64,000 nt of DNA from Anaerolineae bacterium (lineage in GTDB: Bacteria > Chloroflexota > Anaerolineae > JACIWR01): assembly GCA_024653325.1 (NCBI GenBank), contig JANLFX010000004.1, positions 6,628 to 70,627 on the forward strand, read 5' to 3'. Of this stretch, positions 1-64,000 are shown piece by piece. The notes under the pieces are model-generated. The model saw nothing but the letters and a program-made list of their open reading frames with translations, made no database searches and was not told where the DNA came from. The position numbers and the translations under genes are program-made. The number at the start of each line of letters is the position of its first letter. Position 1 is the stretch's first letter.

Positions 1-8
1 AGGTTAGA

Positions 9-2255
9 TTGGAAGTGCTGGGCCGTTTCCCGGTCTTGCCGATACCCGGAGCTGCGGCTGGCGATGTGCTCGCTATGGCCGTGACCTCGTCCACCATCAC
101 ATTTACCAATCCTTATGACGGGACGGATCAGCAGGCCAGGATTGTGCTTCCCGATGATTACAGCGGTGACCCTGTGCCCCTGGTAATCTATGTTCACGGC
201 CGGAGCTCGGACATGTACGAGGGTGAAAATACTATTGGCGAAGCGACCAGAAACAAGGGCTGGCTGCTGGCCACGCCGCAGTTGCACGGTAGTTGGCCCT
301 ATCCACCAGATCCACCAGGGAAATATGCTTATGCCTCCCTGGAAAGCCAATATGACATCATCGGCGCCATGAATTACATGCTTGACCATTACAATGTGAT
401 TACAGATCGCATTTATCTGGTGGGCTATTCAATGGGCGGCCAGATTGCCACAGTCACGGCAGGCAAGTTTCCCCATGTGTTCGCTGCTGTGTTTGATAAC
501 AAGGGTCCAACGAATATGGCGGAATGGTACTACGAGCAAGCAGAGTATTATGAAAGCTTCAACCATCCGCACGTGCAAGCCATGAGGCAAGAATGTCATG
601 TCAATGAACTCGAGCGAGATCCAACTGAGAATCCTTTTTGCTATCAACGCCGCTCGGGGGTCAATTTCGCCAGCAACTACATCCACATGCCGATCTCGAT
701 TACCCACAGCGTCAGCGACACGCTTGTGCCTATCCACCATTCACGAGATTTCCGCGACGCCGTCAACAGCTATAGCCCAGACCGCCCGGTCACCGTTTAT
801 GAGGATACTATAATAGGCCCTACATGCGGTGAGCCTTACCATTGTTACGAACCCGACCCGATGGATGTGCTGAATTTCCTGGAGCAATTCACCTTGAACA
901 ATAACCCGACCAGTATCAACATCACCACCGACGAATCAAAATCCTATCATTGGCTGAACGTCATTCAAACGGGTGGCGATCACTGGTCGCAGGTACAAGT
1001 CGCCTACTATCCCATCACGGCTACCGTGACGGCCCTGATCTCAGATACCGCGCCATTAACCCTGGCCTTCAACCTTGGTTCAACGGCTCTGACCTATGAG
1101 AGGATCTCCGATAAGCTGAAACAACCGGGCATGGGACTGCCGGCGACGACTTATCTGATCAAAGGGGGAGATAATAATTACCTGCACAACTATGAATCCG
1201 GTTACCTGACCACGACTCTGTCCACTACGGGTGAGTTTGGCCTGACCATTTCGGCGATTACAGTGGACCTTTCGGCTTACCCGGACATGGTATCGGGATG
1301 GCAAACGTCCACCTCAGCAGTCACAGCTATAGTGAGAGATCATCTGGATAATCCTGTTCCAGACGGCACAATCGTAGAGTTTTCTGCGACCGAAGGTACC
1401 TTTCCCAACGGGAGTGCAGTTTACACGGCTACCGTCACGGGAGGCCAAGTCACAACTACCTTAACCCTGCCGCCTGAAAAGGCATCGGCGGAGATCGCCG
1501 CCTGGATAGGAAGCGTTACCAATACCACCACAATAAACGTGATTTACCCGTCCATAGAAATGACGGTCACGCCAGATCGGGCAATGGTCTACAGCGGGCA
1601 GATGGTCACTTACACTTATCAGATCACCAACACCGGTGATGTAACGCTGACCGATGTGACCGTGGAGGACGACAACGGCACGCCAGAAGACAGCGGTGAT
1701 GATGTCATCGCCTGCACCGGTCTGACCTTGGCTCCGGAAGCCATGGCTGGCTGTAGCCGCAATGCGACGTTAACTCATACCGTAACCAATAAAGTTACCG
1801 TTACCGGGCTGGACCCGCTGAGCAACGATATTTCAGATGAAGACACGGCAACTATCAGCATTATCTCGCCGGCCATAGAAATGACGGTCACGCCGGATCA
1901 GGCAATGGTCTACAGTGGGCAGATGGTCACTTACACTTATCAGATCACCAACACTGGTGATGTAACGCTGACCGATGTGACCGTGGAGGACGACAACGGC
2001 ACGCCGGACGATGACGGCGATGATCTCACAGTATGTACCGGGATCACCCTGGAGGCAGGAGCAACAACCAATTGTAGCCGTCTAGCTACGCTGACCGAGA
2101 CTACGGTCATCATAGCCACTGCCACTGGACAAGACCCCTTGGGCAATGCGGTTGTTGCCAGCGACGCGGTGACCATTACAGTTCAACCGCCAGAAGAAAT
2201 TCCTACAAGCATCTACCTTCCTGTTGTTATGAGAAATAGTAGTTACGTACCTTGA
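9..2255 (+). CDS. Probable 5'-partial surface protein: alpha/beta-hydrolase (esterase/depolymerase-like, GYSMGG nucleophile elbow) N-region followed by two tandem DUF11 ('conserved repeat domain') units; C-terminal tail ...IYLPVVMRNSSYVP
   Basis: GxSxG motif 'GYSMGG'. Two ~107-aa repeats (IEMTVTPDxAMVYSGQMVTYTYQITNTGDVTLTDVTVEDDNGTP...) typical of DUF11. No signal peptide at the ORF start, so the gene probably begins upstream of the window. Confidence 0.6.
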   Translation: MEVLGRFPVLPIPGAAAGDVLAMAVTSSTITFTNPYDGTDQQARIVLPDDYSGDPVPLVIYVHGRSSDMYEGENTIGEATRNKGWLLATPQLHGSWPYPPDPPGKYAYASLESQYDIIGAMNYMLDHYNVITDRIYLVGYSMGGQIATVTAGKFPHVFAAVFDNKGPTNMAEWYYEQAEYYESFNHPHVQAMRQECHVNELERDPTENPFCYQRRSGVNFASNYIHMPISITHSVSDTLVPIHHSRDFRDAVNSYSPDRPVTVYEDTIIGPTCGEPYHCYEPDPMDVLNFLEQFTLNNNPTSINITTDESKSYHWLNVIQTGGDHWSQVQVAYYPITATVTALISDTAPLTLAFNLGSTALTYERISDKLKQPGMGLPATTYLIKGGDNNYLHNYESGYLTTTLSTTGEFGLTISAITVDLSAYPDMVSGWQTSTSAVTAIVRDHLDNPVPDGTIVEFSATEGTFPNGSAVYTATVTGGQVTTTLTLPPEKASAEIAAWIGSVTNTTTINVIYPSIEMTVTPDRAMVYSGQMVTYTYQITNTGDVTLTDVTVEDDNGTPEDSGDDVIACTGLTLAPEAMAGCSRNATLTHTVTNKVTVTGLDPLSNDISDEDTATISIISPAIEMTVTPDQAMVYSGQMVTYTYQITNTGDVTLTDVTVEDDNGTPDDDGDDLTVCTGITLEAGATTNCSRLATLTETTVIIATATGQDPLGNAVVASDAVTITVQPPEEIPTSIYLPVVMRNSSYVP
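1548..2180. repeat. Tandem direct DNA repeat, period ~321 bp (two DUF11 coding units). The first ~140 nt of each unit are near-identical (1548-1690 vs 1869-2011).
   Basis: Direct reading: ccgtccatagaaatgacggtcacgccagatcgggcaatggtctacagcgggcagatggtcacttacacttatcagatcaccaac... recurs with 5 substitutions. Confidence 0.85.
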
Positions 2256-2264
2256 TGGAGCGAA

Positions 2265-3461
2265 ATGCTAACCGGGCATAATTTTGTTTATTTTGGACCA
2301 GGGCCGTGGTTGGGTTTGTGGCGCAACCGACACCACCTAATGAGCAGGTTTGCTCATGGTAATCAGGTGCTGTATGTAGAGCCGCCGCCATATCTCCGAC
2401 CCGTTGTACATCAACTATCACAAGGTTGGGAGGGCTGGCAGAGCCTGCGAAATCCATGCCTGAGCCAGGTGCAGGATAACCTGTACGTTTACCACAGCCC
2501 AGCCTACGCCCCAGTTAGTGGACGTCCGCCTTTGAGCACGATAACCCATGTCATACGCCAGGCCTTGCTCTTGCGGGCGATGCAGCGTCTGGGGATGGAA
2601 CAACCCATCATCTGGCTCTCGCAGCCAAAAATGGGAAGCCTGATCGGTCAATTCCATGAGCGGTTGACAATCTATCACGTGGTGGATGAGTACACCGCCT
2701 ACCACGGCGTAACGACGGAAATGGCTTCCTGGATTCGTCTCCAGGAAAAACAACTCATGGCCCGGGTAGATTTGGTGATTGTGGTCTCATCCACACTGTG
2801 GGAAGCCAAACGGCCCTACAACCCACATACCTATTGGGTACCCAACGGTGTGGACCTGGTGGCTTTCAACCGTGCGTTGACCGAGAAAACTCCTCCAGCA
2901 GACCTGAATGCTATCCCGGAACCGCGGCTTGTCTATGCCGGGCTAATTGGTGTGCGACTCGATTTGACTTTGCTGCTCGCTGTCGCCCGGCGACATCCAG
3001 ACTGGTCACTTGTCTTTATAGGACAGGTGGATGACCGAGGATGTGAGGATGAACTGGCCAATTTGCAATCTTTGCCCAATGTTCACTTTTTGGGCCTGAA
3101 GCCAGCCTCCGTCGTGCCCCGTTATTTACTGGCTTGCCAGGTATGTCTGCTGCCCTATCGTCGGAGCGAGGAGTCTCGGCACATAGACCCGATTAAGCTG
3201 TACGAGGGACTGGCTTCTGGGAAACCCATTGTATCTACTCCTATCCCGGCGGTGTTACCTTACGGCGATCTGATCTGGCTGGCTTCTGACGATAGTGAAT
3301 TCGAAGCGGCGGTACAAGAAGCCCTGGCGGAACGGGATGATAGCAGAGCGGCACAACGGCGGTCTTTGGCGGCGGAACACACCTGGGAAAAGAGAGTAGA
3401 GCAGATTTCGACCCTGATCCAGTCCCGCCTTCGTGATAATAAGCGGGTTAAGCAGGGGTGA
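2265..3461 (+). CDS. GT-B fold glycosyltransferase (family 1/4 domain)
   Basis: C-terminal motif ...YEGLASGKPIVSTPIP... characteristic of Glycos_transf_1. N-terminal region resembles the GT4 N-domain. Confidence 0.7.
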   Translation: MLTGHNFVYFGPGPWLGLWRNRHHLMSRFAHGNQVLYVEPPPYLRPVVHQLSQGWEGWQSLRNPCLSQVQDNLYVYHSPAYAPVSGRPPLSTITHVIRQALLLRAMQRLGMEQPIIWLSQPKMGSLIGQFHERLTIYHVVDEYTAYHGVTTEMASWIRLQEKQLMARVDLVIVVSSTLWEAKRPYNPHTYWVPNGVDLVAFNRALTEKTPPADLNAIPEPRLVYAGLIGVRLDLTLLLAVARRHPDWSLVFIGQVDDRGCEDELANLQSLPNVHFLGLKPASVVPRYLLACQVCLLPYRRSEESRHIDPIKLYEGLASGKPIVSTPIPAVLPYGDLIWLASDDSEFEAAVQEALAERDDSRAAQRRSLAAEHTWEKRVEQISTLIQSRLRDNKRVKQG

Positions 3462-3468
3462 GAAACCG

Positions 3469-4704
3469 ATGACCAATCGCAGCTATCGTGTCCTTTACGT
3501 GGAAAATGCAAACAGTGTGGGAGGATCCATTATCAGCGTTTATCGGCTGGTGCAGCAGTTGAACCGCCAGCACTATGAGCCGATCATCCTGTTCCATCGT
3601 CCCAATGGCTACGAGCCTCGCTTTCGCGCCTTGGGCATCGAGGTTATTGTACTGGACGGTAAGGAAACACCCCAGGCTCAAGCCGGTAGTGGTCATTCCC
3701 GCGACATCGCGGCCTGGCTCGGTCACTACAGCTCAACTCTGGCTCACACTTACCGCAGGCTGAAATCCATCTACTTGTTGGGAAGCCAAACCCTACCGGA
3801 GTCACGACGCATCTATCGCATCATCAAGGACCGCAGGATTGACCTTGTACATCTGAACAATCGGCTGAGCAGCAACCGCAGCGGAGCCCTGGCCGCGCGA
3901 TGGGCTCGCACGCCCTGTCTATGCCATGTTCGTGACTTCGACCATCTGACCTGGTTTGATCGTTGGCTAGTAAAAAGGGTAGACCATTTTGCTTTTATGT
4001 CGCGTGCCCTGGAACAGAGTCTGAAGGCTGCCGAACCCTCCCTTCGCGGGTCGGTCGTTTACGATGGTCTGGAGCTGGATAGATTTTTGACTTCACAAGA
4101 CAAGGCCAACTTTCGTCAAGAATTGGGACTGAGCAATGATGATTTTGTGGTGGGGAATGTGGGCCGGTTGGTGCCCTGGAAGGGGCAGGAGGTCTTCCTG
4201 CGCGCGCTGGCCCGCGTCGCGCCGCAGATCCGTAACCTCAAAGCACTGATTGTGGGCGACCCGGACCCGCCGGCAGAGACCGCCTATTTGAAACATTTGC
4301 AATCTCTGGTTCAGGAACTGGGCCTGTCGGATATTGTACGGTTCACGGGGTTTTATTCGGACATTCCCCGCCTTATGGCTTCGCTGGATGTGCTGGTGCA
4401 CAGCTCCTCGTCGCCGGAGCCTTTCGGCATCGTGGTGATCGAGGGCATGGCGGCGGGCAAACCGGTGATTGCTACCAGAGCCGGTGGGGTGCTGGACATC
4501 ATCGAAGATGGTGATAACGGCCTGCTGGTGCCCGTTGGAGACGACCAGAGTATGGCCGAGGCGATTTTGACTCTGGCTCGCTGTCCTGATCTGGCGGCTC
4601 GGCTGGGGACGAATGCACGGCAACGCGTAACAGCTTGTTTCACAGTGACTCAGTACGTCCAGACGGTGCAAACTATCTACCAGAGTTTACTGGAGGAGAG
4701 ATAG
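3469..4704 (+). CDS. Glycosyltransferase family 4
   Basis: EPFGIVVIEGMAAGKPVIATRAGGVLDIIEDGDNGLLV, the classic GT4 EX7E-region motif. Start chosen at MTNRSYRVLYVENANSVGGS. Confidence 0.85.
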   Translation: MTNRSYRVLYVENANSVGGSIISVYRLVQQLNRQHYEPIILFHRPNGYEPRFRALGIEVIVLDGKETPQAQAGSGHSRDIAAWLGHYSSTLAHTYRRLKSIYLLGSQTLPESRRIYRIIKDRRIDLVHLNNRLSSNRSGALAARWARTPCLCHVRDFDHLTWFDRWLVKRVDHFAFMSRALEQSLKAAEPSLRGSVVYDGLELDRFLTSQDKANFRQELGLSNDDFVVGNVGRLVPWKGQEVFLRALARVAPQIRNLKALIVGDPDPPAETAYLKHLQSLVQELGLSDIVRFTGFYSDIPRLMASLDVLVHSSSSPEPFGIVVIEGMAAGKPVIATRAGGVLDIIEDGDNGLLVPVGDDQSMAEAILTLARCPDLAARLGTNARQRVTACFTVTQYVQTVQTIYQSLLEER

Positions 4705-4840
4705 CGTACGATTTTGCCTGAAGGGTCTGGACAATGTCACTGTGTGCAGAGGGACAGGGCTGGGAGGTTCAGGAGGTATAGAACAGGGCGATGGAAGCCA
4801 ACATAGCCTCGGATCATAAAGACCTCAGGAGGGAAGAATC

Positions 4841-5872
4841 ATGAGTGTGGAAGAGTTTGTACAGTATATGCGTATTCTACTGAAGAGGTGGTGGCTGTTT
4901 CTGATCCTGTGCGGTACCACTTTAGGGGCTATCCTGTTTAGCTTCTATACAGCCCCTCCCCAGTACAGAGCCACTGTTCACTTTCTCGTAAACGCCCCCC
5001 CATCTGGGGATGTAACTCTTTACCCGGGCTTCGATCAGCCTACCCAGAGTCAGCAAATCGCGGCCACCCAGTCTCGTTTCATGGAGATATTGCAAAGTTC
5101 GACGGTGACCTGGCAAACTGTGAGAACCATCCAGGCCTCGATGGATGGCGATGAGCTCAAGCGGCGGACTGTGGTGGATAAACCAACGGATTCGGAATTC
5201 ATTCGCGTATCCGTGTTAGCCGATGAACCCCAGGAGGCAGCCGATTTAGCCAATGCACTGGTAGATACGGCCAAACAGTATTACGGTCAGATTTTGGCTA
5301 ACCCCTCGGCTTTGGCCCGCGAATTCATCTCCATGCAGGTAGAGGATGCTTTTCAGGAACTCCAGGCCGCCAAGCAGGCATTGGCGGATTTTAAGAAAAA
5401 GCATCAGATTGGAGATTTGCCGGCCGAAATCCAGGCCCAAAGAACCATTCTCTGGAATCTGATCCTGGAACACGACCAGGCCGTAGCCAACAAGCAAACC
5501 GATCAAGCGGCGGCTTACGATATACTTATCTCCCAACGCCAGGAAGAGCTCCAACGGCTGACCGCGCTAAGCGATGAGTATGAAGACTTGAACGACGCTA
5601 TCAAGAGAGCCGAAACCTATTACAAGTTCCTGCTGGATAAGGAGACCGAAGCCAAGCTGAAGGAGAATGAGATCCTCAACGCTGCTTTCATCCAGGTAAT
5701 CGAGCCAGCCCGTCCACCGCGGGAGCCTGTGTCACCTATCAATCTCAAAGTCCTTGCCCTCGGCAGCCTATCGAGCCTGATTGCCAGTATAGTGATCGCT
5801 TTTGCGCTTGAATACAAAGAGTCTCAGCAAACGCAAAAAACAAAGAAGCCAGTAGCGAGTTTTGCCTCATGA
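4841..5872 (+). CDS. Polysaccharide co-polymerase / chain-length determinant (Wzz-like, no kinase domain)
   Basis: N-terminal TM (WWLFLILCGTTLGAILF) plus a Wzz-type motif (PPQYRATVHFLV). Long coiled-coil middle and a C-terminal TM. GGAGGG ribosome-binding site upstream. Confidence 0.7.
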   Translation: MSVEEFVQYMRILLKRWWLFLILCGTTLGAILFSFYTAPPQYRATVHFLVNAPPSGDVTLYPGFDQPTQSQQIAATQSRFMEILQSSTVTWQTVRTIQASMDGDELKRRTVVDKPTDSEFIRVSVLADEPQEAADLANALVDTAKQYYGQILANPSALAREFISMQVEDAFQELQAAKQALADFKKKHQIGDLPAEIQAQRTILWNLILEHDQAVANKQTDQAAAYDILISQRQEELQRLTALSDEYEDLNDAIKRAETYYKFLLDKETEAKLKENEILNAAFIQVIEPARPPREPVSPINLKVLALGSLSSLIASIVIAFALEYKESQQTQKTKKPVASFAS

Positions 5873-5927
5873 CTCGCACATTCAGTGTAGTCAATCAATT
5901 AAAGACTCACGAACCGTAAGGACGTAT

Positions 5928-7403
5928 GTCATGAGAATGCTAACCTTGCCTGCCGCCTGGACACAATCCCGCTTGTTCTCCGGGATACGCTGGTGCTTCT
6001 ACGCCTTGGTTGCAGGAGTAGTGGGCTGGCAATTGGGCCGAATGCTGGCCTCGCCCTCCAGCGATCTCGTGGCTCCCCTGGTTTTCATGGGTGCCTGCAT
6101 CCTTATCACTCTAAACCGCCCATTAGAGGGACTTCTTCTCGCCCTGATTTTGCATCCTTTTATCAATTTCTTCTACCTAAATATTGACCTCGGGGCAGGC
6201 ATTCCTTCCATCAGCTTACTGAGGATGATTGTCGCCATCGTATTCGCACTTATCCTTGCCCGGGTGGCTACGGGGCAGTATGGCTCTTTACGTCTTACCT
6301 GGACTGACGTGTTCATGCTTTTAACCACATTAGGGCTGGGGATAGCCGCGATACGTGGCACCGCCGCCACAAAATATCTCCAGTGGCTGTTCGACAAGTT
6401 CATGACGCCTTACATGATCTACTATATCACCAAACGTCTGATCACCAATCGCACTACACTCCACCGAACTCTGTGGGCCACGATGATTATTGGCGCTTAT
6501 TGTGGTATCTATGGAATTTACACCCAGACAACAGGCAACATCCTTTTCGTAGAAGGGGAACTCACAGGGCCTCTCTGGTATAACGAGCATCTCCGTATTA
6601 TGAGGGGTCTGCTGGATTCACCTCACGTGTTCGGGCTTGTATTCTCGTTAGCGATACCTATAAATTTTTACTTGCTCATTAAGGCTTCCACACCGGGAAA
6701 AAAATTGTTACTGGGCTTGGCACTGGCCATTACCATGGGGGGGCTTTTCTTCACCTACAAACGCACAGCCTGGATAGCCACGATAGCCAGCTTCCTGGTC
6801 ATTACGTTCTTTTTCCCGCGCTTTAGGCGACTGTTTCTGGTCCTCCTCCTTTTGGCTACTGTTATCATCGTACTGTATTCGGATCAGATCAGCGATAGCG
6901 CAGTGGTCACTCAACGACTGGGCGAGAAGACAAACACGCTCAACGGACGGCTCGAGCTGTGGGAAACTGCCTGGCGGGACTGGAAACGGGCTCCCTACTT
7001 TGGTTATGGCCTGGGAGGGTTCTTTGCCAAATCCTCGCTGAAAGCTATTGAAAGTCACTACCTGTGGCTTCTGGTAGATGCCGGTCTTGTGGGATTTGTG
7101 CCTTACGCTTTGGTCTTCATACTTATTTTCAAGACCAGCGTCCGGCTCTTTCGAGCCAGAGCGCCAGCCATCTTCGCAGAACCGGACCTGGTGGCAATGT
7201 TCTGGGGCACGTTTGCCGCCTATTTGGTCAGCCTTTCCACCGTGGTCATGAACCATGAGCTTCCGCACGATCTGCTCTTTCTGCTGGCTGGCGCAATAGT
7301 TGGCTCCCAGGAAGTTTTCTTAAACCGACAGGACGACGACCGCTCCCAAATAGAGCCCCGTATACAACTCAGACATGCCAATAAGGGGGAAAGCACGTTA
7401 TGA
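5928..7403 (+). CDS. O-antigen ligase/polymerase-like (Wzy_C domain) polytopic membrane protein
   Basis: About 10-12 predicted TM helices with a large loop (…WETAWRDWKRAPYFGYGLGGF…) typical of O-antigen ligase family. Start is ambiguous between 5862 and 5928. Confidence 0.65.
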   Translation, partial: VMRMLTLPAAWTQSRLFSGIRWCFYALVAGVVGWQLGRMLASPSSDLVAPLVFMGACILITLNRPLEGLLLALILHPFINFFYLNIDLGAGIPSISLLRMIVAIVFALILARVATGQYGSLRLTWTDVFMLLTTLGLGIAAIRGTAATKYLQWLFDKFMTPYMIYYITKRLITNRTTLHRTLWATMIIGAYCGIYGIYTQTTGNILFVEGELTGPLWYNEHLRIMRGLLDSPHVFGLVFSLAIPINFYLLIKASTPGKKLLLGLALAITMGGLFFTYKRTAWIATIASFLVITFFFPRFRRLFLVLLLLATVIIVLYSDQISDSAVVTQRLGEKTNTLNGRLELWETAWRDWKRAPYFGYGLGGFFAKSSLKAIESHYLWLLVDAGLVGFVPYALVFILIFKTSVRLFRARAPAIFAEPDLVAMFWGTFAAYLVSLSTVVMNHELPHDLLFLLAGAIVGSQEVFLNRQDDDRSQIEPRIQLRHANKGESTL

Positions 7404-8605
7404 GAGTAGCTATTCTTGGGGACTATCCTCTGGAACCAGATCGCATCGCTGGCGGCGTGGAAGCCGTCATCAGCTATCTCGTCGCCGAACTGAGAAAATT
7501 CACAGATCTTGAACTTCACGTGGTGACATTTCATGAGGATGTGCGACAGCGATATGTATGTCAACAGGAAAGCAATCTCACGGTGCACTATCTGCCGCCT
7601 GCCTACCGCTTTGCCAACGTGACTTTCTTTGTGATCAACAAGTTCCTATTGCTTCGGGAGCTGGCGGACATCAAACCGGATTTGATCCATGCTCACGTCG
7701 CGGGCACTTACGCTGAGGTGGCCCATATGACAGGACTTCCCGCTGTCTTAACCTTGCATGGTATTAGATACCGCAGCCAATGGTTACAGAAAGGATGGGT
7801 GAACCGGCTGGTGCGACGGCCGTTGATTGCCCGCGAGGAAAGGGCCAGCGTCAGAAAGGCCCGTCATATCATCGCTATTAATCCCTGTATCCAGGAGGAG
7901 TTCGGTCCCCTCATCCGGGCGACTGTCTACCCTATTGAAAATCCGGTTCCCGATAAGTTCTTCAACCTGGAGAGGCGGGAGAAGGGGGCCCGGATACTGT
8001 ATGTGGGTCGCATAACCGAGGGCAAAGGGATCGCGCTTTTGATCCAGGCGATGGTCTCTGTGAGGGACCGAGTGCCGGATGCCCAGCTTCATCTGGCGGG
8101 CGAGGCGAGCAGCACCTCTTATCAGCGGTCTTTGCAGGATCTGGTGGAAGGCCTGGGGTTGGAGGAGAAGGTGCATTTCCTGGGCCTTCTGGATGAGGAG
8201 CATTTGCTTGAGGCATATGAGCAATGCGCATTGGTGGTCCTGCCCTCTTATCATGAAACGGCCCCTATGGCAATTCAGCAGGCTATGGCCGCGGGGAAAC
8301 CGGTGGTGGCCACAAGGGTGGGAGGGGTGCCTTATATGGTGTTGCAAGAGGAGACGGGTCTGCTGGTTGAGTATGGAGACGTCCTCGGGCTGGCGGAAGC
8401 AATGGTTCGCCTCCTGTACGATGACGCACTGCGGGCGCGATTGGGAGAAAGGGCCAGGGAGGAAGCAGTTCGGCGATTCCGTGCAGCAGTTGTGGCCTGC
8501 CGAACTTATGAGGTGTATCGAAAGCTCTTCGAGGAGTTTCAGGGAGGGAAGCTGTGGCGGGGATATTCGGCATTTATGACCCGGAAATGGCTCGGGAGCA
8601 CCTGA
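7400..8605 (+). CDS. Glycosyltransferase family 4
   Basis: ETAPMAIQQAMAAGKPVVATRVGGVPYMVLQEETGLLVEYGD, a GT4 signature. Start overlaps the upstream stop (ATGA). Confidence 0.85.
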   Translation: MRVAILGDYPLEPDRIAGGVEAVISYLVAELRKFTDLELHVVTFHEDVRQRYVCQQESNLTVHYLPPAYRFANVTFFVINKFLLLRELADIKPDLIHAHVAGTYAEVAHMTGLPAVLTLHGIRYRSQWLQKGWVNRLVRRPLIAREERASVRKARHIIAINPCIQEEFGPLIRATVYPIENPVPDKFFNLERREKGARILYVGRITEGKGIALLIQAMVSVRDRVPDAQLHLAGEASSTSYQRSLQDLVEGLGLEEKVHFLGLLDEEHLLEAYEQCALVVLPSYHETAPMAIQQAMAAGKPVVATRVGGVPYMVLQEETGLLVEYGDVLGLAEAMVRLLYDDALRARLGERAREEAVRRFRAAVVACRTYEVYRKLFEEFQGGKLWRGYSAFMTRKWLGST

Positions 8606-10443
8606 TAGACCTGGCCCTGCGTATGCAGTCCGTTATCACCCATCAATCGTGGTACCAGGGCCGAACGGTCGCACAACCGCCGCTGGCGGCCGGACGGGTG
8701 GGCCTGGGGATTGTCAACCCACAGCCGCAGCCGGCCAGCAACGAGGATGAGACGGTCCTGGTGTGGATGGATGGCGAGATTTACGACTTCCAGCGACAGG
8801 AGCTTTCCCGCCGGTTGCAGGCGGCCGGTCACAGGCTTGAGGGTAAGGGCGATGCAGAGCTACTGGCTCACCTATATGAGGATGAGGGTGAGGATTGTTT
8901 TTACAACCTTGATGGTACGTTCGCTGTGGCGATTTTCGACAACCATCTGAACAAGTTGCTGATCGGCGTGGATCGTGATGCCTCGCGGCAATTGTATTTC
9001 TATACCTGCGACAACCGATTCCTGTTTGCCTCGGAAGTTAAGGCCATCCTGCAGGACCATCGTGTGCCGCGCCGGTTGGATGAACAGGGCCTGGTCGAGT
9101 TCTTCACCTTCCGTCATCCCCTCGGTGAGCGTACGCTGATCAGGGATGTGCGTTTCCTGCCTGCTGGCTGTCTGGTCGTCTTCTGTAATGGCCAGGCTCA
9201 GGTCAGGCGCTACTGGGAACCGGTTGTGGTTGATGATTTTTCTCGATCGCGAGAAGAGTACCTGGCCGAGCTGGAGGCGGGATTGCGATGGGCGCTGGAA
9301 CGTCAGTTGTATGACGACAGGCCCATTGGTGAGATGTTGAGTGGGGGCCTGGATTCCCGCTTGTTGGCTGGCATGATACCGCCCCAGCGGATGGAGCACT
9401 TCCATACCTTCAGTCGAGGCCCACTGGAATGCTGGGATGTCAGATTTGGTACCCTGGTTGCCAGGGCAATCGGCAGCCAGCATCATATCTTTGAGCTCAA
9501 GCCGGATTTTCTCCCCCCCCTGGCCAGACAGGGCGTGTGGTTGACCGACGGGCTGATGACCGTGATGGATATCTATGAGTTGAGTTCCATTGAGCTGGTC
9601 AAGTCCTGTGTTGACGTTGTCTTCCTGGGTCTCGGCCGAGGTTGTGGCATTTTGGGCGGTGTGGAATTGAGCAAAAGGCTGCTGGAGGCCCGAAATCTGG
9701 ACGAAGCGGCGCAGGAGTTTTTCGCTCGACAGGGGACTTATATTCCCCAGGATATGCAGGCCCGGTTGCTCTCTGGCCAGCTCTATAAGAATACACAGGG
9801 CGCAGCCTTTGAGACCTTCCGTCAGATGCTGGAGAGCTGTCAGGCCGACACTCCCGCCGGTCAGGTTGAGGTCTTCTGTATCCAGTGCCGCTGGCCGCGG
9901 TCGGCAAACTATGGCCCTTTTCTGGCCCGCACACAGGTGGAGACCCGCCACCCCTATAATGATAATGACTTCTCTGATCTGGCGTGTCGGGTGCCCGCCC
10001 GCTGGCGGCTGAAGCGGCAGATGGAGATAGCCCTTCTCAAGCGCGTCCGGCCTGACCTGGCCCGGATCCCCTATGACTATACGGGCTTGCCGGCCAGCGT
10101 CAGCACCCCCACTGTCATGTTCATTCAGCGTGGGCTTTATTATATGCGCCGCCGGGCAAGTTATCTGACCCGGGGGTGGATCCCGGCCGGCACGGAACGG
10201 GAACGGGCTAACTATCCGGTCTGGTTTCGCACCAGCCTACGAAAATGGCTGGAAGGTATCCTGCTGGATCGGCGCACGCTGGGTCGCGGTTATCTAAACG
10301 AAGCCTTTCTCAGACAGATGATCCGCGATCACATGAATGGTCGTCGAGACTATTCTATCCAGTTCGGGCTTTTGCTGACCTTTGAGTTGTGGAACCGCCT
10401 GTTCATAGACGGGGAGCCTGTGACCACCGATGCGCCGGGTTAA
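8554..10443 (+). CDS. Asparagine synthetase family (AsnB-like) amidotransferase with degenerate glutaminase active site
   Basis: N-terminal domain aligns to class-II GATase (…GEIYD…, …GDAEL…). Synthetase PP-loop SGGLDS is present (EMLSGGLDSRLL). N-terminus reads M-A-G-IFGI, not M-C-G-I. Confidence 0.8.
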   Translation: MAGIFGIYDPEMAREHLIDLALRMQSVITHQSWYQGRTVAQPPLAAGRVGLGIVNPQPQPASNEDETVLVWMDGEIYDFQRQELSRRLQAAGHRLEGKGDAELLAHLYEDEGEDCFYNLDGTFAVAIFDNHLNKLLIGVDRDASRQLYFYTCDNRFLFASEVKAILQDHRVPRRLDEQGLVEFFTFRHPLGERTLIRDVRFLPAGCLVVFCNGQAQVRRYWEPVVVDDFSRSREEYLAELEAGLRWALERQLYDDRPIGEMLSGGLDSRLLAGMIPPQRMEHFHTFSRGPLECWDVRFGTLVARAIGSQHHIFELKPDFLPPLARQGVWLTDGLMTVMDIYELSSIELVKSCVDVVFLGLGRGCGILGGVELSKRLLEARNLDEAAQEFFARQGTYIPQDMQARLLSGQLYKNTQGAAFETFRQMLESCQADTPAGQVEVFCIQCRWPRSANYGPFLARTQVETRHPYNDNDFSDLACRVPARWRLKRQMEIALLKRVRPDLARIPYDYTGLPASVSTPTVMFIQRGLYYMRRRASYLTRGWIPAGTERERANYPVWFRTSLRKWLEGILLDRRTLGRGYLNEAFLRQMIRDHMNGRRDYSIQFGLLLTFELWNRLFIDGEPVTTDAPG

Positions 10444-12772
10444 TGTCCGATACCCCATCTGGCGGATTCAGGCCGTCCTCGCCAAAGGCCCAGAGCACCT
10501 GCTGAGGCTGGGTCAATGGTATGCAGGGCAGGCTGCTCAGCAAGCCTTCAGGTCCTGGCGTCCTTCGGCAGTGGGCGAAAGGGCATTCCTCGCTCAGCTT
10601 TCCATGCCCTCCGCCCGGCAGGCTAGGCGAGACGGCGATCCTGTGGCATTGAAGCGGGCGGTGGCTCACCACTTCCGGAAGCGTGCCCGGCCTGTGTTCT
10701 TTTTCGACCCGAATGACATCCAGGCTCTTGTCGTCAACGTGCAGGAAGCGGATAAAAAACGCACCATCGCTCAGGCCGATGAGATCTGTGATCTTGTTTT
10801 CCGCTTCCGTGGGGAGCCGCCTGTAGCGTTCGATGGGCCGGTGGATTGGTTCTACTGCCCACGGGGGAACCGCGATTGGACATGGGAGCTGAATCGCCAT
10901 AGCTACTTTGTGACCCTGGGGCGGGCTTATGCTTATACCGGGGACGATCGTTACGTTCACACTTTCCGCGATCTGTTGCTCGATTGGCTCAAGCGTAACC
11001 CGGTGGGACTCGACCAGCCCAATTGGGCCAGTGTGCTCGAGGTCGCTTACCGCATCAATGCCTGGATATGGGCTTACCATCACTTTCGGGTGGCTCCCGG
11101 TCTCGACGACGATGCTCTGCTTGCCTGTCTGCGTGGCCTGTGGATTCACGGCCGCTATCTGGCGGCCAACCTGGAGTATCACGTGCCCAACAATCACCTG
11201 CTGCTGGAAAGCAAAGCCTTGGCGATGTGCGGCCTGTTGTTCCCCGAGTTCAGGGATGCAGGCGAGTGGCTCGAACGCGGGCTTTCTATCCTGTGGCAGC
11301 AACTCCGCCGGCAGGTTGGTCCGGATGGTGTGCACAGGGAACAGGCAACCATGTACCACCGGATGATCACCAGCGAATTGCTTGAGCTGCTCGTGCTGTT
11401 GGACAACAACGGCATCGTCGTGCCTCCAGGCATGAAGGACATTTTCAAGCGATTGCTCGATTTTGAACGTGCTTTCACAGGGCCCGATGGTCAGATTCCT
11501 CTGATCGGCGACTCGAGCCTCAGCGATAGCTATATTCGCTTCTCCGCCCTGTCCGGCGGAGCCGTTTTCCTGGGTTGTGCCGGTGGTGCGCCCGCCGCCA
11601 TTGACGAGGCGACCCTGTGGCTTCTGGGTCTGGAGCGGGTTGCACGACCGTCGCCGTCCGGCGAAGTTTTGGCCCCTCCGGCTTCGCAGGCTTTCCCTGA
11701 GGGTGGCTATTTCATCATGCGGGATGGCGATGGCCGGGAAGCCCCTTATCTGATTTTTGACTGCGGGCCTTTCAGCTATCGCCCGGCACCGGGCCACGGC
11801 CATGCGGATGCCCTGAGTTTTGAATTGCATGCCTGCGGGCGACCGCTGATCGTCGATCCAGGGGTATACACCTACCACCTGGGAAGGCAATGGCGCAACT
11901 ACTTTCGGAGCACCCCGGCTCACAACACGGCCGTCGTGGACGGAGAGGACCAGTCGTTGTTGCTGGGTACGTGGCATATCCTCCGACCGGCACGGGTTAC
12001 GCTCCACGAGTGGGTGACCACCCGGCAATTTGACTTTGTGGACGGTTCCCACGACGGATATACACGCCTTCGTCAGCCCATCATTCATCGGCGGCAGATC
12101 TTCTTCGCCAAACCTGAATACTGGGTCATCTTCGACCTTCTTAATGGGCAGGGCCAGCACCGATTCGATCTCTACTTTCACCTGATGCCCGATGCACGGG
12201 TTTCCCTCGACCCGCTTTCGGGCGCGGCTCGCATCGAGTACAGCAACGGCGTGGGCCTTCTGGTCTGCCCGGCCATCTATGCCGGTTCCCAGGCTGAGGT
12301 TATCGCCGGCAGTCTCGACCCAATCCAGGGCTGGGTTTCCCGGTATTCAGGCGAAAAGACTCCCGCGCCAACCTTGCGATACGGGAAGGTCATAGATGCC
12401 CCGACTATGTTCGTCACCGTTCTTTATCCCTCTGCCCGGATGGATCGGGCCGCTGTCAGGGTGTCGCCACTGGTTGTGACCGACGGGGAGAGGGCTTTCG
12501 ACGAGGTAACAGTGACCGGGCTGAGAGTTGAAGTGGGCCCATATGTGGACTATCTGGTGGTGGATCGTCGTGAACAGCCGGGCCGCAAGGCCTTCGGCCG
12601 CTACATCACCGACGGGAGACTCGTTTATCTACGCCGGTGTACCTCAGGCAGTGGGCCGATCAAGGCTGTTATCCATCGAGGTAGCGAGCTCAGGCTGAGC
12701 AGCGAACCATGGATCGTGCGTGCTGAAGGGCCTGTATCCCGTGAACCTACGGAGTATAACGGCTGGAGTTAA
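10430..12772 (+). CDS. Heparinase II/III-like protein (alginate-lyase-like N-domain + Hepar_II_III C-domain; PL12/PL15/PL17-type fold), no signal peptide
   Basis: Motif HGHADALSFELHACGRPLIVDPGVYTYH is typical of Hepar_II_III family. The architecture fits at 780 aa. The N-terminus lacks a signal peptide. Confidence 0.7.
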   Translation: MRRVNVRYPIWRIQAVLAKGPEHLLRLGQWYAGQAAQQAFRSWRPSAVGERAFLAQLSMPSARQARRDGDPVALKRAVAHHFRKRARPVFFFDPNDIQALVVNVQEADKKRTIAQADEICDLVFRFRGEPPVAFDGPVDWFYCPRGNRDWTWELNRHSYFVTLGRAYAYTGDDRYVHTFRDLLLDWLKRNPVGLDQPNWASVLEVAYRINAWIWAYHHFRVAPGLDDDALLACLRGLWIHGRYLAANLEYHVPNNHLLLESKALAMCGLLFPEFRDAGEWLERGLSILWQQLRRQVGPDGVHREQATMYHRMITSELLELLVLLDNNGIVVPPGMKDIFKRLLDFERAFTGPDGQIPLIGDSSLSDSYIRFSALSGGAVFLGCAGGAPAAIDEATLWLLGLERVARPSPSGEVLAPPASQAFPEGGYFIMRDGDGREAPYLIFDCGPFSYRPAPGHGHADALSFELHACGRPLIVDPGVYTYHLGRQWRNYFRSTPAHNTAVVDGEDQSLLLGTWHILRPARVTLHEWVTTRQFDFVDGSHDGYTRLRQPIIHRRQIFFAKPEYWVIFDLLNGQGQHRFDLYFHLMPDARVSLDPLSGAARIEYSNGVGLLVCPAIYAGSQAEVIAGSLDPIQGWVSRYSGEKTPAPTLRYGKVIDAPTMFVTVLYPSARMDRAAVRVSPLVVTDGERAFDEVTVTGLRVEVGPYVDYLVVDRREQPGRKAFGRYITDGRLVYLRRCTSGSGPIKAVIHRGSELRLSSEPWIVRAEGPVSREPTEYNGWS

Positions 12773-12777
12773 TTAAG

Positions 12778-14070
12778 ATGCCGATCATCGCTTACGTCTC
12801 GCAACAGTTTCCCTGCCTTACTATGACCTTCATTTACCGCGAGGTCCTGGCTCTCCGTCGTTATGGCCTGACTATCCGCCCGATTTCGACGTGGCGCCCT
12901 CCGGCAGGCGTGATGTCCGAAGAGGCAGTAGAGCTGATCGGTGAAACCTTCTACATCTTTCCATTGCCCTGGCTAAGGCTGCTGGGCAATCACCTGCACT
13001 ACTTACTGACACGACCGGGGCGCTATCTGGGGACGTTGGGGCGACTTGTGCTCTTTAACCGTGAGCCGCTCAGGCACCGCTTACGCCTGCTGGTCCATTT
13101 TATCTACGCCGTCCGGGCCGCTGCTGAGATAGAGCGCTGCCAGGCTCAGCATATTCACGCCGACTTTGCTTTGAACGCTGCCACGGTCGCTATGGTGGCT
13201 TCGTGGCTTACCGGCAGACCTTTCAGCTTTACTGCCCACGCCGCCGATATCTTTGTTGACCCCATCCTGCTCCGGGAGAAGATCGCAGCCGCTTCTTTCG
13301 TAGTGTCCATCTCGGAATATAACAAGCGACACTTGGTCAGTATAGCGGGTGATAACGGAGTAGCCGGTAAGATTCATTTAGTTCACTATGGACTGAACAT
13401 AGATCAGTTCACTCCCAATCCGAACCGAAAACCGAACGCTGTCCCGGTGCTCCTGACTGTCGGGCGGTTGGTTGAGAAAAAGGGCCTCCAGTATCTGGTG
13501 AAAGCCTGCCGCATTCTGGTCGAGCAGGGGTATGAGTTCGAGTGTCTGATCGTTGGTCAGGGGCCTGAAGAGAAGATGCTGCGCCAGCTCATTCGGGAGT
13601 ACGGCCTGGGCGAGCGGGTTCATCTGCTTGGGGCGATGCCTCAGGAACGGGTGCGGGAATTGTTCCGGCGGGCCGATCTCTTCGTCCTCCCGTGTGTGGT
13701 GGCCAGCAACGGCGATCGGGACGGCATCCCCGTGGTCCTGATCGAAGCGATGGCGATGGGGTTGCCTGTGGTCTCGACCTCTCTTTCGGGCATACCGGAG
13801 CTGATCGAAAACGGGGTGAGCGGCTGGGTGGTCTCCCCTCATGACGAGGAAGAGCTGGCCGGGGCGATGGCTAAGTTGTTGCGGGATCCTCACCAGCGGG
13901 CGAGGATGGGCGCTGTCGGGCGACGTAAGGTTCTGGAGGAGTTCAACATAGAGCGGAGTGCAGCTCAACTGTGTGCCCTGTTCAACGGGTCAACGACCGG
14001 ACGATGCGAAGCGGTAGCGATGGCAGTAGAGGATGGGTTGGAATGTTCTTCAAGAAATGGTTCTGTGTAG
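12778..14070 (+). CDS. Glycosyltransferase family 4
   Basis: …VVLIEAMAMGLPVVSTSLSGIPELIENGVSGWVV…, a GT4 motif. Confidence 0.8.
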   Translation: MPIIAYVSQQFPCLTMTFIYREVLALRRYGLTIRPISTWRPPAGVMSEEAVELIGETFYIFPLPWLRLLGNHLHYLLTRPGRYLGTLGRLVLFNREPLRHRLRLLVHFIYAVRAAAEIERCQAQHIHADFALNAATVAMVASWLTGRPFSFTAHAADIFVDPILLREKIAAASFVVSISEYNKRHLVSIAGDNGVAGKIHLVHYGLNIDQFTPNPNRKPNAVPVLLTVGRLVEKKGLQYLVKACRILVEQGYEFECLIVGQGPEEKMLRQLIREYGLGERVHLLGAMPQERVRELFRRADLFVLPCVVASNGDRDGIPVVLIEAMAMGLPVVSTSLSGIPELIENGVSGWVVSPHDEEELAGAMAKLLRDPHQRARMGAVGRRKVLEEFNIERSAAQLCALFNGSTTGRCEAVAMAVEDGLECSSRNGSV

Positions 14071-15122
14071 GGAAGGCAATAGCACAGGACGGGCTTGTCC
14101 GGTGGGCAATTTGCATTATGTTTGCAGGTTTTCTTTTGTTGTCGTTTGCTTTCAAAGGCCTGGGTGCGAAATTGCCTGACCCCAGCGGGCTGGGAGGTCT
14201 GAAGGGCGATGATTCGCCGACTCCCTCCGGCAATTATCCGATGTTCCTGCCGCTTGTAATGCGCAGTGAAACATGGCGGCCCTTTTCCGACAACAGCCCC
14301 TGGAATCTTCCCATCCCTGCCAATCCGGCAATAGATCCCAATTCCGGTGCGATGATCGCCCATCTCCAGCAATCGTCGAGTCCTGTGTTCTGGATCAATA
14401 TCTACACCTATACTGTGCCTGTCTGGATGGCCGACAGCTCTACCCCTGAATACAAAGTAACCTGCACGCAGGGGTACTGTGGACCCGACTTTGACCACGT
14501 CCCCATTCCCGACGGAGCTGTCCCTGATCCGGGCAGTGATGCTCACATGCTCATCCTGGACTTGGGAAGGCATACGTCGTGGGATATGTGGCTGGCGCAT
14601 CAGGCCCAGGACGGCTCCTGGACGGCCGGGTTTGGCACGACGTTCGATCTCAATGGAGACGGGGTGAAACCCTACGGGCAAGGAAGCGCTCGCGGCTCGG
14701 GCTTTCCGTTGGCAGCAGGGCTGATCTATGCAGACGAAGTTAGAGCAGGACACATCCGTCACGCGTTGGTTATGGCCTACGACTGGCCCCGTAACTGCCT
14801 GGTATATCCGGCCAGCACCAACTGTGGCCTGAGCTCCGCTTCTGATGCCATCCCGATAGGTGCCCGTTTGCAATTAGACCCATCGCTGAACCTGGACACA
14901 CTTGGATTGAGCCCGGGGGGCAAAGTGGTGGCCCGGGCCATGCAGGAATATGGGGTGTACGTAGGTGACAACAGTTATGGCCTTAGCCTCTACGCCGAAT
15001 CCTTTTATGGAAAACCAGAGGACCCCTGGAAAGAGCTTCTCAAAGAAAATGACCTCGTTAAGCTTCCGATCAACAAATTGCGGGTGCTCAAATTGGGTGA
15101 ATTAAGATGCGATCCCCATTAG
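14043..15122 (+). CDS. Hypothetical secreted protein (signal peptide or signal anchor, then …FLPLVMRSETWRP… motif)
   Basis: Start at MFFKKW with GAGG 8 nt upstream, and a hydrophobic h-region (AICIMFAGFLLLSFAF). No family recognised. Alternative start at 13971. Confidence 0.4.
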   Translation: MFFKKWFCVGKAIAQDGLVRWAICIMFAGFLLLSFAFKGLGAKLPDPSGLGGLKGDDSPTPSGNYPMFLPLVMRSETWRPFSDNSPWNLPIPANPAIDPNSGAMIAHLQQSSSPVFWINIYTYTVPVWMADSSTPEYKVTCTQGYCGPDFDHVPIPDGAVPDPGSDAHMLILDLGRHTSWDMWLAHQAQDGSWTAGFGTTFDLNGDGVKPYGQGSARGSGFPLAAGLIYADEVRAGHIRHALVMAYDWPRNCLVYPASTNCGLSSASDAIPIGARLQLDPSLNLDTLGLSPGGKVVARAMQEYGVYVGDNSYGLSLYAESFYGKPEDPWKELLKENDLVKLPINKLRVLKLGELRCDPH

Positions 15123-17503
15123 TCTCAGACCGATGGCCGCTCTACGGGAGGAGGCCTCACCCTATCAATCAAAGAAAGCAGAAGTATGGAGAAACGATAA
15201 AGGCCGGTTTAGCCATCCCATTCATCATTAGCCTTATCACCATAGTCAGCGTACTGGCCTGCGGGACGACGCGCTGGATAGCTTCGCCTGAATCACCAGT
15301 GAAGGCTCCTGCTACCGCCAGCCCGTACATGTGGACCCGCCACACGGTGGGCGGCGGTGGCGGACAGACTGGCATTGCTATAGATCCGATGAATACCGAA
15401 GTCGTTTACGTGACCACCGACAATGGCGGGATCATCAAGTCAACCGACGGTGGGGAAACCTGGTTCTCAATCAACAATAACATCGGCAACCGCCTGCTTG
15501 CTGATGTGGAGCTCGATCCCCTTGATCCCAACGTCATATACGTAGCAGCGCAGGTCTATGCCAAAAGCCCCAGTTGGAGCGACGATCCCACGAATGGGGA
15601 ACTCTACCGTTCCCGAGATGGAGGACAAAGCTGGGAGATAGTGCACGCCGAGGGCATGGGCCCAGGAGACGGACGGTGTTTTGGGATCGTGCAATGGCCG
15701 AGCACGAGAAGTATCCTCATCCCCTACGATCCAGCAGATCCAGACCGTTACGATGCTGATAGCGACCATCTCACGGATATGATTTACATTGGGGGATGGG
15801 ATGCGGATGAGGCAAGCGCTGACAAACGAGCAGGCATCTGGAAAAGCACCGATGAGGGGGTTACCTTCACCCAGATTGCCTTGAATGATAAAAACATCTG
15901 GGTACTGCGTCAAGACCCCGATGATCCGGAAACTTTGTATGCCGGAACACATGGAGACGGCTTATTCGTCAGTCGAGATGGGGGGATTAACTGGGAGGAC
16001 TGGTGCGACCGGATCCCCATACCAATGATCAGCGACATCGCCATTGTCCCGAATACCGATACTTTGTATGTGGCTACCAACGGATTATTTAGCCAGTATG
16101 GCGGTGACAAATATCGAGACAAACGGGGGATCTACAAGAGTACCGATGGAGGGGCAAGCTTTTTCCCTGTCAATTCGGGGTTGGAAAAGACCAGTTTGAA
16201 TTTCGAAGTATTACTCTTAGATCGAACCGATTCCTCAGGAAAGACGCTTTACACCGGCCCCTGGTGGGGAAACAGACAAGGCATCTACAAGACTACCGAC
16301 GGAGGAGTTCGTTGGACGCAGATGAAACACGAGGTTGTGCGGAACCCCTATTGGTTCTCCCGTTTCGATAATCTGTGGACGCTGGAACAGGCTGACGATG
16401 GCACAATGTTTGCAGGCACTTGGCGGGGTATCTACCGTTATAATCCAACGAGCCAGCGTTGGGAAATTAAAGTAAACGGATTGGGCAATGTAAGCGTACA
16501 GAGCATCGCTTTTGAACCGGGCAACAGTTCGACCATCTATCTCGGCATCCTGGATAGTACCCCCTGGAAGAGTGTGGATAAAGGATTGACGTGGTCGAAC
16601 ATCGGCAGGGGGTTCACCACGGCGGATGGAGCACAAGAGGCTGGTGCTTCTGATTTTGCCATCTCAGAGACCAATCCCCAAATCATATACGCGACGGGTA
16701 TAGGCTCCAGTGGCCGTTATCTCAGCGCGGTCAACAAATCTCAAGATGGGGGGGCCCACTGGCGCCGGATCACCAATGGTTTGCCTGCCACTACATCTGA
16801 GGATCCCCAGTGGCAGGCCACCGCCATCGTAGTCAGTGCACACGATCCTGACGTCGCCTATGTCGCTTTACAGATGAAATCAGGGGGCGGGCGCATCTAC
16901 AAGACAATCAATGGTGGCAGGCAATGGAATGAAGTGTACGCGTTCCCTGAGAACCCTACAGACCTAGCCATCTCCTCGACCGATCCGGAGACAATTGTGT
17001 GTGCCACTGAACGGGGAGTCATCCACGTTGGGAAAGAAGGTGGTAGCCAGTGGCAATCGCACGATCTCGGTCTGGGGTTGCTCTACGCTGTTGATGTGTT
17101 CCCCACCGATCCGGATAGAATTTTGGTCGGCGCGAATATCGCCGGGGCTTTTTTAACCACCGACGGGGGAGATTCCTGGCAGCACATTTTTGATGCTGAC
17201 AAGCTCCAGCAGTTCATCGGTGATCTTGCCCTGAGCGCATTCGCCCGAGAACGTTACTGGCCAACAACTACGGCAGTCAAGTTCGATCCCCATGATCCCA
17301 ATACTCTGTACATAGGCCACAACCCAAGTATATGGATGGGGATAGGCGTGCTGAAATCCACTGATGGCGGTCAGAGTTGGGTCTCGTTAACGGATGCGGG
17401 ATTTCAAATGCGCTCAGTCAGCGATTTCGATCTGGATCCACTGACCGGTGATTTGGCAGTGGGAACATGGGAGGTCTACTACTATCACGCAGATGCGAAG
17501 TGA
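15107..17503 (+). CDS. BNR/Asp-box repeat beta-propeller protein (sialidase/xyloglucanase-like fold), N-terminal signal anchor
   Basis: About 12 Asp-box motifs (S-x-D-x-G-x-T-W), for example STDGGETWFSI, SRDGGQSWEIV, STDGGASFFPV, TTDGGVRWTQM, SQDGGAHWRRI, STDGGQSWVSL. One TM helix near the N-terminus. Confidence 0.8.
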   Translation: MRSPLVSDRWPLYGRRPHPINQRKQKYGETIKAGLAIPFIISLITIVSVLACGTTRWIASPESPVKAPATASPYMWTRHTVGGGGGQTGIAIDPMNTEVVYVTTDNGGIIKSTDGGETWFSINNNIGNRLLADVELDPLDPNVIYVAAQVYAKSPSWSDDPTNGELYRSRDGGQSWEIVHAEGMGPGDGRCFGIVQWPSTRSILIPYDPADPDRYDADSDHLTDMIYIGGWDADEASADKRAGIWKSTDEGVTFTQIALNDKNIWVLRQDPDDPETLYAGTHGDGLFVSRDGGINWEDWCDRIPIPMISDIAIVPNTDTLYVATNGLFSQYGGDKYRDKRGIYKSTDGGASFFPVNSGLEKTSLNFEVLLLDRTDSSGKTLYTGPWWGNRQGIYKTTDGGVRWTQMKHEVVRNPYWFSRFDNLWTLEQADDGTMFAGTWRGIYRYNPTSQRWEIKVNGLGNVSVQSIAFEPGNSSTIYLGILDSTPWKSVDKGLTWSNIGRGFTTADGAQEAGASDFAISETNPQIIYATGIGSSGRYLSAVNKSQDGGAHWRRITNGLPATTSEDPQWQATAIVVSAHDPDVAYVALQMKSGGGRIYKTINGGRQWNEVYAFPENPTDLAISSTDPETIVCATERGVIHVGKEGGSQWQSHDLGLGLLYAVDVFPTDPDRILVGANIAGAFLTTDGGDSWQHIFDADKLQQFIGDLALSAFARERYWPTTTAVKFDPHDPNTLYIGHNPSIWMGIGVLKSTDGGQSWVSLTDAGFQMRSVSDFDLDPLTGDLAVGTWEVYYYHADAK

Positions 17504-17527
17504 GGATAATCTCAAAGGATTGCGCCA

Positions 17528-18565
17528 ATGACCACCATTGCCAGCAGAAGTAAAGTGCCGGGGGTAGAACACAATCAGACATTAAGCCCAGTTCGTCCAG
17601 CTCTGTTTTTGGCCTGGTCCCCACCCAGCCACACCCGGCGCAGCGAGTTGATGGCTCGCAGAATGGGTATTCCTCTACGGCGGGTTCATGTCTTAAAGAT
17701 GAAGCCCTACCTGGCCCCGCTGCGCTACGTCGTTCAGGCATTTTTGACCTTGATAATATTGTTTCGTGAACGACCTAGAGCGGTGTTTGTCCAGAACCCA
17801 CCCATCTTTGCACCGTTGCTCGCCTGGATTTACTGTGCCCTCACTGGAAGCGGCCTGATTATTGACTCCCACACCGACGCACTGCAAAGCCGAATCTGGA
17901 AGTGGTCATTACCCCTACACCGCTTTCTGTCGCGCCGTGCCCTGACCACTATCGTCACCAACGATTATTTGAGCCAAACCGTCGCCCAATGGGGAGCCCG
18001 CACCCAAATCATTGTTGATGTTCCTAGTGATCTGCCCACGGGCCGACCATACCCTACCGGTTATCCTTTCAACATCGCCATGATCAGTTCCTTCGCACCG
18101 GACGAGCCTCTGGATGAGGTGATCGAGGTCGCTTGCAGCCTGCCCGAGGTTGGCTTTTACGTCACTGGCGATCCGGTACAGGGTTTCAAACGGTTGCCTG
18201 CCAGCCTGCCTCCCAACCTGCGACTGACCGGCTTTCTGCCTGATGACGAGTACTACGGCCTGCTGCGTTCGGTGCAAGCAGTGATGGCTCTGACAACTGA
18301 AGATCACACTATGCAGCGTGGCGCCTGTGAGGCCGTCTGGCTGAGCCAGCCGATTATCACCTCCGACTGGCCGCTGTTGCGGCAGGCTTTCCACAAAGGA
18401 ACTATCCACGTGGACAACACCGTCGAGGGCATCCGAAGCGGTGTGCTGCAAATGCGCGCCAGGTATCCGCAATTAGCCAGTGAGATTTTGCTATTGCAAG
18501 AGGAGCGAAGACGGCAGTGGCAAGCCATCGAGCAAAAGTTAGATACCCTGATCGGGCAAACCTGA
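17528..18565 (+). CDS. Putative glycosyltransferase-like protein (divergent GT-B C-domain)
   Basis: …QRGACEAVWLSQPIITSD… resembles the E-x7-E / G-x-P region of GT4/GT1. Otherwise weak. Start uncertain. Confidence 0.4.
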   Translation: MTTIASRSKVPGVEHNQTLSPVRPALFLAWSPPSHTRRSELMARRMGIPLRRVHVLKMKPYLAPLRYVVQAFLTLIILFRERPRAVFVQNPPIFAPLLAWIYCALTGSGLIIDSHTDALQSRIWKWSLPLHRFLSRRALTTIVTNDYLSQTVAQWGARTQIIVDVPSDLPTGRPYPTGYPFNIAMISSFAPDEPLDEVIEVACSLPEVGFYVTGDPVQGFKRLPASLPPNLRLTGFLPDDEYYGLLRSVQAVMALTTEDHTMQRGACEAVWLSQPIITSDWPLLRQAFHKGTIHVDNTVEGIRSGVLQMRARYPQLASEILLLQEERRRQWQAIEQKLDTLIGQT

Positions 18566-18590
18566 AACCCAGGAAAAGGACTGAACGTTC

Positions 18591-19886
18591 ATGAATTACA
18601 TTGCCCATCTTATCCACTCCAAGGGCCTCGGCCAATTAGTTCATCGGGGGTTAGTCATTTCCCGGCATTATGGCGCAACGCCTGAAAAAATGATGCGGGC
18701 GTTCGACCAACTTATCGGTACATTGGAGCAATACGGATGTCGGGCGACATTTCCTGTCACCGCCGTGGCTCTGGCTAGGCATCCGACCCCTTTCCACCGG
18801 TTGCAGGAACGCGGGATGGAACTTGCCATTCATGGATGGACCCATGTGAACCTGGAACGCTACTCTTTAGAGCAGCAGCGTGAGCATCTGGCCAGGGCCA
18901 TGGACATCTTTGGCCGGTACCACATCCCGGTAAAAGGTTTTCGCTCCCCCTATTTGCGACATAACAGTACCATTCGTGAGACAGTTGAAGCGATGGGCCT
19001 TCGATACGTCAGCGATCAGCCTATACTCTGGGAAATAACTGCTGAGTCGCTCCGGTCCCTGGGGAGAAACCAGGCCTATCAGAGAGCTGTTGCCTTTTAT
19101 GCCCCCTGGTCATCGGTTGGCCATTTATCCCTGCCAGTCGTGCAAGGGCAAATTGTTGAAATCCCCGTGTCCTTGCCGGATGATGAGATGTTGGCCGAAC
19201 GGCTGGAAGCCGATAGCGACCAAATTGCGCAGATTTGGACGGAGATTCTACACCAGACCTACGTGAGGGAAGAACTGTTTACCATACAATTTCACCCAGA
19301 AAGAGCAACGATCTGCACCCCAGCTTTGAACCGTGTGCTGTCCGAGGCCCGATCCTACAATCCGCCTGTCTGGATTGCACGCCTGGATGAAATTGCCGGA
19401 TGGTGGCAACAACGGCAAGCACTCCGCATTGATGTGACGCAAGAAGACCCTGATCAATATAACATAGTCATCTATGGACCGACCCAGGCCAATGCTCTGG
19501 TCCGTTCTGCTCAAGTCATTGGTGACTCGACGGCCTGGGGAGACGGGTACCAATTGGTGAAATCGCGCTGCTTCTCAGTACGGTGCAATACTCGGCCCTT
19601 CATTGGCATCTCGAGACGGACCAGTCGCCCTCTGATCAATTTCTTGGAACAGCAAGGCTACCTGGTCGAAATCCACGACGAGTGCACCAGCTATCCGGTC
19701 CATCTTGACTGGCCGAATTTCACACAAGAGGATGAGGGACCCCTCATCCGGCAGATTGAGGCTACCCGATCTCCATTAATCCGCATCAGCCGCTGGCCGG
19801 GCGGCGCGCGCAGTGTCCTGACCATCACTGGCGATGTTGATGCGCTGACCCTGTGGGATTATGGCTTGCGCCTTTTCGGTAAGTAA
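18591..19886 (+). CDS. Polysaccharide deacetylase family (CE4-like) protein with divergent motif 1
   Basis: CE4 motif 2 (IHGWTH) and motif 3 (GFRSPYL) are present. Motif 1 (TFDDG) is replaced by TFPVT. Confidence 0.55.
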   Translation: MNYIAHLIHSKGLGQLVHRGLVISRHYGATPEKMMRAFDQLIGTLEQYGCRATFPVTAVALARHPTPFHRLQERGMELAIHGWTHVNLERYSLEQQREHLARAMDIFGRYHIPVKGFRSPYLRHNSTIRETVEAMGLRYVSDQPILWEITAESLRSLGRNQAYQRAVAFYAPWSSVGHLSLPVVQGQIVEIPVSLPDDEMLAERLEADSDQIAQIWTEILHQTYVREELFTIQFHPERATICTPALNRVLSEARSYNPPVWIARLDEIAGWWQQRQALRIDVTQEDPDQYNIVIYGPTQANALVRSAQVIGDSTAWGDGYQLVKSRCFSVRCNTRPFIGISRRTSRPLINFLEQQGYLVEIHDECTSYPVHLDWPNFTQEDEGPLIRQIEATRSPLIRISRWPGGARSVLTITGDVDALTLWDYGLRLFGK

Positions 19887-19899
19887 TGGACAGAGGGCG

Positions 19900-21084
19900 A
19901 TGAGGAAACGTGCCTGCATAGTCCGTCAAGATTATTTTCCTGAGGACCTGTTGGTCTACCGGGAGGCCGAAGCTTTGCAGGAAGCCGGCTTTGAGGTAGA
20001 TGTCATCTGCTTGTCTTCCTCTCAGCAGCCTCGAGAGGAGATTATCAATGACATTCATATCCACCGCTTACCGCTACAACGCAAGAAACGCGGCATCATC
20101 CGCTACCTGTTTGAATATTTCGCGTTCTTCCTTCTCGTGGCATTCAAGCTGACCGTTTTGCATCTCCAACAGCCCTACATACTCATTCAAGTCAACACCA
20201 TGCCTGATTTCTTAGTGTTTGCCACGTTGATTCCCCGTTTGCTGGGTGCCAAAGTGACGCTCCAGATGTACGAACCGATGCCAGAATTGTGGGCGACCAA
20301 ATTTCATTTTCCACCGGTCATCAGGCTTCTCGAGGTCATTCAGCAGGCGAGTCTACGCTACGCTCATGCCGCCTTTACTGTAAACCAGCAGCTCAAAGAT
20401 ACCCTGGTTGCGCGTGGAGCAGATCCAGCTAAAATCACCGTCGTACTGAATGTTCCTCAGGGACAATTCTTCGAAAGGTATGAATCCGAACCTTCCCCCT
20501 CCTCCGACGGCTACTTTACGTTGATCTGCCATGGCGCCATAGAAGAGCGGTACGGTCACGATACCATGCTGGAAGCCATTCACGCTCTCAAGTCGGTTAT
20601 TCCCAACATTCGCCTGCGCATCCTGGGCAAGGGGAGCTACTTGCAGGAGATTCTCGCTCGGATTGAGGCTCTGGACTTGAGCGACCAGGTGCAGTATCTG
20701 GGCTTTGTTCCCCTACCTCAGTTGGTGGAGGAGCTACGCAGGGCAGATGTAGGCATAGTGGCGCAAAAGTCTTCACCCTATTCTAATCTGGTCCACACAG
20801 GTAAGATGTACGATTACCTGCATTTCGGCAAACCAGTCATCGCTTCCCGCTTGAGAGCAGTGAATGCTTATTTTGACGAAGCAAGTTTGTGCTACTTTGC
20901 CCCAAGCGAGCCTCAAGACCTGGCGCGCGCTATCCAGTATCTCTATGAACACCCGGAGGCGCGAGAGACCTTTGCCAGGAATGCGCGCCAGCTCTACGAA
21001 CGCTATCGTTGGGAAAATCAGAAGCCAACCTATATTGCGGTTTGCCAAGCGCTGGTTGATCAGAACATCCGCAAGATTTCTTAA
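19900..21084 (+). CDS. Glycosyltransferase family 4 (WbuB/WcaI-like)
   Basis: N-terminus MRKRACIVRQDYFPED…REAEALQEAGFEVDVICL and C-terminal …GKMYDYLHFGKPVIAS… are typical of GT4. Confidence 0.75.
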   Translation: MRKRACIVRQDYFPEDLLVYREAEALQEAGFEVDVICLSSSQQPREEIINDIHIHRLPLQRKKRGIIRYLFEYFAFFLLVAFKLTVLHLQQPYILIQVNTMPDFLVFATLIPRLLGAKVTLQMYEPMPELWATKFHFPPVIRLLEVIQQASLRYAHAAFTVNQQLKDTLVARGADPAKITVVLNVPQGQFFERYESEPSPSSDGYFTLICHGAIEERYGHDTMLEAIHALKSVIPNIRLRILGKGSYLQEILARIEALDLSDQVQYLGFVPLPQLVEELRRADVGIVAQKSSPYSNLVHTGKMYDYLHFGKPVIASRLRAVNAYFDEASLCYFAPSEPQDLARAIQYLYEHPEARETFARNARQLYERYRWENQKPTYIAVCQALVDQNIRKIS

Positions 21085-21202
21085 GCCTGGACTCCAGCGA
21101 AACTCTCTTCCTGCTCCCAACGGGTCTGTGACCCGCCAGACACCAGTCGCAGACCGGCCTTGTGACGAAAGACGCCATTTTCTTCATGAAAGGACTTACC
21201 TG

Positions 21203-22519
21203 GTGAAGATTAGCATTTTTGGATTGGGCTACGTGGGATCTGTATCGGCAGGTTGCCTAGCCGCATTGGGCCATGAGGTGATCGGCGTTGACGTGAACCC
21301 GATGAAGGTTGCAATGATCAACGCCAGCCAGAGCCCGGTTATTGAAACAGAGCTGGACGCCCTCATCGCCGAGGGAGTCAGAATTGGCCGGCTCCGCGCC
21401 AGCACTGACGCCAATGAAGCCATTGCCGCTTCCGAAGTCTCGCTGATCTGTGTGGGCACCCCCAGCAACGACAATGGAGATCTGAACCTGACCTATGTGG
21501 AGCGAGTATGCCGCGAGATCGGCCATGCCTTAGCTGAGAAAAACGGCTATCACGTGGTTGTTGTGCGCAGCACTCTGTTGCCCGGTTGCACCGAGGAAAA
21601 GATCATTCCCCTTCTTGAGAGATCTTCAGGGCGTCAGGCAGGGCGAGACTTTGGCGTTTCTTTCAACCCGGAGTTTCTGCGCGAAGGAACGGCCGTGCAT
21701 GACTTCTACTATCCCCCCTTTACCCTGATCGGACAGTATGACAGCCAGGGAGCCGAAATAGCTGCTGTCTTATACACAGGCATTGACGCCCCGTTGTTGA
21801 TTGTCCCGATAAAAGTCGCGGAGATGGTCAAGTACGCCAATAACGCCTTCCACGCCCTGAAGGTCGCTTTTGCCAATGAGATTGGCAACATCTGCAAGCG
21901 CCAGGGGATAGACGGTCACCAAGTCATGGATATTTTTTGTCTCGACAAGAAATTGAACCTGTCCTCACACTATCTTAAGCCAGGTTTTGCCTTTGGCGGC
22001 TCCTGCCTGCCCAAGGACTTGCGGGCCCTGCTCTACCACGCCCATCGTCTGGACCTGAACGTGCCTGTCCTGGAAGCTATTTTGCCGAGTAACGCTCTGC
22101 AGGTCAAGCGAGGCTTTGAGTTAATCAAGCAGACGGGAAAGAAGAAAATTGGAGTGCTGGGCTTCAGCTTCAAAGCCGGTACTGATGACTTGCGGGAAAG
22201 CCCGGTGGTGGAACTAATCGAAATCCTCATTGGCAAGGGTTATCAAGTCAGGGTCTACGACAAGAATGTCTTGCTGGCCCGCTTGCATGGATCAAACCGG
22301 ACTTACATCGAGCGGGAAATCCCCCACATCGCTACATTGATGCGTTCCTCGATGGAAGAGGTATTGGCTGAAAGTGAGGTCATCGTCATCGGCAACAAAG
22401 CTCCCGAGTTTCGCCAGGCGCTCCAGCAACTGCACCAGGATCAGATGATCATTGACCTGGTGCGAATATCACAAGACATTGATTCATCGCCTGCCCGGTA
22501 TGAAGGCATTTGCTGGTAA
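21203..22519 (+). CDS. algD: Nucleotide-sugar 6-dehydrogenase, GDP-mannose 6-dehydrogenase (AlgD-type)
   Basis: VKISIFGLGYVGSVSAGCLAALGHEVIGVDV… Rossmann N-terminus and catalytic GFAFGGSCLPKD. End-to-end resemblance to P. aeruginosa AlgD as recalled from memory, including the C-terminal …EGICW. GTG start with AAAGGA RBS. The longer ORF from 20864 is rejected as an N-extension. Confidence 0.8.
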   Translation: MKISIFGLGYVGSVSAGCLAALGHEVIGVDVNPMKVAMINASQSPVIETELDALIAEGVRIGRLRASTDANEAIAASEVSLICVGTPSNDNGDLNLTYVERVCREIGHALAEKNGYHVVVVRSTLLPGCTEEKIIPLLERSSGRQAGRDFGVSFNPEFLREGTAVHDFYYPPFTLIGQYDSQGAEIAAVLYTGIDAPLLIVPIKVAEMVKYANNAFHALKVAFANEIGNICKRQGIDGHQVMDIFCLDKKLNLSSHYLKPGFAFGGSCLPKDLRALLYHAHRLDLNVPVLEAILPSNALQVKRGFELIKQTGKKKIGVLGFSFKAGTDDLRESPVVELIEILIGKGYQVRVYDKNVLLARLHGSNRTYIEREIPHIATLMRSSMEEVLAESEVIVIGNKAPEFRQALQQLHQDQMIIDLVRISQDIDSSPARYEGICW

Positions 22520-22548
22520 GAATAATTGGTAGCCAAGAGATTCAAACT

Positions 22549-23562
22549 ATGAAAGTTGTTCAGCGGTTAGACGAGCCCTCGTGGCGAGCTTTTGTAGATA
22601 ACCACCCACAGGGCAACATCTTCCACACCCCGGAAATGTTTCAGGTCTTCGCACGAGCCAAAGGGCATCGGCCAACGCTGTGGGCGACCACCGATGACGA
22701 CGGTCAGGTGTTGGCTTTGTTGCTGCCGGTGCAAATCACATTGAAAGGCGGCCCCCTGCGCCGTCTGACCACCCGTGCCGTAGTTTATGGCAGTGTATTA
22801 TGTGCTCCCGGCCCAGAAGGACAGGAAGCCCTGGCCCTGCTGCTGCGTACTTACACCCAGCAAGTAAACGGAGCGCCGCTCTTCACCGAACTGCGTAACC
22901 TATCGGATCTGACAGCAGTGCAACCCATCTTACAGACCCACGGTTTCGCCTACGAGGATCACCTGAACTATCTCATCAACTTGACTCTGCCGCCAGAGAC
23001 TTTGTTTCAGAACATCGGGGCCCGAACGCGCAAACACATCCGCCGCGCCCTAAGGCAAGGGGAGGTGGTGATTGAAGAGGTCACCAAACGAGAACAAATA
23101 GCCACCTGCTATGATTTCCTCTGCCGCACCTATCGGGCGGCCCGCGTTCCCCTCGCTGACCGTTCTCTGTTTGAAACCGCTTTTGACGTGCTCCATCCTA
23201 AAGGCATGGTACGGTTCACCGTGGCCCGTGTGGGTCAAATACCCGTGGTCACTTCGGTAGAGCTGTTGTATAAGGACACGGTCTATGGCTGGTATGGCGG
23301 CGTGGACCGTGCTTATAGCTCCTACCGACCCAACGAGCTCCTGATGTGGCATATTCTGCAGTGGAGTGCCGAAAATAATTATAAGGTCTACGATTTCGGC
23401 GGTGCGGGCAAGCCAAATGAGAAATACGGGGTGCGCGATTTCAAGGCCAAGTTCGGTGGTACCCTGGTCAATTATGGACGCAATACCTATGTCCATAACC
23501 GTTATCTGCTGCACCTGAGCGCTTTGGGATATCGAGTTTACCGTGGTTTGAAAAGACTATGA
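22549..23562 (+). CDS. FemAB-family / acyl-CoA N-acyltransferase-fold (aminoacyl-transferase-like) protein
   Basis: Size and N-terminus (MKVVQRLDEPSWRAFVDNHPQGNIFHTPEMFQVF) resemble FemAB-like proteins found in EPS loci. This is a family-level call only. Confidence 0.5.
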   Translation: MKVVQRLDEPSWRAFVDNHPQGNIFHTPEMFQVFARAKGHRPTLWATTDDDGQVLALLLPVQITLKGGPLRRLTTRAVVYGSVLCAPGPEGQEALALLLRTYTQQVNGAPLFTELRNLSDLTAVQPILQTHGFAYEDHLNYLINLTLPPETLFQNIGARTRKHIRRALRQGEVVIEEVTKREQIATCYDFLCRTYRAARVPLADRSLFETAFDVLHPKGMVRFTVARVGQIPVVTSVELLYKDTVYGWYGGVDRAYSSYRPNELLMWHILQWSAENNYKVYDFGGAGKPNEKYGVRDFKAKFGGTLVNYGRNTYVHNRYLLHLSALGYRVYRGLKRL

Positions 23563-24206
23563 TTCACGCCTGGGAAGTGTTCAAACGCCTCTCCTATGAC
23601 TGGAAGGAAAAGATACAACGAGAGGGCTGGCGGGGAGCCAGTCGCTGGCTGATTGAAGTCCTTGCCCTGCTGCCTTACCGCCACATAGAATACATCGTTT
23701 TCGTCCGTTCCCTGCGCGAGCCGTTGCCCGTTGTCACGCCACGCCTGCCCGTGACTCTGCGACCGGCAACGGAGGCCGACCTGACGCGTTTTCAGGGCCT
23801 GGTGCCACCCTCGGAAATCAGGTACTTCAGCCAGCGGCTGGCTCACGCTCGCCATTGTTTTCTGGCCCTCGACGGCGAGCAACTGGCTGCCTATTGCTGG
23901 GCAACTACTCAGGTGGAGTCCCATGTGGACAATCTCGAGCTGAAATTGCAGCCTGGCGATGTCTATGTAGACGATGCCTTCACTGTACCAGCTTATCGCC
24001 GGCAAGGCATCCAGACCGCCGTACATTTGTATCGCCTGCAATACATGAAAGACCGGGGCTGCCAGCGGGCCATCCTGATCGTGAGTGAAGACAACGTTGC
24101 CTCCCAGCAATTGGTCCGCAAGCTGGGCTATCAAGAGATAGACCGCTTGTCCTTCCGGCGAATTCTATGGAAGCGAATCTACCACTACCACTCAGGTAAA
24201 CTTTAG
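23559..24206 (+). CDS. GNAT family N-acetyltransferase
   Basis: …RRQGIQTAVHLYRLQYMKDRGCQRAILIVSEDNVASQQLVRKLGY… matches GNAT motif A/B. Start overlaps the upstream stop (ATGA). Confidence 0.8.
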   Translation: MIHAWEVFKRLSYDWKEKIQREGWRGASRWLIEVLALLPYRHIEYIVFVRSLREPLPVVTPRLPVTLRPATEADLTRFQGLVPPSEIRYFSQRLAHARHCFLALDGEQLAAYCWATTQVESHVDNLELKLQPGDVYVDDAFTVPAYRRQGIQTAVHLYRLQYMKDRGCQRAILIVSEDNVASQQLVRKLGYQEIDRLSFRRILWKRIYHYHSGKL

Positions 24207-24385
24207 ATCAAAGTACAAGTTAGACCAAAGCGAATGGGGAAACCAAAATCTGGCATCAAGCTCAAATGTGTGAGGGGCAACTTTTTGCAGGTTTCGTGGG
24301 AAGCTGAATTTGCCAAAACACGGTCAGAATGATAAAATACTGACCACCTGTTCCTGGTAGAGCGAGGCATGCCTCGCCCTTACTC

Positions 24386-24462
24386 GCCCCAGTAGCTCAG
24401 CTGGACAGAGCAACTGCCTTCTAAGCAGTGGGTCGCGCGTTCGAATCGCGCCTGGGGTGCCA
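24386..24462 (+). tRNA. tRNA-Arg (anticodon TCT)
   Basis: Folded by hand. Acceptor GCCCCAG/CTGGGGT, D-arm GCTC-AGCTGGACA-GAGC, anticodon stem ACTGC/GCAGT with loop CTTCTAA, variable GGGTC, T-arm GCGCG-TTCGAAT-CGCGC, discriminator G, encoded CCA. Confidence 0.85.
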
Positions 24463-24615
24463 TATCTCCCGCAGGTGCCTACGTGCCTGCGGGTAACTGC
24501 TGCTCAGCCGGGTAGTCGGTTTGCCACCTGCCCTCTCCGTCAGCGAACAGCCACCGAATAAACGAATGCCCGACCATTCGTTTATTCGTTCTACATTCGT
24601 TGACAGCAGACGGCA

Positions 24616-26967
24616 ATGCTTTTGACCAATCCGCGGTCGTTTTGCACAAATTCGGTTATCAGTTCAGTGACTGAAACAACCTGGCTCGATCCCCAACCAA
24701 CCTCTGTGCCACCAGCGCTGCATGAAGCCGTCGGCGGTCACCCCCTGGTAGCGGAAATGCTGGCCCGGCGGGGTGTCCTTACAGCAGCCCAGGCGCGCGC
24801 TTTCCTCGACTCTGATGCTTATTTGCCTGCTTCCCCCTATGAGCTGCCCGACCTTTCCCGCGCTGTAGAACGTATTGAGATAGCCGTTAACCGTGGTGAG
24901 CGGATATGCGTGTGGGGCGATTTCGACGTGGACGGCCAGACGGCGACGGCGGTGCTCGTCGAGGCCCTGCGTGCCCGAGGCGCGAATGTCATCTACCACA
25001 TTCCCAACCGCCGTGAGTCGCATGGCATCCATCGCCCGGTTTTGGAACGGATTATCGCTACCGGCACACGGCTGCTCGTCACCTGTGACACCGGCAGCAC
25101 TGCTCACGAGGCCATTGCCTACGCCAAGACCCAGGACGTAGACGTGATCGTCACCGATCACCACGACCTGCCGCCTGAGTTTCCCCCCGCCTATGCCCTG
25201 ATCAACCCCAAACGTCTGCCTGCCCACCATCCTCTACACGAGCTGCCTGGCGTGGGTACTGCTTACAAGTTGGTCGAGGCCTTGTACGCCAGCGGCGGAC
25301 AGCCATCGGAGGCCGCTCGTGCGCTGGACCTGGTGGCCCTGGGCGTGGTCGCCGACGTAGCCACGCTGACCGGTGACGTGCGCTATCTGCTGCAAAAGGG
25401 ACTGGAGGTGCTGCGTCACACCGAACGTCTGGGCCTGCAAGCCCTGTTCCAGTGCGCGGAATTGAACCCTGCCGGCCTGACGGAGGACCATATTGCTTTC
25501 ATCCTGGCTCCTCGCCTGAACGCCTTGGGCCGCCTGGCAGAGGCCACTATCGCCGTCGAGCTGTTCACTACAGATGATTTGACCCGCGCGCGAACCATCG
25601 CCAGCGAGACGGAGGGCTTGAACAGCCAACGCCAGTTGCTCACCAAACAAGTCCTCGACGCGGCCCTGGCGCAGATCGCGCGCGATTCTTCTTTGCGGGA
25701 ATCCAGCGTCCTGGTGCTGACTCATCCGACGTGGTCAGCGGGTGTCATAGGCATCGTCGCCGGTCGGCTGGCAGAGCGGTTTGGCAAACCCGCTGTGCTG
25801 ATCAGCGCGCCGCCGGGGGAACTGGCCCGCGGCTCGGCCCGCTCTGTCCCCGGCTGTGACATCCACGCCGCCATCGCTGCCCAGGCCCCCCTGCTTCACC
25901 GTTTCGGCGGTCACCCTATGGCCGCCGGATTCTCCATTGAGGCGGAGCGCATCCCCGAATTCCGCGCTGCCCTGGCCCGCACCATCGAGGCCATGACCGG
26001 TGGCACGCTGACCCGCCAACCGTTGCAGATAGACGCTTATTTATCGCTATCCAACCTCTCCCTCGATTTGGTGGCTCAACTGAACCGCTTGGCTCCCTTC
26101 GGGCCAGGCAATCCACCAGTGTGCCTGGCCACGCGTAACCTGCGCATCATCAACGCGACAACCATCGGGCGCACCGACGAACATCGCAAGCTGCTGGTCG
26201 AGGACGAGGCCGGCACAACCCAGACTGTGCTCTGGTGGCAAGGAGCGGATTGGCCTTTGCCAGAGGGGCCCTTTGACCTGGCCTACACCGCCCGGGCCAG
26301 CGATTATCAGGGACAGCCAGAGCTCGAACTGGAGTGGCTGGCCGCGCGGGAGGCAGAACGGCCATCCGTTGTTGTGCAGGGGGCTGCACCAGCCATCGAG
26401 ATCATAGATTATCGGCGCGCCTCGGAACCAGAGGCTCTGCTCCGCCAGTTGCTTGCCAGTGAAGGCATTCAAGTGTGGGCTGAAGGAAAAGTGCCCCACG
26501 GTGTGCCAGGCCTGAGCCGCGATGTCCTGTCGGCGGGGGAGACATTGGTGATCTGGAGCGTGCCGCCCGGCCCAGATGAACTGCAGGCTGTGATAAAGCG
26601 AGTTTCGCCACAGCGGGTGATCCTGTTTGCCACAAATCCAGGGATGGATGAGCCGATGACGTTTCTGCAGCGACTGGCCGGCTTGGTGCGGCATAGCCTG
26701 CGAGTCCGTGAAGGACAGACGAGCTTATCGGCGCTGGCTGCCGCCACCGCTCAACGCGAGACAACGGTGCAGGCTGGCCTTCAATGGCTGGCGGCAAAAG
26801 GGCAGGTACGCATTATCGCCAACACAGGCCATCAGGTGACTTTGGCCGCCGGCGACGGTCAGCGTTCCGCGGAGGTGGAACACTGGCTGCATCGCGTCGT
26901 TGCTCTACTGGAGGAAACGGCGGCCTATCGTGCCTACTTCGCCCGGGCGGACACACCGATCTTGTAG
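24616..26967 (+). CDS. recJ: Single-stranded-DNA-specific exonuclease RecJ (DHH/DHHA1)
   Basis: …ICVWGDFDVDGQTATAVL…, …VIVTDHHD…, plus the GHPMAAGF DHHA1 motif. True start may be downstream of 24616. Confidence 0.9.
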   Translation: MLLTNPRSFCTNSVISSVTETTWLDPQPTSVPPALHEAVGGHPLVAEMLARRGVLTAAQARAFLDSDAYLPASPYELPDLSRAVERIEIAVNRGERICVWGDFDVDGQTATAVLVEALRARGANVIYHIPNRRESHGIHRPVLERIIATGTRLLVTCDTGSTAHEAIAYAKTQDVDVIVTDHHDLPPEFPPAYALINPKRLPAHHPLHELPGVGTAYKLVEALYASGGQPSEAARALDLVALGVVADVATLTGDVRYLLQKGLEVLRHTERLGLQALFQCAELNPAGLTEDHIAFILAPRLNALGRLAEATIAVELFTTDDLTRARTIASETEGLNSQRQLLTKQVLDAALAQIARDSSLRESSVLVLTHPTWSAGVIGIVAGRLAERFGKPAVLISAPPGELARGSARSVPGCDIHAAIAAQAPLLHRFGGHPMAAGFSIEAERIPEFRAALARTIEAMTGGTLTRQPLQIDAYLSLSNLSLDLVAQLNRLAPFGPGNPPVCLATRNLRIINATTIGRTDEHRKLLVEDEAGTTQTVLWWQGADWPLPEGPFDLAYTARASDYQGQPELELEWLAAREAERPSVVVQGAAPAIEIIDYRRASEPEALLRQLLASEGIQVWAEGKVPHGVPGLSRDVLSAGETLVIWSVPPGPDELQAVIKRVSPQRVILFATNPGMDEPMTFLQRLAGLVRHSLRVREGQTSLSALAAATAQRETTVQAGLQWLAAKGQVRIIANTGHQVTLAAGDGQRSAEVEHWLHRVVALLEETAAYRAYFARADTPIL

Positions 26968-27013
26968 GATAAGCTTAAGTTTGTCCTACATCAATGATAC
27001 AAAGGTCGTGATC

Positions 27014-27487
27014 ATGGTGGAGAAAACGAATGCCATGCGGGTACTGGATGCCCACAAAGTACCCTACGAGATCATCACCTTCTCGCCGGACATCCATTCC
27101 GCCGAGGGAGTGGCCGAGGCGGTGGGTATCTCGCCAGCAGAGGTGTACAAGACACTGGTCGTGAGCCGCGAGCACGGCAAACCGCTGCTGGTAATGATCG
27201 CCGGAGATCGTGAATTGGACCTAAAACGGATGGCCCGAGCTGTGGGGGAGAAAAAACTCAAGATGGCCACCTACCGCCAGGCCGAGGAATTGACTGGCTT
27301 GCAAGTGGGGGGCATTTCACCTCTGGCGTTGCTCAACCGTGGGTTCGAGGTTTACATTGATCGCCCGGCGACAGAACTCTCTCACGTGTACGTTAGCGCC
27401 GGACGGCGGGGGATCAACCTGCGGGTGCCGGTCAAAGACCTGATAGCGATTACCAAAGCGAAAGTGGTTGAAGCCACGGGGGAGTAA
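27014..27487 (+). CDS. YbaK/ProX-type aminoacyl-tRNA deacylase (Cys-tRNA(Pro) deacylase-like)
   Basis: MVEKTNAMRVLDAHKVPYEIITF… and …LQVGGISPL… are typical of YbaK domain. Confidence 0.7.
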   Translation: MVEKTNAMRVLDAHKVPYEIITFSPDIHSAEGVAEAVGISPAEVYKTLVVSREHGKPLLVMIAGDRELDLKRMARAVGEKKLKMATYRQAEELTGLQVGGISPLALLNRGFEVYIDRPATELSHVYVSAGRRGINLRVPVKDLIAITKAKVVEATGE

Positions 27488-27530
27488 AAGAACAAAGGTG
27501 CGACGCACTTGGGAAGTGCGTACCTTGTGC

Positions 27531-27941
27531 TCAAGCGACTTTCCGCTTTCTGAAAAGTCTGGCTAACCAGCGTTCTTGTTCTTTCAACACTTCCTCCAGC
27601 GGCTGGACATCGAACGCAGGGCCCAGCCCCACCCGATCGGGCACGGGCACGGGAAGTTTGTAGGCCCGCCAGAACAGTCTGTTCGCGCAGGAAAAGATGA
27701 CCAGGCCGTTCCCGTCCTTCCCTCCATTGGTCTCCAAATACGTCTTTACCAGGTCCAGATCATCGCGCAGTGTGGACTCTTTACCGTTTCCATCCAGATA
27801 CGGAGCTATGCAACGCCTGAAAGTCTCGTAGGCATTTTGCTTTTTCTCTGGGGTGTCGAGTTGGAGATACACGCTCAAAGCCAGACTATCCCGTCCATCA
27901 AACTCCTTTAACGCCTTTAACTCTTTCCTGGAAATCATCAT
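27531..27941 (-). CDS. Hypothetical protein (136 aa)
   Basis: Strong RBS (GGAGGAGG-tca-ATG) on the minus strand. No family confidently recognised. Faintly resembles the N-domain of release-factor-like (baeRF) proteins. Confidence 0.5.
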   Translation of the reverse strand: MMISRKELKALKEFDGRDSLALSVYLQLDTPEKKQNAYETFRRCIAPYLDGNGKESTLRDDLDLVKTYLETNGGKDGNGLVIFSCANRLFWRAYKLPVPVPDRVGLGPAFDVQPLEEVLKEQERWLARLFRKRKVA

Positions 27942-28284
27942 TGACCTCCTCCTGACCTAATACTGAAGAAGAAACAGGCCAGTCCTGCATACACAGGTTT
28001 GGCCTGTTGTATTTCGCACAATTCACCCTTATCCCCTCGTGAGTGTGGAGGAATCGGGTTGGAATGCATTGAATTGATAAGATTGAGCGGACTGGGTGAA
28101 CAAGCATATGACTTATTTGACAAGATGAACTCCGTTGTTCTCTTGTGCTTAAGGAACTGCCAGATCGGCATTATAAGTATAACATAGTTCCAATGAGCTG
28201 TCAAGGGCGATTTGCTCCAGTTTTGGAGCAGATTGAGTTCATAATGGCTAAACCGACATTTGCATGAACCCCGTGACTGGCAGA

Positions 28285-29460
28285 TCACTGCCCAAGCACA
28301 GTCACCCGCTCACTGAGGTTGAAGCCCCGCTGGCGCAGTTCGCTGACGAAGGCCGCCGGAGGCACGAAAGTCTCCACCGATCCGGCGCCTCGTGGGGTCT
28401 CTCCGCGGGCCATCATGGCCACAACGATGGCCGCATCCCAACCTGTAGTGCGTTCCATGGCCGTGAAGCCGGTCACTTCGTCGAAAAAGTCCACGAGTTC
28501 GACCACAGCTTCCGCTTCCTGGCCGTCCTTCTGACCCACGGCCCGCACGCGAATGACCACCAGATCGCGTTCACCTGGGATTGTCACCCTCGGTTCAAAC
28601 AGAGCGTGGAACACATCCCGGGGCACAACCTCGACTGCGCCGACGCGAATGGGATGCAGGTCCCACAGCCCCAGGTCATAGTAGGCCCGGAGTTGGGCGA
28701 AGTGACCGGGATAGCGAACGGTGAAATTCTGGAAAGTCTGCAACTGACCCTCGAAAGTCCACGGCGCAGTGCTGGTGCCCCCACCTGTCACGAATGCCTC
28801 CAAAGTCCCGATGGGCGGCGGAAATTCGACGGTGTGCAACTCGGTCATCGGTCCGACTTTTGTCACCTTGCCTCCGCGGATGAAAACGGCCGGCTCGGCA
28901 TACTCGTTGGTCAACCCGGCAATGTTGAAGGTGAGCAGATAATTGAAGGGAGGTTTGGGATTCTGCGGCAAGCCACCATCCCACATGGTCACTTCGCGCG
29001 GTTTATCCAACAGTTTCATGGTATAAACCATGAGGGTAGTGCCCAGGCCGGGTACCTGTCCGCAGTCAGGAATAATACTGATGCCTTTTGCTTTGGCTTC
29101 CGCATCCAAAGCCTGTTGCTGGCGGACGATGTCGGTATTACCGCCCAGGTCACACATACTGGCCCCCGCTTCGATGGCGGCGCGGGTGATGCTCAGGTTG
29201 TAGTAGTACGGTACCGCGCTGAGGAAGGCATCAATGTCGCGCAACACGCGCACCACAGCCGCATGCTCAGTGACGTCTACTTGAGCGGCTTCAGCGCTGT
29301 CGGTACCCAGCAGGGCATTTACCCGTTGAGCAGCAGCCCGGGCCTGTTCCAGATTGGCGTCGGCCAGGACCACGCGGGCCGCATCGCCATGCTTGGCCAG
29401 ATCATAAGCGGCAGCGGTACCCTGCCGCCCCGCGCCCAATACAGCGTAGTTGTAAGCCAT
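28285..29460 (-). CDS. Saccharopine dehydrogenase NADP-binding domain family oxidoreductase
   Basis: MAYNYAVLGAGRQGTAAAYDL… Rossmann start. AGGAGG RBS immediately upstream of the ATG at 29460. Confidence 0.7.
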   Translation of the reverse strand: MAYNYAVLGAGRQGTAAAYDLAKHGDAARVVLADANLEQARAAAQRVNALLGTDSAEAAQVDVTEHAAVVRVLRDIDAFLSAVPYYYNLSITRAAIEAGASMCDLGGNTDIVRQQQALDAEAKAKGISIIPDCGQVPGLGTTLMVYTMKLLDKPREVTMWDGGLPQNPKPPFNYLLTFNIAGLTNEYAEPAVFIRGGKVTKVGPMTELHTVEFPPPIGTLEAFVTGGGTSTAPWTFEGQLQTFQNFTVRYPGHFAQLRAYYDLGLWDLHPIRVGAVEVVPRDVFHALFEPRVTIPGERDLVVIRVRAVGQKDGQEAEAVVELVDFFDEVTGFTAMERTTGWDAAIVVAMMARGETPRGAGSVETFVPPAAFVSELRQRGFNLSERVTVLGQ

Positions 29461-29546
29461 GGATCCTCCTGTTTTGACAAGGGTATCAGAGCAGCGTATA
29501 ATGGCGGCCAAAGTTTGGACCGTGATAACAACGTAGGAGGAGACTG

Positions 29547-29789
29547 ATGAACTTTTTCACCGTTTCTGACCTGCCGGCGACAGAAATGCTGCCGGGCATC
29601 ACTCGTCATGAGCAGATCACCTATGTACTGGAAGGGACAATGGACTTCACCCTGGGCTCGGAAACGCGCATTCTGCGCGCCGGTGATGGGGTGTGCATCC
29701 CGCCGAACACGCCCCACAGCGCCCGCATCCTCGAGGCGCCCACCCGCGCCCTCGATGCCTGGCATCCGGTGCGCGAGGATTATAAGTAG
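29547..29789 (+). CDS. Cupin-2 domain small protein
   Basis: …HEQITYVLEGTMDFTLGSETRILRAGDGVCIPPNTPHSA… shows the cupin G(X)5HxH…/PxH pattern. GGAGGAG RBS. Confidence 0.65.
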   Translation: MNFFTVSDLPATEMLPGITRHEQITYVLEGTMDFTLGSETRILRAGDGVCIPPNTPHSARILEAPTRALDAWHPVREDYK

Positions 29790-29813
29790 AAAAGGTGACG
29801 AACGCAGCCAGGC

Positions 29814-31202
29814 TTATCGGCGGGCCAGGATCGCCCGCGCGGCAACCAGCCCAGCAGCCGAGGCCTGTACCAGTCCACGGGTGATTCCCGCTCCATCGCC
29901 GACGGCGAACAAATTATGTACCTCGGTTTCCAGTTCGGTGCTCAACCGCAAACGGCTGGAGTAGAACTTGACTTCAACCCCGTAAAGCAAGGTGTGCCGT
30001 GAAGCCACGCCTGGCACAACCTCGTCCAGGGCATGGATCATCTCCAACAGACTAACCACATAGCGATAGGGCAAGACCAGATTGAGATCACCTGGAGTGG
30101 CGTCCTTTAACGTGGGAGTGACGATGGAGCGCGCCAGCCGTTGCGCATTTGTACGGCGGCCCGATTCCAGGTCGCCCAGGCGCTGCACCAATACTCCGCC
30201 GCCAAGCAGGTTGGCTAGACGGGCGATGGACTTTCCGTAGGTAATGGGATCATCAAAGGGCTCAGTGAAGTTCTTGCTCACCAACAGGGCAAAGTTGGTA
30301 TTGGCCGTTTTGTGATCGGCATAGGAATGCCCGTTGACGGTGATCACGTCGCCGGCGAACTCAGTGGTCACCTCGCCGTAAGGACACATGCAGAAGGTGC
30401 GTACCTGGTCATCGAAGGCGCGCGAATAATAGATGAACTTGGACTCATACACCAGACGGGTAATGGGTTCCAGGACTGTAGCCGGCACCTCGACGCGGAT
30501 ACCCAGGTCTACCGGATTGCGGGCCAGGGTCAAACCCAGATCCGCGGACACGTCTTTGAGCCAGGATGCGCCTTCGCGCCCCGGAGCCAGGATCACAAAC
30601 TCGCTGTCGAGCCTTTCCCCACGGGCTGTTTCTATCCCCACGATGCGGCCATTGGCGGTCCGCACGCTGGAAACAAGGGTGCGTGGTTGGATTTGCACCC
30701 CACGACGCAGGAGTTCGTCGCGCATGGCACGCATAATCTCAGCACAGCGCTCAGTACCCATGTGCCGGATGGGCACCGAGACAAAACGCAGCCCGGCCAA
30801 TGCTGCCCGTTTCTCCAATTGTTCAACTTCGTCAGTACGGGTACCATATACCGTTGGACTGGCCCCGTAACCCACGTAGGTACGGTCTACCTCGGCGATG
30901 AGCTCCCGCGTCCGCGCCTCCCCCAGAATCTCCGGCAAATGGCCACCAACGGCCGGCGAAAGAGTGAGTTTGCCGTCGGAAAAGGCCCCGGCTCCACCCC
31001 AACCGGAAAGCAGCGCACAGGGCTGGCAACGAGCGCATCGGCCGGTCTCTCGGGCAGGACAGCGCCGCTTCTCGATGTCCGGTCCTTTATCGAGAATGAC
31101 TATACGCAGGTCAGGGCGTTGACTCAGTTCCAGGGCAGCGAAAATACCCGCCGGTCCTGCCCCGACGATGATCACGTCATACGCATTACTGTTGTCTGTC
31201 AT
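29814..31202 (-). CDS. FAD-dependent oxidoreductase (uncharacterised FAD-dependent dehydrogenase family)
   Basis: YDVIIVGAGPAGIFAALEL is a GxGxxG FAD-binding N-terminus, about 460 aa. Confidence 0.75.
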   Translation of the reverse strand: MTDNSNAYDVIIVGAGPAGIFAALELSQRPDLRIVILDKGPDIEKRRCPARETGRCARCQPCALLSGWGGAGAFSDGKLTLSPAVGGHLPEILGEARTRELIAEVDRTYVGYGASPTVYGTRTDEVEQLEKRAALAGLRFVSVPIRHMGTERCAEIMRAMRDELLRRGVQIQPRTLVSSVRTANGRIVGIETARGERLDSEFVILAPGREGASWLKDVSADLGLTLARNPVDLGIRVEVPATVLEPITRLVYESKFIYYSRAFDDQVRTFCMCPYGEVTTEFAGDVITVNGHSYADHKTANTNFALLVSKNFTEPFDDPITYGKSIARLANLLGGGVLVQRLGDLESGRRTNAQRLARSIVTPTLKDATPGDLNLVLPYRYVVSLLEMIHALDEVVPGVASRHTLLYGVEVKFYSSRLRLSTELETEVHNLFAVGDGAGITRGLVQASAAGLVAARAILARR

Positions 31203-31238
31203 GTTCCTTGCAAAAAATAGGCAAGTTGGAAACTTGCC

Positions 31239-34118
31239 CTACAGGGCCAGCACCTGTTTCAGAAACTGGCCGGTGTAGCTTTCCGGCACGCGAGCTACAT
31301 CCTCAGGCGTGCCCTCGGCAACGATGTAGCCGCCAGCGTCACCGCCCTCTGGCCCAAGGTCAATGATCCAGTCGGCGACCTTGACGATGTCCGGGTGGTG
31401 CTCAATAATAACCACCGTATTTCCCCGCTCCACCAGTTTGTTCAGCACGCGGAGCAATTTGTCCACGTCAGCAGCGTGCAGGCCCACGCTGGGCTCGTCC
31501 AGGACGTAAAGCGTCTGCCCCGTAGCCCGTTTGGAAAGTTCCCGCGAGAGCTTCACCCGCTGCGCCTCGCCCCCAGAAAGAGTGGGTGCCGGCTGACCGA
31601 GCTTGATATAGCCCAATCCCACATCGCGCAGAGTCTTCAGTTTGGCGCGGATAGCCGGAATGGCCTCAAAAAAGTCCATCGCCTCGTCTACGGTCATGTC
31701 CAATACTTCGGCGATGTTCTTCCCCTTATAGCGTACCTGCAGGGTCTCCCGGTTGTAGCGCGTGCCTTTGCAGACGTCGCATGGGATGTAAATATCTGGC
31801 AGGAACTGCATCTCGATACGAATCTGGCCCTGGCCCTGGCACGCCTCACAGCGCCCCCCTTTGACGTTGAACGAGAAACGACCCGCCGTGTAACCGCGAA
31901 TCTTCGAATCCGGGAGCTGGGCGAACAGCTCACGGATGGGAGTAAAAAGGTTGGTGTAAGTTGCCGGGTTGCTTCTGGGCGTGCGACCAATGGGCGATTG
32001 GTCAATGTTGATCACCTTGTCAATGTATTCCGCGCCTGAAATGCTCTCGTGCTCACCAGCCCGTTCCCTGGCTCCATGCAACATCTGAGCCAGCCGCTTG
32101 TAAAGAACCTCCACCAACAACGTGCTCTTCCCGGAGCCGGATACCCCGGTTATACACACGAATTTGCCCAGAGGGATATGCACGTCAATGTGCTTGAGAT
32201 TGTGCTCGCTCGCCCCATAGATGACCAACTCCTGCCCCGTCCCAGGACGCCGTTTTCTGGGAACGGGGATACGCTTGCGTCCGGACAGATACTCCCCGGT
32301 AATCGAGTTCTTGTTGCGCAGTATCTCTTCTACGGGCCCGGTGGCTACTACATACCCGCCGTTTTCACCGGCACCCGGCCCCAGGTCAATCACCCAATCG
32401 GCGGCGCGGATGGTGGCCTCGTCGTGCTCAACCACGATCAGGGTATTGCCCAGGTCGCGCATTCCCTGGAGGGTACGGATCAAGCGGGCGTTATCGCGCT
32501 GATGTAAGCCGATGCTCGGCTCGTCCAGAATGTAGATGACGCCCATGAGTTGGGAGCCGATTTGCGTGGCCAGACGGATGCGCTGCGCTTCCCCGCCGGA
32601 AAGGGACACCGCCGTGCGGTCCAGCGTCAGATAATCCAATCCCACGTCGGCCATGAAGTTTAACCGGGCGCGAATCTCTTTAAGAATGCGGTCAGCGATC
32701 ATGAGCTGGCGTTCGGTAAGCAATGGTTTCTTCCCATCGTCCTCTGTGCCCTGCAGCTCCTGCACCCAGCGCAGCGCCTGGGATACGGACATCTCAGTCA
32801 CTTCCGCGATGTTCTTTCCCGCCACCGTGACGGCCAGTGATTCTGGTTTCAGCCGTCGGCCACCACAGGCTGGACAGGGTGAGTAAACCATGTATTCCTC
32901 GATCTTACTGCGGGCATAGTCGGAGATAGTTTCCGCGTAGCGCCGCCGAAGGTTGTTGATCACCCCTTCGAAAGTGGTCTCGTAATAGCGCCGCTGCCCC
33001 TCCCGGTTTTGATAAGAGACCCGCACTCGTTCAGGGCCGCTGCCGTACAGGAGGATATCCAACTGCTGGGCGGTCAGTTCGCGCACGGACACACTCATCG
33101 GGATGTGAAAGTGTTCGGCTGCCGCGCGGAGAAGCTGAGCATAGTAGCCATCGTCGCGACTGGCGAAGTTCCAGGGCTGGATCGCCCCTTCTTCCAGAGA
33201 AAGGTCAGGGTTGGGGATCACCAGTGCAGGATCAATCTCCATACGCACGCCCAATCCCTGGCAGGTGGGACAGGCCCCGTGCGGGCTGTTGAACGAGAAT
33301 GAACGTGGTTCAAACTCGGCGAAACTGATGCCACACTGCGCACAGGCGAAATGTTCGGAGAAAAGCAGGTCCTGCGGAGGCTCGACCGAGACGTTCTGGA
33401 CGATGACTACCCCCTCCCCCAGACGCAGGGCCGTTTCCACTGAATCTGTGACCCGAGCTACGTCATGGCCCTCATCGCTGTGGCTGATGACCAACCGATC
33501 AACCACGGCCTCGATGGTATGCATTTTGTAGCGGTCAAGTTCTATCTCCTCGTCCACGTCATGTATTACGCCGTCCACCCGCACGCGGACAAAACCGGCT
33601 TTACGCACATCCTCGAATACCGCCTTATGATGTCCTTTGCGGTCTTTGATCAGCGGAGCGAGGATCAACAGCCGCGTTCCCTCCGGCAAAGAAAGGATGG
33701 CATCCACAATCTGCTGGGCGCTCTGCCGTTGAATTTCCCGGCCACATTGGGGACAGTGAGGTGTGCCCACGCGGGCGTAGAGCAAACGCAGATAATCGTA
33801 TATCTCGGTAACCGTGCCTACTGTCGAACGAGGGTTGTGGCCCGCACTGCGCTGGCTGATAGAGATAGCCGGTGAAAGCCCCTCAATTTGGTCCACATCG
33901 GGCTTTTCCATCTGACCCAGGAACTGGCGAGCGTAAGCGGATAGTGACTCAACATAACGACGCTGGCCCTCAGCGTAGATGGTATCGAAGGCCAGAGATG
34001 ATTTGCCAGAGCCGGAGATGCCGGTGATCACCACCAGTTTATCGCGGGGGATCTCCACCGTGATGTTTTTGAGATTATGTTCGCGCGCGCCGCGCACGAT
34101 GATTTTGTCTTGAGGCAT
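31239..34118 (-). CDS. uvrA: Excinuclease ABC subunit A (UvrA)
   Basis: Two ABC ATPase modules ([12 protein letters not shown]…, [10 protein letters not shown]…), Zn-finger CxxC pairs, signature LSGGEAQR x2. 959 aa. Confidence 0.95.
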
Positions 34119-34312
34119 GGTTTAACCCGGTTGCCGGTTGTGAGATTAAGAACTGATGTTCTATTGCAATTATACACGTTTTCACGCACCTCGTCAACTG
34201 CGAACGATTATTGTAGCACGGAATCCTGCTTTCGGCAAAAGCCAGGATGATGGAAGCACATTGGGTGCGTTTCAGTTTCGGGGCTGGTTTGTCCCGTAGC
34301 GGCCAACCGCTG

Positions 34313-34379
34313 CTGCGTCCTGAGCCCAGCGAAGGGCTGCGTCCTGAGCCCAGCGAAGGGCTGCGCCCTGAGCGAAGGG
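34313..34379. repeat. Tandem 24-bp repeat (ctgcgtcctgagcccagcgaaggg), about 2.8 copies, in the uvrA-lacI intergenic region
   Basis: Direct reading of the sequence. Confidence 0.8.
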
Positions 34380-34473
34380 TAGCCGCGCTTTCCATAGCGC
34401 GGCCGACGGCCCCCAGCACCGCGCAGGCCCACTGTCGTGACCGGGGTTGCGCGGTAAGAAACCGCGCTACCAT
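34380..34473. repeat. Dispersed intergenic repeat, copy A (module 1 tagccgcgctttccatagcgcg; module 2 ccggggttgcgcggtaagaaaccgcgctaccat)
   Basis: The same two modules recur at 41941-42006. Each module forms a short GC hairpin. Confidence 0.75.
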
Positions 34474-34566
34474 ATTCTGGGGGGATGAGAGAGGGCTCCG
34501 CGGCCAGGGCACAGCAGCGACTCGCCCCCAAAGTGAAATACGCCCATCACAATCACATTTTCATAG

Positions 34567-34595
34567 TTGACAAAACCCTCAATCTGTGATAAAAT
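34567..34595 (+). promoter_or_regulatory. Sigma70-like promoter TTGACA-17 nt-TAAAAT upstream of lacI-family gene
   Basis: TTGACA at 34567-72 and TAAAAT at 34590-95 with a 17-nt spacer. Confidence 0.5.
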
Positions 34596-34608
34596 TTAGA
34601 AAATTAAT

Positions 34609-34635
34609 CGGTAACGATACCGGTATTGTTACCGG
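34609..34635. promoter_or_regulatory. Palindromic candidate LacI-family operator (cGGTAACGATACC|GGTATTGTTACCg)
   Basis: 12-bp arms with one mismatch, located between the predicted -10 and the lacI start. Confidence 0.5.
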
Positions 34636-34670
34636 CCATGGGCGGAAAGGTTGGGACGAGGGATCCTCTC

Positions 34671-35696
34671 ATGAGACGCAAGAAAGGCACCGTTACTATC
34701 CAAGATGTAGCCGAGACTGCGGGCGTGTCCGTCTCAACTGTATCCCGCGTGCTCAACAACAAAGACGACGTGGCTCCAGCAACCTACGAAAAGGTGCAAA
34801 GAGTGATCGAGGAATTGGGATACACCTCGAGCCTGGCAGCCAGAAGCATGCGCAGCCGACGGACCGGTGTCATCGGCCTCATCGTGCCCGATGTGGGGGA
34901 CCCTTTCTCCATCCTGGTGATGAAGGGCGTCAATCGGGCCATTACCGAGCTTGACTACGACCTGATTATCTACACCAGCGGCAGCATCAAAAAACGCTCA
35001 GCGGCGGAACGAGAACGGCACTTTGTCTCCCTGCTTAACGGCAGCATCGCTGATGGCGTTATCATCGTCACCCCCGCAGCCACTACCTTCTCCACAGCAG
35101 CCCCCGTCGTCACTATTGACCCTAACAATGAATGCCCCGAATGTCTGACGATCATTGCCACGAACCACGCCGGCGCCATAGCCGCCATGGAGTATTTGAT
35201 CGGCCTGGGACACCGCCGTATCGGCTTTATCAGCGGTCGTCCCGATTTGCAGAGCGCCAACCACCGTCTACAGGGCTACCTCGATGCCCTGCGCCAGGCC
35301 AACATCCCACAGGATCCGGCCCTGATCGAGATAGGTGATTTCTCAAGGGAGACGGGGCGCATCTGCGCCCGAAGGCTCTTGTCCTTGCCCGAGCCGCCGA
35401 CGGCAATTTTTGCCGCGAACGATCAATCAGCCTTTGGGGCCATCGAAGCGGCGCGGGAAATGGGTCTACGTGTGCCTGATGACCTGTCAGTGGTCGGATT
35501 CGATAACATCCCCGAAGCTGCCTACTACAATCCAGCCCTCACCACCGTTGATCAGTTCATCGAACAGATGGGCTATGTAGCCACTGAAATGTTGCTAGGT
35601 TTGGTTCAAGGAGAGCCCTTGGAGAACGACCTGCACCTGATGCCCACGCAGCTTGTGGTCAGAGATTCCTGCCGGGCCATCACCGGCAACGCCTGA
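34671..35696 (+). CDS. LacI-family transcriptional regulator
   Basis: HTH VTIQDVAETAGVSVSTVSRVLNN and periplasmic-binding-like core. GGA-rich RBS. Confidence 0.85.
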   Translation: MRRKKGTVTIQDVAETAGVSVSTVSRVLNNKDDVAPATYEKVQRVIEELGYTSSLAARSMRSRRTGVIGLIVPDVGDPFSILVMKGVNRAITELDYDLIIYTSGSIKKRSAAERERHFVSLLNGSIADGVIIVTPAATTFSTAAPVVTIDPNNECPECLTIIATNHAGAIAAMEYLIGLGHRRIGFISGRPDLQSANHRLQGYLDALRQANIPQDPALIEIGDFSRETGRICARRLLSLPEPPTAIFAANDQSAFGAIEAAREMGLRVPDDLSVVGFDNIPEAAYYNPALTTVDQFIEQMGYVATEMLLGLVQGEPLENDLHLMPTQLVVRDSCRAITGNA

Positions 35697-35770
35697 AAGG
35701 GCCGGAGAACTAATTTCGTCTGAAGGAATACCAGGAACATAAGCGGCAAAACAAAATCTCTTTTTTCCAC

Positions 35771-35808
35771 CTTCCGGTATCGTTACCGGCAACGTTACCG
35801 ATACCGGA
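35771..35808. promoter_or_regulatory. Second palindromic operator-like site (ttCCGGTATCGTTACCGG-ca-ACGTTACCGATACCGGaa) upstream of the SBP gene
   Basis: Shares the GGTAACGATACCGG half-site family with the site at 34609. Confidence 0.5.
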
Positions 35809-35983
35809 AGTTGAAAGGGGGTGATGGCAAATCCGACGCAATGGGACCAGAAACGGGTACAGGCCTTCACTCCTGCCCTGACCTGACAGAAAGAAGACCT
35901 GCACCCAGACCCGTGTGGAGCAGTTCCACACAGGGTACAGTTTATCAGACTTTTTTCACAAAGTCAAGGAGGAATAAGAAGCG

Positions 35984-37993
<2,010 letters not shown>

Positions 37994-38095
37994 CTCCCAA
38001 AAGCCCTGAGGCAGTGTCCCTTGGGCGGGTCGTATCGCCCGCCCAAGGGCACTTTTTCAAAGCGACTGGATGAACAGGCATATCGAGAAACAGTG

Positions 38096-39094
38096 ATGAC
38101 ATTCATAAAACGGTATCTTATTCCCCGGCTGATTCAGTATTTTTTAGTGATATTCCTCGGCATCACCGCGGTGTTCATCATCCCTCGTCTCACGCCAACG
38201 GATCCGGTGCAGCGGACGATTGCCCAGCTCAGGTCGCAGGGATCCTACCTGGACCCCGCGTCTATGGACCAATTTATCAACGATCTGACTGAGTTGTACG
38301 GTCTCCAGGGATCCATGCCCGAGCAGTACATCGCGTTTTGGAGAAGGTTGTTCCACGGAGACTTCGGGGTTTCTTTCTTCCAGTTTCCGACGCCGGTAAA
38401 CCGGCTGATCGCCAGAGCATTGCCGTGGACGGCGGGCCTGTTACTGACGACGACGTTGCTCTCCTGGACAATCGGGAACATCATCGGCGGGCTGGCCGGT
38501 TACTTTTCCCGTAAGCGCTGGTCGCAGGCTCTCGACTTCGTGGCCATGGTCATCCGCCCGCTGCCCTACTATATCTTTGCTTTTGCCCTTCTCCTCCTAC
38601 TCGTTCGTTGGTTTCCGGTTGCCGGGGGGACCGACATTGGGAGAAAGGCGGCGTTCAACTGGCCTTTTATAAAGGACGTGCTCAGACATGCTTTCCTCCC
38701 AGCCCTATCGCTAACCATCCTCGGCGGGGCAGCCAATTTTCAGATCATGAAGCTGATCGTGCAGAACGTCAACTCCGAGGATTTCGTTCAATACGCCAAG
38801 TTGGGTGGTGTCGAAGAAAGCAGAATTGTGTCGAAATATGTGATCCAGAACGCCATGCTTCCACAGATCACGAATCTGGCCTTGTCGCTCGGACAGGTCT
38901 TCAGCGGCGCACTGATCACCGAGATCGTTTTCTCCTACCCTGGCCTCGGCACGCTCCTTTACAACGCCATCATTACCGGGGATTATAATTTGATCATGGG
39001 CATCACGCTCCTTTCGATTGTAGCCATCACTACAGCGATTCTGATCATTGATCTGCTGTACCCCCTCTTCGATCCCAGGGTGAGATATTTATAA
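38096..39094 (+). CDS. ABC transporter permease (DppB/OppB-like)
   Basis: Six TM helices with an EAA-like loop. Co-directional with the SBP. Confidence 0.8.
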   Translation: MTFIKRYLIPRLIQYFLVIFLGITAVFIIPRLTPTDPVQRTIAQLRSQGSYLDPASMDQFINDLTELYGLQGSMPEQYIAFWRRLFHGDFGVSFFQFPTPVNRLIARALPWTAGLLLTTTLLSWTIGNIIGGLAGYFSRKRWSQALDFVAMVIRPLPYYIFAFALLLLLVRWFPVAGGTDIGRKAAFNWPFIKDVLRHAFLPALSLTILGGAANFQIMKLIVQNVNSEDFVQYAKLGGVEESRIVSKYVIQNAMLPQITNLALSLGQVFSGALITEIVFSYPGLGTLLYNAIITGDYNLIMGITLLSIVAITTAILIIDLLYPLFDPRVRYL

Positions 39095-39108
39095 GGAGCG
39101 CGGACACG

Positions 39109-39960
39109 GTGAGAGTACTCAGAGACCTCTTCAGGGATTACCGGTTTGCATTGAGTTTTGGCGTCCTGTGCCTGTTGCTTATCCTGTCCACCCTCACCAT
39201 CTTTTCGCCCTACGACCCGACCCGCTGGGGGGTCGTTCCCAGGGACCTGAAGCCGTCATGGAAGTATCTCCTGGGCACCAACTCCAAAGGACAGGACGTC
39301 TTTTGGCAAGCGGCATTCGCCGTGCGCAACTCGCTGATCATCTCGGTGATTGCCGGAACAGTTTCGCGGGTCATTGCCGTGCTCGTAGGCATGGTTGCCG
39401 GCTACAAAGGACGGTTCACCGATAGAGTCCTTATGTTCATTAGCGATAGTTTCCTGGTCATCCCTTTGTTCCTTATCATCGTTATGCTGGCCATGTTGGT
39501 ACGAGATAAGATGAATCTCGTGACATTGGGACTCCTGTTGGCTTTCTTCGGTTGGGCCTGGGATGCGCGGGTGATCCGCTCCCAGATACTGAGTTTGCGC
39601 GAGCGGGAGTTCACCCAAACAGCGATTCTTTCCGGGACGGGCACTCTGCGCCTTGTGCTGAACGAGTACATGCCCTTCGCCACGCCTTTGGTATTCTCCA
39701 CCCTGATTAACAACATGTCTTGGGCGATTGGGATGGAGATGACGCTGGCCGTTCTCGGCCTGGTGAACCTGGATATTCCCACGCTGGGAACGATGCTGCA
39801 ATGGGCGATCAGTTACCAGGCGATGCTGCTGGGGTACTGGTGGTGGATTTGGACCCCAGTTGTCTTGGCCGTTTTCCTGTTTGTGGCTTTGTACTGGCTC
39901 TCGGTTAGCATCAGCGAATACCTGGATCCAAGAACAAGAATCCAGCGGGTGGGGGTGTAG
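39109..39960 (+). CDS. ABC transporter permease (DppC/OppC-like)
   Basis: Polytopic; BPD_transp_1-like. Confidence 0.8.
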   Translation: MRVLRDLFRDYRFALSFGVLCLLLILSTLTIFSPYDPTRWGVVPRDLKPSWKYLLGTNSKGQDVFWQAAFAVRNSLIISVIAGTVSRVIAVLVGMVAGYKGRFTDRVLMFISDSFLVIPLFLIIVMLAMLVRDKMNLVTLGLLLAFFGWAWDARVIRSQILSLREREFTQTAILSGTGTLRLVLNEYMPFATPLVFSTLINNMSWAIGMEMTLAVLGLVNLDIPTLGTMLQWAISYQAMLLGYWWWIWTPVVLAVFLFVALYWLSVSISEYLDPRTRIQRVGV

Positions 39961-39970
39961 TGAGAGAGCG

Positions 39971-40975
39971 ATGGATCAGACAATACTGCGTACCGAAAAA
40001 TTAAAAGCCTTCTACGTGCTCGACGTGCTGGGCACGCGCAAGGTGGTGAAAGCGGTCAATGAGGTTGACCTCGATATCCAGGAGAACGAAATTTACGGGA
40101 TTGCCGGCGAAAGCGGGTGCGGCAAGACAACTTTACTGAAAGCGCTCTACGCCGCCATCGAGCCACCGTTGAGATTGATCGGCGGGAAGGTCTACTACCG
40201 GGTGAACGGTAAGGAGATCGAAGTCTCTTCTCTCAGCGCGGAGGAGAAGAGAAGGTTGCGCTGGGAATATGTCTCCTACGTTCCGCAGGGTTCGATGAGC
40301 GTGCTCAATCCGGTGATCAAGTTGAAAGAAACCTACTGGGACTTCCTGGACAGTCACATGAGTGGAAAAACAAAGGACGAAGCCTTTGAGATCGCCAAAC
40401 AACATATTTCGGCGTTGGGGCTTCCTCAAAATATTCTGGAGGCCTATCCCCATCAGTTGTCCGGCGGGATGAGGCAACGGGTCACCATCGCCCTGGCAGC
40501 GCTTCTGAAACCCCGCATCATCATCGCCGATGAGCCCACCACGGCCCTCGATGTTATCGTCCAGAGGGGGGTCGTGCAGCTTCTGAAGGATATTCAGAAG
40601 AGTTTACAAAACACAATCGTCCTGGTAACGCACGACATGGGCGTGCAGGCTAACATCGCCGATCGGATCGCTATCATGTACGCCGGAAAGATAGTTGAAG
40701 AAGCGACAACCGGGAGAATTCTCGGCGCCCCCCTCCACCCCTATACCAGGTATCTGATCAACTCGCTGCCGAGATTCGGAGACAAAACGCCCCGCGAGAG
40801 TGTACCAGGATGTCCGCCTTCTCTTATAGATCTGCCCAGCGGTTGCCCCTTCCATCCCAGGTGCCCCTATGCTTTAGAAATCTGCGCCAACCAGATGCCG
40901 AGCTCCATTGACCTGGATACCAACCACAAAGTCGCCTGCTGGTTAATTGGAGGGAAGGATGGAAAAGCTTCTTGA
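39971..40975 (+). CDS. ABC transporter ATP-binding protein (DppD/OppD-like)
   Basis: Walker A GESGCGKTT, signature LSGGMRQR, C-terminal oligopeptide-type extension with CxxC. Confidence 0.85.
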   Translation: MDQTILRTEKLKAFYVLDVLGTRKVVKAVNEVDLDIQENEIYGIAGESGCGKTTLLKALYAAIEPPLRLIGGKVYYRVNGKEIEVSSLSAEEKRRLRWEYVSYVPQGSMSVLNPVIKLKETYWDFLDSHMSGKTKDEAFEIAKQHISALGLPQNILEAYPHQLSGGMRQRVTIALAALLKPRIIIADEPTTALDVIVQRGVVQLLKDIQKSLQNTIVLVTHDMGVQANIADRIAIMYAGKIVEEATTGRILGAPLHPYTRYLINSLPRFGDKTPRESVPGCPPSLIDLPSGCPFHPRCPYALEICANQMPSSIDLDTNHKVACWLIGGKDGKAS

Positions 40976-41915
40976 AGTCGAGCATCTGAGCAAAGTTTTC
41001 ACCCGGGGGAGCGTGTTCTCGCGGATCAGGATAACGGCCACCGACAACGTGTCGTTTTACATCAAACCGGCGGAGATTTTCGCTTTGGCCGGCGAGAGCG
41101 GTTGTGGGAAAACCACCATCGCCAGGATGATTTTAGGCTTCGAGGAACCTTCCTCAGGCGTCATTGTGCACAAGGGCAAGAGAGAGGCCCAAAAAGAAAA
41201 GGTGTGGATCACCGAGGGTATCCAGGCAGTTTTCCAAAATCCCTTCGGGACCTTTAACCCTTTGAGAACTGTGGATCGGTATTTCTTTGAGACTATCCAG
41301 AATTACAAACTGGTCAGGAATAAAGAAGATGCCATTAGATTGATTGATGAGAAACTGAAGGCAGTAGGCCTTTCCTACGAAGAGTTCTCTGGCAAGTACC
41401 CCAGTGAGTTTTCCGGGGGTCAATTGCAGCGGATTTCCATCGCCAGGGCCCTGTTGACCAATCCCACTCTCCTGATTGCCGATGAACCTGTTTCGATGGT
41501 TGATGCTTCCTTGAGAATGTCTATCGTGAACCTGTTCAAAAAGCTCAAGGAAGAGTTTGGCGTGAGCGTGTTATATATCACGCACGACCTGGCCACCGCC
41601 TATTATGTGAGTGATCGCATCGCCATCATGTTCAGGGGGAACATCGTGGAAATGGGACCCGTGGAGAAGGTGTTGATGGAGCCCAAGCACCCATACACCA
41701 AGCTGCTGCGCGAATCCATCCCCGAAGCGGATTCCAACAAGCGCTGGGATACAGTGATCACTCTTGCCGATACGGAGTACGAGGAGTATCTGCGGGCCGG
41801 GTGCAAATTCGCAGGGCGGTGCCCGGATGTGATGGATAGGTGCAAGGACAAAGCCCCCCCGGATGTTTATGTGGACGGTGTGCTCGTCAAATGTCACAAG
41901 TATGCCGGGGAGTGA
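40959..41915 (+). CDS. ABC transporter ATP-binding protein (DppF/OppF-like)
   Basis: Walker A GESGCGKTT, signature FSGGQLQR. Confidence 0.85.
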   Translation: MEKLLEVEHLSKVFTRGSVFSRIRITATDNVSFYIKPAEIFALAGESGCGKTTIARMILGFEEPSSGVIVHKGKREAQKEKVWITEGIQAVFQNPFGTFNPLRTVDRYFFETIQNYKLVRNKEDAIRLIDEKLKAVGLSYEEFSGKYPSEFSGGQLQRISIARALLTNPTLLIADEPVSMVDASLRMSIVNLFKKLKEEFGVSVLYITHDLATAYYVSDRIAIMFRGNIVEMGPVEKVLMEPKHPYTKLLRESIPEADSNKRWDTVITLADTEYEEYLRAGCKFAGRCPDVMDRCKDKAPPDVYVDGVLVKCHKYAGE

Positions 41916-41940
41916 TTTGGTGGTGTTGAGTCCTGTAAAG

Positions 41941-42006
41941 TAGCCGCGCTTTCCATAGCGCGATCTGTCGCAACCGGGGTTGCGCGGTAAGAAGCCGCGC
42001 CTACCA
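41941..42006. repeat. Dispersed intergenic repeat, copy B (same two modules as 34380-34473, with a shorter spacer)
   Basis: tagccgcgctttccatagcgcg … ccggggttgcgcggtaagaagccgcgcctaccat. Confidence 0.75.
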
Positions 42007-42087
42007 TCGCTGGATTCTGTTAGCAGAAACCGGATCCGGGTTTGTCTGACAAACTGAATTATCAACAACTTATCGGAGCTTATCTCT

Positions 42088-44688
42088 ATGTACAAAGAAC
42101 CTTCATCACCCATTGAAGAACGTGTAGCCGACCTGGTCTCTCAGATGACTCTGGAGGAAAAGGGTTCACAGATGGTTTTTGATGCCCCGGCCATCGAGCG
42201 GCTGGGTATCCCCCAGTACAACTGGTGGAATGAGTGTTTGCACGGTGTGGGACGGGCCGGCGTGGCCACGGTGTTCCCGCAGGCCATTGGCCTGGCCGCT
42301 ACCTGGGATACCGACCTGATATACCGGATCGCGACCGCCATCTCCGATGAGGCCCGGGCCAAACACCACGAAGCAGTCCGGCGCGGCATTCGGGAGATAT
42401 ATACCGGCCTGACCTTCTGGTCGCCGAATATCAACATTTTCCGTGACCCCCGCTGGGGGCGAGGGCAGGAAACCTATGGGGAAGATCCCTATTTGACCGC
42501 TCAGATGGGTGTGGCTTTCGTGAAAGGGTTGCAAGGGGATGATCCCCGCTATCTGAAGCTGGTGGCCACGCCTAAGCATTATGCCGTTCACAGTGGCCCA
42601 GAGTCTGACCGGCATCACTTTGACGCGCAGGTTGATGAACGGACACTGCGGGAGACTTACCTGTACGCCTTTGAAGCTTGTGTCAAAGAGGCAAAAGCTG
42701 CTTCTGTAATGGGAGCCTATAACCGCGTCAACGGGGAGCCCTGCTGTGCCAGCCCGACGTTGCTGGAGAAAATCCTGCGCCAGGAATGGGGCTTCAACGG
42801 GTACGTGGTATCCGATTGTGGAGCCATTTTCGACATATACGCCCATCACCGGGTGGTAGATACACCAGAGGCAGCGACAGCTTTGGCGGTACAGAACGGC
42901 TGCGACCTCGAGTGCGGCGAGGTGTACTCGGCCCTGCTCGAAGCTGTAGCCCAAGGCCTGATCCCCGAAGAGGCTATTGACCGCGCAGTCAAGCGACTTT
43001 TCACCGCGCGCTTCCGTCTGGGCATGTTCGATCCCCCAGAGCAGGTTCCTTACACCCAAATCCCCTACCAAGTTGTTGACTCCCCAGAACATCGTGCGCT
43101 GGCCTTGCAGGCGGCGCGGGAGTCCATCGTCCTGCTCAAAAACGAGGGCAATTTACTGCCCTTGCGCAAAGACCTCAAGTCCATCGCCGTCATCGGCCCC
43201 AACGCCGATGATCTGCGGGTGCTGTTGGGCAACTACAGCGGCACGCCAACCAGGGCCATCGCCCCGTTGGAGGGCATTCGCAGGAAGATCTCGCCTGCCA
43301 CCAGGCTCTACTACGCGCAAGGGTGCGAAATAGCCGAAGGTGTCCCCTCGCTGGAAGTCATCCCCTCCACCTACCTGCATCCGACAGATGCCGATGCACA
43401 AGCCAGAGGTCTGAGAGCCGATTACTACGACAACCCCAGCTTCGCAGGTGAGCCTGTACTGAGTCGGGTTGACCGCATCATTGATTTCATTTGGAAAAAC
43501 ACCACTCCGCTCACGGGCCAGTGGGGAGATAGCTTCGCCGTGCGCTGGACAGGCTATCTGGTGCCGCCGGTGAGCGGGACCTACGGGCTGGGCGTCCACG
43601 GCTTCAGCGAATATCGCCTCTACCTGGATGGCAAACTGATCGTGGAATATAAGGGTGTGCACCATCCTATCCTCGACCGTAAAGAGGTTGAGCTGGAAGC
43701 CGGACGGCTTTATAACCTCCGGCTGGATTACGTGAGCCGGGGTCTCGACCCGCAGGTGCAACTTTTGTGGGCACTCCCCAAAGTGGACTATGAGGCTCAG
43801 GCGCTGGAGACGGCCAGGAAAGCGGACGTGGTTATCGCTGTGATGGGCATCTCTCCCGCTCTGGAGGGAGAAGAGATGCCGGTGAGGGTGAAAGGCTTTG
43901 CCAGCGGTGACCGCACCGACATCCGGTTGCCCGCTCCGCAAGAGAGACTACTCCAGCAAATCCACGCCCTGGGCAAGCCAGTGGTACTGGTGTTACTCAA
44001 CGGCAGTGCACTGGCCGTGAACTGGGCCGCCGAGCACATCCCGGCCATCGTTGAGGCCTGGTATCCTGGGCAGGCCGGTGGGGAGGCCATCGCTGACGTT
44101 TTGTTTGGCGATTATAACCCCGCCGGGCGGTTGCCGGTTACCTTCTACAAGGCAGTGGAAGATTTGCCCCCCTTTGAAGATTACCGGATGGAAGGCCGCA
44201 CCTATCGTTACTTCCAGGGAGAGCCTCTCTTTCCCTTTGGTTACGGCCTGAGCTATACCACGTTTGAGTTCGACAACCTGCGCATTACCCCCTCAGGGGT
44301 TAAAGCAGGGGATCAATTTGCCGTCAGCGTCGAGGTGACCAATACCGGCGACCGTGCCGGCGATGAAGTGGTGCAGCTCTACATTCGCCATCGCGCTGTC
44401 ACCGTCCCTCGGCCCATCAAGGAGCTAAAAGGATTCCAACGCATCTCACTGCAACCAGGGGAGCGCAAAAGGGTGACCTTCATTCTGCACACCAGCCAGC
44501 TTGGGTATTACGATGAGGAAATGCGGTTTGTGGTGCAGCCAGGGACAGTAGAAATAATGGTGGGTTATTCCTCACAGCACCTTCCGCTCAGCGGCACGCT
44601 TAAGATAACCGGCCGGACCACCGAGGTCAGTGCCGACAAGGTTTTCTTTAGCAGCACGAAAATAGAAAGGCTTTGCGCTGTGCCCTAA
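42088..44688 (+). CDS. Glycoside hydrolase family 3 (BglX-like beta-glucosidase/beta-xylosidase) with inserted PA14 domain
   Basis: GH3 N-domain motifs (KHYAVHSGPE, VVSDCGA), fibronectin-like C-terminus, and a PA14-like insert (…DYYDNPSFAGEP…). Confidence 0.85.
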   Translation: MYKEPSSPIEERVADLVSQMTLEEKGSQMVFDAPAIERLGIPQYNWWNECLHGVGRAGVATVFPQAIGLAATWDTDLIYRIATAISDEARAKHHEAVRRGIREIYTGLTFWSPNINIFRDPRWGRGQETYGEDPYLTAQMGVAFVKGLQGDDPRYLKLVATPKHYAVHSGPESDRHHFDAQVDERTLRETYLYAFEACVKEAKAASVMGAYNRVNGEPCCASPTLLEKILRQEWGFNGYVVSDCGAIFDIYAHHRVVDTPEAATALAVQNGCDLECGEVYSALLEAVAQGLIPEEAIDRAVKRLFTARFRLGMFDPPEQVPYTQIPYQVVDSPEHRALALQAARESIVLLKNEGNLLPLRKDLKSIAVIGPNADDLRVLLGNYSGTPTRAIAPLEGIRRKISPATRLYYAQGCEIAEGVPSLEVIPSTYLHPTDADAQARGLRADYYDNPSFAGEPVLSRVDRIIDFIWKNTTPLTGQWGDSFAVRWTGYLVPPVSGTYGLGVHGFSEYRLYLDGKLIVEYKGVHHPILDRKEVELEAGRLYNLRLDYVSRGLDPQVQLLWALPKVDYEAQALETARKADVVIAVMGISPALEGEEMPVRVKGFASGDRTDIRLPAPQERLLQQIHALGKPVVLVLLNGSALAVNWAAEHIPAIVEAWYPGQAGGEAIADVLFGDYNPAGRLPVTFYKAVEDLPPFEDYRMEGRTYRYFQGEPLFPFGYGLSYTTFEFDNLRITPSGVKAGDQFAVSVEVTNTGDRAGDEVVQLYIRHRAVTVPRPIKELKGFQRISLQPGERKRVTFILHTSQLGYYDEEMRFVVQPGTVEIMVGYSSQHLPLSGTLKITGRTTEVSADKVFFSSTKIERLCAVP

Positions 44689-45100
44689 CCTGTTGAACAC
44701 TTCAGCAAGCGGGCGTACTCGTCAGGTGAGAACCCTTTCAGTTCCGCGCCCTGATGGGGGCGGTCGTTGTAATAGGCGATGAATTCAGCCAGCAACGCTG
44801 CCAGTTCATCGGGGTCATTCCAGCTCCGCTTCTCCAGCCATTGCTTCAGGGTCAGCACAAAGCGCTCTACAATGCTGTTGGTCTGGGGATGATGGGGCGC
44901 GATGCGCACGTGCAAGAATCCCATCTCAGCGGCAAACCGGGCAAAAACCTGGGCGATGAACTGAGCGCCGTTATCGCTGACCACGAACTGTACACCCGCA
45001 GGCCAATAGGCACGTAAGGCGGCCACAATCTCCTCTGCCGTCACATGTTGAAGTGGACGCTTTTCAATACCTACATGTTCATCAGCCTTGTGGGTGGCAC
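44685..45100 (-). pseudogene. Transposase remnant: C-terminal part of a DDE integrase core (rve) domain, N-terminus missing
   Basis: …VQFVVSDNGAQFIAQVFARF…HPQTNSIVERF…YYNDRPHQGAE… matches the rve C-terminal half. Upstream in-frame sequence is not transposase-like. Confidence 0.55.
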
Positions 45101-45390
45101 CGGGGGCGGGATTTTCCGTTACATGTTTAGCCGCTTCCTGCGTGAGGCAGCAGGAATCACCGGAGATGCGCGGTTCATAGAAAGTGCCGATGAATTCCAG
45201 CGCATCGGCGATGCCTGGGAGGAACTGGGCGAATGGTTCCGCCGCACCTCCGAAGCATCCGACCCCGCCTCGTTTTTGGGCGAATGCGTGGCCCCGTTCA
45301 ATGCCCTGGCCGACCAGGAAGAGGCAGCATGGCAACGGCTGCGGGAGCTGGTGCAATAGTCAGGGGCGACGCACCTTTAAGGGAGACGTG

Positions 45391-45801
45391 ATGTCAAACG
45401 AGCGAAAGATGTTGGCCGCCCCGTGCGGCCTGTATTGTGGCAGTTGCACTGAGTTGTTGCTGGACGATACCTGTCACGGTTGCGGCTGCGAATGTGGCGA
45501 GTGCGCAGCCGGACCTCACCACAACGTTTGTGCCATTTACCACTGTTGCGTCATCGAAAAGGGCCTGGAGACCTGCGCCGGGTGCGACGATTTCCCCTGT
45601 ACGCAACTCATCCAATTCGCCTACGACCCTATCTGGCGCACCCACCTCCCTGTCCTGGAAAATCTCAGGCGGATACAGCGCATCGGCGTGGAGGCCTGGC
45701 TGGACGAGCAGCAAGCATACTGGGCCGACCGGAAACGGTTAGACAGGTGGCTTCAGTTGCACAGGGAGTGCGAGGCCAAATACGAGCAGGGATGGGGCTA
45801 G
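45391..45801 (+). CDS. DUF3795-like cysteine-rich protein
   Basis: APCGLYCGSCTE… plus CxxC…CxxC pattern. AAGGGAG RBS. Confidence 0.55.
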   Translation: MSNERKMLAAPCGLYCGSCTELLLDDTCHGCGCECGECAAGPHHNVCAIYHCCVIEKGLETCAGCDDFPCTQLIQFAYDPIWRTHLPVLENLRRIQRIGVEAWLDEQQAYWADRKRLDRWLQLHRECEAKYEQGWG

Positions 45802-45814
45802 GGAAAAAGAGGCT

Positions 45815-46822
45815 ATGTCAATGGGCGATTGGAAAGGCGTTCTTAAGGCGGATCCTATAGACTGGCTCCTGGCTGAGGGTGCGCCCTGGACCCGCTACCG
45901 CACGTTGGTGGACCTACTGGGCCGGCCCGAAGATGACCCTGAGGTACAGGCCGCTCACGCCGGGATGCTGGCCCACCCGCAGGTGCAGGGACTCATCGCT
46001 GAGGCTGCTGCCTGGCCCGGCTATGCTCTCCGGCGGCACAACGACGCTGCTCACCCCCTTCACAAATTCAGCATCCTGGCCGATTTCGGTGTCCGGGCCG
46101 ATGACCCCGGCGTGGACCGGGCGCTTGCTGCCGTGCTGGCTCACCAGTCGTCGGAAGGCGCTTTCCAGAGCCTGGTGAACGTGGCCAAGGCCTTTGGCGG
46201 CACGGGAGAGGATATGTGGACGTGGATGCTGTGCGACGCGCCGCTGCTGCTCTATGCCCTGCTGGTGATGGGTTTGGGTGAAGATAAGCGCGTGCAACGG
46301 GCGGTGGATCATCTGGTCGGTCTGCTGGATGATAACGGCTGGCGCTGCGTTGTCGCACCGGAATTGGGGAGATTTCGCGGGCCAGGGCGCAAGGATGACC
46401 CCTGCCCCATCGCCAACCTCTTCGCGCTGAAAGCCCTGGCTCAGGTGCCGGAATCGCTGGACAGTCCCGCCACGCGAGCCGGTGCTGAGATGCTCCTCCA
46501 CCACTGGGAGCATCAAAGCGAGCGCAAGATTTACATGTTCGGCATCGGCACCGACTTTCGCAAGCTCAAGTACCCCTTCGTCTGGTATGACATCCTGCAC
46601 GTGGTGGACGTGCTCAGCCGTTTCCCCTTCGTTCACGCCGACCCTCGCTTTCGGGAGATGGTGGAGACCATCGCTGCTCAGGCCGATGGAAACGGACGCT
46701 ACACCGCCAGTTCGATGTACAAACCGTGGCAAGGCTGGCCCTTCGCCGATAAGAAGAATCCCTCGCCGTGGCTCACTTTCCTGGTGCGACGGGTGCAAAA
46801 GCGGATTGGACAGGTGGCTTGA
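45815..46822 (+). CDS. Hypothetical protein, possibly alpha/alpha-toroid (prenyltransferase/terpene-cyclase-like repeats)
   Basis: Weak QxxxGxW-like repeats (HQSSEGAFQS, DDNGWRC, ADGNGRYT). Low-confidence fold guess. Confidence 0.35.
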   Translation: MSMGDWKGVLKADPIDWLLAEGAPWTRYRTLVDLLGRPEDDPEVQAAHAGMLAHPQVQGLIAEAAAWPGYALRRHNDAAHPLHKFSILADFGVRADDPGVDRALAAVLAHQSSEGAFQSLVNVAKAFGGTGEDMWTWMLCDAPLLLYALLVMGLGEDKRVQRAVDHLVGLLDDNGWRCVVAPELGRFRGPGRKDDPCPIANLFALKALAQVPESLDSPATRAGAEMLLHHWEHQSERKIYMFGIGTDFRKLKYPFVWYDILHVVDVLSRFPFVHADPRFREMVETIAAQADGNGRYTASSMYKPWQGWPFADKKNPSPWLTFLVRRVQKRIGQVA

Positions 46823-46855
46823 AGCCATCACCGGCAAGAACGGAGGAAAAATCTG

Positions 46856-47202
46856 ATGGACAAGATGATCGCTTACTGCGGGTTGATCTGCACCGATTGC
46901 CCGGCCTACATCGCCACACAGGCGAACGACCGGGCCGCACTGGAGCGGGTGGCCGCCCAATGGCGGGAGGAGTTCAACGCGCCGACATCACCGCCGAGTC
47001 TGTCATCTGCGACGGTTGCCTGGGCAGCGATGGACGACACTGCAGTCACTGCTTCGAGTGCGAGATCCGCGCCTGCGGCTTGGAGCGGGGTGTAGTCAAT
47101 TGCGCTTATTGCGATGACTACGCTTGTGAAAAGTTAGAGGGCTTCTTCGGCTTTGTGCCCGATGCCAAAGCGACTTTGGACGAGATCCGGCAGAACCTTT
47201 GA
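46856..47202 (+). pseudogene. DUF3795-like gene with a +1 frameshift near 46975-46985 (N-part in one frame, Cys-rich C-part in the next)
   Basis: Frame A MDKMIAYCGLICTDCPAY…EEFNA then frame B ADITAESVICDGCLGSDGRHCSHCFECEIRACGLERGVVNCAYCDDYACEKLEGFF. Confidence 0.5.
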
Positions 47203-47743
47203 TAGAGAGAGCTTGAAAACTTCCTCCCCTGGGGCTGCGCCCTTCCCTGCTAATAATGGTGCAACACCAATAGCAGGCGGGCGTCGTATTTCACCGCGCT
47301 GCCGCCCTACTGTGACGCGGCGGGTTCGACCACCTCGAAGTTCGAGGTAGTGATGGTCGCCGTTGCCGGGTCCTGGCCATCCGTCCATGGCCCGTAGACA
47401 ATTGGGATCTGGGTCAGATCAACGTTGAGCTGCTCGATAACGACCTGCCACCGGGTCTTGGCGGCCGGCAGCGATGTGCCCGCGAGCTGGCCAGTCAGCG
47501 CGTTGACCTGCTCGTCGGTCAGGTGCAGAACGGCAGTGTGGATGTCCTCGGCATAAAAAGTGAATCCACTTCACAATTCACGCGCTCCGCGTGGAAATGA
47601 GACTAGGACGCGTCACCTCAGAAGAGTTCTTCGTGTCTCCGTGGTCCGATCGTGCTTTTTCAATGGCCAGGACGGGGAGCCTGACCCAGGAGTTGGTGTC
47701 AGGGCAGAGAGGACCCGGCTCCCCCCTGCATGGGGACAGCCAC

Positions 47744-48058
47744 CTACTTTCCGGGCCGGACGGGCTCAGGGACGACCGGGGACGGACCCCAGAGTTCGGT
47801 GGTCACGTTGAGGGCCAGCGTGTGCAGCTCATTGAGCACTTGCTGGATGTTCTCATGGCTCCACCAAGCGGCCCACGCGGCCATGTCGGCGAACTCGTAG
47901 GTCACCACGGCTTGAGTCGCCCCGCTGGCCGACCGGTACGCCCGGAACTCGACCACCCCCGGCACGGCCAGGGTGCGCGGGATCGCTCTCTTGGTCCACT
48001 CCAGGTAGGCGTCCGCCTTATCCGGGTGGATGTCCCACTTCACAACATAGAGCACCAT
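47744..48058 (-). CDS. ABM/Dabb-like (dimeric alpha+beta barrel) small protein
   Basis: About 100 aa with pattern MVLYVVKWDIHPDKADAYLEW…VEFRAY… typical of the ABM fold. Confidence 0.45.
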   Translation of the reverse strand: MVLYVVKWDIHPDKADAYLEWTKRAIPRTLAVPGVVEFRAYRSASGATQAVVTYEFADMAAWAAWWSHENIQQVLNELHTLALNVTTELWGPSPVVPEPVRPGK

Positions 48059-48286
48059 CGTTTTTCACCTCCTTCCCTGTCCCTACAGATTACCGCCAGA
48101 GCGCTGCGAGTCCTTCCCCCAGACAAAGACCTAGGGTGCTCACAGGATGGCCTGCAGCACAATATAGAACACGAATCCTGCTGGTGTCTTTGCTTCTCCA
48201 ACCGCTGCTGTTGCTCCCGCATCTGTCGTTGCAAGCGTTCCTGCTCGTTCATTCCAAAGGGATTCACCTCAATGCCTCCTTATCCC

Positions 48287-48553
48287 TCACTCTCTGAACC
48301 AGGCGGGATCTATGGCCTCCACCAGATAGATGGCCTCGACGGGGAAGAGCTCCATCCCTCTCAAGGCCACCTGGATGGCCGCTTCCTCTGGCGCCTCCCA
48401 CTCGGAGAGGAGGCGATTGTCTTCTGGGAGGACCCAGCTTCTCAGCCATTTGGAGCCGTTGGGCGAGGCAACGACGATAGCCTTGCCCGCCGCGATCACC
48501 TCGTCCTGAGTGGCCACATCGGGCAACCTGTGAATCACGAGAAACTTCGACAT
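48287..48553 (-). CDS. DUF4242-like small protein
   Basis: MSKFLVIHRLPD…; size and pattern resemble DUF4242. Confidence 0.4.
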   Translation of the reverse strand: MSKFLVIHRLPDVATQDEVIAAGKAIVVASPNGSKWLRSWVLPEDNRLLSEWEAPEEAAIQVALRGMELFPVEAIYLVEAIDPAWFRE

Positions 48554-48567
48554 TTGTGTCACCTCCA

Positions 48568-49857
48568 TTAGAATGCCAATGTCTTAGCCAACCGCTTGGC
48601 CAGAGCAACGATTGTCAGAATCGGCGGCGCACCGGGTGGTGTGGGAAACACGCTGGCATCACAGACGAAGAGGCTGTCCACCTTGGTCTGCAAATGCTTG
48701 TCCACGACCTTGCCCATGGCAGCCGTTCCACCAGGGTGAGCGCCTTGCGGCTTAGAGACCACAATGGACTTGCCATCTGCGCCTGCTTTGACTAATATCT
48801 CCTTTGCTATTGAGGAGCCTCCTTGCAATCTCGTCCAGTCCCTTTTGGTCACTGGCTTGGAGACCGTTCCATCGGGATAGACGCGACCGACCGGCTCGTC
48901 CACGATCTTGGTCATGATGCCCATCAGCCTGCGTGTGGGCAGAGCGGGGCCCCTCGCACCGATCTCCATGAACCTGACCATCCTGTGGTGATTCACGTGA
49001 GGGGACAGGATGAACCCCTTGCTCTGGTGGAACTCGTGGTCAACGAGCGTCATCGAGGGTTCGTGAATCTGATTGAGCCCTTCCGTCACCCCATAGGTGT
49101 TCACAAAGAGATCAACGAACAAACCATGGCCTGCATCTCTGATTCCCGATTGTTGCAGGATCACAGGGGTGCCCAGTCCGCCGGCGGCGAGGATGACCAC
49201 GTCTGCCGGGATCTCGATCTCGCCGTGCGGTCCCACGCCCCTGACACCCTTTACCCTCCCGTTTTCCAGCAGAACCTGCTCAATCGTGGTGCTGTAGAGG
49301 ATGTCGGCTCCATGTTGTCTGGCCTCTTCCAGGTAATCCAGAGCCGTCCATTTGGCGCCTTTCACGCATCCCAACAGACATTGCCCACACTTCTGGCATT
49401 TCACCGGGTCTATGAACTTGGGCATCGGCTCCATCTTGTAACCCAGCTCTTTGGATGCCCACATGATTCTCTCGGAGCCCTCCGACAGGAGCTCTTCGGC
49501 GATGGGACAGACGCCCATCTCTCTCTCCGCTTCGGCGAATTCCTCGTCCAGGGCGATGCCGAAATCGCCCAGCTCCTCTTCCAGGCAGCGGGTGGCGTTG
49601 CCGGCGGAGACAACCGTGGACCCTCCCGCCATGAGGGCCCTCCACAGAATCACCCCCTCTTTCGACTTTGCAGGCGTTTTGGTCAGCCTGTTGGCGTCGA
49701 AGTAGCGGAGAGCGTCCCGAAAGGTCCCGATCTTTTCCTCGTACCTTCCCTTTTCTACTACCAGCACCTCCTTGCCATTCTTGCTCAGTTCCCTTGCCAG
49801 GGTAGCCCCACCCGCTCCTGAACCCACGATTAAGAACTCGTACTTCCTGCCTTTCAT
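48568..49857 (-). CDS. FAD-dependent oxidoreductase, short GMC-like
   Basis: N-terminal FLIVGSGAGGATLARELS (GxGxxG). C-terminal GMC_oxred_C-like …FVCDASVFPTPPGAPPILTIVALA…. Confidence 0.7.
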   Translation of the reverse strand: MKGRKYEFLIVGSGAGGATLARELSKNGKEVLVVEKGRYEEKIGTFRDALRYFDANRLTKTPAKSKEGVILWRALMAGGSTVVSAGNATRCLEEELGDFGIALDEEFAEAEREMGVCPIAEELLSEGSERIMWASKELGYKMEPMPKFIDPVKCQKCGQCLLGCVKGAKWTALDYLEEARQHGADILYSTTIEQVLLENGRVKGVRGVGPHGEIEIPADVVILAAGGLGTPVILQQSGIRDAGHGLFVDLFVNTYGVTEGLNQIHEPSMTLVDHEFHQSKGFILSPHVNHHRMVRFMEIGARGPALPTRRLMGIMTKIVDEPVGRVYPDGTVSKPVTKRDWTRLQGGSSIAKEILVKAGADGKSIVVSKPQGAHPGGTAAMGKVVDKHLQTKVDSLFVCDASVFPTPPGAPPILTIVALAKRLAKTLAF

Positions 49858-49911
49858 GTTCTTAATTACCTCCTTGCCACTTTTCCCTCAGGACATATTC
49901 GAGCCCGTACT

Positions 49912-50334
49912 CTATTTCACCGGCAGCAGGTGAGTCGTTGCGTCACCGGCCATGCGGATAGCCCTGATGATCTCCTCCGGGTCGGCGTCCTTGGAGAGGA
50001 AAGCAATGGTTCCCACCTCCCTGGCCCAGGCCCGGAAAGCCTCTCCACTATGGAAGCTGAGGATGATCACTTTCACCCGGGGCCACCTCTCTCGGATGGT
50101 CCTGGTCGCCCACAGGCCGCCCCGCTCAGGCATGTCAATGTCCATCAGGACGACGTCAGGCCGGAGATATTCGCTCTTCTCCACCGCTTCCCGGCCATCC
50201 CGGGCCGGCTCCAGCACCTCTATCCCTTCCTCCTGTTGCAACATCCGAGAGAAGCTCTGGCGATAGGCCGCGTTGTCCTCGGCGATGAGCACCTTGATGC
50301 CGTTCACATGTGCCTCCACCCAGGTGCGACGCAT
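49912..50334 (-). CDS. Stand-alone response-regulator receiver (CheY-like) protein
   Basis: …KVLIAEDN…DVVLMDIDMP… shows the receiver Asp pocket. Confidence 0.7.
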   Translation of the reverse strand: MRRTWVEAHVNGIKVLIAEDNAAYRQSFSRMLQQEEGIEVLEPARDGREAVEKSEYLRPDVVLMDIDMPERGGLWATRTIRERWPRVKVIILSFHSGEAFRAWAREVGTIAFLSKDADPEEIIRAIRMAGDATTHLLPVK

Positions 50335-50426
50335 TTCTGAAGTACATCGCACCTTCACCTTCACACTTTCAGCATACCACAGGGCTACCCTGCTGTCATG
50401 AGACTACGGGCCTAGCCGGGATAAGA

Positions 50427-50448
50427 AAAAAGGCCCATCTTGCGATGG
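50427..50448 (-). terminator. Rho-independent terminator (AGGCCCATC-ttgcg-GATGGGCCT followed on the minus strand by a U-tract) downstream of the LuxR-family gene
   Basis: A6 run on the + strand immediately 5' of the hairpin, which is a T-run on the minus strand. Confidence 0.65.
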
Positions 50449-50482
50449 GCCTGGGAGCCTATCTCTCCCCTCACCCTCTTCG

Positions 50483-50522
50483 CCCCCTCTCCTCTCTCCG
50501 CAGGCGGAGAGGGGAGAGGGGG
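50483..50522. repeat. Long polypyrimidine/polypurine inverted repeat hairpin (ccccctctcctctctccgc-agg-cggagaggggagaggggg), 17/18 bp stem
   Basis: Direct reading. Lies ~120-150 nt upstream of the receiver gene start. Confidence 0.7.
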
Positions 50523-50541
50523 TTGGGGGAGTGGGGTGAGG

Positions 50542-51219
50542 TCATTCCACCTTCACCAACCCCTTGCGAATGGCGTAGAGCATGGCCTGGGTGCGGTCGT
50601 AGACGTGGAGCTTGGAGAAGATGTTGTTGATGTGGTTCTTCACCGTCTTCTCGCTGATGCAGAGCTCCTGGGCGATTTCCTTGTTGGGGCGGCCTTCGGC
50701 GATGAGGGTGAGCACCTCCATCTCACGAGGGGTGAGTTCGTTAACGAGGGGGGGCTGCTTGCCAGGCAGGGCGGCGAACTGCCGCAGCACCTTCTGGGCG
50801 ATGGTGGGTCCCAGGAGCGATTCGCCGTGGGCGACGGCGCGGATGGCCCGCAGCATGGTCTCTGGGTCGGCGTCCTTGAGGATGTAGCCCCGGCCGCCAG
50901 CCTGCAGGCCGCGGAAGACGAACTCATCGTTCTCATACATGGTGACGAAGATGATGCCGATGTGGGGCATCTCCCGGCGGAGGGTGCGGGTGGCCTCGAT
51001 GCCGTCCATGGCTTGCCCTGAGCCAGCCGAAGGGTCGGGCATCCTGATGTCCTTGAGGATGACGTCGGGCATCAGGTCTCGGGCCTGCTCCAGCGCCTCG
51101 CGACCTGTGGCGGCCTCGCCCACCACCTGCATGTCCTCTTCCGCCTCCAGCATCTTGCGCATGCCCTTGCGGAAGAGGGTGTGATCATCAGCGATGAGGA
51201 TGCGGATCTTGTCCGTCAT
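50542..51219 (-). CDS. Two-component response regulator, NarL/FixJ (LuxR HTH) family
   Basis: MTDKIRILIADDH… receiver plus C-terminal LTPREMEVLTLIAEGRPNKEIAQELCISEKTVKNH LuxR HTH. Confidence 0.85.
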   Translation of the reverse strand: MTDKIRILIADDHTLFRKGMRKMLEAEEDMQVVGEAATGREALEQARDLMPDVILKDIRMPDPSAGSGQAMDGIEATRTLRREMPHIGIIFVTMYENDEFVFRGLQAGGRGYILKDADPETMLRAIRAVAHGESLLGPTIAQKVLRQFAALPGKQPPLVNELTPREMEVLTLIAEGRPNKEIAQELCISEKTVKNHINNIFSKLHVYDRTQAMLYAIRKGLVKVE

Positions 51220-51241
51220 GGCTACCCCCTCGCAAACCAAA

Positions 51242-51276
51242 CCCTTGCGAAGGTTTTAAACCTTCGCAAGGGTTTG
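51242..51276. repeat. REP-like palindrome (cccttgcgaaggttttaaaccttcgcaaggg), left flank of RAYT
   Basis: About 13-15 bp perfect stem. Its twin lies at 51866-51898. Confidence 0.85.
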
Positions 51277-51279
51277 GGC

Positions 51280-51843
51280 TTATGTGTCCAGATAGTACGC
51301 TTCCAATTCCCGCTCCAGCTTCTCACTGAGTGATGCGGTGATAAAGGCTTCGTAGTCACCAGGCGTTGGGAAGTACTGCTGGACGAAATCGCGATCCACC
51401 AGCGTGCCACTGCGCTTCCCTACCCATTCCAGGTAGTTGCTGTAAGGCCAATCTCCTGGGTGTGCTACCAGGCCGGCTTCAACTGGATTCAAGTGGATGT
51501 AGCGACACACCTGGATGACATAAGCCTCGGTATCCACCAGCACGCTCTTGGGCCGGCCTTCAAACAACGTGCCACTGCGTTCTTGCTGCTTATTGAAGGC
51601 CTGCGTGTAACTATTGAAGAGCCGCTGGAGGAATGGCGAGATTGCGCCGTCTTCCTCCGGCCTGAAGAGGAAATGGTAGTGATTCGGCATCAAGCAGTAC
51701 GCAATCACGGTCAGCGGGTACTCGCACAGAAACTTCTTGGCTCGCCGGAGCAGAAAGAGGTAGTTGCCATCGTTGGCGAAGATGCGCTCACGGTTGCATC
51801 CGCGGTTGTATACGTGGTAGTAGTAGCCGGCCAGGTACTTCAT
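51280..51843 (-). mobile_element. REP-associated tyrosine transposase (RAYT) / IS200-IS605-family Y1 transposase-like
   Basis: YHVYNRG N-terminus, HuH motif (CLMPNHYHFLF) and …IHLNPVEAGLV…DWPYSNY… catalytic-Tyr region. Flanked by identical palindromes. Confidence 0.75.
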
Positions 51844-51863
51844 GTTTCCTCATACACTACCCT

Positions 51864-54263
51864 CTACCCTTGCGAAGGTTCTAAACCTTCGCAAGGGTAA
51901 AGCGGGATTAGGGCTCTCACCGTCGTCCCTCGCCCCGGCGCGCTTTCGATCTCGAACTGCCCGCCGAGTTGCTCCACCCGTTCCCTCATGCTCCACAGCC
52001 CCAGATGCGTCCCCGACCGGGGTGCCTCGGGATCGAATCCTCGCCCGTCGTCGGCGATGCGCAAGGTCACATGTCGCTCATCCTGCTGCAGGGTCACCTC
52101 AACTCGCTGCGCCTGGGCATGCCGGACCACGTTGTTCAGCCCCTCCTGAGCGATCCGAAACAGGGCTGTCTCCACCGGTGCTGGGAGGTGTCGGCCTTCG
52201 TCCGCCGTGAACTCGATGACCAACCCGTGCTCTTGCTGGCAGTGAGCCAGGTAGTCTCGCAAGGCCGGCACCAGCCCCAGCTCATCCAGCGCCGCCGGCC
52301 GCAGGTCGTACATCAGGCGGCGAATGTCCCGAATGCTGGCCTGAGCCTGCTCAGCCAGTTCTTCGATCTCCCCGGCGACCGGGTGGTGGTCTTGTTCCAG
52401 GAGCTTGCGGGCGGTGCGTAGGCGTAGGTTCAGGCTGGCCAGGGCAGGCCCCAGCCCGTCATGAAGCTCGCGGGCGATGCGCCCCCGCTCCTCCTCCTGG
52501 GCCGCTGTCACCAGGGCCAACTGCTGACGCAGGATGGCCATCCGCTCTTCGTGTAATCGCGCGTTCTCCAGGGCCAGGGCCGCGCTGTGAGCCAGGGTGG
52601 TCAGCAGTTCCACGTCCTCCTGGGTGTAGAGATCGCCGGAGCGCTTCTCTCCCAGGGTCAGGACGCCTACCAACTGCTCGCCGGTCAGAAGAGGCACGGC
52701 CAGCGTCGCCCCGATCCTGCGCAGATCCTCGGCCTGAGGGGAGCGGTCGTCAGGAAGCAACAGCAAAGGACGTTGCACCCGGGTCAGCCAGGTGACCAGA
52801 CTCCAGACTTCCGAAGTCCCCGAGACTTCGGAAGTCTCGCCGTCGTCCAGCAGCCAAATCCTGGCCCCCTGGGCGCCCAAGGTCTCGCTCACTGTGTCCA
52901 GCACTAGGTGTACTACCTCCTCTTTGTCGCGCAGGGTGCTCAGGTCCCGGCTGAAAGCGGTTAGCGCCTGGCGCACCTCGTACTCTCGCCGGAAGAAGGC
53001 GCGGTCCACGAAGGTCTGGATTCGATTGCGAGCTGGCTGGAAGAGGACGGCGATGAGCAGCGCCGGGGCCAGGGCAGCCAGGAAGGATGGCTGGCCGCTC
53101 AGTCCCTGGAAGAGGTAGCCGGTGAGCAGGGAGAGGAGCAGGAAGACAGTGGTGAGGGTGACCGTCAGCAACGAGTAGACCAACCCCTTACGCACCACCA
53201 CCCGGGTGTCTAAGAGCTGGTAGCGCAGGACGGCGTAGCCAACGGAGAGGGGGTAGAGGGTGGCGATGATGCCACCCCAGTGCATGCTGGCCGGGGGTGG
53301 AAAATGGAGGACGGCAGGACCCCACAGGAAGACAATCCAGCCTCCCAGGCCCAGGCTGATGCCCACCAGGAGCACCACGGCTTGCTGCCGGATCAGCGGC
53401 GAAGCCTTCTTCCGCAGGGCGATCTGGAGCAAGGGAACCGTCTTGTTGACTACCGAGCCCAACGCGAGCACCACGAAATGGCCCCAGGTGCCTGACCAGA
53501 GGTACAGGCGCCACAGGGAGGGGGTGTCCAGGTGGGAGGCCAGGAAAAAGAGCGTGGGGAAATAGACCGTGAAGGCGGCAGCCAGGGCCACGAAGGCCGG
53601 GATCAGAAGCCAGCGGGCCAGGAACTCCTTGCGCGCCCGGTCGGCGGGGAAGCTCCAGAAGAAGATCCAGCCAGCCACGGCGGCGATCGCCGTCCAGGGA
53701 TGGACCAGATACGCCGTCCACTTCTGCTGGCTGAGGTAACAATCCCACACCGCCCCGACGATGCTCGCCCAGAGCAGAAGGTAAAGGAGGAGATAGCGAT
53801 TAAGCCGACCGTTGGGGTTGCGCGCGTAGACGAAGATGCCCACGGCCAGGGAGAAGAGGGCAAAAAGAAGTCCCCCGGGGATAAAGCGCCACAGGATGTC
53901 GGCAGTGAACTCCATGGTGGGCACAGCGATCTGGAGCCTCTGGTCGCCCCGCTCCACAGTGTAGACCACGATGCCGCCGATGCCTGCCTCCCTCACCAGG
54001 CGGCGTATCTCCCGCCAGTGCTGCCCGTTCACCGCCACAATGCGATCCCAGGGGCGCAGGCCGGCCTGCCAGCCGGTAAAGTCCTGAGGGGTGAAGCCGC
54101 TGACGATGCGGTCTGGGGTGTAGAAGAAGCCGGGGAAGGGATGACCGATCTGGCTGGCGACGGAATAGAGAGAAGCGGCCCAGATCAGGGCAGCCGCCAG
54201 AATCACGCCCGCCACCACCCAGCGGGGGTGTACACTAGGAGAAGTGGCAAAGACACGCCTCAT
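51864..54263 (-). CDS. Sensor histidine kinase (N-terminal PDZ-like region, polytopic membrane domain, GAF, HisKA_3 + HATPase_c; NarX/LiaS class)
   Basis: HisKA_3 H-box (ELHDGLGPALASL). G-boxes (…GRGTTVRALIPL). GAF-like segment. Multiple TM helices. Start at MRRVFATS with GAGGAG RBS. Confidence 0.8.
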   Translation of the reverse strand: MRRVFATSPSVHPRWVVAGVILAAALIWAASLYSVASQIGHPFPGFFYTPDRIVSGFTPQDFTGWQAGLRPWDRIVAVNGQHWREIRRLVREAGIGGIVVYTVERGDQRLQIAVPTMEFTADILWRFIPGGLLFALFSLAVGIFVYARNPNGRLNRYLLLYLLLWASIVGAVWDCYLSQQKWTAYLVHPWTAIAAVAGWIFFWSFPADRARKEFLARWLLIPAFVALAAAFTVYFPTLFFLASHLDTPSLWRLYLWSGTWGHFVVLALGSVVNKTVPLLQIALRKKASPLIRQQAVVLLVGISLGLGGWIVFLWGPAVLHFPPPASMHWGGIIATLYPLSVGYAVLRYQLLDTRVVVRKGLVYSLLTVTLTTVFLLLSLLTGYLFQGLSGQPSFLAALAPALLIAVLFQPARNRIQTFVDRAFFRREYEVRQALTAFSRDLSTLRDKEEVVHLVLDTVSETLGAQGARIWLLDDGETSEVSGTSEVWSLVTWLTRVQRPLLLLPDDRSPQAEDLRRIGATLAVPLLTGEQLVGVLTLGEKRSGDLYTQEDVELLTTLAHSAALALENARLHEERMAILRQQLALVTAAQEEERGRIARELHDGLGPALASLNLRLRTARKLLEQDHHPVAGEIEELAEQAQASIRDIRRLMYDLRPAALDELGLVPALRDYLAHCQQEHGLVIEFTADEGRHLPAPVETALFRIAQEGLNNVVRHAQAQRVEVTLQQDERHVTLRIADDGRGFDPEAPRSGTHLGLWSMRERVEQLGGQFEIESAPGRGTTVRALIPLYPCEGLEPSQG
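51866..51898. repeat. REP-like palindrome (cccttgcgaaggttctaaaccttcgcaaggg), right flank of RAYT; also encodes the last 12 codons and stop of the histidine kinase
   Basis: Minus-strand reading ctt tac cct tgc gaa ggt tta gaa cct tcg caa ggg tag = LYPCEGLEPSQG*. Confidence 0.85.
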
Positions 54264-54633
54264 ATCTAATCTCCTCTCGACCGTTGAGGAATGGGAAACC
54301 TGAGCCACCACTAGGCGCGCTTATCTGAGAAACCTATAATTATTTTACAACAGATACAATCAGAAATCAATCTTGACAGACCTGGAGGCGCATGTTAGTT
54401 TGGAGGTTGATTCTGCCACCCGCAGTCTGGGATAGAGTTGGTGCGTTACTTCATGCTCACCGACATGCGCCAGGAGCCCCGCAGAGAGTGTGCCGGGCTC
54501 CTGGCCTCTTCTCGTACAAGTTAAAGTGGTGGGCCAAGCCGATCGTCACCGTGGCATAGGCTCAGGGTTCAACCCAGTAAGGGCGTCGGTGTGGCCGTGG
54601 GCGGCATTGGCGTCAATGCCCTGCTGTAGGCCG

Positions 54634-55020
54634 TCATTTTTTCTTGGCGGCATAGTATTCGGCCATAGCTGTGTAGCGAGCGGCATCGGCATCAATACCC
54701 CGCTGTACGCTGGTTTCTTCCTTGGCGGCATAGAATGCGCCCATGGCGGTGTACCGGGCGGCGTCGGCGTCAATACCTCGTTGTATGCTCTCGTTCTTGG
54801 CGGCATAGTATTCGGCCATAGCTGTGTAGCGGGCAGCATCGGCGTCAATACTGCGCTGTAGGCTGTCCTCATTTTCGGTAACAATGGCGGCTGGCTGGGT
54901 TTCTGCTGTTGGAATGGTGCTCACAAGAATACCCACGATCAATCCAACGGCCAAGATGGTCATGGCAACCACGACTGGCTTGAGCCATTGCTTGATAACG
55001 AGTGAATTTGCTGACATCAT
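54634..55020 (-). CDS. Small membrane-anchored protein with three tandem 22-aa repeats (QRGIDADAARYTAMAEYYAAK)
   Basis: GGAGG RBS 6 nt upstream of the ATG. N-terminal TM helix. The 66-bp DNA repeats 1 and 3 are near-identical. Confidence 0.6.
   Translation of the reverse strand: MMSANSLVIKQWLKPVVVAMTILAVGLIVGILVSTIPTAETQPAAIVTENEDSLQRSIDADAARYTAMAEYYAAKNESIQRGIDADAARYTAMGAFYAAKEETSVQRGIDADAARYTAMAEYYAAKKK
54640..54870. repeat. Tandem 66-69 bp coding repeats (3 units) with a 4th degenerate out-of-frame unit at ~54560-54633
   Basis: cttggcggcatagtattcggccatagctgtgtagcg(a/g)gc(g/a)gcatcggc(a/g)tcaata recurs at 54646 and 54784. Confidence 0.8.
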
Positions 55021-55236
55021 TTACCTCCCTATTTGTTGGATTAAGAAATTCTGGATCCTTGTCTCCCAATAGACCTGTCATGCATAAGCATCACCTCTCT
55101 TCAAACTCTGGTAGATGTACCTCTGGGGGCTGATTTTGCACTCAGTATAACAGAGAAAGGTGGCGAGAAGGCGGCGGGAACGTGGCGAAAACGAGGCGGT
55201 TGAAAAATCAGTTCTTTTGATGTATAATGCCCATAG

Positions 55237-58200
55237 GTGTTGGATTTGCTACAGGCTCTTTCAGAAGGGGGAACGGTGGCGCATCTGTCACTTTCCTGCC
55301 TGGGACCTTTCCAGGTGACGTTGGATGGGCAACCGGTCATGGGCTTTAAATCGAACAAGGTCCGGGCCCTGCTGGCTTATCTGGCCGTGGAAGCGGACCG
55401 GCCGCATCGCCGTGAGGTGTTGGCCGGATTGCTGTGGCCCGATTGGCCTGACCGAGACGCCCTCAGCAACCTGCGCTACACTCTGGCCAATCTCCGGCAG
55501 GTGATCGGCGATCGCACAGCGGAACCGCCTTTCTTACTCATTACCCGCGACACGATCCAGTTCAACCCGGCCAGCGATTACTGGCTCGATGTCACGGCTT
55601 TCATAGACCTGATTGGTCTCCGAGATATGTCAGGTCTAGAAAGGGCCGTTGCTATGTACCAAGGCAGCTTCCTGGAGGGCTTCTCTGTCAGCGACAGCCC
55701 CGCCTTCGAGGAATGGGCACTGCTTACCCGGGAGCAGATCGGCCGCCAGATGTTGTTCGCACTCCATAGCCTGGCGGCAACCTACGAGCAACGCGGCCAG
55801 TACGAGCAAGCCCAGTCCCGTGCCCGGCGGCAAGTCGAGCTCGAGCCTTGGGACGAGGCAGCCCACCAACAACTGATGCGAGCGCTGGCCCTCAGCGGTC
55901 AGCGCAGCGCCGCCCTGTCCCAGTATGAGATCTGTCGCCGTCTCCTGGCCGAAGAGCTGGGCGTCGAGCCGGCTGCAGAAACGACGCGGCTGTACGAGCA
56001 GATCCGAGATGGCAAGCTGAAAACCACTGCGCCTTCCCTTGTTTCCCCTCCCGATCTCACCGCCAGACTTCCCCCTTTTCTGGCAGAAGAGGCACCTCCG
56101 GTTGAGGTGCCTGTTTTTGTCGCTCGCGAGAGTGAGTTGGCGCAACTGGAGGGGTTTCTGAATCTGGCGCTGGCCGGCCGGGGTCGGGTGACATTCGTCA
56201 CCGGGGAAGCGGGCAGCGGCAAGACGGCCCTGCTCCAGGAATTCACCCGCCGGGCTCAAGAGGCCCATGACGACCTGATCGTTGCCAGTGGGAACTGCAA
56301 TGCCTACACCGGCATCGGCGACCCCTACCTGCCCTTCCGCCAGATCCTGGGGTTGCTGACCGGCGATGTCGAGGCCCGGTGGGCAGCGGGAGCCATGACC
56401 AGAGAACACGCCTGCCGCCTGTGGAATACGCTCCCCCTTACGACGCAGGCGCTGGTAGACGCCGGGCCGGACCTGATTGATACCTTCGTCCCTCGCGCCG
56501 CTTTGCTTGAGCGGGCTATGACCTATGCGCCCAATGGGACAGGCTGGCTGAACCGCCTGGATGAGCTTGTTGAACGCCGGCCGACCACCGTTTCCAGCGC
56601 TCCCGGCCCCCAACAGAGCGATTTGTTCCAGCAGTACACCAGGGTGCTGCTGGCCCTGGCGCAACGGGCACCATTGCTCTTGGTGGTGGATGACTTGCAA
56701 TGGGCGGACCTGGGCTCGATTAGCTTGCTCTTCCACCTGGGGCGACAGTTGACGGGCAGCCGTATCCTGATCGTGGGCGCTTACCGCCCGGAAGAAGTCG
56801 CATTGGGCAGGGACGGAGCCCGGCATCCCTTGGAGCCCGTGCTCAACGAGTTCCAGCGCGACTTTGGCCACATCACAGTGGATTTGGGCCAGGCCAAGAG
56901 CCGGGACTTTATCGAGGCTTTGCTGGACAGCGAGCCAAACCGGCTGGGGGTCGCGTTTCGGGAGATGCTCTACCGACAAACTCGCGGCCATCCCCTGTTC
57001 ACCATTGAATTGCTGCAAGGCCTGCAGGAGCGGGAGGATCTGGTCCAGGACCCAGAGGGCCGCTGGGTGGAGGGGCCGGCGTTGGACTGGGAGACCCTGC
57101 CGGCACGGGTGGAGGCAGTGATCGCGGAGCGCATCGGTCGTCTGGCCGAACCATTACAGGCTGCATTGCGGGTGGCCTGCGTGGAGGGTGAGATATTCAC
57201 CGCCGAGGTGGTAGCCCGGGTACGGGCGACCGACGAGCGAGAGATGCTGGGCCGCTTAAGCAGTGAGTTGGACAGGAAGCATCATCTGATACGGGCCGAG
57301 AGCATCCAGCGCGTGGACGACCAGCTCCTGTCCAGCTACCGTTTCCGGCATATCCTCTTCCAGAGATACCTGTACAGCAGCCTGGACGAGGTAGAACGGG
57401 TGTACCTGCACGAGCAAGTTGGGACTGCTCTGGAGGGGCTGTACGGCGCTCAGGAGCAGGTCGCGGCTATCGCTGTGCAGTTGGCGCTGCACTTTCAGAA
57501 AGCCAGGATAACGGAAAAGGCGATCCATTACCTGCGCCAGGCCGGGGAAAGGGCCGTGGAACTGTCCGCCTATCAGGAGGGGATCGCTCACCTGACCAGA
57601 GGGCTGGCCTTGCTCATGGCCCTGCCGGACTCCCCCGGGCGCGCGCAGCAAGAACTCGCCCTGCAACTGGCCCTCGGCATGGCCTGGATAGGCTTCAAGG
57701 CCTTTTCAGACCCAGAAGTGGAAAAAGCCTACACCAGGGCCCGCGAACTGTGCCTGCAGACGGGGAAGACGCCGCAGATTTGCCGGGTACTGGGTGAGCT
57801 GTCTATCATGTACTATGTGCGGGCCGAGCATCAGAGGGCGCGTGAGCTGGCAGAAGAGGCGCTTAGCCTCGCTCAGCAGACTGAGGACCCGCTGCTCGTG
57901 GCAGTGGGCCACTGGTATTTGGGATTTATCTTGTTCTGTCTCGGAGAATACACGACAGCCCTAGGTCACCTGGAGCAGGTGATTGCTTTCTACAACCCTG
58001 AGCAGCACCATCGCTCCTTCGTAGTATTGCGCGGGTCGGATGTAGGACCGAGCGCCCTGGCCTACGCGGCTTGTTGCTCGTGGTGCCTTGGTTATCCCAA
58101 TCAGGCCCTGAACCGCAGCCAGGAGGCGCTGGCCCTGGCGCGAGAGCTGGGCCACCCCTTTTCACTGGCCGATGTCCTCTTTTATGCGGGTTGCATGTTC

Positions 58201-58803
58201 AACGAGATGCGCCGCGATGCACAGGCATTCAAGAACAATGCGGAGGAGCTGATGCAAATAGCGCATGAGAAGGTTCCAGGCTGGCTGGGACAGGGAACTC
58301 GCTTCTGGGGAAAGGCGCTGGCCATGCTGGGACAGGTCCAAGAAGGGATGGTGCAAATACGCCAGGGCATGGCGATTGACCAGTCTGTAGGCATACGGTT
58401 GTACTTGTCAGAGACACTTGGCTCTCTGGCTGAGGCGCAGGCCAAGACCGGACACCCGGAGGAAGGACTGACCACGCTGAACGAAGCGCTCGCCCTGGTG
58501 GAACAGACGGACGAGCGCCACTGGGAAGCAGAGCTTTATCGTCTGAAGGGAGAGTTGCTGCTCATGCAGGGCGATGAAGCTGAAGCCGAAGCCAGCTTTC
58601 AGAAGGCCATCGAGGTGGCCCGTCGCCAGCAGGCCAGGTCATGGGAGCTGCGGGCGACGGTGAGCCTGTGCCGCCTATGGCAGAAACAGAGCAGGGCTGA
58701 CGAAGCGCGGCAGATGCTCGCCGAGATTTATGGTTGGTTCACCGAAGGGTTTGACACACCAGACTTGAAAGAAGCGCAGGCGCTTCTCGAAAGTTTATCA
58801 TGA
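55237..58803 (+). CDS. STAND-class regulator: SARP/AfsR-like BTAD (winged-helix + bacterial transcriptional activation domain) + AAA/NB-ARC ATPase + TPR repeats
   Basis: N-terminus LSCLGPFQVTLDGQPV…KVRALLAYLAV… (BTAD). Walker A VTGEAGSGKTAL. Long C-terminal TPR-like helical repeats. Confidence 0.8.
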   Translation: MLDLLQALSEGGTVAHLSLSCLGPFQVTLDGQPVMGFKSNKVRALLAYLAVEADRPHRREVLAGLLWPDWPDRDALSNLRYTLANLRQVIGDRTAEPPFLLITRDTIQFNPASDYWLDVTAFIDLIGLRDMSGLERAVAMYQGSFLEGFSVSDSPAFEEWALLTREQIGRQMLFALHSLAATYEQRGQYEQAQSRARRQVELEPWDEAAHQQLMRALALSGQRSAALSQYEICRRLLAEELGVEPAAETTRLYEQIRDGKLKTTAPSLVSPPDLTARLPPFLAEEAPPVEVPVFVARESELAQLEGFLNLALAGRGRVTFVTGEAGSGKTALLQEFTRRAQEAHDDLIVASGNCNAYTGIGDPYLPFRQILGLLTGDVEARWAAGAMTREHACRLWNTLPLTTQALVDAGPDLIDTFVPRAALLERAMTYAPNGTGWLNRLDELVERRPTTVSSAPGPQQSDLFQQYTRVLLALAQRAPLLLVVDDLQWADLGSISLLFHLGRQLTGSRILIVGAYRPEEVALGRDGARHPLEPVLNEFQRDFGHITVDLGQAKSRDFIEALLDSEPNRLGVAFREMLYRQTRGHPLFTIELLQGLQEREDLVQDPEGRWVEGPALDWETLPARVEAVIAERIGRLAEPLQAALRVACVEGEIFTAEVVARVRATDEREMLGRLSSELDRKHHLIRAESIQRVDDQLLSSYRFRHILFQRYLYSSLDEVERVYLHEQVGTALEGLYGAQEQVAAIAVQLALHFQKARITEKAIHYLRQAGERAVELSAYQEGIAHLTRGLALLMALPDSPGRAQQELALQLALGMAWIGFKAFSDPEVEKAYTRARELCLQTGKTPQICRVLGELSIMYYVRAEHQRARELAEEALSLAQQTEDPLLVAVGHWYLGFILFCLGEYTTALGHLEQVIAFYNPEQHHRSFVVLRGSDVGPSALAYAACCSWCLGYPNQALNRSQEALALARELGHPFSLADVLFYAGCMFNEMRRDAQAFKNNAEELMQIAHEKVPGWLGQGTRFWGKALAMLGQVQEGMVQIRQGMAIDQSVGIRLYLSETLGSLAEAQAKTGHPEEGLTTLNEALALVEQTDERHWEAELYRLKGELLLMQGDEAEAEASFQKAIEVARRQQARSWELRATVSLCRLWQKQSRADEARQMLAEIYGWFTEGFDTPDLKEAQALLESLS

Positions 58804-58854
58804 CTGACGCGGGGGAAAGCCGCGACTTAGAAAACACTCCTCAAGAGGCAGAGC

Positions 58855-59658
58855 GTGATCGTAAAAGAGATAAACTGCAAGTCCATCCTGACCAAATCGG
58901 GCATTGAGGGCGTTGACTACGCCCTCAATCCCTATGTGGGTTGTGCACACGGCTGCGTGTACTGTTACGCCAGTTTTATGAAGCGCTTCACCGGTCACCC
59001 GGAGGAATGGGGCACCTTCGTGGACGTCAAAGTCAACGCGGCAGAGGTGCTGGCCCGCCAGATGCGACGGGCGAAGCCGGGCAATATCTCCTCCGGCACG
59101 GTGACCGACCCCTATCAACCGCTGGAGGCACGGTACGAGATCACCCGCGCCTGCCTGCAGGTACTCGCGGACCACGATTTTCCTGTCTCCATCCTCACCA
59201 AATCCGACCTGGTACTGCGCGACCTCGACCTCCTCCGCCGCCTCAAGAATGTGGAAGTGGGTTTTACCATCACCACTCTGGACGAAGAAGTGCAGCGATT
59301 TTTTGAGCCAGGCTCCTCCCCTGCCTCGGCACGCCTGGCGGCCCTGGCAGAACTGGCAAAGGCGGGGATCAAAACCTGGGCCTTCTGCGGCCCGTTCTTG
59401 CCCTTCCTCTCGGACGGTGAAGAACAGATAGATGCCCTCTTTGCAGCACTGGCGAGGGCTGGTATTTCGTACATCATCGTGGACAGCATGAAGCTCAGCG
59501 GCGCAATTGGGGGAAAGGTCAGGAGAGCGTTGGAAAAACACTACCCCGACCTGGTGGAGGGATACCGCCACATCGCCGCCAACCGCCAGCCCTATCACGG
59601 GGCGCTGATGGCCAGGGCGCGAATGCTTGCTGAGAAGCACGGCCTGACAATAGAGTAG
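58855..59658 (+). CDS. Radical SAM protein, SplB-like ('DNA repair photolyase' COG1533 family)
   Basis: …LNPYVGCAHGCVYCYA… (CxxxCxxC). Family-typical N-terminus KEINCKSILTKS. Confidence 0.65.
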   Translation: MIVKEINCKSILTKSGIEGVDYALNPYVGCAHGCVYCYASFMKRFTGHPEEWGTFVDVKVNAAEVLARQMRRAKPGNISSGTVTDPYQPLEARYEITRACLQVLADHDFPVSILTKSDLVLRDLDLLRRLKNVEVGFTITTLDEEVQRFFEPGSSPASARLAALAELAKAGIKTWAFCGPFLPFLSDGEEQIDALFAALARAGISYIIVDSMKLSGAIGGKVRRALEKHYPDLVEGYRHIAANRQPYHGALMARARMLAEKHGLTIE

Positions 59659-59705
59659 CGGGTCAACGAGCAATGAGTAACACGTTACCCGCTACTCTTT
59701 ATTCG
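59653..59705 (+). terminator. Hairpin (gagtagcgggt…acccgctactc) + T-tract after the radical SAM gene; possible terminator with a long loop
   Basis: 11-bp stem, 23-nt loop, followed by tttattcg. Confidence 0.35.
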
Positions 59706-59899
59706 TTGACTTGTTACTTTGGACTACAACGATGGGCGTTCGATGAGCTTTTATTGCACGGCATTTTGCTTGTCATCTGAGCCCTTTGATTGCACTCAAG
59801 GACTGGCCTCTGCGTTCTCGGCGGTAAACAAACACGAGAATTGTATGTTGGGTGGAGATGTGGTAAAATAGAATAATCACTAAACGAGGAGGTTAACTT

Positions 59900-60598
59900 A
59901 TGGAGTTACTGGACTATCTGAGAATCCTGCGCCGACGCGGCTGGATCATCATTCTCCTTGCTGTGATCGCCGCTGCCAGCGCCTACGGCTTCAGTAAAAC
60001 CATGACACCCATCTACCGCGCCGAGATCAAACTCAATGTCATCCCCGCCCGCGCTGACTGGGGACTGAGCAACACAGCCAAAGACCTGCTGCGCAACTAC
60101 GGAGTCAATATCCACTCTCACAAAACAGCGCAGAAGATCATTGATCGGGCCCAACTGGACATGACCACTTACGAACTGCTGGAGAAAATGAATGTTAACC
60201 CCGAAACGTCCGATTTCACCATCCTGATCGATGCCAAAGACCCTAATCCGAATGTGGCCATCCAGATCGTGCAAACCGCAGCCGAGGTCTTTGTCGAGCG
60301 TCAACGCGAATGGAATGCCCAACAAGACAAACAGGACCGGATAGACGTTTCTATTGTTGACGACGCCCGTGATGCACCTCTCTACTCGCCCAAGACCAAA
60401 ATCAATACCCTGGCGGGAGGAATAGCCGGGGCGCTGCTGGGCGGGATCATTGTCTTCTTCCTGGAGTGGTTGGAATCGAGCGTGGTGCGCTCCTCGCAGG
60501 ATGTGGAACGCGCCCTGGGCATTCCTGTGCTGGGCGCTATCCCGGTCACTTCTGATGGCAGTGGGACGCGACGTCTGCTGCGCATTCGCACAAAATGA
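59900..60598 (+). CDS. Polysaccharide co-polymerase modulator (CapA/YwqC/Wzz-N type, PCP2b)
   Basis: N-terminal TM (WIIILLAVIAAASAYGF) plus Wzz-type motif and C-terminal TM. GAGGAGG RBS. Confidence 0.7.
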   Translation: MELLDYLRILRRRGWIIILLAVIAAASAYGFSKTMTPIYRAEIKLNVIPARADWGLSNTAKDLLRNYGVNIHSHKTAQKIIDRAQLDMTTYELLEKMNVNPETSDFTILIDAKDPNPNVAIQIVQTAAEVFVERQREWNAQQDKQDRIDVSIVDDARDAPLYSPKTKINTLAGGIAGALLGGIIVFFLEWLESSVVRSSQDVERALGIPVLGAIPVTSDGSGTRRLLRIRTK

Positions 60599-60615
60599 GC
60601 CAGGAGGAAATCTGA

Positions 60616-61281
60616 ATGGCCTTAAACGATCTGATTACCGTCACCAACCCCCGCTCACCAATTAGCGAGGCTTTTCGCACCCTGCGCACCAACTTAGAAT
60701 TCTCCAGCCTGGATCACCCTTTGCACACCATGGTCGTCACCACAGCCACACCTGAGGAGGGTAAGTCCACCACCTTGGCCAATCTGGCAGTGATCATGGC
60801 CGAGGGCGGCAAGCGAGTCATTTTGGTGGACTGCGATCTGCGCCGACCGGCATTGCACGACATTTTCGGAATACCCAACGACGAAGGGCTAACGGCCATG
60901 CTGCGCAACAACGCGGCATTGAACGACCCCCCCTTGCAGGAGGTGGGCATCGAGGGCTTATCACTGCTGCCCAGCGGTCCTCTACCCGCCGACCCGGTCG
61001 TGTTGCTGGGCTCGCGACGCATGGGAGAAGTTATCGCCACCCTAAAAGAACGAGCTGACCTGGTCCTTTTCGACGCGCCCCCCGTGGTGGCCGTTACCGA
61101 CGCTGCCGTACTTGCCGCTCGGACCGATGGTGTGCTCCTCCTCCTGCGAGCCGGAAGCACCCGCCGCGAATACGCGCAGCGTGCCAAAGAGCTGCTGGAA
61201 AAAGTCAACGTGCGCATAATCGGAGCTGTGCTCTGCAATGCACCTTTTGATGCAACATTCCGGCGCTACTACGCGACGTAG
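60616..61281 (+). CDS. BY-kinase (CapB/YwqD/CpsD-type tyrosine-protein kinase ATPase)
   Basis: Walker A TTATPEEGKSTTLANLAV and Walker A'/B (ILVDCDLRRP, LVLFDAPPV). GGAGGA RBS. Confidence 0.8.
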   Translation: MALNDLITVTNPRSPISEAFRTLRTNLEFSSLDHPLHTMVVTTATPEEGKSTTLANLAVIMAEGGKRVILVDCDLRRPALHDIFGIPNDEGLTAMLRNNAALNDPPLQEVGIEGLSLLPSGPLPADPVVLLGSRRMGEVIATLKERADLVLFDAPPVVAVTDAAVLAARTDGVLLLLRAGSTRREYAQRAKELLEKVNVRIIGAVLCNAPFDATFRRYYAT

Positions 61282-61320
61282 AACGGGCTTAAGCCATTCT
61301 ACAATGGGAGTGAGATTGTA

Positions 61321-62715
61321 ATGAAAACAACTTTAATCTACGCCGGAATCTCCGGCTACGGATTCAACAGCCTGGGCCGAGGCATGGAAGCCGGCTGGAT
61401 CAGCCATGGTCTGGCCCATTTAAGCAGTGCTGCCAAAAGCGCAGGTTTCGAGATTGATCTTATTGACCTGCGGGCCCTGAAAGGATGGGAAGATTTTCGC
61501 ACCGAAATCGAGAAGCGTCGGCCAAACGTGACCGGACTGACCATGATGAGCGTGGACTACAATCCGGTGATGCAGTGTGTAGACATGATCAAAGACATTG
61601 ACCCCCAAATCGTCACCGTGGTCGGCGGGCCGCATCCCACCCTGGCTTTGGATGAGGTGGCTGCCAATCCCCATATTGATTACATCGTCACCCACGAAGG
61701 GGAGATAACCTTTCCCAAACTGCTGGCGGCTATCCGCGATGGAAATCCGCCCCAGGAACGGGTCCTCCACGGCGAGATGCCCATCTTGGACAACCTGCCC
61801 TTCCCGGACCGCGACCTGTTTCTCGACGAGTGGCGACGCTGGGGCTACGATCTTGACTCGCCGGAGGTGCCCTTCGTCCCGGAACTACCACCACCTTTTC
61901 TGACCATAATTGCCGGCCGGGGATGTAAATACAACTGCAATTTCTGCCAGCCCGCCGAGCGCATCCTTTTTGGCCGTCAGGTGCGCCGTCGCAGTGCGCC
62001 CAACATCATCGCCGAGCTGAAAATCCTGCGCGATAAGTACCACTTCGCCTCCCTCATGTTCCACGATGACACCCTGACTGAGGATCGAGAGTGGGTGCGC
62101 GAATTCTGCCGTCTCTACCAGGAAGAGGGCTTCACCCAACCGTTTTTCTGTCAATCGCGGGCGGACATCATCGTCCGTCACGAAGACATGGTCAAGCTGA
62201 TGGCGGACGCTGGCTGTCGGGGCTATTTCATTGGCTTCGAGAGCGGAAACGACCGGGTGCTCAAATTCCTGCGCAAAGGTACTACCCGCGAGATGAACTT
62301 GCAAGCAGCGCGCATCTGCCGGAAATACGGCATCTCCATCTGGGCCAACTACATGCTAGGCATCCCTACCGAGACCAAAGAAGAGGTCATGGATACCATC
62401 TCCATGCTCAAGGAAATTGATCCGGACTACTACAGCCCGGCTTTCTACACCCCCCATCCGGGCAGTGATTTGTATGAATACTGCGTCGAAAACGACTTAT
62501 CGCTCATCACCAGCCACGACCAGTACCGACGCAACCCCACCGAGACCAAAATCAGAGGCCAGGACTACGAATTCCTGCAATGGGCGCTCGTTGAATCACA
62601 ACGGCGCACCAGGTGGAACGCAGCCAAACGCCAGGCTAAATACTACTGGCAACGCTATGCTCAACCACGCAAAGCCCTGCGCAAACTGCGGCGGTTAATG
62701 ACCAGGACAACATAG
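61321..62715 (+). CDS. B12-binding domain radical SAM protein (class B)
   Basis: N-terminal B12-binding-like domain. rSAM cluster motif GRGCKYNCNFCQP (C-x3-C-x2-C). Confidence 0.8.
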   Translation: MKTTLIYAGISGYGFNSLGRGMEAGWISHGLAHLSSAAKSAGFEIDLIDLRALKGWEDFRTEIEKRRPNVTGLTMMSVDYNPVMQCVDMIKDIDPQIVTVVGGPHPTLALDEVAANPHIDYIVTHEGEITFPKLLAAIRDGNPPQERVLHGEMPILDNLPFPDRDLFLDEWRRWGYDLDSPEVPFVPELPPPFLTIIAGRGCKYNCNFCQPAERILFGRQVRRRSAPNIIAELKILRDKYHFASLMFHDDTLTEDREWVREFCRLYQEEGFTQPFFCQSRADIIVRHEDMVKLMADAGCRGYFIGFESGNDRVLKFLRKGTTREMNLQAARICRKYGISIWANYMLGIPTETKEEVMDTISMLKEIDPDYYSPAFYTPHPGSDLYEYCVENDLSLITSHDQYRRNPTETKIRGQDYEFLQWALVESQRRTRWNAAKRQAKYYWQRYAQPRKALRKLRRLMTRTT

Positions 62716-62763
62716 TGATACACCACTTGTCGCCAGCGACGAAGGCGTCCTGAAACCGGTCAT

Positions 62764-63042
62764 TTGGGAACAACTATGTCCAATCCGACGATATACCGCT
62801 ATCCAAGACAGGTTATTCGCAATCCCGATGGCACAGTTACCGAGGTTGAAAGAAATCTCAGGCAGAATGGTGACGTGTCAATCATTGTAAAGGTGAAAGA
62901 TTCGACAGGACATTACCTGGTGGTATATCATCTAGTTTACGACTCCGAGGGACAGTTGGTACACGGTCCACACGAGATTCCCGGTAGTCGAGATGCCGAC
63001 TATGATAAGCCATTTCCACGCGGTATTGGGAGGCAGCCATGA
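62764..63042 (+). CDS. Hypothetical small protein (beta-rich), translationally coupled to the next ORF
   Basis: ORF only; stop overlaps the next start (ATGA). No family recognised. Confidence 0.3.
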   Translation: MGTTMSNPTIYRYPRQVIRNPDGTVTEVERNLRQNGDVSIIVKVKDSTGHYLVVYHLVYDSEGQLVHGPHEIPGSRDADYDKPFPRGIGRQP

Positions 63043-63362
63043 GCATGGCTCTGATAAAAGAAACGGTCAAGAGAATTGACGACTTCCTGTCAGGAAAGAG
63101 TACAAGAGAAGAGACGTGGCAATGGGCAATCAACATTCTGACCCAGCAGACTTTCGGTGCCGATGAGCTGCTTTTAGAAGAAGCCATCACCGCTCTAGCA
63201 TGCCTGCACGATGCAGATGATCGCCTTGACACTGCGAATGAAGACCTAATTTATTTCAGAAATTGCCTGCTGGAGAAGACGCCGTACGCCATCTCCGTGG
63301 AATTCCCCGCGACACGGGTGGCAGATGAAAGAACAGACTATACAACCCCTGAGGAGGACTGA
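63039..63362 (+). CDS. Hypothetical small acidic helical protein
   Basis: ORF only; acidic C-terminus (…TPEED). No family recognised. Confidence 0.3.
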   Translation: MSMALIKETVKRIDDFLSGKSTREETWQWAINILTQQTFGADELLLEEAITALACLHDADDRLDTANEDLIYFRNCLLEKTPYAISVEFPATRVADERTDYTTPEED

Positions 63363-63365
63363 CCA

Positions 63366-64000
63366 TTGCGAAACCTGCTTATCACCGGCGGAGCCGGCTT
63401 CATCGGCTCCAACTTCGTGCGTTACATGCTGGAAACATATCCTGATTATCACCTGGTCGTTTACGATAAGCTGACCTATGCCGGTAATTTGGACAATCTC
63501 AAAGACGTGGCCGAGCGCTTTGTTGGTCGCTATGCCTTCGTCCAGGGCGACATCGCCGACGCGGGCAAAGTGGACGAGGTGATGCGGGAACATGAAATAG
63601 ACACCATCGTCAATTTCGCTGCCGCTACCCACGTGGACCGCTCGCTGATGGAACCGGATGAGTTCATCCGTACCGATGTCTTCGGCACCTACGTGCTCTT
63701 GGAAGCCGCCAAGAAGTTCGGAGTGGAACGCTATCATCAGGTCAGCAGTGTGACTGGCGATACTCCATTGCTGGTGCGCGATGAGCGAACCGGTGAGATC
63801 AGCCTGCGTGCAATTGCCGACTTAGCAAATGTGCCCCTAGACCAATTCTCGGTGCTGACATTGACCCCGGATTTCCAGGTGACTTTTCGCCGCATGGGGC
63901 GTCTGATCAGTCACCCGGCCCATGAGATTTACGAGATCACCTTCAATGGCGGTGGTCAGGTGCGGGTAACCGCTTCTCATTCCATCTTCATCTTCGAAGG
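63366..64000 (+). CDS. rfbB: dTDP-glucose 4,6-dehydratase (RmlB/RfbB), 3'-partial, interrupted by an intein beginning at Ser after …RYHQVS (intein continues past the window end)
   Basis: TTG start with GAGGAGG RBS. LITGGAGFIGSNFV Rossmann, …LTYAGN…, …NFAAATHVDRS…GTYVLLEAA… match RmlB up to the conserved HxxS preceding the catalytic TDE. Confidence 0.8.
   Translation, partial: MRNLLITGGAGFIGSNFVRYMLETYPDYHLVVYDKLTYAGNLDNLKDVAERFVGRYAFVQGDIADAGKVDEVMREHEIDTIVNFAAATHVDRSLMEPDEFIRTDVFGTYVLLEAAKKFGVERYHQVSSVTGDTPLLVRDERTGEISLRAIADLANVPLDQFSVLTLTPDFQVTFRRMGRLISHPAHEIYEITFNGGGQVRVTASHSIFIFE
63738..64000 (+). mobile_element. Intein (Hint domain), N-terminal part: Ser1 nucleophile, block A SVTGDTPLLV, block B RVTASHSIFIF
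   Basis: Block A and block B (TxxH) consensus read directly from the translation. Inserted exactly between HQVS and the expected TDEVYG of the host dehydratase. Confidence 0.75.

Follow-up and report, generated by a model that had tools for sequence, protein, structure and literature searches.

[quoted passage not shown] That the insert is a bona fide intein is likewise held with high confidence, and its actual splicing and DNA cleavage are predicted.

Within the window, frame 1 of positions 63366-64000 on the forward strand comprises 211 open codons and is stop-free to the window end. Its translation contains the strings GGAGFIGS, LTYAGN, AATHVDRS, GTYVLLEAA and RYHQVS, followed by SVTGDTPLLVRDERTGEISLRAIADL and GGGQVRVTASHSIFIF. 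The ORF starts at TTG 63366, which lines up with Met1 of orthologs, and a Shine-Dalgarno sequence, GGAGGA, can be read 7 nt upstream of it (63353..63358, + strand). This Shine-Dalgarno sequence lies within the 3' end of the preceding 107-aa ORF, the stop codon of which occupies 63360-63362. The N-extein (63366..63746, +), corresponding to RmlB residues 1-127 and ending ...VERYHQVS, carries the Rossmann NAD-binding motif GGAGFIGS. It matches TIGR01181, the RmlB equivalog model, over profile positions 2-125 (E 8e-45), the PDB RmlB structure 1kep (E 2e-33) and an intein-free ortholog, P0001 (92% identity), that reads ...RYHQVS-TDEVYG. The window fragment, which is partial, scores 153 bits on TIGR01181, and its best 120 homologs are insert-free RmlBs of about 340 aa, except for two shorter partials. 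Colinearity with RmlB/RfbB up to RYHQVS, proposed in the initial annotation from the letters of the DNA, is therefore borne out by the profile and structure matches; it ends at the Ser before TDE, where orthologs go on TDEVYG. In the public annotation, the gene is started at an internal GTG (63879..63881, +), giving a 679-aa protein (P0146) with the N-terminus MTFRRMGRLISHPAHE...; on its own contig, L009, this gene is called at 9910-11949 and none is called at 9394-9909. The internal GTG was rejected as the true start in favour of TTG 63366.

The N-extein is directly followed by the N-terminal 84 of the 510 intein residues (63747..64000, +). Block A, S1-V-T-G-D-T-P-L-L-V, with Ser1 as the N-terminal nucleophile, is found at 63747..63776 (+), and the block B core, T75-A-S-H78 (TxxH), at 63969..63980 (+). 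Both blocks are conserved in relatives, with S1, V2, T6 and P7, and also H78 and S79, invariant across the 15 aligned sequences, and the block B stretch can be aligned with the corresponding block of the TFIIB mini-intein 5o9i. The 84-residue fragment (SVTGDTPLLV...VTASHSIFIFE) passes TIGR01445, the model of the intein N-terminal splicing region, by a marginal score when taken alone (25.5 bits against a curated cut-off of 24.5; E 2e-5), and it reaches only 19 bits on Pfam Intein_splicing. A word-indexed protein search with the same fragment returned zero matches. An alternative boundary one residue upstream, HQV|SSVTG..., was rejected, as the conserved HQVSTDEVYG of intein-free orthologs is restored by HQVS|S...N|TDE only. 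Blocks A and B after HQVS, an intein opening with Ser instead of Cys and a window ending within the intein had all been recognized in the initial annotation, and each of these readings stands, with Ser1 present in all 35 of the full-length proteins described below.

As the window ends 84 residues into the 510-residue intein, all of the 3' anatomy described here rests on a second contig, L009 (JARYML010000066.1, assembly GCA_029907125.1, an Anaerolineae MAG). This contig encodes P0146, which begins MTFRRMGRLISHPAHEIYEITFNGGGQVRVTASHSIFIFE, a match to the window end. L009 is aligned with window positions 53970-64000 over 10,031 nt at 99.99% identity, with 1 mismatch and no gaps, and extends 11.8 kb further; from this identity between separate assemblies, we infer that L009 represents the continuation of the window. 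The full ORF (L009 9397-11949) encodes 850 aa, comprising an N-extein (1-127), an insert of 510 aa (128-637) and a C-extein (638-850). The full intein occupies L009 9778-11307 (+) and, by the L009 offset, would end at virtual window coordinate 65276, with the C-extein placed by the same offset at virtual window coordinates 65277-65918 (+). The junctions read HQVS|SVTGDTP and PCLLHN|TDEVYG, the insert ends ...FFGGSVPCLLHN and is followed by TDEVYGQVLEG..., and the reading frame is unbroken across both junctions. Past position 64000, the C-terminal intein blocks are found as block F (...IVYD490VSVPGCERFFGG) and block G (SVPCLLH509N510), then Thr+1, after which RmlB resumes as TDEVYGQV... and continues through the rest of the enzyme. 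The class-1 splicing residues are thus all present (Ser1, T75-x-x-H78, Asp490, His509-Asn510 and Thr+1). In the alignment with 14 relatives, S1, H78, E234, K310, D334, D490, H509 and N510 are invariant, as is Y489. Profile searches with the full insert gave mixed results for the two expected domains. Pfam Intein_splicing (PF14890) was matched at 50.8 bits against a cut-off of 35.8, whereas LAGLIDADG_3 (PF14528) reached 15.7 against 22.5; precomputed PF14528 matches are present on relatives P0153-P0155. TIGR01445 in the full-intein scan scored 20.9 bits, under its 24.5 cut-off. The GC content of the intein interior is about 0.50 as against 0.56-0.58, a slight difference that is too weak to use.

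Conceptual removal of residues 128-637 leaves a 340-aa protein that is recognized as full-length RmlB by TIGR01181 (440.3 bits, cut-off 365.1; profile positions 2-321 of 321). This spliced product is 95% identical to intein-free P0001 (325/341), with a 1-residue gap located 12 residues 3' of the junction. It has GGAGFIGS from the window, T-D-E right after the intein and Y-S-A-S-K in the C-extein, the latter two read from L009. These residues form the [ST]DE...Yx3K signature, whose Thr/Ser is a catalytic-triad residue, with Asp serving as general acid and Glu as base (PMC8987622, Table 1). In RmlB, the triad Thr is thus at the same time the +1 nucleophile of the intein, in agreement with the earlier proposal that the +1 extein residue would be the catalytic Thr. 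Because the insertion lies directly before this Thr in the active-site strand, the precursor, with 510 residues wedged into the strand, should be enzymatically inactive until it is spliced. The window gene is neighboured by genes for Wzz, a ParA-like ATPase and a B12-radical SAM protein. Within the 76 kb examined (window plus L009), neither rmlA nor rmlD (both by tblastn) nor a second rmlB was found; in the related loci L001 and L013, an RmlA-like gene is found upstream of the intein-bearing rmlB.

The same arrangement is found well beyond this locus. A scan for the junction in genome and metagenome contigs detected three independent contigs (L001, which equals L004, L002 and L003) with a relative 61-62% identical, in each of which rmlB contains an entire insert (...HQ[VI]S|SVTGDTP...LLHN|TDEVYG...). 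With the 515-aa insert of L001 as query, 36 RmlB-like protein clusters also matching Intein_splicing were retrieved; the family surfaced only when this full-length relative's intein was used as query, and not with window fragments. When the 84-aa fragment was compared exhaustively by HMMER with 1.84 billion cluster representatives, only 26 matches were obtained, a few of which are further SDRs with an intein start at about residue 120-133. Altogether, about 40 public protein clusters bear a similar intein at exactly the same site, the public set of intein-bearing RmlB/RmlD proteins being P0121-P0156, P0178, P0182 and P0191. The insertion point is common to all 35 parsed full-length proteins (...S|S-V-x-x-x-T-P...L-L-H-N|T-D-[EY]-V), with Gly replacing Ser at position -1 in one of them. 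By source names, the hosts belong to Chloroflexota (Anaerolineae, Ardenticatenales, Caldilinea), Pseudomonadota (Competibacteraceae) and Marinimicrobia. In one case, P0156, the spliced protein is RmlD (TIGR01214, 237.7 bits against 224), with the junction FIS|...HN|TDYVF, which indicates that the intein lineage has spread to the corresponding site of a paralog in this pathway as well. The public inteins closest to that of the window are P0140, P0132 and P0133 (72-76% identity), with none above 76%.

Prior descriptions of this family are sparse. The JGI label of P0145 is 'dTDP-D-glucose 4,6-dehydratase/intein/homing endonuclease'; other members, where named, mostly go by GDP-mannose 4,6-dehydratase or epimerase/dehydratase family protein, and the intein is left unmentioned. 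Full-text literature searches gave no paper that connects RmlB or RfbB with an intein, although the site may have been catalogued earlier. The main prokaryotic intein survey mentions no such host in its text (PMC4760082). The suggestion in the initial annotation that the insertion site may be new is consequently upheld only in part: it agrees with the literature search, but about 40 public clusters, one of them labelled by JGI, already carry an intein there, so the site is better regarded as under-described than as newly discovered. Among viral contigs and phage genomes, no close copy of the intein was found, the only matches being distant ones to the LAGLIDADG region (21-33%) in other genes. 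A phage as vector of the intein is neither supported nor refuted by these matches.

Two LAGLIDADG helices can be recognized in the L009 intein, FGLYLAE234GH and FFHGYEGD334A, with K310 in between. Residues G229, L230, Y231, A233, E234, G235, G330, Y331, G333 and D334 of these motifs are invariant, and K310 is as well. For structure prediction, the P0132 intein, 72.5% identical to the window intein, was modelled using a 14-sequence alignment as input, and the AlphaFold model has a mean pLDDT of 90.5 and a pTM of 0.88. In a Foldseek comparison with the PDB, every one of the top matches of this model is an intein with an endonuclease: PI-PkoII (E 8.7e-29, TM 0.64/0.62), TliVMA, PI-PfuI, PhoVMA and PI-SceI. 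They are followed by mini-inteins (TFIIB, PolII, RadA), and then by two free-standing LAGLIDADG enzymes, I-DmoI and I-SceI, as well as by the Hint domain of hedgehog (1at0). As modelled, the P0132 intein has a Hint plus LAGLIDADG fold, and the insert is accordingly read as a Hint fold. An unrelated fused domain in place of a Hint fold, raised in the initial annotation as the reading opposed to an intein, is thus not what the model of this relative displays. Weak HTH matches are also present at about residues 138-193 of the intein, and in the P0132 model this stretch forms a three-helix-plus-hairpin, winged-helix-like module. Judging from other large inteins, the module is presumably an extra DNA-binding domain.

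The best structural match of the P0132 model is PI-PkoII (Thermococcus kodakarensis DNA polymerase intein 2, PDB 2cw7), which also gives a direct sequence match to the L001 intein over the LAGLIDADG region (E 7e-12). PI-PkoII resembles the RmlB intein in being a large class-1 intein that combines a Hint domain with a two-motif LAGLIDADG endonuclease and additional DNA-binding modules. However, the host of PI-PkoII is an archaeal family-B DNA polymerase and that of the RmlB intein a bacterial sugar-nucleotide enzyme, identity to the modelled relative in the structural alignment is only about 18%, and, unlike PI-PkoII, the RmlB intein has its winged-helix-like module placed after the Hint N-lobe and before the endonuclease. 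For the Hint domain, the closest sequence relatives are archaeal TFIIB inteins (E 4e-12; the Mja 5o9j and Mvu 5o9i mini-inteins, with full-length archaeal TFIIB inteins at loci L005-L008), which share with the RmlB intein the all-oxygen pair Ser1 and Thr+1 and the ...LHN|T C-junction. They differ from it in their host, an archaeal transcription factor, in an identity of 26-32% and in the lack of an endonuclease in the crystallised forms. PI-SceI, the yeast VMA1 intein, is the archetype of intein homing, and its endonuclease residues are D218, K301 and D326. It has the same architecture and the same acidic-Lys-acidic endonuclease site (structural match E 1e-10), and the Lys-to-Asp spacing in the RmlB intein (E234, K310, D334) is nearly that of these PI-SceI residues. 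The life cycle of PI-SceI, with splicing, homing and co-conversion of flanks, is also the one proposed for the RmlB intein, although PI-SceI has Cys1 and Cys+1, resides in a eukaryotic ATPase and is distant (10-12% identity).

In this proposed life cycle, the 850-aa precursor would be made as a single chain. An N-O acyl shift at Ser1 would be followed by transesterification to Thr+1, and cyclisation of Asn510, helped by His509, and an O-N shift would then complete the self-excision of the Hint domain. The exteins would be rejoined into the 340-aa RmlB, with the catalytic-triad Thr as first C-extein residue. The excised intein would act as a site-specific DNA endonuclease, cutting intein-free rmlB alleles at the insertion site, and repair of the cut allele would copy the intein into it (homing).

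Evidence for such an event comes from the intein-free locus of P0001, which is syntenic with that of the window (Wzz / ParA-like ATPase / B12-radical SAM / RmlB), so that an uninterrupted version of the gene exists in a close relative; the junction DNA of P0001 reads ...CATCAGGTGAGC|ACTGATGAGGTG... The extein DNA of the window allele is 90.4% identical to that of P0001 overall, with 98 differences, 27 of which fall within -50 to +40 nt of the junction (binomial P 3e-10). Far from the junction, identity is 92.8% on the N side and 92.0% on the C side, whereas within 60 nt of it the values are 78.3% and 66.7%, respectively. The order is reversed when the window extein is compared with intein-bearing P0132 (74.1% and 75.2% far from the junction, 83.3% and 83.3% near it). 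At sites informative between P0132 and P0001, the window has the P0132 state at 16/24 within 60 nt on either side and at 34/217 elsewhere (Fisher p 2.8e-7). This mosaic tract of about 120 nt suggests a co-conversion-like trace of double-strand-break repair from an intein-bearing donor; the clustered differences at the junction could also partly reflect extein adaptation or selection for splicing. Moreover, extein and intein identities to the window are incongruent, with 81% and 54% for P0121, and 70% and 76% for P0140, and in the gammaproteobacterial Competibacteraceae hosts, the extein is 47-49% and the intein about 50% identical. The dN/dS ratio is about 0.09 for the intein, with the LAGLIDADG core the lowest of its segments (about 0.05), values that are comparable to the extein (0.046 against P0001) but rough and only indicative, because dS is near saturation (about 1.7). 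The RmlB intein was probably acquired by homing. From the tract, the incongruence, the dN/dS ratios and the intein-free ortholog, it also appears rather likely that the endonuclease is active now or was so recently.

A less favoured interpretation, unlikely although it keeps some weight, is that the intein still splices while its homing endonuclease is dead, making it a vertical passenger fixed in the lineage. Decayed endonucleases are frequent among large inteins, and the internal deletion of about 29 aa in P0122 and the shortening of the P0182 intein to 410 aa indicate that decay does occur in this family. The sub-threshold LAGLIDADG_3 score and the lack of a copy on the viral contigs or phages searched would also fit a dead endonuclease. 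However, the invariance of E234, K310 and D334 and the low dN/dS of the LAGLIDADG core speak against it, as do the co-conversion-like tract, the incongruence of intein and extein across phyla, and the existence of an intein-free ortholog that is 95% identical and syntenic.

On the splicing side, an all-oxygen Ser1/Thr+1 nucleophile pair tends toward slow, condition-sensitive splicing. Given this pair, the position directly before the catalytic Thr and the occupied RmlD site, the intein could be more than a selfish element and splicing could gate the pathway, but a role as a conditional-splicing regulator, providing a post-translational gate on the synthesis of dTDP-rhamnose and cell-surface polysaccharide, is considered improbable. 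Also improbable is a splicing-dead, Hint-derived insertion in a pseudogene or in a fused or inactive protein, with RmlB supplied from elsewhere in the genome. The 76 kb examined are free of a second rmlB, rmlA or rmlD, so that the gene may or may not be essential or redundant, which gives this idea some room. Against it, all of the splicing residues are intact and conserved, both exteins keep the reading frame and are strongly constrained by purifying selection, as seen in their dN/dS and protein identity to P0001, and about 40 diverged clusters retain the same architecture, which would hardly be expected without regeneration of active enzyme. Finally, a chimera of an rmlB fragment and an unrelated intein-bearing gene, created in assembly or binning, might be suspected for a metagenome-assembled genome and a window ending inside the insert, but it is effectively refuted by the 99.99% agreement of two assemblies across the N-side junction, the continuous frame through both junctions and the same junctions in contigs obtained independently from many samples (L001, L002, L003, L012, L013).

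With the gene read as rmlB carrying a complete class-1 homing intein, the locus is an example of a homing footprint and a flag for annotation, and it brings no new mechanism. As a natural homing signature it is unusually clean, combining a syntenic intein-free ortholog (95% at the protein level) with the co-conversion-like tract of about 120 nt. The Ser1/Thr+1 intein has no catalytic cysteine and comes from a bacterial source, not an archaeal hyperthermophile, and it may be of interest for protein engineering, provided only that it splices well. Gene callers often mishandle intein-bearing rmlB, either by choosing internal start codons or by assigning GDP-mannose dehydratase names, and pathway reconstructions from Chloroflexota MAGs may as a result wrongly score rmlB as truncated or absent. 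The RmlB host class is undescribed in the searchable literature, yet it is present about 40 times in public sequence data. According to the main prokaryotic survey (PMC4760082, Table 1), bacterial inteins are overwhelmingly found in proteins of replication, repair and nucleotide metabolism. The intein family described here, well supported, apparently mobile and residing in SDR enzymes of nucleotide-sugar metabolism (RmlB and, once, RmlD), adds a host class outside that network.

In public databases, the rmlB gene is represented by P0146, a 679-aa protein record on L009 (JARYML010000066.1, the contig taken as the window's continuation). This call begins at an internal GTG (window 63879; stretch 63366-63881 of the window, 9394-9909 of L009) and therefore leaves the N-extein and intein block A unannotated; the product is also mis-named, as 'GDP-mannose 4,6-dehydratase'. 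The same kind of N-terminal truncation was found in four other clusters of the intein family (P0127, P0141, P0144, P0151). Within the intein, the least conserved stretch is a winged-helix-like module of three helices and a beta hairpin (residues ~131-187; L009 ~10168-10338, past the window end), which separates the LAGLIDADG core from the Hint N-lobe and gives weak matches to HVO_A0261_N and IclR-HTH.

Upstream, between the B12-radical SAM gene and rmlB, lie two small ORFs of 92 and 107 aa (window 62764-63042 and 63039-63362), which overlap by 4 nt and have no Pfam matches. The pair is missing from L010, the syntenic locus of an intein-free RmlB ortholog, where the gap between the B12-radical SAM gene and rmlB is only 90 nt, and may have been inserted as a small cassette of two genes. 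Just 3' of the rmlB stop (L009 11949, past the window end), a hairpin with a 12-bp stem (AAACCCGTTTTC...GAAAACGGGTTT; L009 11957-11985) is followed by a moderately T-rich tail, together looking like a putative intrinsic terminator, and then by an SbcC-like AAA ATPase gene (L009 12146-14704). Because of this arrangement, rmlB seems to be the last gene of its transcription unit, with rmlA, rmlC and rmlD apparently absent downstream on L009.

Elsewhere in the window, secondary BLAST hits marked two direct-repeat copies of ~110 nt (54599-54712 and 54756-54865; 83% identical), located upstream of a large BTAD/AAA/TPR regulator gene (55237-58803); in L009 this region carries a 127-aa minus-strand gene call. 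Across the 10,031 nt that they share, the window and L009 disagree at a single position, window 60926, where the window has A and L009 has C; this position falls within the ParA-like ATPase gene. The only tRNA of the window is a tRNA-Arg (anticodon TCT; 24386-24462).

Inteins were also found in related SDR enzymes. P0171, a UDP-glucuronate-decarboxylase-like SDR, carries one with junctions ...RIFN|SVLADETL...VLAHN|TYGPRM; its site differs from that in RmlB, making it a second insertion point within the extended-SDR family. Once spliced in silico, P0156 is an RmlD, dTDP-4-dehydrorhamnose reductase (TIGR01214, 237.7 bits versus 224), and its intein belongs to the same lineage as the RmlB intein (31% identity), at an insertion position equivalent to that in RmlB (FIS|SVTGDTP...LLHN|TDYVF). 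This suggests that the intein has jumped between paralogous enzymes of one pathway.
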